DNA of 57,677 bases, counting the filler, from Sluysia triapertura (lineage: Eukaryota): NCBI GenBank assembly GCA_046118255.1. It is 4 parts of 4 records of this genome, joined end to end, with 100 filler letters (N's around TTAATTAATTAA, not from the genome) between each part and the next. Parts side by side here need not be neighbours in the genome. Positions count along the whole stretch, not along the records: positions 16,888 to 34,499 come from JBJNIA010186946.1; 3 more parts are not named here. One strand, written 5' to 3'. Position 1 is the stretch's first letter, and every line of letters starts with the position of its first letter. Made by a program: the position numbers and the translations under genes. Shown one piece after another: positions 1 through 57,677 of this stretch. Under the pieces are notes generated by a model that did not search any database, was not told the DNA's origin, and saw only the letters and a list, made by a program, of their open reading frames with translations.

Positions 1-13946: not shown

Positions 13947-15359
13947 TGAACAATTAGAAAAAAATTATTTACTACTACAAATTGAACACAATTAGGTCAG
14001 TATTGGATATTACCAAGTGTAAAATGTACCAGTTTATCCTATATATTTATTTATTAGAAATATTTTAAAATGTGTTGTACTTTTGCCTACGAAATTTCTA
14101 AGAAAACTGATTAATGATTAGTCTATCTGTTAAAAATAACATGCAGACTAAACAAAATAAAACTAAAAGTTGACTAAATAAAACAATAGAACAGTTTAAT
14201 TGTTTTGAAAAGTATTATTATTTTATTTTTTATTGAAACAAATTGATATTAATACTAAATATAAATTTATAAATTTCAATTTTGGACTTCCTAGTAAGTG
14301 ATCGCATTATTACAATTATAAAAATATTTTGGAGTGACTAAATAACCCATTTTCATTAATTAAATTTCATAAATTTTAAAATTTTATTAAAAAATTGATT
14401 ATAAAATATGATTATTCCATTGTAAAGTGTCGATTTTAGTAAAACTAACCATTAAATTGATAATTGCAATAAGAAATATTGAAGCTAAATCTGAAAATAA
14501 TTAAAATAAGAAATAATAAACATCTGTTACAATATATATTGTGATTATGACAAGAAAGCAATTCCGTTACGTATAAAAATTCATAAAATGTGACATTGTG
14601 TAGAACTCTTTCTGTTTTAATATTATTTTTATAACCATATAAAAATCATGTTACTTATTTTTCGTTTTTAATTCTATTTGTACATTTAAATGAATTTAAT
14701 AATACAGCTATTTTAAACTAATAATTACTTAATTATTATTAGCACTTCGTTTAAACAAATAAAATAAGTAAATAAAAACTTAAATTGGGCAAAATTTTAT
14801 TCTACAAGATCCAAAAAAAATTTTAATTTTGAATTTCTAATAACAAATATAATTTACAAACTTTTTTGGAATGAAAGTCTTGGATGAATGATTATTATTG
14901 TTCACTAACTTTATAAAATATACTTTATTCAAATTGCTGGGTTTTCTTTTGATTTTTAACTCTAAAAACTTACCTAAGAGCAAAATAGATTACTATTCAG
15001 AGTCTGTTTACATTATACGACTTACTAATGGTGTACTTGTAAATAACGTGAAAATAAACCTAAAGAATAACGATGCAACAGATGCTTTTTACTTCAATGT
15101 GCGTTACGAGAAATTTGTGAAAAAAATACTACTAACTAGATGTGTTTATTATGCGTAAGTTGTAAGTTTAATGTATTTATTTATAAACAAGTGTTCGGTA
15201 TTTACTTACTACTCGAACAATTATAAAAATGAATTTTAGAATTTGGGTCCGCCTACGCTAAACGATTTACCTATAAGGACGTTCACGTAGGATTTTAAAG
15301 CTTTTCAAATAATAACTGAAGGTCAAAAGAATGCTATATTCTCTGTCTTTACTTTAATA

Positions 15360-15690
15360 CGTTCTTGAAAATTTTTATCTTTATGCTCTTTATTTCTTTT
15401 AATTCGTTACAAACTTTTATTTTATCTTCTGGATTAATTGAATTATACAAATTATATCTTTATGAATTTTTATTAATTACTTTTCAAAAAATTCTTTAGT
15501 TACAAATAGTTAATCCTAAATTATATTCTCGTCTATTTAAAAAGTTATACCTTAGATCCTTTATATTAATGGCTATAAATTTCTTATAAACTTTTTATCT
15601 TATGCTTTTGATTTAATTATTCTTTCGAAGGTTAACAAAGTAATACTTTTCAAAAAATCTTTACTTGCAAAGGGTTAATCTTTTATCCGT
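15360..15690. repeat. Imperfect local duplication
   Basis: ttttatcttatgct at about 15373 and 15592; acttttcaaaaaa..tt..tt.caaa..gttaatc at about 15478 and 15645. Confidence 0.6.
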
Positions 15691-16574
15691 AACAAAAACA
15701 AAAATAACTTTGGAATTTTTATTACAAAACTTTCAAATATGTAAATATATACACTAGCGTTTTATTAATTCGATATACACAAAAAGATTTAGAAAATAAT
15801 AGTGTAATTAATTGAACAATACAAAAATTTCAATAAATAACAATATAATAATAAAGATATATAATTTTGAAAACTTTAAGTATGATTTTAACTCAGAGGG
15901 TAACTTTGAGTTTTTTCTTACAATTGTGTAAATGATTTTACGTGTAGTTTAAGACCGATCAAACAGGGTCAATAACCTAACAATAAAAGCTTACTTAATA
16001 TACTAAAATCACCGATAAAAAATTGTCTGCCGATTTCCAAATCACTTGTTCCGAACTTAAAAATTATGCACTCCAAATAAAATCGAAACCAAATAAAATC
16101 GAAACCAAATAATTGAAAACCAAGTATACGTCTAAAATTATTCTCTTGTCGTCTTTTATAACTTTATAATTTTCGTAGCTTGACTTTTTTTACTCTGCCT
16201 TGGATAATTATTAGACTTGGCCTTTTATACTCAGCATTAATGATTATTTGTTTCCGATATTTAAAATGATAATATAAATATTTCTTTTATAATTAATTAA
16301 TGTTTATCAATGTTTATGAAAATTTTTTAAAATAAATATTCGTTTAATTATAAAGACTTTCATAATATAAATATCCGTTAAGAATTTTGTCGTTAAGAAT
16401 AATTATTTATCCACTTTTGAATATTGATTATAAATAAATATTAATCTTAGTTTCCGTTATTTATTAAATTCGAAATTAATTTATTTACAAAATAAAACCA
16501 TTTTTTACAAAATTATTATTATGAAAAAATTATTATTATGAAAATAAAATTATTTTTTACAAAACTATTATTAT

Positions 16575-16787
16575 TTATAAGTCTTTACAAAAACAAAAAA
16601 TATTATTTACAATTAATTTATTTACAGTATCAAACGCTTCCTGTTGTTTTTCTCCCCAAACAAAAATAGAATCATTTTTTATCAATTGATGTAAGGGTGT
16701 TGCAATTTTAGCAAAATTTTCAATAAATTTTCTATAATACCCTGCCAGTCCTAAAAATCTTTGTAACACTTTAACCTTATTAGGTAT
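16575..16787 (-). mobile_element. Ty3/Gypsy pol fragment (RT thumb / RNase H connection)
   Basis: IPNKVKVLQRFLGLAGYYRKFIENFAKIATPLHQLIKNDSIFVWGEKQQEAF is the classic Gypsy FLGLxGYYRxFI...F.W..EQ.EAF segment. It is cut by the gap upstream and truncated downstream. Confidence 0.95.
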
Positions 16788-16887
16788 NNNNNNNNNNNNN
16801 NNNNNNNNNNNNNNNNNNNNNNNNNNNNNNNTTAATTAATTAANNNNNNNNNNNNNNNNNNNNNNNNNNNNNNNNNNNNNNNNNNNN
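16788..16887. other. Assembly gap: 100-nt N spacer with TTAATTAATTAA six-frame stop linker
   Basis: 44 N + TTAATTAATTAA + 44 N; the same construct occurs three times. Confidence 0.97.
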
Positions 16888-16957
<70 letters not shown>

Positions 16958-17398
16958 TTAATATCAACTAATTAATATGAATATGTAATTTATAATATTT
17001 CTGAAATAGAAAGAACTCATGTGAATTAATATAAATATAATGAACCCTTGACTTTCTAGAAACCTTTTGTCGACCTATATTGCTTAAATAAAATCTCTAA
17101 ACACTAATCACATTTTAAATATTAGATTTTATTTACAAAACTTAAAATAGTACAATTAAACAACAGTAAAATGTACTTTCTTTCGGTACTGTAAAGTTTG
17201 AACCTGAAAAAAATGTAAATTCAGGTAATAATTCCCTAACTTTTAGTTTCAAGCATTAGTAAAAATATTCATAGATGTGTATAAATAGATATAATTACGA
17301 TGAAGACATTCGTAAGATTTTATACCAAGTAAGTTTTAAGAAAATCTAGAAATATATTTAAAATTACTTTTTTAATGAAAGAAATGGAAAACCGAATT

Positions 17399-17564
17399 CC
17401 CATTTATGCCTGTTGTCTATAGTATCTACAGTCAAATAATTATGAATATTATAGTCCTAACAAACAGAAAACCTACATTATGATTTTTTTTTAATTTTTA
17501 TCTGTTTGAAAACAAATACTAAAACTGTTATAAGTCCGTTACACGCCTTATGAGCTTAAATGGG
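17399..17564. mobile_element. Degenerate piggyBac-type MITE
   Basis: CCCATTTATGC ... GCTTAAATGGG|TTAA (10/11 inverted match). The left flank is AATT rather than TTAA. Confidence 0.55.
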
Positions 17565-17862
17565 TTAATAAATTATGTTACAAATAAATAATGTTAATAA
17601 ATATTATTTAGTTCTTGCGAAAGTATTAGTTTAATCTTAAGCTCAAACTTTTTTTTGTTTCGGTTCAGTTCAGTTCAGCATTAAATAAAATAATTAAATT
17701 CTTAATGACTTTTATGTGTTTTAATTATTTACCAGTGTGATTTATTTACGCGAAATATTTTTATTTTTATAAAATAATTAATTATAAAAACATGATTTTA
17801 TAAATGAAATTTTTAACTTTCATATATGTAAGAAATATTAAACATTATTTATAATTTTGTAG

Positions 17863-18140
17863 GACCAGGAAGTAAAGTTATTACACAAAGCAATCCCAGT
17901 ATAGATAAAATATCCGGTTCTCATGATAGTAGAGAAATAGGATATGACGATTTTATAGATGAATCCTTATCAGATTCTGATAAAAGCATTAGTTCTGATT
18001 CATCTATATCGGCAAGTTCGATATTATCATCTATTAACAAAAAGCCAATTAATAAAGTTAATGGATCCAATGGTAATTTCAGTTTAGGAGATTTAGCTAG
18101 TTTGACAGTATCGAATGACAACGGTTTGATAATTTGTTAG
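17863..18140 (+). CDS. Probable exon (possibly terminal) of an unidentified gene; Ser/Asp-rich
   Basis: ttttgtAG acceptor at 17861-17862, then a phase-1 open frame PGSKVITQSNPSIDKISGSHDSREIGYDDFIDESLSDSDKSISSDSSISASS...LIIC* with more balanced composition than the flanks. Confidence 0.55.
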
Positions 18141-18251
18141 TGTAAATATTTTCACTATTTCATATGTGCAGTGTAATTTTTTCAACTAAATTGTAATGTT
18201 TTGTTTTTTGCCGCAGATATTTGAAAATTCATTTAAAATATCGTGTGCATT

Positions 18252-19903
18252 TGTTACACTTAAATCGAGTGATTAGAACTTAAAAGATTAATGAAAATTT
18301 CTTATATAAAAATTACTTAAAATATTAATAAAATTATTTTAGTACCTTGTATCACATATTACTTGGTTATTTTAATGTAGAACTAAATACCGAATATCTC
18401 GATCACATGTCTTCAAAATGTATTGATTAAGTGTTTTCTAAAGTATCTCGATTACTTGCTTATATAGCCGCTTGATAAGTAGTTAATAAAATTGTTAAGC
18501 CAATTTTAACATTATATTATATAATAACACTTTAATTTATACTGGAACTGGTCTATAATCGCTGGTTTGTTTTGCATATTTATTTAATTTACATATTTTG
18601 GTTTAATAAACATAGACTTTATATTGGTTTAATATAATATTGCTTTATGAAATGTACTTATAATATTTTAAAATGCACATACTTTATTACAATCCGTGTG
18701 TCTTGTTTGCCTCGCAAATGAAATACTCAGAATTTATAATATAATATATTAACTTTTGAATTCCGAAATAAAAAATAAAAAGGAGATATTGTTGTAGATT
18801 TGGTAATGTTATGTTTGGTAATGTTAATTTTAACTGACACCAATTTAGTTGAGTAATGAACCGTTTAATTTTGAAATCAAAATTGATATAATTTTTATTT
18901 GTATCATTAAATCTAAGTTCGTTACAAATATTATGATTAAAATTTTTATGTAGTCCTATGCTCAAAAGTTTAAGAAAATCAATTAAAAAGAAATAAACAA
19001 TTATAATTTTATTGATTAAATTTTGCTCTTATACCTTTGTGCACGTCATTTAGCTTCGCCCAAGATTGATTATCTAAAATAAAATGAAAGTTTGAGTTAT
19101 AGATAAGATAAACAAAAGAAATAATTACATTATGAGGGTACTGTAAGACTTGGAAAATCCACGCCATTATATTTTGATCTTGAAACAGTAAACAGTCTGT
19201 ACATTTAATTTTATTAGAATTAAGTTTAAAATTACACTGTGATTTTTCATACATTTAGTTTGGCGTTAATTTAATTCTTTTTTTATATTAATTACGCTTT
19301 AGAATTTTTATAATTGAAAACTTTTTACAAATTTTTAACAATTTAAAATATTTTTCTAATTCTGTCTTTTTTTGAAATTTTTTTTGTGACCATGTTAAAT
19401 CTGATTAGTTGTTCAATCAGATTGTTTTATTTAGTTGTACGTGTGTGGTAGATGTGGCAGAAAGAGAAACTGTTGATTGGGCAGTCAATTTAAGTGCACT
19501 TTAATAATCAAATTTCATTGACTGATCAATCATAAAGATACAATTTATATACAGCATGAATCAATATGGTTGTCACCATTAAGTGGAAATCTGTCAATGA
19601 AATGATTAAAAATGGTGACAAGCAATTGTGATTAGGATTGATAAATAGTCACTATGAGGTGTAACTATTGATTAATTTCAAGTAATAAAATTGATTATAA
19701 TAATAATGAAAAGATAAAAATGATAATAGTAATAATAACAAGATGTTATTATTATTATTATTACAAAAATGCATAAATTCTTGTTAAATTTGCAAACACG
19801 ATCTTACTTATAATTGTCTTAAATTTCTTGACATATCTAAAAGCCAAAGATGATAAAAGTTAAGAATGATAATAATAATAATAACAAGAACGATAATGTT
19901 ATC

Positions 19904-19966
<63 letters not shown>

Positions 19967-20466
19967 AAAATGCATAAAGTTCTTATATTCTTTAAAACAT
20001 AATCTTTTCTTATACTCTTTTATTTATTCTAAACATATTTAGGTTTATTTAGAACAGATGAATATTTTTAAATGTCTATGGGTTTAGTGCTATAGTGTTA
20101 AAGTTAGAACTTAGGTACTTTGAAATGATTCGGATGTTTACGTGAATTTTAAAATATACATTGATATTCTGGATGAAGGTAATGTTTAAGTGTTAGAAGT
20201 TCGTGACTTTAAATCATTTAAAAGAGTATGGTTTAATGGATAAAAGAAGATACATGTAGCCTATATTTAGGTACTTTCTAAAAGGTAATTATGTGATGTT
20301 AAAAAGAGAATGATTTTGGTTATATTGACATGGGATTATGTAAAAAAAGGTTTTAATGAATTCGTTTGAAATTGTGAATTGTATATTTTGGAGGTGTATG
20401 TGGTTTTATAATTTTGTAAAAGAGAATTTTTAATAAAATTTGTTGAAATTAATAGGTTGGCCACCA
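18252..20466 (-). mobile_element. Cassette copy C: 2215-bp element with TG...CA ends and candidate 4-bp TSD (CATT)
   Basis: catt|TGTTACAC at 18248-18259 and GTTGGCCACCA|catt at 20456-20470. Contains GCTTATATAG (TATA-like, also in the LTR at about 29106), ORF pieces 19254-19009 and 18965-18687, inverted repeats at 19474-19621, an ATT tract and a T/G-rich arm. Confidence 0.68.
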
Positions 20467-20554
20467 CATTCTAAATTAGAATAAGTTATTCGCCATGAAA
20501 GTTCAATAGTAGCTAGATTTAGTAAATCGGCAGAATAAGGAATGAACATAAGTA

Positions 20555-21807
20555 AAAACCTCCAATTCTTATCTTTCTTTGAAGCTGCAAATCTATGTGC
20601 TGGCCCTTCAGTGAGTAAGCCCAGTATCATAGGGAACTCACGTTTAGGATAAGATATTTAATATTATAAAAATTTCAACAAATATTCAAACATTAGAAGG
20701 TTTTCCAGTAGGTAAAGGTTTAATTGTAAAAGCGGCTAGAGTAGCACTGAAAGTATGAATGACCTTCCTCTCCACTCTCGTATACAAGGAATTTCATCTT
20801 TAATTATTAGAAACATAACAGAAAAATTTAGAATTCCAGTAGAAGCTGAAGAATTACCAACAACATTTGCTATTCTTTATGAAAAACCGATGGATATAAT
20901 GGATTTAACAAGTTTTCCATTGTTATATGAATCAGATATTGACAACGTTTACAAATGGCAACAAAATCTGACTTATACACATTTGCCGCATTAAGATATA
21001 GCTAATGAAAATAATTTAATTTTTGTTGCAATCAATCCGAGTTTGTTCCACACCATATCATAAAACCAAGAATGAGGATTAGAATTTTCTCACAATGGAA
21101 CACGGACTATGTGAAAATGATTTAAAGGATGGAAAATACATTGCAGAAATAAGAAAGTTTTGGTTAATTACTTTGTATGATAAGATACTTGTAGCCTGTC
21201 TACCTGAATTCATTATTAAGACATTTCAAATACCTTTTGGATGGCTACATGGCGTTATCAATTTAGCTTGCATAAATTTAGTATCGTATTCACATTTCAT
21301 CCATCAAATCGTGCTTGAAAAGTATTCAAACTTCTGTATACATTTCCACCAAACGATACTTTTACAAAATTAGCTCAGTATCAAACAAAAAGATCCATCA
21401 TTTTTGCTGCAAATAATTAATAGACAATTAGATGATCAGACTCCATCTACTTCTAAATCTTACTCTTCATTACATAACATAAATTCTACAGAAAAGCATA
21501 ACACATAAAACCATAACATTAACCATGCTCAATTATGAGGACTGTCCAAGAAACCTAAACTGGAGGACTCGAGAGCTGACGAACTATTTGGTTGGAATCT
21601 AATGAACAGCGAAGACTTTGCAGTTTCCAGTACATTTTAGACATTCTTTTGAATTCAGATGATACTAAATATGATGATATTGTTGACTTTAATAATATTT
21701 GATTCTTTTTAACTCCTCCTTTAGAAACAATTTTATTTTCTTTTTATGATTGTAGTTTCAATTAAAATTAGGGACTAATTTTCCCTAATAGGAAAATTAT
21801 ATGTAAT
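20555..21807 (+). mobile_element. LTR-retroelement-like internal fragment with disrupted orphan ORF
   Basis: 20555-20641 is similar to 47640-47721 and 31875-31916 (GCCCTT..GT.AGTAAGCCCA..ATCATA.GG.ACTCAC). ORF pieces 20755-20994 and 21095-21373. Ends in TAGGGACTAATTTTCCCTAATAGGAAAATTATA-TGTAAT, resembling a Gypsy pre-PPT hairpin/PPT/LTR junction. Confidence 0.45.
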
Positions 21808-21837
21808 AATAATTTTTATATTCATATTTTTATGTGG

Positions 21838-22266
21838 CTATGAATATGTGGATGTATTTTTATTAACGCACGATGTGTAATACTTGCATTTAATTATTAA
21901 TAAATTACTCTTATTTTGAGTATTATTATCAACTCTATTTTTTAATTCGTTACGAAATTTTACATAAGATTCAAAATGACTATAATTACACATATGGTGC
22001 TCAGGGAACCTTAATAGTACATACTTAAAATAATTACTCAAAATGTAACAACTCAATATAAATTTATTTAAGATCCACAAAATTGAAAATTTAATTACTC
22101 TCGATCCACTATGAATATCACAAAACGGACAAACTTCAAGATAACATAATGAAACTTCATTTAAATAGCGGTCATAATTAACTAGTTCATTCAAGTCGTG
22201 GACTGGAAATGATGCAGTCTTAGCAATTAGTGACATATTTTCATTAGAATTATAATCTATTATCAA
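21838..22266 (-). CDS. Hypothetical protein (142 aa, CPFC motif)
   Basis: ORF track; intronless; no family recognised. Confidence 0.3.
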   Translation of the reverse strand: MIIDYNSNENMSLIAKTASFPVHDLNELVNYDRYLNEVSLCYLEVCPFCDIHSGSRVIKFSILWILNKFILSCYILSNYFKYVLLRFPEHHMCNYSHFESYVKFRNELKNRVDNNTQNKSNLLIIKCKYYTSCVNKNTSTYS

Positions 22267-23829
22267 TAATTTTCGCTTTGAAATCTTTCGTTTCTCGGCT
22301 GAATATATTTTATAAAATTTTCTTGGTTCAGTATTTATGACAATAACGAGATAATTTCAAAATATTTTAAATTTCGATTTTTCTAACTTAATATTTAAAC
22401 AAGTGCTAAATTATTAATATCGTCTCAAATAATGTAATGTTTTTGTACAATAATTAAATACTTCGTAATTTTCGATTTCAAATTTGTTACTATAATGTTA
22501 ATAAATAAATAAGATTTGTTCCCTTATAGACAGAATTGATAATTTCCAATCGACAAGTAAGGTGAAAACTATTCTTGATGAATTACTCCAGTGTGATATC
22601 AAATTATACAAAACAATGTCACGTTATCATTCATTCGCACTACACAAACAGTTGATTTATAATTTAATATGTTCTCTATTACTTAAAGTATAAAATGTTA
22701 CTACCAGAATGTTATAGTGAAATAAATATTTTGAGAAAATATAAATTCATTCCAATTAATGATCGGGTAGAAAGGTAGGCTACATCACTAATACAATTTA
22801 TAAGCTAAATTGATACTCAAGTGAATTTAATAAATTTTGTTGATGCACCTTGCATACGTGGTTTTCATTCAACGGCACTACCGGATTCCTCAAATCATCG
22901 TATTTTCCTTGTAAATTTGTAATGTTTTTGTTGTGATTGAAATTGCCAATAAAAAAAACAACAATAGATTACAAATGATGTCCATATGACTAGTAATATT
23001 ATAACGGGCGTACGAAAGTGATGAAATGAAATCATTTAAATGTGTTATCAGTAGAACTGTTATGACTAAGACGCGATTTGAAGATGCAGGTTGTCCGCAG
23101 CCATGATCGACCTCCAAGCACTGCCTCAATCAATATGTTTTCTTGCGAGTGTGACAAATTATTTTTACTGTTTCTTTAGTATTGCACTTCTGATCCGAAT
23201 TTTTATTTGTAAAAATTTCGCCTTTGTATTCTTCAGCTGGTTGCGAGGTAACATTAGTTAAAATATGCTCCTCTACGAATGCATCAGGTGGTTGATTTCT
23301 GGTTGAATTGGTGTTTGACATAAAGGACATATTAGTATTTTCAGATCGTTTGGATGTGAACGACCATATTGTTCATAAGAATAGTGGTTTTTATAAAACA
23401 TTTCCATGCAAAAAGTCTAACTGATAATGGTCTGGTTTTTGAGCAATGTGAACTTAAATTTAGAAATTCCATTTAAATTAAAATCCAGCAATTGTAATAA
23501 TCATTTTATATTATAGACATAGAAGCATAAAAATATAAAATAAAAAAAAATGTGAAATATAAACGAGAGGACGGTGCGTCATAATAATAATAAAATGACA
23601 ATGAACAATGATTTTAATATTTTGATTAAAAAATGTTAATAAAAGAAATTTTATGAGGCATTTGTGATTTAATAATGATAAATAGCGCAATGTCTTGAAT
23701 GATATGTGTAAGATTTGCCATGGTGTCGTTTTGTGTTGAGGTTTATGTATGTAGGTGTGGGTTGGGCCATCACACCATGTCAACCAAAAAAGAACACTAC
23801 TGATAATCAAACCCAATAAATATGACTTG

Positions 23830-24200
23830 GCATAAGACGTCGCTTGATATAGTGGACTGCATCTATAGAGTTTTTTCCAAGATCTTGGTCACAAATGGAA
23901 TCCTCATCAGTACACACCAAGCTGCTTTTCTCCAATCAGATGAATGCACCGAGCACAACTTCCTACTCTACTCACTTAGAGAAATAGTAGAGTCGATAAA
24001 TCATAGGAAATCGCGCAAAATCAAATTACACATTGTCTTCCTCGACTTGGCGAATGCATTTGGTTCAGTGTCGCACAATCTGATATGGCATCCACTCTCA
24101 AGTATAGAATTCCAACAGCAAACCCTGAACCAGTATCACTTACAAATTCATTGGCATTATAACCAAACCCGTACCGATCATGTATGGAGTGAAACTATTC
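23830..24200 (+). mobile_element. Non-LTR retrotransposon RT fragment (R2-group, NeSL/Utopia-like)
   Basis: IYRVFSKIL...HQAAFLQSDECTEHNFLL...LHIVFLDLANAFGSVSHNLIW matches QxGFxxxxGCxEHNFLL and LDLxNAFGSVPH. Confidence 0.92.
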
Positions 24201-24286
24201 TGGCAATAGACTATCTGTAGACTTTCTAATTTTTATTTTCTAGTTGTTGTTTTTACTAGTGTAGCTACCTATTTTTAAGCCTGTAT

Positions 24287-24635
24287 TGTTACTGCTGTGT
24301 TTTTTATACTTTTACTTTAAATTATCAAACTATAACCCAGTATTTAAACAAATTTTGAATCTCGATGTATTCTTTAAAATATCACAATTATACAATGAAA
24401 ATTTTTTATATTAATACAATTCTATTACATAAATGAAACTAATAAATTTCCTTTGACAAAATGCCTTCAACATATAACTTTACTATCAGCTTTAAAATTT
24501 TAAAAAAATTATTAATAAATCCCCATCAGGGATGACACAACTCAAATAAAATAAATGTTGATGCCCGTTTTAACTAAAATATAATGAATAAAAGCAGGTT
24601 ACTAACCTTTTTTCTTATATCTCCTTAAGTGTTTA
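24287..24635 (-). mobile_element. Partial LTR homologous to 28641-28950
   Basis: Starts TGTTAC. Colinear matches: tcgatgtattctttaaaatatcaca vs tcgatatattccttacaatatcaca; cagggatgacacaact vs cagggttgacacaact; ttactaacctt vs ttactaatcctt. Confidence 0.7.
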
Positions 24636-24859
24636 TTCACGTTTTATAAAATACATATTTATAATATGAAATGCACACATTTACACAGATTAACATATAA
24701 CACATGATATTTATAGATTAACATATATATTATAAATCAACTTGTTAAGACGAATGCTTCGCTTAATCATCTAAAATTATTTAAATAAGGAATTTTCAAA
24801 ATATAAATTATTTCATTTCACTGTTTCATTGAAATAGGAGTTGAAGTCGAAACAGTTTT

Positions 24860-25915
24860 GTTTAAAAAACTTTCTTTTAATTGTTTTCTTTTCATCTTGT
24901 TTTGCCAATTCTTCATACCTTTCCAAATATTTTGCTAATATTTCTACAAAATCAATTGATTCGTCATAAACAAGTTCAATAAATATTTACCAAAACGGAT
25001 TTACAACGTACTTCATGAATGATACCTGAGAAGCTGGTTTCTTTGTCAAGTAAAGCTGTAATTTCCACTTTTAGTTCTCTTTCTTTATCACTTTGAAGAA
25101 AAAGTTCTTGAGTAATACGATAAATCCATTTTTCATACAGAAATAATTCCCTGGTCGGGTTACTGATATCGGTATAATGGACAAGACTTTTTAATATCAA
25201 TATTTGATCTTCATAACTGTTTAAACTCAGTTCATCTGAACCAGCTAGCTAATAAAGACACGTGCTTTGCAAGATCTGTGGCTAATACCATATCTATAAT
25301 CAATTTTCGTATATGTATACGTTCAGTTTTAGCAAAGTTTTCTTAAATATTACAATCACTTTTACCCATAATTTTAAATCCAGTTGGTAAGTGGTGGTTT
25401 TCTAGAACACTAATATCGTTATATAATGTTGCTAATTCATGATTAATGTTCACCAGAAATTGATTGACACCTAAATGATTGACATCATGAATTATAAATG
25501 CCACAATAACAGCAAAAAGATCCAATTCCGTAAATCCACAACTGAGTGATTCAGATTCCATAAGTACATTGGCTGAAAGTGTGATATCACCAGAATGGTA
25601 CGGATTATTTCTGTAGGAAGACTCGATGGTTGTTAAAAAATTCATTAAACTCTTAGGATTTATTTCAGAATTTTAGAAGAAATTACGATACTTAAAAATT
25701 TCAAAAGATATGACAATCAAAGAATGATAATCTGATTTATCATGTAAATCGAATATATCAGTGACCCACTTCATCAAATCATTCTCATTATTTAATTTGA
25801 TTCCATACTGCTGCAAGTCTCCACTAATTTTTCGAATTTTTTGCTAGAATTTACATTGTCCGTAGTATCATATATATCATTTTTTCCTTCTTCTATTTTG
25901 TTTGCATGCATTTCT
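24860..25915 (-). pseudogene. PDE4: Intronless PDE4/dunce-type cyclic-nucleotide phosphodiesterase pseudogene
   Basis: NPYH, IHDVNHLG(V)NQFLVN..HELATLYNDISVLENHHL, RKLIIDMVLATDLAKH and LVHYTDISNPT...W..RITQELFLQSDKERE match the class I PDE4 catalytic domain. In-frame stops, frameshifts and short deletions; no introns over about 1 kb. Confidence 0.9.
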
Positions 25916-26274
25916 TAGCTAAATTCATAATTTCATAATCCGATAATTTTAGGAACATTTAGATTAGCTTTATTTTTCAAGAATTTTATTAAACAAATCA
26001 TTCATCAAAGTGCTTATGTTCGAGCCATGCATCGTAAGATCGCTAAAACAATTATTTAATCAATCATAACTTAAACGAAAATTTAATCTATCGTTTTTTT
26101 GAAATAACAATATTTTAAACGTTCTCTATCATTGCCATCGTTAGTACAAAAAGTACATTAGATTAATACTTATCAAAAAAATTTGAGAATAATATGTATA
26201 CTTAGTACATCTCACCAGAAAAAACTAAACTATTTAAAATTTACATTTAATGTTGGTCACCCAATTAGAATAAA

Positions 26275-26440
26275 ATAAATCATAAATTATAAATCATAAA
26301 CTATAAATCATAAATCGTAACCAATAAGTCAACGTTATAAACTAGAAATATATAAATCACAAATCGTAAATTATAGACTAAAGCATAAACCAAAAACGAA
26401 TAATTAAATTAAACACTATAAATCATAAATCATAAGTTAT
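26275..26440. repeat. Degenerate heptamer tandem array (ATAAATC)n
   Basis: Repeated ataaatc / ataaatt / ataaact / gtaaatt units. Confidence 0.8.
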
Positions 26441-26583
26441 AGATTATCAACCGTATAGTAATTCTTTAAGAAAAATGTCAAGTTAAATGTAAGACTCTAT
26501 TATATAATTAGAGTTATTGTTTACCCATATATCAAAATTTGCATAAATATTATCATAATTCTCAATAGATTTCGCAAACTCAT

Positions 26584-26811
26584 CTAACCACAGTAATTCC
26601 TTTTCGACTCTATTAAATGTAGAAAATTTTGTAGCAGGTATGGAGAACACGTACGCCTGATATCTTTTTCGAATCTATTTTTAGAACTATAATTATAAAA
26701 CAAAATAAACCCTAACATTATCAACACTCCTACTGCTGTAATTAACATCATTAACATGATTATATGTAAAATCATGCCTGTTGTAAATCGTCGTATTCGT
26801 TTTTGCGTCAT
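26584..26811 (-). CDS. Small putative single-pass membrane protein (75 aa)
   Basis: ATG start, basic N-terminus (KRIRR), long hydrophobic stretch (MILHIIMLMMLITAVGVLIMLGFILFY), polar tail. Confidence 0.35.
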   Translation of the reverse strand: MTQKRIRRFTTGMILHIIMLMMLITAVGVLIMLGFILFYNYSSKNRFEKDIRRTCSPYLLQNFLHLIESKRNYCG

Positions 26812-27382
26812 TCATAGTAGTTATATTTATTATTGAATTTATGAAAATTCTGATGTATAATAAATTTTATTTGACCATTTACTACAATATTTTGATGAAA
26901 GATAATTTTAAATCGTACAAAGATCTGCTAGATTCACGCATTTATGATTAATGATTAACATTAAGCATTATTTTAGCTATTAAATATTTTCTATTTTCAT
27001 AAAAGGAATCTTTTGTTAATTATCTTGATAGTCAAATATAATTTCAATAAACATGTATAAAAATATAATAATAAACAAATATTATGACAAGTATAATAAT
27101 AAACATATTGTCCTTGCTTTAATTTATAATAATATATAGTGTAAATACTACGCCAAATTATATATAAATGTGTTTCATTAAAATTGTTAATTTCTATAAA
27201 TGTAGATACTTGCAAAACAGGATACATTTCTTGGTTATTTTTTAATATTATATTTCCTACCTTTGTAAAAACTGTATAATTGATGTCGGGATTTAAATTA
27301 ATGCATGAAAATATGTTTTCATTTTCATTATATGTTACATGATGCATTATTTTGGCATATTATTTCTTCACTATTACTAATA

Positions 27383-28536
27383 TCATCTATTGGTATTATG
27401 TTTAAGTATTCCATTATATCTCATATTTTTATGTTCAGTATTAATTAAATCAGTAATAATTTTAATATCATCAATAATATCAATATCCATTTTATTATTA
27501 ATTACTTCTTTTTCAATTTCTTTTCCATTACTTTTAATTTCACCTTTATTGTTTTCCTTTGGAAATAGTGTAAAAATTTCACTCATACTTATTTTATCAT
27601 TCTGTGGTATTTCATCGCCTATTTTTTGCCTTTGCAACTGTAAAGTCAACTCTTTTATTACTTCTTTCATATTTTATTTTCTTCATTAAATTAATCAACT
27701 TGATTACACAATACTTGAGAAACTGGACTTTTACTACGCTTTCTTTTATTTCTATTTTCCAAATTACTCCTGCTTCTATAATTATTATCGTATGAATTTC
27801 GATACCAATAATTATATTTATTAATGTTCATTCATAAACCGTGATCTACTTTGTTCCATTTTTCTATTATACGTATGTCGCCTATGGTGCACTCTATCTA
27901 AAACTCCTTACACTATATTTCTATCGTTATCACAACGCTCATTATTCGAGAGATTACTGTATTTGAAATTATTTTGATTATTTGAATATTAATTTATTCG
28001 TATCAACATCGGTACGAATTATGGGCTCAGTATTCATCACATTGGACTGGTGTGCAATTCCCGTTATACTTTCTAGATTTCAGGCTTTTTGTACTAATTT
28101 GTCTAACATTAAAAGCTGTGTTCTTATCAGTTCCTTATACCCATCTATAATTTTTTTAGTAATTAATTCAATTTTTTGTTCATGTGTAAAACTTAGGTAT
28201 GCCTTATTTGCTAATTGTTTTAAGTCAAATAAAAATTGTGCAAGTGTTTCGAAAGTTTTTAAAATTAACGAATTTAGAATCTTTAGGCGACAATTGATTT
28301 CTAAAGTCACAAATTAAATTTTGATATAAATTTTTATTCTCTTCGGGAATGTTTAAATAAGCTTCTAAAGCTTTTCCTTTTAAATGGAGCGGAAAGAGCT
28401 TACACTGAACTTCTTCATCCCAACCTTACTTTTTCGTATAAAGTTACTATTTGTTAACAAAATTCGATAATGCATCTGGATTTCCATCAAATGATTCCAA
28501 TGGGAGTACAAAAGATGGTGCTGGCTCGATATTCAT
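27383..28536 (-). mobile_element. Disrupted Ty3/Gypsy-like gag
   Basis: MNIEPAPSFVLPLESFDGNPDAL...GWDEEVQCKLFPLHLKGKALEAY and ETLAQFLFDLKQLANKAY are typical retrotransposon capsid motifs. Stops and frameshifts; lies about 95 nt downstream of a PBS. Confidence 0.82.
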
Positions 28537-28628
28537 TCCTTTTTTCTTCGCGTTTTTGTCATATAATGTTAAATCTGAAATTATAAAATTATTCTTTGAT
28601 TAGAACAAATCTATATAATAAAATTATA

Positions 28629-28639
28629 CTGGTTCACCA
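28629..28639 (-). promoter_or_regulatory. Primer-binding site TGGTGAACCAG
   Basis: TGG start, located 1 nt from the inferred LTR end and just upstream of gag. Two transitions from TGGCGAGCCAG, the recalled complement of the tRNA-Arg(ACG) 3' end; the primer identity is inference. Confidence 0.6.
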
Positions 28640-28640
28640 A

Positions 28641-29389
28641 AGTTTATGTTGTGTCTTTTAATACTTTAATTTTCCCAAATTATTAGATTAAAACTCAATA
28701 AGTAAATAAATTAAAAATGTCGATATATTCCTTACAATATCACAAAATTACAACTAAAATATTTTTATAACAACAAATTATTCTTTATAACAATAAATTT
28801 ACAAATTATTCTTTATAATAAGATGACTTATTCTTCAATGACAAATATTAACCAGGGTTGACACAACTTATTTACATTTTCGCACCTGTATTAATACAAA
28901 ATTATAATCAATATAAAATAATTTACTAATCCTTCTTCCTCTAACTCTAAAAACTTATTTTAATCAATTACTAAAGAATAAGCCTCGATATTACCGTGAA
29001 CCAAAAATTTATCAAAGCAGCGTCCCTACAGCTAGAAAGTCTTCTTTCATTTTCTTAATTCGTATATCTATTGTATTCTACTGATTTTCTTGCAGAAATG
29101 TAACTGCTTATATAGTAGTTTTTATGGTAATTAAAATCAGAAATTGGACAATACGGAAATTAAAGCTCTCGATTTTCTTTTAGTAGGCAATAAGCCGAAT
29201 AAATGTCGCAGCAATTTCCGTATATGTTCAACTTTATTATCATTTTAATTATCTAAAGATAATGGGATAATATCATCTAATTAAAATTTAAAATCATTGT
29301 CACATTGCTTTTATAATAATAACATAATTTGTCAACTTAATTTAAGGAGTATTTTGTATTAATACGTTGTGCATTAACCGTACGTTACA
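28641..29389 (-). mobile_element. 5' LTR (about 750 bp) of the gag-bearing element
   Basis: Minus strand begins TGTAAC at 29389, has CTATATAAGCAG (TATA) at 29115-29104 and ends beside the PBS. Confidence 0.68.
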
Positions 29390-29859
29390 CCATATAAGCA
29401 TCAATTTAATATATACTTTACTAATACTTAGACATCGGAACATATTTAACTTTAATTTTAAATTACAAAAATTAATTAAAATAACTAATTTTTACGTTGA
29501 CGTGCTTTGAAATACTTCATCATTAAAATTTTATTAAAACTCAATATTATATACTAAATCTAATATCATCATTCATGAGAAAACACTTTTACTGTGCTAT
29601 CAAATTACACAAATTTTTATTAAATTAATTAACATATGTACTTTAATATTTTAACAAATAAAACCTTGTAAAGGGTTATATCTTCATATTTCTCATTATT
29701 TTCTTTTAATTTAAGTATTTGATATACTTATTTTACCATTGCAGTTTATCATAATACCTCATCTTAATTCTTTAATAATGTTGAACTTATACTCTTATCT
29801 TGAGTCCTGATCCTTACAACTACCTTTATCCGTCACTAATCCCAACAATTCATTGTTCA

Positions 29860-29977
29860 AAATAAACAGTGTTCATATTATAAAACTCAACTTTCCATGA
29901 AAACCATATGGTTTTCAATAACTTTTGACTTAAATGTTCATATTAGGCAGGGTTCATATTGAACAGGGTTGACTGTA
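29860..29977. mobile_element. pogo/Tigger-like terminal fragment
   Basis: GGGTTGACTG|TA end (CAGTCAACCC-type TIR) with three subterminal GTTCATATT repeats. No partner end seen. Confidence 0.45.
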
Positions 29978-30360
29978 TTTAGTTATTTGACAATGGATCT
30001 TTTTAGTAGAAATATTATTATTGTAATAATAGTATTGAATCATTTTTTTAATGTGATAATACATATCATACTTATTTTTATTGTCCGGTGGTGGTAAGAA
30101 AATTTAAATTTACTGTTTAAAAAGAGTGGATATCCTTGGTTTGGAGGATCAAATATATTTTTTAATGGTTAACGCCATCACTTATTATAAACTTTTAATA
30201 ACGATGATGAATTGCTTGAATTTTGAGATTTTAAAAGAAATTTATCATAGTTAATGGAAATTTAATTTTTCTTATAATTAAAGTACAAATTCGAATTATT
30301 TATACCTTATATCATTTGTTTATTTTTGTACTTTATATAATTTAGTGTTTGTTTTAATTT

Positions 30361-30715
30361 GTGCAGCGAGGCACAATTTCTGAAAATTTTAAAAATGCGA
30401 CGTGTAAAAAGAAGTATGAGAATTCAAAAATATTTGGAAAATCGTATTGCGAAGACAGAAATAGTGCAAAGTAGACGATTTAATGGTTGTGTTGTTTAAA
30501 GCCTTCAAATTTTCTGTTCTCAAAGTAGCTGGCTCAGAAAATCTGCAGAATATTTATTACATATATTAAGAAATGTAGAAGCCGATGCTGAGTTTAAAAG
30601 TTTAGAGGCTGATCAAATACTAATTGGACATATGTGTGTTCGTGAAACTCACATGATCACTGTTAGAAAGAATTTCATATTTCAGTACATTTAATGAAGT
30701 CTATGTATCCATGAA
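30361..30715 (+). pseudogene. RPL17: Processed pseudogene of 60S ribosomal protein L17 (uL22)
   Basis: RGTISENFKN / IQKYLENRIAKTEIVQSRRFNGCV* / WLRKSAEYLLHILRNVEADAEFKSLEADQILIGHMCV aligns to RGSNLRVHFKN...KYLKDV...VPFRRYNGGV...[37 protein letters not shown]. Frameshift, stop, no introns; absent from the ORF track. Confidence 0.9.
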
Positions 30716-33700
30716 GTAAATGAATCCATAATTTTTAAATTCAAAAGTAATGAAATATTTAATCAATAGTGCTTATGGGTTTTTTTGTATTTTATAAGAC
30801 TTTCTCGATGTAACTATAAACTTTTTAAATTTCTGATGATTCCACTTTAATGTTTTAATGCTCTTTCTGAAATACAGTCTTATGCGTTAATCATATTTTT
30901 ATTTAATTTTATTATATGCGAAATTTAAATAGTAACATTAACAGCAGAAACAAATACATTCTAAATTATCATTATGTCAAATGTTATGTTCTAATTTTAT
31001 CTAATTTAAAAATACAAGTATGTATGTCTAATTCTATCTAAAAATAAGTCTAAAAAACAATAAATATTAATTGAAAAATTTTCTAATTCTAAAAATACAT
31101 ACAAACTCTAAAATTTATTTAAAGAAAAATCAATAAATATTAATGTTAATAAATTTATGTTTTAATACTCTTAAATAAAATATAAGTAAAATGTTAATAC
31201 TTTTAAATAATAAAATGCTTGTGTATTATTAATAAATTTATAAAATAATGTATAAAATAATACAAAATAATAAATTTGTTTAAAAGAACCTAGTTGTTTA
31301 AAAACCTATATAAAGCTCTGTTATATTTTAAAAAACAATTGATTTTTTATCTGGAGTTCGATCGATTTTGATCGCTTTCTTGAATTCATAGTTTTTATAG
31401 CTCACATATAGGATATAAATTAATTTACTCGTTAGTTTTTTTTACAGTAAGCTTGCCTATTTTTTAATGACGAAAATTCAGACTGAAATTCCTTTATCGC
31501 CCCTATTAAAATTCAATTATTCACATTCATGATTATAATATAATCAGATAAATTCATTATTAATAATTATTTGTTAATTTTTATTTGTTGTTTGCCGTAC
31601 TTAACATATTGTAATATAAAATTCCATATTTTTACTTGAAATTATAGATAAGGTACGCCATTTTTACACGGACATAAAATATACTAAAAATAATAAAAGA
31701 AAGTCGATTTAAGGCACAGTTTTTTCTGTACGGTAGTAAACTCTGACGTAAAATTCTCATCTATTAAATTTAAATTAATTATTTTTATTTTAAAAGAATA
31801 ATATTGACTTTACAATACAAAAATAGTTGATTACTAATCTCAATTTACTATTTCTTTTGTTTGCTACCTACAACCTAGCCCTTAAGTAAGTAACTCTAAG
31901 ATTGTACGGGACTCACGTGTATAGCATTTTTTAAGACAAACACTGTCAGTTCTTGAAATTATAATCAGGTGCTTAAGACACGACCATGGCCAGAATAATG
32001 GAAATTATATTCTACAATAAATATTATTAAAAGTATGAAAACCTTTGCTACACATATCCAACAAATATTACAAATATTAAAAATACAATAAATATTATAA
32101 TAACATAAAAAGATCATAAATGAAAAATGATATTTTACGGGTTCTAATAAACTTTAATTTAAAAATTTTCCCCTCACTAGCTCGGAGTAAATAAAGATTA
32201 TTTACAAGAATTTAGATATATTTTAATATTTTAATCTGTAAGATTGAAACTCCTTAACAAATATAACTTAGTGAACGTAAAAGATTGAGATCCAATCGAA
32301 ATCCGAAATACCTTACAATATAATATCTCAAATTAATATGATTAATTGACTGAATCTACTTTGCTGATCGAATAAATCTCGGGATATCCCCACAAATCGA
32401 TGGATAAGATTTGCGTCTTTGAAATTAATAGTAACAATAAACCAATATCAATTTATTTTACTTAAATATAATCTCAAATAATTTCAATATTTACTAGATC
32501 TTTGTATAACTTATCACAAATTTTCTTATTTTAATAATGATATTTACTCAACCCAAAAATTACGTTTTTAATTCAAATTAATAACAATAAGTCAGTACTA
32601 TAATAATTACAAAAATAAATACAAGTCATTATTATAAGTTTCTCTTTTAACAATAAACAAATTTCAGAATTAACAATAATATTTATAACAATATTAAGAC
32701 CACAATAATCTATTATAAGAAACCAGAGGTGACGCAACAAACAAAAAATTAAAATTCCACTATATAAAGAAACTGAAATCAATAATAATAATAATTATAT
32801 CTTGTCAAACTTATATCTATTCTAACTTAATAACCGAAAAGCTGTAAAATAATTTGGGCAGAGAGTCAATTTACCGCTAGCTTACTAAAAATTTACCATA
32901 ATCATGGATCTTCCTTTCAATACGATTGTGTCTTAAAATTTTTAAGTATTTGCTTTTATATCACTCTTATTTTAACACAAATCATCAAAACCTCTTTAAA
33001 AGATTAAACCGACTAAAACGACTTTGACATTTACATGTCAAGCGAAACATAAAGATTCGATTAACAATCAATTGTTTTTCTTCTACTCTGCTCGATCTGT
33101 TTTTTCATGAATCACTTCTTACATTAAAATAAAAATAAATATTATTATTGACATACTTAAAAATGATGAATTTAACTTTAGTTTTTGCATTTTAATTAAT
33201 TCCTCACACTCAATTTTGTAATGGAAAATGTTTAAGGCTCTCATTCCCAAACAAACAATTTCACAAATATTTCAACCTCAGTTTCAGATTCTCCTTTTTC
33301 ATAACAATCATTTCATATTCAATTCATTATCTTTTCATCATTCTAAATATGAAAATTGTAACACATTTTAATTAAACAATAATTAAAATTCGACTTTGCT
33401 CAATATGGGGGCTTTCCTTATATGAACTCGGTCAAACCTTATATTCATCAGAAGATCTCTTTCATACGCGTACATGCACAATTACAATTTTAAAATAGCA
33501 TTCCTCATTCAAAAGTTATTCACACAAACGTAATTTTCTTAATTAAGTTAATTAAGATTTTAATTATTTAATTAATTATTTATTTATTTTATTCTAAGTT
33601 TAAAGGTTTTATTATGGTTATAAAGTTGTTAACTATTATATTCCTAACTGACATCGTCTATACCTAATTATGCCTTTGGGCATCGCAGTAAATACAGAAA

Positions 33701-34499
33701 GATCGTTCGTAGATACTACACATTAAATCATATCAGATTAGCCGTAATGATCTAATATTCCACAGCCCAGAACTGTGATTAACCATGATAGAATGGTTCG
33801 TCTTTGAACAAGTTTATCTTTAAAGTTACTAAAGTTAAAGTTTTATGTATATAATTCTGATTTTAATTTCAAACGCGTCAAAGCAATATTATCTTTATAA
33901 ACCGTATCTCTTGTGGATGTCAATAATAGCTAGAAGTTCAGAGTTTAAAATAGTATTTCGAATTTTATCAGTGAAAGCATTTCACGTGTGATGATCCAAA
34001 ACTAAGTCAATCTTTAAGTAACATAATTCTTGTACTAATAGCATTTTAAGAAAATACGATTTATGCTAATTAAATTTATTAAATAAAACTTAATAACTAG
34101 GTTGCTGTTTCAAATCGTATCAGACACCATAAGTGACGCATTTTGTAAAATACTATAAGAAAAGTAAATAAAGCTAAAGAATAAAAACTTAAAACTTAAA
34201 GTGAGTTCATCAACGTACTGGACTTACCAGCTAGAGCCAACTGTTGGATTTTCTAAATAAGTTAAAAATAAGTCTTAAGGAACAATATATGCTAAAGGAC
34301 TTTAAAATTGTTCCATATTCTGGAAGAGATTAAATTGTCAAAATATTTTAATTATAATTAAGTTTATAAATAGATTGTACGTTGATTCCTTTATACGGAA
34401 TCTTTGAAAATGATTTTTCGTAGCTAGAAGTAAACTCTAGCGGTTGAAAACACAGAACGAGTGATTTTATACTTAAAAGTATATAATTTAGAATAACAA

Positions 34500-34599
34500 N
34501 NNNNNNNNNNNNNNNNNNNNNNNNNNNNNNNNNNNNNNNNNNNTTAATTAATTAANNNNNNNNNNNNNNNNNNNNNNNNNNNNNNNNNNNNNNNNNNNN
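34500..34599. other. Assembly gap with TTAATTAATTAA linker
   Basis: Same 100-nt construct as 16788-16887. Confidence 0.97.
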
Positions 34600-35039
34600 T
34601 ATATATATATAATATTTACAAAAAAGGAAACCTCCTAGAAGAATACCCCAAATGGAAAAATAGAATTCAAAAGTGAAAGGTAAAATCTTCGCCAGAAATA
34701 CCCCCTCCCGAGACAAAAATATAGGATTAACAAAGGAAGAGTTATGATAGACCAAAAAAGAGAAAAATTAAAAGAAAAGGAAAGGAAGCTTACCAGGTAA
34801 GCTAAAATAGATATAGAGCTGGAAGGAATTCGACAGACTAAACGTATAGACCCAAGAAAATATATATGCCGCATGAAATAAATATAAATATAGAGGAAAA
34901 CGGTGCCCCAACAGTGTACACCAGGTGAACAGAAAAAGAAAATTTGGTAAAATGTGTACAAAATAATGCGGAAAAATGAAATGCTGGTAGGTCTAAGATA
35001 GTTACAGATCCACAAAGGAGGCTTCAAGTGGGACTCTGG

Positions 35040-36360
35040 AGAGAATCATCCTTAAAAATATTAAAAGACGACTCCAATAGCGCGCCAACTTAACTTTTAA
35101 GAGAATGTTATTTTCGGGATCCCATGAATCAAGTGCGCCAGCAACAAATGTATCAAAGGAAACCTGACATTTAAGTTCAGATTGGAGTTTCTACGGAATA
35201 TCAGAATACTTATTAATGTTAAGAGTCTCGCTGCCCTACATTTGTTACAGTCATACATAGGTGAATTGACATCGATCAGAAAGATTGGGTTGAATTAATG
35301 CCTTGCACCTAAATGTCGGGTCTTCGGTAGTTATCAGTAAGAGGGGTTTGCGTATCTTTCTTAACGGAAAAGTCCTTTTGTCCAAGTTAACCACAGAGGC
35401 ATTCATGTATCTTGTTAGTCTCACTGTACGACCTGTAACAGTTTGAGTTCAGAGACATAAGGGCAGTCGTTTCACGTCCAAACTCGCACCAGCAACATGT
35501 GACAAGAAGATGAAGCCTGTTATTTTGTGGGCAGAAATAATACTCCGTATTTGATTGGCATAGGTTCAGTAGTAAGACTGTTACGAAGTCTTACTATCTT
35601 CGTAAATATCCCTAAGAAGATTGAGAGTATGCTGGTTCAGGCCCATAGGGATAGGGTGTGCCAAATAAGTTGATGGGAAACAGAACCGAAATCATTTGTT
35701 AGGTCGAGGAAAATTACATGAAGTTCAATTTTCTTCGATTTCCTACGATTAAGGGATGCAATTATTTCTTGAAGGGAGTATAACAAAAAGTTATGTTCGG
35801 TGAAGCGCGGTTTGGTGAGTATTGATAAGGTTGCCGGAATGTCCCCGGGAAAGAAGGAGATCGTTAGGAATTTTAGTTAAAACCTGGTATGTCGTATCAA
35901 GGACTGCAATGGGTCGAAACGAGGAACTTATTAGGCTTGATGATAAGTAGAGGAGACACAAAAATTGTCTCGACGGATCGACGTTCTTAATTTGTTCGAA
36001 CGTGATTTTATTGGATCCTGGAGCGGAATTCTTACAGGACTTCAAGGTAGCCATAATCTCAACTTCTGTAATAGGATCGTAAGAATAGGTAACCAAGAAG
36101 TGTGTAGTGTACCGAACTGTGAAGTGTCAGTGGTGGGCACTATGCCACAACTGTAATAGTCACAGATCTCGGTCGCAAAAGGGTTAAGTGGAAAGGAGGC
36201 TGTGCCAGTGATAAGTTAGAACGCCTTGTTCTATTCTGCTGAATTTCCTTATTACCACTTTGTTACTTTTAAATCGAGGAAAGATGTTGGGAAACTTGGG
36301 AGTAAACAATTTATGAATCAAGTCACAAAATTCGGAAAATATTTCGTCGACAGAACCTTC
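35040..36360 (-). mobile_element. Internally deleted NeSL/Utopia-like RLE non-LTR retrotransposon
   Basis: PITEVEI..TLKSCKNSAPG.NKIT and FRPIAVLDTTYQVLTKI (RT domains 0-2); CCWCEFGRET (CCHC knuckle remnant); RRPDI*...LIDVNSP and VAGALDSWDPENN (restriction-like endonuclease; GALGSWDPxN motif). Confidence 0.88.
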
Positions 36361-39300
36361 ATCTGTAGTGTTTTAATCTAGTCGTCGATTTTATACATAA
36401 ATTCATACAAAGTCATAATTCAAGTCATATATAATTTACATATAAAACATTTTCTATATATGGCTACTTCAAAAGTTCTAGAATAAGTTATTAACCGCTA
36501 AAATTACGAGCAATTGTACACAAAATTGTATAATATCAAATAAACATCACACATTATTAATTCGTTGTACTCGACACAATTCATGAATTATGAAACTTCA
36601 AACCACAAAATCTTATAATAAAATCAAATCAAATAGACCAAATTATAATAACCAAATATGTTAATATTATGCTTTTGGTTTTAAGTGTCCTAGATTTTTT
36701 TATTCATTTATGTGCATAGGATCCTCTTTCCTATTTGTTATTTTAACACGTTATTGTACATTGTATCTATTATGCCACACTCTGTATTGTGGGTACTTAA
36801 CTTTTTTACGATTTCTCTATTGATATTATATTTTATTAAGCTAATGCTATGTTTAATGATTTGTAATATTGAATTGCTTTTGCACAATAAAAAGCAATTT
36901 TCTTTTATTATTTCAGATTTTATTGTCTGCCAATAGTGCTATGAAAAACTATAAGAAAGAATATAAATAGAGACATACATTTAACATACATGTTAGTGAA
37001 TGAAAATGAAAAACCACAATGGTAAACTCACCTGTTTTAATCCCAACTTGTGTGAAATTTAAAACAATTTAAGTAATGAAAAAATCCTATCGCAATGCTG
37101 TCGTACACTTGCATGAAAACTTTGTTACTAATCAACTAATTCTTTTAACTCATGAAAATGAAATACATTTTTACAATAGTAAACTAAATATTAATATAAA
37201 ATTTACTAAAACAAAATGAAAATTTTCTATTCTAATTTAATACCCGTACTTTTCTGAATAAATTAAACAAAGTTAAATTTTTATTTGTATAAATTACATC
37301 TTTATAAATCTCTTATTTTCCTTCCTCCACATATACTTTATCATTCAAAAATATTAATTTATAATAGAAATAACTACTAACACCAATTCTCTTGAGCATT
37401 TTAAACACGACGTCTGTATCATTTATAATAACTATACTACTTGTCTTCACTCTATATAGTGACAAATAAACATGTACAAATCTACATGAGGATTCCAGAT
37501 TCCTTAATTATTCATGCATTCATGTAGTTTCATTTCATTTCTATTATAAATCTGTCTATATATTCATTTATAGCTTTTAAATGAAATAAATTGGAGCCAT
37601 TAAATTGTTATTCGATTATAAGAGAAATAAAACTGTTTAAAGCTAAAATATTTAACAATATTTTGAACAATGCATCAAATTAAATGCATATAAAAATAAA
37701 TCAAAAAATTTAAAACCGTTTTTTTTGTTTTAAATTAATATTAAACTAAAATAATAATATAATGGATTCTGTCAAATATCGTTGTCTCTTGGGAAACTTT
37801 ATTTGCCTTTGATGCCAATTTTATTTAGAAAATAAGTAAAATAGGAAAAGTAAAAAATGATAATTATAATAAAACTTTGCATAAAACTTTCATGACAAAC
37901 ATATAAAATCATTTAACTTTTGGTAATTATTTAGAATTATTAATTAATTATCAGAAATTGTAGGTTTATTTTATAATTTTAAAATAAAACTTAAATATTA
38001 AATATACTAAAACCAATAATACTACTTTTTATTAAGAGAGATTTAGTTTATTTATTATTTAATGTTCTATATTATAACAACGTTTAACAAAGTTATAAGT
38101 TAAACTATAAAACTACTATTATTTATTTATGAAATTAAATTAGAATTATAAATAAGCTTGTAGTAAGTCATTTCTTTATTAAACACAAGTTTTACTCAAT
38201 AAGTCATTGCCATTCATATGTCGATATAATTTCGTCTTTTATATTAATATTTTTAGAATAAACATTTTTACTGACTTGTTACTATGTAAATAAACGAAAA
38301 CAAATAAACAACCTATATAAATAAATAAATAAAATTTATTTTTGTAATCTAAATAAACAAAATGGATAGAACCATATTAATTAAAAGTTTTACAATAATT
38401 AATTTAAAAAAAATAGATAAAGTTTTGTGATGCATTTGTTTTAATTTTTTGTATTTAAATTATAAACTAATAAATATTTAAAATAAATTTAATTAAATGG
38501 CGTCATTTTATAACAATGATTGAATTTAATAATTATAATCAGATATTATACAAAAAATACTATTATATTTAATTAAAAATTTAATAATAACTTTTCACTT
38601 GACCACAAAAGAATTTTGAATTGAATAAAAAAATAATTAATTAATTAACTTATTTTTAATCTTTTATTTAATTAAAACAAAAACAAAAAATTGAATTCGA
38701 AATAACAAAAGTAATCGAAATTACAAACATTTACAATCAGCAAATTTATTTTTCTCATTGTTCCGTTTTTCATATTTCGATTATTATCACCACATTAATT
38801 GTTACTGTTGCTGCTGATAAAATTATCGTGTTGTCTTATATTACGATTATTAACAACTCCAATTAACACAAATAAACATTTTAAGAAAATGTTTACTTTA
38901 ATTAAATAAATAAAACACGAAAAAAACAGAAGCAGAAATAGAAAAAAAACTATCAGATATTATCATCAACAAATAATTTTAAAAAATATTTTACTACTAA
39001 AAATTAAATTATTGTTAGCATAATTTTGGTAAAGAAAAATCACGAGAAATTTAACAAAAATAATTATTTAGTATATTATTTATTGTATAAAATTGTTTTT
39101 CTTGTTCTTTTTAAATTCATTTTAAATTTATCAGATGGAAATTTATCAAAAAATTATCTTTATGTTTTTTCGAATATTTTTTATTTTCTTTCGTATTTGT
39201 TATATAGTTTTATTATGTGCTTTAATTTCAGATTTATTACTATTTATTTAACGATTTTTGTTTATTAAATGTATTGTATTTCACAATCAGTATTGAATCA

Positions 39301-39830
39301 ATCAGCACAAATAATTTTCAATTCAAAAAGAGATCATTGCCGTATCTCAAATGTAAACTAAAATTCACTGAAAATAATATACTGTTAACAGCAATATTAT
39401 TAATGAGCCCAATTGTCTACGTAAATATAAATTTCTAATTATATTCAACTTTTTCGCAATAGATGAAGAAAATGTTCATTGTAATTGACTAGTGAAAATT
39501 GTCTGTTAATATAATATGATGCTTAAAGTTATTTTTATGTATGATATGATATTAATGAAATTGAAATTTTTAACTTGTTGTACTGTAGAATTAGATACTA
39601 ATTTAGTCCCAACAGGTAAGTGATGGTAAATAGATTTATGAAATAATAAAAGTGATTAATCAAAATCAATTAAGTAAATTGATTAAATACAATAACAAAA
39701 ATAAGTAAATTCAAACTGATTTTGATAATTACAATCTAGAGAATTATGTCTTCAGTTATGTTTCTTCAATAAAAATTTTTGTTTTAATTACTTCCAAGAG
39801 ATATATATCAAAATGTATCTTTTGCATGTA

Positions 39831-41030
39831 AGGTGGACGACAGATATATAACAACAGTAGTTTTTTTTATGCATCTCATTTAATAATTGTTGAAAAATTA
39901 TTTTAAAAATAATATAATTTATTAATGATTATACACTTTAATTTGATTATGACAAAAATATTTAATTATCACATAAACGACATTTAATTAAAAAAGTAAT
40001 TTTAGGGTATGACAAAAATATAACAACACTTAGTTTACTAATTAATTAACTTTAAAATTAAAATTTTTAATAGCCAATAAAGTCACCATTCTTCTTTAAG
40101 ACTTCAATAATTCTTTTAGGCATTGAGCTAACTATACTTTTCATTTCCTCAAGGCTGATTTCTTCCCAATCAGAAAGAATGGCTGCTTTCAAATCCTTTA
40201 CATTGTCAACTTGGCGTCAATTCCGGTAAACCTTCTGAACGAGTAAACCCAGAGGTTCTCAATGGGGTTTAAGTCAGGGCTACAAGATGGCCAACTCAAA
40301 ATCCGAAATTGGTTATCTTCACACCATGTAGTTCCATTCCAACCAAATGCTGCCAAAACCATCACCGAACCACCTCCGAATCCACGTTTTTGAAGTACTC
40401 CGGACTCTTCCTCAGTCATGCTAGTAAAACTGGCATCCGCAGAGATTAAATTTTTTCTCGTCACTGAATATAATTTGATGCCATTTTAAAATCCATGATA
40501 TGTATAATTGTGCCCAGATGACGCGTGCCGACTTGTGTGCTGCTGTGAGTTCTGGTTTGGGCTTCCTCTTCTCATATCTTAAGTGTTGGAAATTGCATAC
40601 AACCCTTTGGACAGTTTTATTGAACAAGGAAGCTGGTGGACCAATTTAATCTGTTTTGGAGACATCACGAAGAATGCTCCTTTTGTCTCTCGATGTCACC
40701 TTTGGTTTCCACCCTCTTCTTATTTTATTTGTCAAAATTTTTTAATTAAATATATAATAACTAACAAAAAATTATTTAAATAGAATAGATTAAATAAAAT
40801 TAATTACCTTTGATTGACTAAAATTGACTAATTAATTAATGTATTAAATTTTAGAATGGTGTTGTTACAATTTGTCACACGTAAAAATCACAGTAATTAG
40901 GTATTTATTTTAATAATATTTTAATTGTTTTCATAAATGCTTCTAATAATAACATCAGAAATAAATATCATTAATAATTAATTAAAATAAAATAAAAAAA
41001 CTACCGTTGTTATATATCTGTCATCCACCT
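39831..41030 (-). mobile_element. Tc1/Tc3-like transposon, both TIRs present, transposase internally deleted
   Basis: TA|AGGTGGACGACAGATATATAACAACAGTAGTTTTTT ... AAAAAACTACCGTTGTTATATATCTGTCATCCACCT|TA. Motifs IIFSDEKKFNL, GGGSVMV.AAF and WPSCSPDLNPIENLW; the QQDNA (second Asp) segment is missing. Confidence 0.96.
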
Positions 41031-41224
41031 TATTTATCAGCCAATCATAATTCTGGAATTTTTGATTTCTATTTTAGAAAAAATTATTTTCTTTTATAGA
41101 AAATCATTTTCACTTTTAAATAAAGTGCTTATTTATTTTATCATTATCATTATTATTATAATTACTATAAAATTATAATTATAAAAAAATTTTAATGCAA
41201 ATTATAATCATTTAAAAAGCAAAA

Positions 41225-41568
41225 CTAGCATTGTTCTGCCACACTGGTAGGAGATATATTCAAAATATTTGATGTATTATACTGAGGATTTTGTTGTAAA
41301 TATCGCTTGTTTGGAGGTAATGGTGATTTGCGTTCTGTAGCACATTCTTGTTTGCTAAAGTTTTCGGCGACAGCGGCTAAAAGATCAAGACCGGCAATTG
41401 GTGGCACAGAGGTATCTGGTTCGGCATTGGTACTAGTAGTAGTACTTGTACTAGTATTAATAGCAGGAGTAGTTGTAGTAATGGTAATAGTACTGGTGGG
41501 GCTGCTGGCTTTGTTGGGGGTAGTAGTAATTGATGGAGATATTGTTGAAATAGCCGGTAGTATATTTG
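41225..41568 (-). CDS. cic: Capicua-like gene, terminal exon (Thr/Ser-rich; GLDLLAAVAE motif)
   Basis: AG acceptor (plus CT 41569-41570) after an ATT tract; phase 1 matches the preceding donor; open to TAG at 41225. Confidence 0.72.
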
Positions 41569-41573
41569 CTTTA

Positions 41574-41626
<53 letters not shown>

Positions 41627-41654
41627 TTAACTTGTTATTTACCTTGGAACTTTA

Positions 41655-41883
41655 CCCTTGCGGAGGTCGCGGTCGAAAAATTACAAAAATTACAATCAAA
41701 TGTCACACATCTGCACATAACACGTGTCACACTAAACTAACCGCAAAACCAGAGTAGCTTCTCATTAGTAACATACGCATGCCTAGCTAGATACGACCTT
41801 CAAGCAATACGCCGAATATAAACAAGAGTATTTAAAAAAGAAATTTGCTTGTATCTATTAGATCAGCCGCATCCTCCGCAGGG
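41655..41883. mobile_element. piggyBac-type MITE in cic intron
   Basis: ttta|CCCTTGCGGAGGTCGCGG ... CCGCATCCTCCGCAGGG|TTAA; about 17-bp imperfect TIR. Confidence 0.8.
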
Positions 41884-44614
41884 TTAATATACGATAATAA
41901 AAAATATTGGTTTTAATAGTTTAAAAGTTAGTGTGCTTTCAAACGACTATTTCAGATTGATTGGTGTTGCCAAATAAATCTGACTAAAAAATTTATAATG
42001 TTAGTATTTTATTTTCGTTAATATTTACATAAAAAATATTCTCTTTTTGTGAAAATGTGCCATTGTAATTGAAATTAATATTTAATCCAATAATAAGTTT
42101 CATAATGAAAAATTTTACAAGATGTATTTAGTATGATATATATGACGAATATAAGCTCAAGGTATCTGCATGATACAAAAAACAATTTTCAAATATTTCT
42201 TCAAACAACCAAATGCGCGGTGCAAGTAAATGTGGTGTGCACCGCACAAACAACTAATGCTTTTCACTTTCTGTACTAGGTATTCACATAATGAGAGATC
42301 TATTGATGTAGTTGTTACTTTCGGCCTTGCTGGGGAACTTGAATTTTAGATACTCAAACATTTCACTCAATTATAATATAAAGTGAAAGAATATTATTAA
42401 AGCATTAAAAGATGTTGGAATCTATGGTCACCTGATATTTTATGCATTCTTTGATTTGATAAAGAGTCACATCATTTTACAGACACATACATGTTTGTCA
42501 TGCGAAATATAATCCCAGTTTTATTCGTGACGAAATATCCTCAAAAAATTATTGATATAGATTGAAAACTAGGTATAATAGAGAGAAAGTGAACAGGACG
42601 ATCTTGAATGTGAATTAGTAAGAAATTATGTAAAAACAAATTTTCTCCGATGAAAAGATTTATCAACTTCAATGATAATAAAATAGCTGATGATTCCTTC
42701 GAAGATTACACAATTAAACCTGTATCATCTTTTAAATAAATAGTTTTAAAAATTTGGTTTTTATAAAAACATTAATGTTAACGAACAAACGTTGAATATT
42801 TTGGACATACAAATAAAACCGTTTTTGGAAAACAATCAAATTTGGATTTAAAATTAAGTTGAAGTTTCTTCATCTGGTTTTTGTTGGCATTAAGACATTG
42901 TGAAAAAACAATATTAAAAGATTGTTACTGCAAGCAACTGAGTTCATTTAAAATACCAGTAATTATGTCTTTCAGAAAGTTATTGGGACAATATAACACT
43001 AATTAAAAAGTTCTATCTTGAAGTGTATATGAACAGTGTGTATAGGTGAATGAAATATATGTGAATTAATTAAGTATGAAGATAATGCTATTAGAGGAAA
43101 CAATCATCAATATCCAAAACTTTAATCCAATATTGTAAGAATCTACATCGAGATATGAAAGTGGTATTGATCATACTTTACAAACCAACACGTCTAACAG
43201 CTTTCTTATGTTCAAAATCGTGCACTTGACCAGCCAGGACAATTGTTTTCAGCTTGACGGTCAATCACTCCACGAGTTATGATTTTACCGACATTTGGTA
43301 ATTGAAATAGAAATTCCAAAGTGATACCGGGAATAATGTGCATAATGTGCATATGACCAACCAATGGCATATAACGATTACTGATTGGTACTAAATTGTG
43401 TCTAGGTTTCTGTACTTTAAGTCCACAATTTCAAAATTGTACTACTAAATTTGGTGAATTTATCTTCAAAAACATTTTAAGTTCATTTTTGTCACTATTT
43501 AAACTTGACATTTCAAAATCTACTGAAATTTAATTAACAATGTAATTAATCATGTTATTTATATTATTACATATGTCGTTCGTAGAAATTGTGACTTCGA
43601 AATAAATGAGTAGATTTAATAATTATGATATTAACCGATATTTATTTCATATTACTGAATCAATTAATATTAATATTGAATATTTTAATATTAGATTGCT
43701 CAGTACGAAATGGATACCATTTTTATTTACGATTGCTGTTTATAACATACCAGAGAAGCTATGTAGCCAAATAATGATAATACCTAGCAAAACACGATAC
43801 GTGAAAAATGAATTCTGAAAATTTTGAGATGAGACTAGAGAAATCAATTTTTAGAATGAGACGAAATGTAAATTAACCTTTACTATTTATTTGAACCTGT
43901 CATAGTAAAAAAATTTATAAACGTTACAAAATATGTTTCAATTTTTTAAAATTTTGTAAATTTTTACCTTTTATGAAATTATTTAAATGTAGTTCCGATA
44001 TGAATGATTAATATTGAGTTTTAATGAGGCATTTTTGAAACATGGCATCACACATTTTCTAGTTACAATTACTATGGAAATATTTAACTATTTATTATGT
44101 ATTTTAGTGACTTAATTAGAACCATAGACAACCAAATTAATTTCAACACTATGTTGCATGTGAAATGCGGTTCTCTCATAATGAAAAGCTGAGACTATCT
44201 CTAATTCTGACATTTTTGACATTAAATTCATGCTGTATCTATTTATGCATTTTCTTTATGTGGATGGAAAGAGTTTATTACAAAACTTGAAATTCGAATC
44301 TTCTCGAATAGACGAATATCCTGGTTATTAATTTTGAACCACAATTTCAGATTGTACCTGAATCCAGTTTCCAAATCAAATCTAATCTGTCTAATTCTTT
44401 GAAGTATTAAAATAATCATTTTATGTTAAACAGACACACAGAAATTATATCTTTCATTATTAGTATACAGTAAGTAATAATTTATTTGATAAATGGTTCA
44501 TTCGCATACATTTATATATTTGAAATACAATTGTAATTGTAAAAAAATTAATTTATGGAGATGTTAAATAATATAAATATCGCAATAGTTGAATTTAATA
44601 GAAATATATTATAC

Positions 44615-44810
44615 TTGTATTTGTAGAGGTACTGATGAGGACAGTATTCGAGGTAATAGTATCGGAAACACAAGATAATTTTGAAAGGCTGCTTTCGTGT
44701 AAATTGCTACGATTATTTATGTTGCTGCTAGTAGAATTATTGGCACTACTGGTAGATTTTATGGATGACCACTTCCAATTTGGATGATGACTGAAATGTG
44801 CGTCTTTAAG
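44615..44810 (-). CDS. cic: Capicua-like gene, exon completing the HMG box
   Basis: AG acceptor (plus 44811-44812), phase 0, encodes LKDAHFSHHPNWKWSS... (CIC: VKEAHFKAHPDWKWC); 196 nt; phase-1 GT donor (plus 44613-44614). Confidence 0.9.
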
Positions 44811-45316
44811 CTAAATTAACATTATTAATAATTTTATACTAATTACTATTATAAATAGATAATGTATAAAAATTTTGTGATTGTGCAATAATCTTATTAA
44901 TTTTAGGAAAATCTACTTCTGTTCAATAATTGATAATCATCAAAGAAAATTATGTTTTTGGTAGTTTGCTTTATTTGTTTTGCCAGGATTAATTTTATAA
45001 AAATATAATCTAAAATTATAAAACATCTTAATAATTTTAAAAATAAAATTATTTGCAAAAAATGTCTTAGTAATTTTAAAAAAGTCTGGCTTGATATTCT
45101 TTAATGGATATGTTGTTTCGCCGTCTTTCTATAAGCTTAACATTTTCTGCGAGTCAATACTTTTTAAATTATTTTTTAAAACACAACTACAATTTTTACA
45201 TACAATTCAGCTTTTTCCATTGTGAAAGATTTTTCAGAAATTGACAAAGAAGTTCAGCATTATTTATTATTCTCAATTTACTTGGAAAAAGAAATTATAT
45301 ATAAAGTCATAGGAAC

Positions 45317-45798
45317 CTGTTTAGCTAATTTCTGATAATCAGCTTTCTCTGCATTACTCATCTGATACCACCACTCTCCAAGTATCTGACTAACTGCTCG
45401 GTTATCCTTGTTGGGATTTTGACGATGAACCTCAGATCGGTGACGCATTGAAAAAATCATAAATGCATTCATTGGTCTTCGAATTCGTGTAGATTTAGGA
45501 CATGATTTCACCTTGTGGTTGAATGATACTGACGATGAGGTAGAAATAAGTGCGGTTGAAGTGGTTGGATTAGTTAATGTTGTAACTACTACCGCAGTCG
45601 TTTTATTAGGTGTTACTGTTATTACTGAAGATTCCGATTCTTTTATGATCTTATATTGATCCGAAATTGAATCCTTTGATTCAATTGATTCGGGTTTGGT
45701 TCCTTTCCCATCCTCTACTTCTTCAGTTGCACGAGATAATTTAGGCGGTTCTAAAGAATCTAAATCATCTTTGACTTCACATTCTTCTACATAAATAC
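45317..45798 (-). CDS. cic: Capicua-like gene, HMG-box exon
   Basis: [40 protein letters not shown] matches [43 protein letters not shown] better than BBX or SOX. ttcAG acceptor at 45800-45799, phase-0 donor after ...AKQ. Upstream exon(s) not located. Confidence 0.93.
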
Positions 45799-46059
45799 CT
45801 GAAAGAAAGTATTTTTTTACAAATTATTTTCAGTTTAAAAATTATGATTTGCATATTACTACAAAATAGCAACATATAAATGTATTTTTTATTGATTTAA
45901 AATAATCCATAATTATTTTTCACGTTAATCCTTATACAAGCATCCAAAATAATTCTTCGTGCACAAATATGTATGATAATGTAATGGTAACAATATATCA
46001 ACTGATTGAAGTGAAACTTCATAATTACACATTTCTGCAACTTTTTACTCAGTTATATC

Positions 46060-46136
46060 TTAACCCTTTGAGTGCCAGGAGCGCGATCGCGCTTGTTCGT
46101 TATTTTCACTTATTATGTTGAAATTATAATATATTA
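46060..46136. mobile_element. piggyBac-type left end running into the gap
   Basis: TTAA|CCCTTTGAGTGCC followed by the palindrome AGCGCGATCGCGCT. Confidence 0.65.
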
Positions 46137-46236
46137 NNNNNNNNNNNNNNNNNNNNNNNNNNNNNNNNNNNNNNNNNNNNTTAATTAATTAANNNNNNNN
46201 NNNNNNNNNNNNNNNNNNNNNNNNNNNNNNNNNNNN
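46137..46236. other. Assembly gap with TTAATTAATTAA linker
   Basis: Same 100-nt construct as 16788-16887. Confidence 0.97.
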
Positions 46237-46709
46237 TTAACAATACAATTAATATTTTCTTCCATGTTCATTTTTGAATCCATATAACAACCTATATTTC
46301 GTACTATTTGTTTAGCATCTAGTGAAAAGAAAAATATTTCAATAAAAAACACTTTAAAAGAAATATTTTAATAATAATAGTTTGTTTTATAATAATTTAA
46401 TAAGATACAATGAAATAATTAATTAAAGTATTTCCTAAAAATCTTTCCGCTTCAATTTTATGTAAAATTATAATCCCGAAGCTAAAATCAAAGATTAATT
46501 TTCCATTACACCTAGTGACGTAATATGCCGTTACTAAAGTATGAAAAATTTAATATTTTCAATTTCGATAATTTCATTAATCATTTGAATGCAAAATATA
46601 ATTATTTAGATAAGGAAAATGTTTCAGGTTGTGTAGTTGTGACATTTCTGTATTTATTACTTTTGTTTTAATTAATCTGTAATAATGATAATAATTGATA
46701 AAATAAATT

Positions 46710-46946
46710 TGACTAATGGATATTGATTCTCAATACAGAGTTAATGGATACAATATTAATGGAATTTTGATAATTCTTCGTAATGGATTTTCGATTTTTA
46801 AATATTAATTGCTTAATGGATAATAATGGATCTATTTAATTTTTTAATAATTACTTAATGGATAATTTTTTAAATTTCATAATAGATTTTTAATAATAAT
46901 AATTAAAAATAATTTTTATTTGATTAATGATATTGCTAATGGATTT
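46710..46946. repeat. Degenerate array of TAATGGAT motifs
   Basis: About 8 copies of TAATGGA(T) with irregular spacing. Confidence 0.7.
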
Positions 46947-48399
46947 TGTCTACAGCAATTAATTAATCTTCCAGTATAAAATAAAAGCAATGATTCATGG
47001 AAGAAGATTTAAAAAAAACTTAGTCGTTTTAATTGCGAACGCTGATTCAAGGAAAGAAAAGTTATTATCAATAGGAATTTCTCGTCTATTGTGTCCATTA
47101 ACCGTAAGCTTTTTATATGTAAGTTTTATACCTCATTTTCGTGAGGTACAATTTAGGCTGGATTATGCTAGTTATAACTTTCATTTTAAATTCATTTATC
47201 CTTTCACTATAAATAAAGTTCTAGCGGCATGATATTTTATTATTTATTAATGATGTATTGAAAATTATTTTTGTGATTTATTAATATTGTCTTGACGTTA
47301 TATATTGGTGTAATAAATCTTAACGACTTTTCTTAGTTAACTGGTCTTTTAAAGCATTAGTAACTTGATTTTGATTCAATAAAAAGTAAGTTAACAGCTC
47401 ATTAATAAAAGAAATATAAAAATTGATATTTCAATAAATTCCTAAAGGTGCTTCCTTTTGCATAAAAGATAAACCGTATACGACAGGTGAACCCGATTAA
47501 GTAATTTTGCGTAAGAGTTCGATTTATAAATAAAAGTTCTAGCAAGTGTAAATGTAATAAGAAATTACTAATAATAAACTAAAACAATTCAAGATCCTAT
47601 ATAAAATACGAAGGAATTTCGCTGACTTAAATCATTTTTATCGTTTTTGCATCCTCATTCTTTCGCTGACACCTATGAGTTGGTCCTTAATTGTGTAAGC
47701 CCAACATCATAAGGGACTCACAATATAAAATTTGAAATAAAACAAAGTCAAAGTTAATTCTCACATAAAATAACAATTACTAAAACAACAATATAAAGGA
47801 CTCACAAGAAAAATAAATAAATCTTTATTAGCATATAAATTCTGTCAGGAGCGATTCATTACAGTCGACATCCTAAATCGGTCTTCTATAAAAGGTATTT
47901 GTAGCAGCTCTATCAATTTATGGACAATTAACTTTGAATTATTTTTATCTTATCAAATGTCTCTGTAATCATAAGTTAATTGTTAATAAGTTTAAACTTT
48001 GATAATCTTAGTCTCAAAATATTACTCCTGGCTCAATTTACTTTTTATAAAATCATCTAAAATAATTAAGGAGAAAAACTCTAGTTTTAATTTTATCTAT
48101 GTTTCCGTATAAATTTTTAACTTGTAGTGATTAATCATAGTATTTATTTATTTATTTAATAAATAATAAAGAATTTAATGATTAATAAAGAAGGTTGAAC
48201 GTTATTCAAACATTTAGAAAATTTAATAATTCATAAGCACATAAAATAAACAGTCTGATTCATAAGCATTGATTTAAGGACCCATGACTAATTTATACAA
48301 TACCTGTATTATTATTACAAATGAACCCATAATAATAAGGTTCATATTTACTAGTGATTAAACAGAGATAAATGCCACAGCATATTATATAAACGAGAA

Positions 48400-49600
48400 G
48401 AAATTATGAATCTTTTGGTTGTCAATCTCAATTCAGATGTCTCTTTCCACTGACTTGATCGAAATGCCTGAGCTGGCAAAATTGTTTTGCTATCACTTTC
48501 ATATATCGTGAAAACGATATTTTCTTTTTCCTATAAAAAAGAAAATGAAAATGAACCAACAATGTTAAACTTGTCGAAATCCGACAAGGAACAACCAAAT
48601 ACATTCTTCAAATATAAAATAAACATAAATGGCAGAATCTAATTATATTCGTTGCCAACGCGGTCTATAGACAAATGTGAAATCCAAATGGAGAATATTC
48701 CAGCTACTTGAAATAAATTAAATATCAAGGCATACGAAATGAACAATCTTCTTGAAGACCCATAACACGGTAATGGATATTTAATTATTTGCTAAAATAC
48801 TTAATTTAGGTCTTTTATAATGTTTTCAAATAGGAAATCTATTGAGCATGCATCAGGAAGGAATTAATAGAAGTGACGGTTGTACTGAACCCAATTTTTT
48901 GCTGAGAACTTTGAATGAACTTAAGAATTGTAGGAAAAAATCCAAGCAATGAATACATATTGCTTTATTAGACTTGGCTAACGTCTTTTGATCTGTTTCT
49001 CACAATCTACTGTAGTTTTTCTTAGAAAATATTAAATCAATCTCTGCATTGATCCATTAATAATCACTGAAAATGGAATTTCCATATTCTTTGGCATATT
49101 CTCACATCGAAACATAACCAAAGATGTAAAATATGTACATGAATGTATTAAAATAACATTAATTTATTGCTAATTTAGCTCCATAAATCGAAGCTAATCT
49201 TGAAAATATTCTAAGCACGAAGGAGATTGTCAGAATATATCTACTAACAAATTGCTGATGAAAATATTAAACACATCTTCAATCTATATTCCAGAAATAA
49301 ACTGGACAGAATTATGATGCGTCATAAAATACTTCGAATAACAAGCAGAAAATGATTCCACATCAATGCCGACTCTCCAATATCACCAGACAATGTGTGA
49401 TGACCAAGAGTCACTACTTCGGACAGATATAAAGAGTTGACATCAGAATAACATTTGTCATAGAAAACTTCGAAATAAATATTCGGATTTACTGAATAAA
49501 ATGAACTCATAACATGTTACTTGGGTCCGTGAAATTCTAGAGAAAAGCAATTCATTGATCATACGCGATCAAACAACCGCACATAACATAACATATACTT
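48400..49600 (+). mobile_element. Highly degraded NeSL/Utopia-like non-LTR remnant
   Basis: ENIPAT* (IPxxW) at about 48690 and LLDLANVF*SVSHNL at about 48965, with nucleotide similarity to 24043-24080. A related aatctaatt...atattccagctactt fragment recurs at about 55915-55942. Confidence 0.7.
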
Positions 49601-50299
49601 GTCAAAACGACGATATAAAAAATTTAGTTTTTGTTTCAATAAGTTGTTAATGACGATCCGAAAAATTCTTTTGACATTGTTTGATTTAGAGAATTTGTCA
49701 TTATTGTTATGTAGTCTATAAATATCACTTAATTTTAATTCTAAAATAAAAATCGATATTTATTTTATTTTATTTTCTAACATGAATCAAATTCAATTAG
49801 AAATATTGCTTTTCTATATATATATATTATATTGTATATATTACATGGATACATAAAACCTCATTTATTTTTTAATAACAATTTCATTGTTACATAATTA
49901 TTTTTTTCAATATTTGTATAATTTTACATTTTAATTAATTTAATTTGAAAAATATCATTAATGTGTTTTTGACTAAAAACTAAAAATTTAACTTTTTTGT
50001 CTAATATCGACAGTTCATCATCATCGAATAAAATCAATTTAAACATTAAACAAATCATTTAATAATTTATAACTATCATATTATAGTCTACAAATTTGTT
50101 TTATTTATAGATTAATTATAATGGATAAATAATAATAAACTTTACTCTTTTTGTTTTAAAAAATATTTTATTATAAAGTTTTAATTTTATTAGGTTCCAC
50201 TGAATTATTTATTATAAAATAATAATAAATATTATTATTATAATATTATTATTATTATAATAACTTCACATTAATTCTATTAATTGGTTTATAATTAAT

Positions 50300-53285
50300 T
50301 TACACCAAGCGAGATTTGTTTAAATCTATTTCTGATGATGTTTCGATAATTAATTTAATTTCTTATTCTCAATTCTCTATACGTAAAAATAAATTAAACA
50401 TTTGCAAGTGTTTTTCTTCATGAAAACTTAATTTTAACTTAATCTTAGAAAATAATCCTAATAAGAACGGTTTATATCTAGAAGACGATTCTTTAAACAA
50501 AATTCTTCACTAGTTGCGCTTGGTAACTAGTCGTAGTAAAAATTTGAATAGCAAGTAACATCTTGACTATCCTCTGAGTTCTTTTTATGACACGTTAAAC
50601 TTCATTATCAGAAATAATGAATTTGAACTTCAAAGTGCAGAATATTTCAGAATTTTATATTACAATTCTCTAAATAAAACATCTAACATATTAAATCGGA
50701 ACTTTTAACACCTTAATTTTGAGGTGTTGAATTGAAATTATCTTTATGTTTATTAAATAAATAATTCATTTATTAAAAATTCTTTAAAATTAATCTTATT
50801 TAATTTATGTAACGAATATTCATAAAACACATTTATTAAAATCTTTTTGGTAATTAAAAAAATTAAAGAAATGAAATAATCTTTAAGACATTTATTAGAA
50901 ACAGAAATTAATTGATTTACAACAAAATATTTTATTAAACATGACATATCAAATGACAAATGTTAAAATATCATTGAACGTGTTGAGGGTAAGTCACTAA
51001 TTAAATCTAAATCAAGGTAAAAATAATATAAAAAAGGATAATAATAAAGACTAAAATGTAATACTCCATAAAATAAATACACTACCTTTACGTGGATTGT
51101 TGAGGTATGAATCTTAGTAATGAGTCGGACTGAAATGTTGATTACATAATTACTCGCGTAGATTTTACTACTTCGATATTTGTAGCTTATGTTTATAATT
51201 GTGAACTTTCAATTGTTGATAATTTAACAATGAGATTATTTATTTAACTTTTAACCTGGAAACAGAGAAATTTATCATCAAGATAGTTACTGTCTCTACA
51301 AATCGATCTTTGGTTATAAGATAAGACATATTACGGTGATTATAATTACAACTATTAATGAATTGAGTTTTAAAGTACAAATTTAAATCTTGCATTTGAT
51401 TATAATTATTACAATAATTGATGACATCAGTAAATGAATCTTTGTCATTAGTAGAGCATTTATGCTTTTTATTATAAATAATGATAACTTTAATGATCAA
51501 ATAACATATGATTAATCGATTATTGTTATGCTTGATATATCTAAAGAAATGAAAACAATTAATAACAATAGGTAAATAACAATTAATATTAAAAATGTTA
51601 ACAAAATTTGGATTAATGTCAATAACATCATTTATACCGAATATTATGTTAATGAAGTAAGGAATATGATCCAGAGAGTGCTTGCACAATTCATATTCAG
51701 AGTGTGTAGTTAATTCTGTAGAAAAAGGTAGAGATGTCAAATTCGTTATTAAACTTTCTTAACTTTCTTGATCTAGATCTCTAGCTTGGAAATTCTCCTA
51801 TCTCTAAATCTTCGATAGATTTTTATTAAATGAATGATAGAAAATGATAATCTTAGTATCACTTAGTTCTGGAGTAGAATTTATATTTTCAACTTGATTA
51901 CATTTTTATACTATTTCAAACATTCTGCGGAATAATATCATTTTCATCCACCTTAATAATCAAATAAAATTATATTCGTTCCGACGTCATTTTGAAATTT
52001 GAATTATTCGAGTTCATAACACTGTTAGAAGATGAAGTTGTAGTGGTGATTATAAATGATTTTGATTTTTCGAGGTTAATGACTTATAATTTTCATCTTT
52101 AAAAATGGTTTTAATTGTTGAATTTCTTGTATTCTTGTTTTGGCAGAATGATTTTGTTGTTGAGATGGCATTACATTTAGCATTACATTATATCTCTCGA
52201 TTTAATTTTCATTTACTTATTATTGTTTAGATTTTGATGTAATTAACTCCAATGGACGAAAGCTTAAAAATTTTTATGAGTTTTTATTGTGTCTTAATAA
52301 ATTGGATTGTTTAACTATTGCATACATTGAAATTGCATTGTGGCTGTATAGATTGTAAAATTTTTATTTATTTAAATTTTGAATTGTGATTAACTGCCAA
52401 TGAAAATTTTGCTAGAAAATTTTAATTAAAAAGCTGTCATCCAACGACAGCAACAAATTAACTATTATTGAAAATTCGGCTAATAATTTGTACAAACTAT
52501 TGTTTAGCAACAGGAAGACTGTCAAAGTTTACAGTACTGCAACAAATAACGAAATTAATAATTATAATTATAACAAAATTATAATTATAATTATAATTAT
52601 AATTAACAATTATAACGAAAATAATGATAATAATGATGAGAATAATAATTGATAAAGATAAATAATAATCATAATAATGATGATAATAATTAATAATAAT
52701 AAAAATAAAATAAAAATAAACACAAGCATAAAAATAAATATGAAAACAAATAATTTTTTTTTGATAATCTTTCTTTTTAACATTCTACTAATAATTCATC
52801 ATGATGTTTATATAATTGGTCATTACGTTCCGAGAACAATGAATCCGTTCTAAGAAATTCTGAGGATATTAAAATTATATTTTTCAAATTTATCTTTACC
52901 ACATAAACTTTATATTTCAGAACTTAATTCTTTTAATATTCTTATGTCTTGTGAAAGTTCTCCTTCATTGACTTCGTGAAATTTATTATCTAATTCTTGT
53001 TCAAATAGTTGTTCTGATGCTTGTTCTTCTACTACATGTTTAACTCGCTTTTACTAAAGGGAATTTGAATTCACTCTAATTATTGTTAAAAAGGTACAGA
53101 AAAAATATGAAGGAGTGTAGTGAGAGAGTATTAAAAAGTTAAATTCCATTTAATTTATTACTATATTTGAATTTTAAATACAAATTTAATGATTTTTGAT
53201 TTAATGAATGGTTTAGATGATGTAAAATATGATTTTTAATGTATTGTGAGGTATTAAAATTTTTTGTGACTTTAGTTGGCCACCA
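50300..53285 (-). mobile_element. Cassette copy D: disrupted orphan ORFs, CTGTC-N7-GACAG palindrome, AAT tract, GTTGGCCACCA end
   Basis: ORF pieces 51740-51240 and 50959-50753; GCTGTCatccaacGACAGC at 52433-52451; AAT-rich 52555-52700; terminus aaaatttt..gtg...GTTGGCCACCA whose last 11 nt are identical to copy C. The left boundary is approximate. Confidence 0.6.
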
Positions 53286-55469
53286 GAAACCATACAACCT
53301 ATTAAAACAAATCAAAAAATTTTTACATACACTTGATATAACTTCATATGAATCGGGTTTGCATAATATTAATTAATTAAGAGTTCATCTACAATCAACG
53401 ACTTAACGCTACGACAAAATTTAATCAATTGAAGGTTTGAATTTATATTTAATCAGATTTACTTAGTGGTAACTCAATATGCAAAAAAATAATCCAAATA
53501 TTTTATGCATTATAGTACAAAAAACAAAACAGAACTGAAGTCAATTCTTTCATTAATAAGGCTTTATAAATTTTATCAAAATGTGGTGTAAAAACATCAA
53601 ATAATTTAAAGTGAATTTTAGAATTTTTTTAAGAAACCAAAACTTATAATAAATAAACTTAGTAATAATGTAAAAATCGAAGCTAAAATTATTTTAAACA
53701 AATATTCAATATCAAAATTCGATTTACTAAATCAACTTCGAAAATTTAAATGCAACTCTTAATTGTTAATTTTTTATATTTTGGCAAAATGAAAAATTAA
53801 CCACCTTTAATTGCTATAGATTAATTTTATTTTAATATTAATTTAACCAATCTTCAATCTAATTTAAATGTTCGACAGATATGTAATAAATGTTTGAATA
53901 TATATAATGATATCAAAATTATAACCGAATGACACTCGAACTGCAATCGTACATAAATGTTAATGTAGAATACGATGAGAATTGTATGAGTATTATGAGA
54001 ATTATGTCTCGATTCGTTATTATTGTTGCCAATTTTCTCATGATTTTCTTATTTAACTGATAACTTTCTGCAGCTGATAATAAAAGCCAATTTTATTGAT
54101 AAAATAATCATATAACGATAAACCACTACTCCAATTATTACTTATTATTTGTGTTGCTACTGGAGAATTAGTATTAATCATTTCTTCTACATATTTCGTT
54201 GCTCTGTCTTTTAATACAAGTACGATTCCAACTTTTGATCGAGTTGGTCTTTATGGTAAATGATAAAATAATAAAAACTGATAAATATGGATGACTCAAA
54301 CATAAAATTAAATAAGTGTATTTAAATAAATAAAAAGATATCTTTTATTTATCGAACTTGTTTTAATGACATTAAATTGTCATTTATTTGTACAGATTTT
54401 ATTTGATAAATCAATCAATTCAGTAGATTTGTACCACTAGTTGTACTATTGCAATAAAACCGTATGAGTAAAACAAGGTATAATAAGCATTTTACTACCA
54501 AATGCATTAAATAATAATAATAAAATAATCAGTAATAAGATAGTTTGAAGAAACAACACTAATGGCAGAAAGAGCTGTGATAAGAAATCGAATTTCTAAG
54601 ATGTAGTTATATAACTGAAGTAATAAAGTGTAAATCAATAGATATATTTTCTTTTATATCTATTTAACAATAGTAAAGTTTCTTGCTTCAAAAGTTTTGG
54701 CTTCAAAATTATAATAAGTCGTATACTTGTGCAAATAACACAACATAAATTTAGATTCTTTATTTATGTCTATTTCACTTTGTACATCAAACATCAAAAA
54801 GATAAAGAAATTTTTCAAACCGCAGTTCTAACAGAAATTGTTTACTACAAACAAATTGTTTGATATTAATTAAAATAATTATATAACAAAAATACATAAT
54901 AAAATAGTAATAACAATAATGCTGGGTTCGTCATATGATAAAGTGAATGTAATAATGTCGCAGCTTGAGGCAAAGGGATTAACATTTCCTAAAGTTTTAC
55001 AAAACTTTATAATTAATTAATTCATTCATTCATTCATTAATTTAGATATAATTAATTTTGATTAATTATTATAATTTTAATATTAATGATTTTATTGTAG
55101 AATTTATAATTTGTATTGGATGTAATTGGATGTAATTGGATGATGATATATATAAAGTATATTTTGTATTATGTATGTGGATGGCAATAAAGTTACCTAA
55201 GATGGATGAGACAACACAAAAGTGATTGTAAGAATATCGTAAAGGGATCAATATTTTCTAAAAATTTTACAAAAAAATTATAATTATATTTATTAAAATT
55301 GTTTATATTTATTAAATTGTATATTTATAAGTAAATTGTTTGAAAATCATTTTTAATAACTTTGCGTATGATGATTGAATAGAAGCGGGTTGCACAAATA
55401 ATAAAATACAATTATGAAATTTATCAATATTATGAACATCTACATAGTACGAAACACTTCAACGTAGAT

Positions 55470-55517
55470 AATATAAAATAATCAGAATATAAAATAATCA
55501 GAATATAAAATAAGCAG
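55470..55517. repeat. 16-bp tandem repeat (AATATAAAATAATCAG) x3
   Basis: Read directly; the third copy has one substitution. Confidence 0.85.
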
Positions 55518-57472
55518 TTTATAAAGTTAAATTTCAATGTATTATAATCACCACACGTAGTAAAAGATCATTCAATATGTTAAATGTATAAATCTAAAAA
55601 TAATTGATTGTGTCTAAAAATAATTAATATTAAGTATATTATTGACTTTTAATGTTGACCTAATTATAGGCATTATTATTATTATTACTTTTATTTATTT
55701 TTGATTATTTTTTTATTATCATTGTTATTATTAATAAAACCATTATTAATATTATTTTCTTTAATAAATTCTTCATATAAATAAAAAATCGGTCAAGGAC
55801 AAAACTAAAAGTATATAAATAGATACAGCTTTTCACAAAAATCACACAAATTTTTGACACGATGCAGTTATAACGCAATCACACGACGCAGTTAAAAACT
55901 CTGTCTTAGCCGGAATCTAATTTCAACGATATTCCAGCTACTTTTAAATAGATCGTTGGTTTGATAGTATGAAGTTATTTCTATTTTACCAGATTGTAAA
56001 ATTAACTTAAATATCTTTGTTAACATTTTTCTTACACCCATTTTAAAAAAGGCGTGAAAAACTTTCTATAAAATCAGTTTAAAGATTATATAATAATCTT
56101 ATCTAAATTTTTATTTTGCTATTTATATAAATATCCTTATAATATTGATTATTCATCCGTAAACTTATTATAAATTGTTATAATATATATTGTATTTTAA
56201 ATTTATCATTTTTCACTTACTCAGGATTTTAAAGTAAGATAACCAATTTCAATCGGATTATACATAAAAGAGAAATGAGTAATTAAGGACCACCGTTTTT
56301 GAAATATGGTTGAAAAATACACTCAAAATATCATTTGTGTTTATTTTTAAAATAACAAAAGTTCTTTGAGCATTTTTGACTAACTTTTAATAATTTCTGA
56401 AAGAGCCGATATTAGCATTATATAGAACACAGCAGTTGTGCCCAAAAGTATAAACGATTTAATATAAACTTACTTATACCTCCATGTAAGTTCTTCTAAA
56501 ATACTGCTTACACTTAGCAGTAAGTGAGTAAATCTAAGATTGTAAGGAACGCACAGCATAAATTAAATCAAATTTAGTATTAGCATCTCGACACATATAT
56601 GTTATTTAAATTGACATGTGATGTACAATTAACCTGCTGCACTTTGTACCAAAAGTTATTATTGAAAATAAGTTTTATATTGGATTTGATAATATATTCA
56701 ATTTAAGTTGATATATTATTGTATAAGTATTGTATAACCATCATGTTAAATTTTAATTGAAAACATTACAGTTTGTTTGCCACAAAACTCATGATCTTCT
56801 GATAATTGCTAAGTAGTACTAAAACGGAAATTCGACACAAATTAATGTTGAAATTTAATTATATTAAAATTAGTTGGAATGAAAACTACTCAAAGAAAAA
56901 TCGGATTAAATTAAATCGGATTCCCGTCTTCCTAGCAATTATTGAAACACATTTTTCTATCAAAAATAGTTATTACTTTTGTTTTAAGAAGCCTGATTCA
57001 ATACAGTAGTGGCAAACACTGATTGAATCTTATAGTTCTTTATTAATCGGTTAAAATTTATTTTTAACCGACTTATTCATGGTTAGTTGGACTTGAATTT
57101 TTATTGTTTATTGTTATTTGAGTACTAACATTTATATATGTTGAGTATTGTAACGGATTTATAATTTATTGAATTATTTTGAAATTTATTTAAAGTGAAT
57201 TAAAATTAATTGTCATAGAGTTAACCATTATTTGATTTATATTTTGATATACTTTGTGATATAGTTAGAATATATATAGATTGAGAATCATTTAATTGTG
57301 TTATCGATTTTAATTTAAAAATATAACAAGACAACAATAATAATAGTAGCAATACTAATAATAATAAAATTATTAATGAAAGTTTTTAAGTTTAATTTTA
57401 GCTGATACAGATTAATTAATAGATTGCTGATAGGAGAATATTCAGAAATGGGCTTTAACTTACCATATATAT

Positions 57473-57677
57473 AATGTGACCAGACGTCCCGATTTTTTCA
57501 CAATTTGTCTCGCGTCCCGCGACGTTGTTCAAAAGTCCCGACTTTTAGAATTAAGTTAAATTTTATGTTTATGAAAATCATTGTTTTGAGTTCTAAGAAC
57601 CCTACGGGCTACGACGACTAACATATTGCTTTTGCTACCCAGTTACATTGTATTTGTCTCTCAGATGATACACTTCG
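57473..57677 (+). mobile_element. hAT-Blackjack-like left terminus
   Basis: GTGACCAGACGTCCCG resembles the (T)AGGGTGACCAGA Blackjack TIR, with three subterminal GTCCCG motifs. Runs off the window. Confidence 0.65.

Follow-up and report, generated by a model that had tools for sequence, protein, structure and literature searches.

In the genome of the flatworm Sluysia triapertura, within the 57,677-nucleotide stretch of DNA that we analyzed (hereafter, the window), a long terminal repeat (LTR), a primer-site motif, a decayed gag and the catalytic domain of a PDE4 phosphodiesterase were all verified on the minus strand. The unit between 24287 and 29389 is neither one intact nor one amplified element. 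We consider it probable that the locus is composite and dead, the product of more than one event; with comparable confidence, we see in it a single dead retrocopy of PDE4 that abuts the remnant of an LTR from another subfamily, next to which lies a high-copy gag element in truncated form. Altogether, it looks like a one-off relic rather than a mobile element spreading PDE4. Against the composite reading stands the order of the parts (LTR, gag, cargo and LTR end), which, together with their shared orientation, is the expectation from one capture.

A broken PDE4 copy at single-locus depth

The PDE4 copy lies on the minus strand at 24813..25861, with homology over 25861-24885 and the last frame stopping at 24813. 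Along the homologous part it is collinear with all four reference PDE4s and carries no intron-sized insertion, in line with the first-pass annotation of an intronless PDE4, whose reading frame nevertheless turns out to be broken. Three stops (25673, 25343 and 24987) interrupt it, the frame shifts near 25246 and again near 25032, and short segments are deleted; the first histidine motif has a 5-residue deletion, the metal-binding motifs are incomplete and the frame is not open. The copy probably encodes no working enzyme now and did not spread.

The detectable part is the catalytic domain only, matched by Pfam as PDEase_I (PF00233, E=4.3e-23). Family choice favors PDE4C (E=1.9e-42) over PDE1 (2.1e-30) and PDE8 (3.8e-25), the best 50 protein matches are PDE4-type or unnamed, and the nearest protein is 47% identical among the best 120 of 240 matches (lengths 355-2000 aa). 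By similarity, the copy is assigned to PDE4 (class I cAMP phosphodiesterase), closer than to other PDE families. In a PDE tree it falls outside the PDE1 clade on a branch of 1.33, long branches meeting in such a way that its placement among PDEs is not fixed; flatworm PDE4 branches are also long (0.51-0.85). We infer from its sequence that the copy is a retrocopy.

Upstream, a unique spacer (25862..26274, minus strand), with neither UCR2 nor LTR homology detected, may be the 5′ part of PDE4 or its flank. Across 25780-26500, a UCR2 profile built on 32 PDE4 sequences gives a negative score that does not exceed those of 468 control frames, and this test ruled out a UCR2 seen by eye near 26030-26080; the missing UCR1/UCR2 would reflect either truncation or divergence. 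Downstream, unique 3′ UTR-like sequence (24632..24812, minus strand) ends in the AATAAA reported previously, which a motif search places at 24637-24632, and LTR homology is absent upstream of 24623.

Read depth separates this part from its neighbors. Records from a single run, possibly the assembly's own source, were placed at a threshold of 80% likeness, and the summed contig depth obtained in this way is not equal to copy number; 11,921 of the 17,022 placed records are at least 90% alike, 41 of the 17,022 fit two places, and 8 of 17,679 pieces were shown individually. In this run, the summed depth is 31,629-443,380 in all 11 bins of the LTR, gag and orphan ORF part and 31-55 in all five PDE4 bins (31-37 in two of them), while the unique contigs over PDE4 have a depth of 15-18 and no differences. 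PDE4 is thus at single-locus level, an outcome named beforehand as one that would speak against transduction, with LTR-gag about 570-fold or more higher. The same contrast (31-55 vs 31,629-443,380) contradicts the proposal that PDE4 in place of pol is the structure of a family.

The high-copy element and its left boundary

As delimited by depth, joints and motifs, the 5′ LTR spans about 1.2 kb (28641..29847, minus strand) and belongs to a Gypsy-like family of high copy number. These motifs are TGTTGGG at its start (29847), TATATAA at 29114, TCAGT at 29084 and ATTAAA at 28964, and the depth is 89,322-443,380 in four of four bins (28621-29824). The LTR first annotated at 29389-28641 is real, but its left end is probably 29847 rather than 29389. 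Indeed, joints in contigs of other copies cross the 29389 region (29268>29399, 29268>29418, 28977>29451 and 29390>29393), and alignments and joints of the high-copy repeat terminate at 29847 and 29849; the stretch 29390-29847 may nonetheless be a separate repeat. Since the high-copy repeat continues past 29389 to about 29847, the earlier comparison of flanks (gtat vs ccat) probably used an incorrect left end. The absence of a matching target-site duplication also holds at the corrected boundary: none was found at two left by five right candidate ends, and age could have erased one.

The left flank (29848..29975, minus strand) is one end of a miniature DNA transposon, TA followed by CAGTCAACCC, which is cut at the LTR start and is putatively Tc1/mariner-like. 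It is multi-copy (depth 5,264 in bin 29825-30125), and a search of the window that tolerated as many as 6 mismatches in 24 found no second terminal repeat.

One nucleotide past the LTR end lies the primer-binding-site-like TGGTGAACCAG (28629..28639, minus strand); its TGG motif at 28639, directly behind the LTR, makes it a candidate site by position, as first annotated. Further on, gag (27383..28536, minus strand) is decayed. The gag previously drawn over 28536-27383 is backed by capsid homology in 28536-28056, where the frame is broken by 4 stops in 165 codons and one frameshift; the 3′ part is unassigned. The window piece alone matches PF03732 at E=0.048, a search retrieved 28 proteins at E<=0.001 (best E=5e-11), and 14 of the 20 gag-matching proteins scanned bear Retrotrans_gag (PF03732) or Ty3_capsid (PF19259), whereas the tail ORF 27673-27386 has no match in Pfam or Atlas. 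It is from gag alone that the element would be called Gypsy-like. No pol domain or motif was found in this copy by Pfam, over 10 read-through stretches, or by motif search, in agreement with the original annotation. The longest gag piece aligned shows 47 differences in 290, a likeness of 84%. Pattern matches to the gag piece (161) and to query P0124 (181) in metagenome contigs, and to query P0132 in genome contigs (51), included no confirmed relative; the high-copy family may already sit in planarian repeat libraries (supplements) or in Repbase.

Behind gag, the two orphan ORFs of the first-pass annotation are present at 27359-26997 and 26811-26584, both on the minus strand and inside the high-copy part. 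The first (26997..27359, depth about 63,000) gives a weak lead to fibronectin type III (Atlas 0.84-0.87, below the lead level of 0.9; recognition 1738), has no match in Pfam or among PDB sequences, and gave 0 of 21 candidates; a motif for this lead, chosen post hoc, occurs once in six frames. A fold search with a modelled 83-aa piece returned nothing above background and listed no fibronectin row, but it is not a test against fibronectin III because the modelled part would cover one half each of two neighboring domains. The second (26584..26811, depth 31,629) contains a hydrophobic stretch at 26754-26698, whose mean hydropathy of 2.76 is attained by 12 of the 118 window ORFs of at least 60 aa. 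To judge by sequence, the cargo of the high-copy family is possibly an orphan membrane ORF, with a weak fibronectin-III-like lead. The heptamer array is likewise present (26275..26443, minus strand; depth 2,567 in bin 26213-26513) and is where the high-copy element stops in this copy; the unique contig starts within it, at 26364.

The downstream LTR piece and the relative ages

The downstream LTR homology formerly described is confirmed by two significant blocks, but it is U5-like only and no full LTR is present. In the first block, 28765-28642 aligns with 24407-24288 (92/120 identical, 77%; score 59.6 vs a shuffle maximum of 27.2), and in the second, 28947-28853 aligns with 24623-24527 (about 72% identical; score 44.0, reached by 0 of 500 shuffles). 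The piece is a U5-like remnant of a related LTR (24287..24623, minus strand) that ends in GTAACA and begins 14 nt behind the AATAAA. Its depth is 1,366 in bin 24407-24707 and 5,663 in bin 24106-24406, the latter partly contributed by a LINE in the same bin. Identities of 72-77% and the unequal depth recruited (89,322 for the first LTR vs 1,366-5,663) indicate that the two LTR segments act like members of distinct subfamilies or like copies of unequal age, the other outcome that had been named as adverse to transduction.

Neither U3, R nor a purine tract was found before the 3′ piece in the LTR alignments and the junction search, and the sole purine run nearby (24616-24606) falls within the LTR homology. 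This counts against capture, because both U3 and purine tract are expected to remain after a single ordinary cycle of reverse transcription. An A6 at 24613, 18 nt past the AATAAA, aligns with the LTR purine run, which renders it ambiguous as a candidate poly(A), and the AATAAA itself (24637) aligns loosely, outside the significant block, with the LTR ATTAAA (28964). Between the two junction zones there are only AT-rich repeats of 8-11 nt. In a 600-nt LTR alignment, the portion upstream of 24623 was AT-rich noise; a 3′ LTR start at GGTGAGA then TGTAC near 26215-26207 was also ruled out, as this place has no LTR homology and unique depth. The right flank (23807..24217, plus strand) is a LINE reverse-transcriptase fragment, matched to PF00078 at E=3.2e-05, which does not reach the curated cut-off, and a related piece lies near 35660-35800.

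In line with the first-pass proposal to compare LTR divergence with that of PDE4, the LTR pieces were aligned and PDE4 decay was modelled. The corrected LTR-LTR distance is 0.28-0.36, half of which, per piece, is 0.14-0.18. Under a decay model that is our own assumption (AT-biased, kappa 3), the changes in PDE4 (8 of its 53 conserved columns altered, 3 stops over 318 codons) fit a decay of 0.05-0.07 per site, about half or less of that value. The probability of 8 or fewer changes among 53 columns is 0.023 at a decay of 0.14 and 0.002 at 0.18, and that of 3 or fewer stops is 0.08 and 0.03, respectively. The gag stops are compatible with either age, including about 0.14; since they fit this value and the gag piece is 84% alike, an age corresponding to half of the LTR-LTR distance is conceivable for the first LTR.

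Possible origins and known systems

The original reading as LTR-mediated transduction is favored by a sense, spliced-looking PDE4 between homologous LTR sequences and by the absence of pol, and is opposed by the single-locus PDE4 and the dissimilar LTR pieces. Its accompanying caveat, that of adjacent or independent insertions, is the better reading given the depth contrast and the LTR divergence. Nevertheless, because PDE4 is sense-oriented between LTR sequences and pol is absent, the LTR machinery may be involved. In the composite reading, there is one intronless PDE4 copy, whose 3′ end passes, 14 nt past the AATAAA, into the U5 part of an LTR of an older or rarer subfamily. Tentatively, the likeliest maker of this junction would be the first cDNA of an LTR particle (U5 and R end) jumping onto a co-packaged PDE4 mRNA: the cDNA would skip its own RNA and land on the 3′ end of that mRNA, a mechanism suggested by junction geometry and retroviral biology. 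We give a modest chance to the alternative that a LINE-made retrocopy inserted into an old LTR, at its A-rich R/U5 border. The 3′-truncated high-copy element (LTR, primer site, gag, orphan ORFs and heptamers) would have come to lie upstream by later insertion, recombination or deletion. First-strand jumps onto cellular mRNA are known from yeast and retrovirus experiments; if the PDE4-U5 junction is one of them, it would be a natural animal example. Among the literature matches listed, none concerned such a jump, and the top 25 of 298 and top 15 of 66 included no PDE4-bearing LTR element.

One old canonical capture by double template switch as in Tan et al. (2016), with PDE4 mRNA taking the place of the element's internal region on its 3′ side, appears unlikely, and equally so the deletion that it also needs, in which the 3′ LTR would later have lost U3 and the greater part of R together with the purine tract before the two LTRs drifted apart. 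Order and orientation fit it, as does the gag stop density at 0.14, and partial intronless cargo between element sequence is the product described in PMC5131818; but PDE4 has decayed only about half as far as the LTR distance demands, the two LTR pieces differ greatly in depth, the deletion must stop no more than about 15 nt from the poly(A) signal and no target-site duplication was found. It is improbable that PDE4 was an old intronless host paralogue (retrogene), long functional, which died in place between unrelated LTR neighbors. The branch of 1.33, along which 45 of the 53 conserved columns were retained, suggests long constraint before decay, a depth of 31-37 in two of the PDE4 bins can hardly accommodate a close parent beyond two alleles, and unrelated repeats fill the window; yet the upstream regulatory domain is undetected, LTR homology starts directly behind the poly(A) signal and branches of 0.51-0.85 are seen for other flatworm PDE4s.

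Very improbable is an older flatworm LTR lineage, the source of the U5 remnant, that once bore a working PDE4 as selected cargo and left this locus as its last relic; the long branch that retains 45/53 columns, the restriction to the catalytic domain and a junction flush with an LTR end allow it, single-locus depth and the lack of an intact copy oppose it, and, if true, the LTR-borne PDE4 would have lowered cAMP in host cells. Scarcely credible is a multi-copy non-autonomous LTR family bearing PDE4 in the place of pol, suggested by the architecture of this one locus only, for the depth over PDE4 at 80% likeness is that of a single locus, siblings of a copy decayed by 0.05-0.07 would be expected 86-90% alike and hence caught, and an intact 3′ LTR is absent.

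The composite locus can be compared with the animal LTR-mediated retrocopies described by Tan et al. (2016; PMC5131818), which keep both LTRs and have internal ORFs replaced. It shares with that description a partial, intronless, sense host coding sequence between LTR-element sequences and no target-site duplication around the cargo; it differs in that the 3′ side is U5 only and 23-28% diverged, the cargo retains a poly(A) signal and no second copy is seen. One discontinuous LTR element, with both its LTRs, on the two sides of the cargo, as these authors require, is not found here, where later deletion is possible, nor is the secondary amplification that is optional in their scheme (single-locus depth); two full near-identical LTRs and a purine tract, expected of a Gypsy element, are also lacking at this locus. 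In the account of yeast Ty1 retrosequences (PMC7175516), LTR reverse transcriptase copies cellular RNA, as it would here. Ends without clean integration would be explained because such products can enter breaks or rearrangements; that account does not describe the junction structure, and the first-jump model is ours. As read, the locus is a minor example, at most extending known LTR-linked retroposition to flatworms; a first-strand jump at the PDE4-U5 junction, or an LTR lineage that kept PDE4 as cargo, would give it greater significance.

The high-copy family has its own parallels. Plant TR-GAG elements (PMC9784723) also combine LTR and gag without pol, here read from one copy, but they are defined by two matching LTRs, whereas this copy has one LTR and extra ORFs. 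Planarian Burro/GYPSM1 (PMC6431247; 25-30 kb, full pol, with BIR, BCL2, MATH and ankyrin domains) and bdelloid ORF3 LTR elements (PMC5408684) are described as invertebrate Gypsy elements with host-like domains or small transmembrane ORFs; the words phosphodiesterase and fibronectin are absent from the main texts of both articles. The host of Burro/GYPSM1 is also a flatworm, and the likeness drawn here is by description only. The better lead from this locus is a very abundant flatworm LTR family with gag followed by an orphan membrane-type ORF and, in this copy, no pol.

Composition of the locus and copy number of its parts

In this window of AT-rich animal DNA, the minus strand of the locus (24287..29847) carries, in order, an LTR (28641..29847), a TGG primer-site motif (28639), gag, two orphan ORFs, a heptamer array (26275-26443), a unique spacer, a PDE4 copy, a 3′ UTR-like stretch with an AATAAA (24637) and an LTR-related piece with the terminus GTAACA (24287), beyond which a LINE fragment lies on the opposite (+) strand. 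The first-pass annotation had assembled these parts into one Gypsy-like unit with a host PDE4 in place of pol; they are all present, although the PDE4 copy is dead and the first LTR seems to start further out, at 29847 (TGTTGGG), rather than at 29389. The absence of pol was borne out, domain and motif searches giving no pol domain or motif between gag and PDE4. The Pfam match of gag is weak (E=0.048), and 28 proteins matched it at E<=0.001 in a search among 1.84 billion, and of the 20 matches scanned 14 contain a domain of the retrotransposon gag or Ty3 capsid type; it is decayed, with 4 stops per 165 codons. The phosphodiesterase copy is PDE4-type, collinear with all four references and devoid of intron-sized insertions; its frame is broken by 3 stops and 2 frameshifts, one of its short deletions hits the first histidine motif, and a profile test did not detect UCR2.

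Depth was taken from one public sequencing run (X1), possibly the very data behind the assembly and thus no independent support; records were matched at 80% likeness, 17,022 of them falling within 22300-31300, and their summed depth is not a copy number. It amounts to 31,629-443,380 in 11/11 LTR-gag-ORF bins (26514 to 29824) and to 31-55 in 5/5 PDE4 bins (24708 to 26212), lower than in the flank bins at 30126-30727 (75 and 95). Unique contigs of depth 15-18 cover the PDE4 bins with zero differences, and what depth these bins have beyond that may come either from the other allele or from a parent gene; 41 records match two places. The U5 remnant (24287..24623) reaches 1,366 and 5,663, the latter including the LINE in the same bin, versus 89,322 for the equivalent part of the first LTR. 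The LTR-gag-ORF bins exceed the PDE4 bins by about 570-fold or more, which sets an amplified family apart from a locus that occurs once, in one or two alleles. The several intronless copies that would have supported transduction are thus not indicated, the PDE4 bins being at single-locus level, and an amplified PDE4-bearing family is nearly excluded.

Since the orphan ORFs sit in the high-copy part, they, and not PDE4, are what this very high-copy LTR family has after gag, without pol, in its copy at 26514-29847 (-). The first ORF resembled fibronectin type III clusters in Atlas (0.84-0.87), a lead only, and holds a fibronectin-like motif run, found post hoc and once in six frames; no support for fibronectin type III came from Pfam, from PDB sequences or from fold searches with a modelled 83-aa piece. 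The second has a hydrophobic stretch equalled by 12 of 118 ORFs of 60 aa or more in the window. The family is possibly non-autonomous with membrane-protein cargo, and a cargo of fibronectin III plus a membrane ORF is less likely than not. Host-like or membrane cargo in such a family is plausible, since ORFs of this sort are known from planarian Burro elements (PMC6431247) and bdelloid LTR elements (PMC5408684). Among the matches listed in a literature search, with supplements and Repbase outside its scope, no LTR element with PDE4 or fibronectin as its cargo was found.

Ends and ages of the two LTR pieces

Two significant blocks are common to both LTR pieces, one identical at 92/120 positions and the other at about 72%. 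The first LTR has, on the minus strand, a TATA box at 29114, a TCAGT of initiator type at 29084 and an ATTAAA at 28964, by which the shared part would correspond to the R/U5 border and U5; the 3′ piece is therefore read as U5-like. The proposed homology of a second LTR segment thus holds for these blocks, but nothing aligns upstream of 24623 (16-21 bits, the null level; anchored extension 0). The piece starts 14 nt past AATAAA, with no U3 or purine tract ahead of it. The LTR U5 also has a weak match (65%) at 31029-31260, possibly AT-rich noise.

As for the outer end of the first LTR, depth in X1 exceeds 240,000 as far as 29824, beyond 29389, and four joints connect across 29389 while two terminate at 29847/29849. 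The locus's highest depth, about 1.46 million at 29467, lies in 29390-29847 (-), which is either LTR U3 common to many solo LTRs or a separate, commoner repeat. As cautioned earlier, no target-site duplication was found at any candidate end pair tried. A single clean integration would leave one split flank; here, the left flank (29848-29975, -) holds a single end of a miniature element (MITE-like, Tc1/mariner-like in kind and present in many copies), which is cut by the LTR and has its other end missing from the window, and the right flank is a LINE. Past the heptamer array, 26251-26207 (-) contains GGGTGACCAACA, ending in an inverted match of the LTR's TGTTGG; it also shows a T-run and then GGTGAGA-TGTAC, resembling the start of an LTR behind a purine tract in decay, a candidate rejected on its unique depth and lack of LTR homology.

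The LTR pieces are quite diverged, as first noted: their corrected distance of 0.28-0.36, or 0.14-0.18 per copy if both started identical, is above the PDE4 decay. The PDE4 copy departs from 8 of the 53 columns that are kept in 95% of a set of 32 PDE4s, and its stops number 3 in 318 codons. Under an AT-biased neutral model this fits 0.05-0.07; values of 0.14-0.18 are unlikely, with P=0.023-0.002 on the columns and P=0.08-0.03 on the stops. That 11,921 of the 17,022 matched records are at least 90% alike, in a recovery whose seeding favours close matches, suggests for the first element an age below the one that the LTR distance implies; against this, gag stop density also fits 0.14, and the longest matched gag piece is 84% alike.

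Origin of the locus

During LTR replication, the 5′ LTR acquires its U3 from the RNA's 3′ end, so that a normal 5′ LTR and a 3′ end with U5 alone cannot both come from a single round; a second event is thus required, which was probably the joining of two pieces. The LTR-mediated transduction of PDE4 first proposed is partly supported. The poly(A) signal and U5 are in flush contact. Such a contact is what a first-strand jump onto the end of a cellular mRNA would leave. Tan et al. (PMC5131818) report retrocopies replacing internal ORFs with both LTRs retained; for Ty1, the confirmed part is the production of retrosequences which enter at breaks (PMC7175516).

Less probably, about one chance in five by our judgement, a single old capture was followed by a later deletion as the second event; its age would be that of the LTR pieces, above the PDE4 decay. 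Somewhat less credible still is an old intronless PDE4 paralogue with repeats as mere neighbours, which the long branch of the copy (1.33) favours. A LINE-made copy landing at an A-rich LTR site is possible. The locus is a real relic of an ordinary kind.

Other features of the window

A ribosomal protein L17/L22-like fragment (30500-30691, +; PF00237, E=0.0012), 650 nt from the LTR, is perhaps another retrocopy. The LINE reverse-transcriptase fragments at 23807-24217 (+) and 35640-36126 (-) are related (66% amino-acid identity over 59 residues), and decayed mariner and Tc1 transposase pieces occur at 4591-5092 (+) and 40201-40645 (-). A capicua-like gene (41228-45823, -) has its HMG box (45284-45520; PF00505) split by an intron, the best named matches of the box, four of five, being trematode capicua at 72-74% and the fifth an unnamed protein at 87%. 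By these matches the host is a flatworm, and base composition suggests a free-living triclad. A HELZ2 OB-fold exon (3717-3953, +) scores above the cut-off for PF25049. Long-ORF runs at 7556-9013 and 11038-12462 (-), of up to 288 aa and with no Pfam matches, have the look of an unknown gene in decay or of cargo from an element. A 34-nt repeat (family D18) has four loose copies, at 20608, 31883, 47688 and 56521. The gaps at 16788-16887, 34500-34599 and 46137-46236 each consist of 44 N, 12 bases and 44 N, and all lie outside the PDE4-LTR locus.
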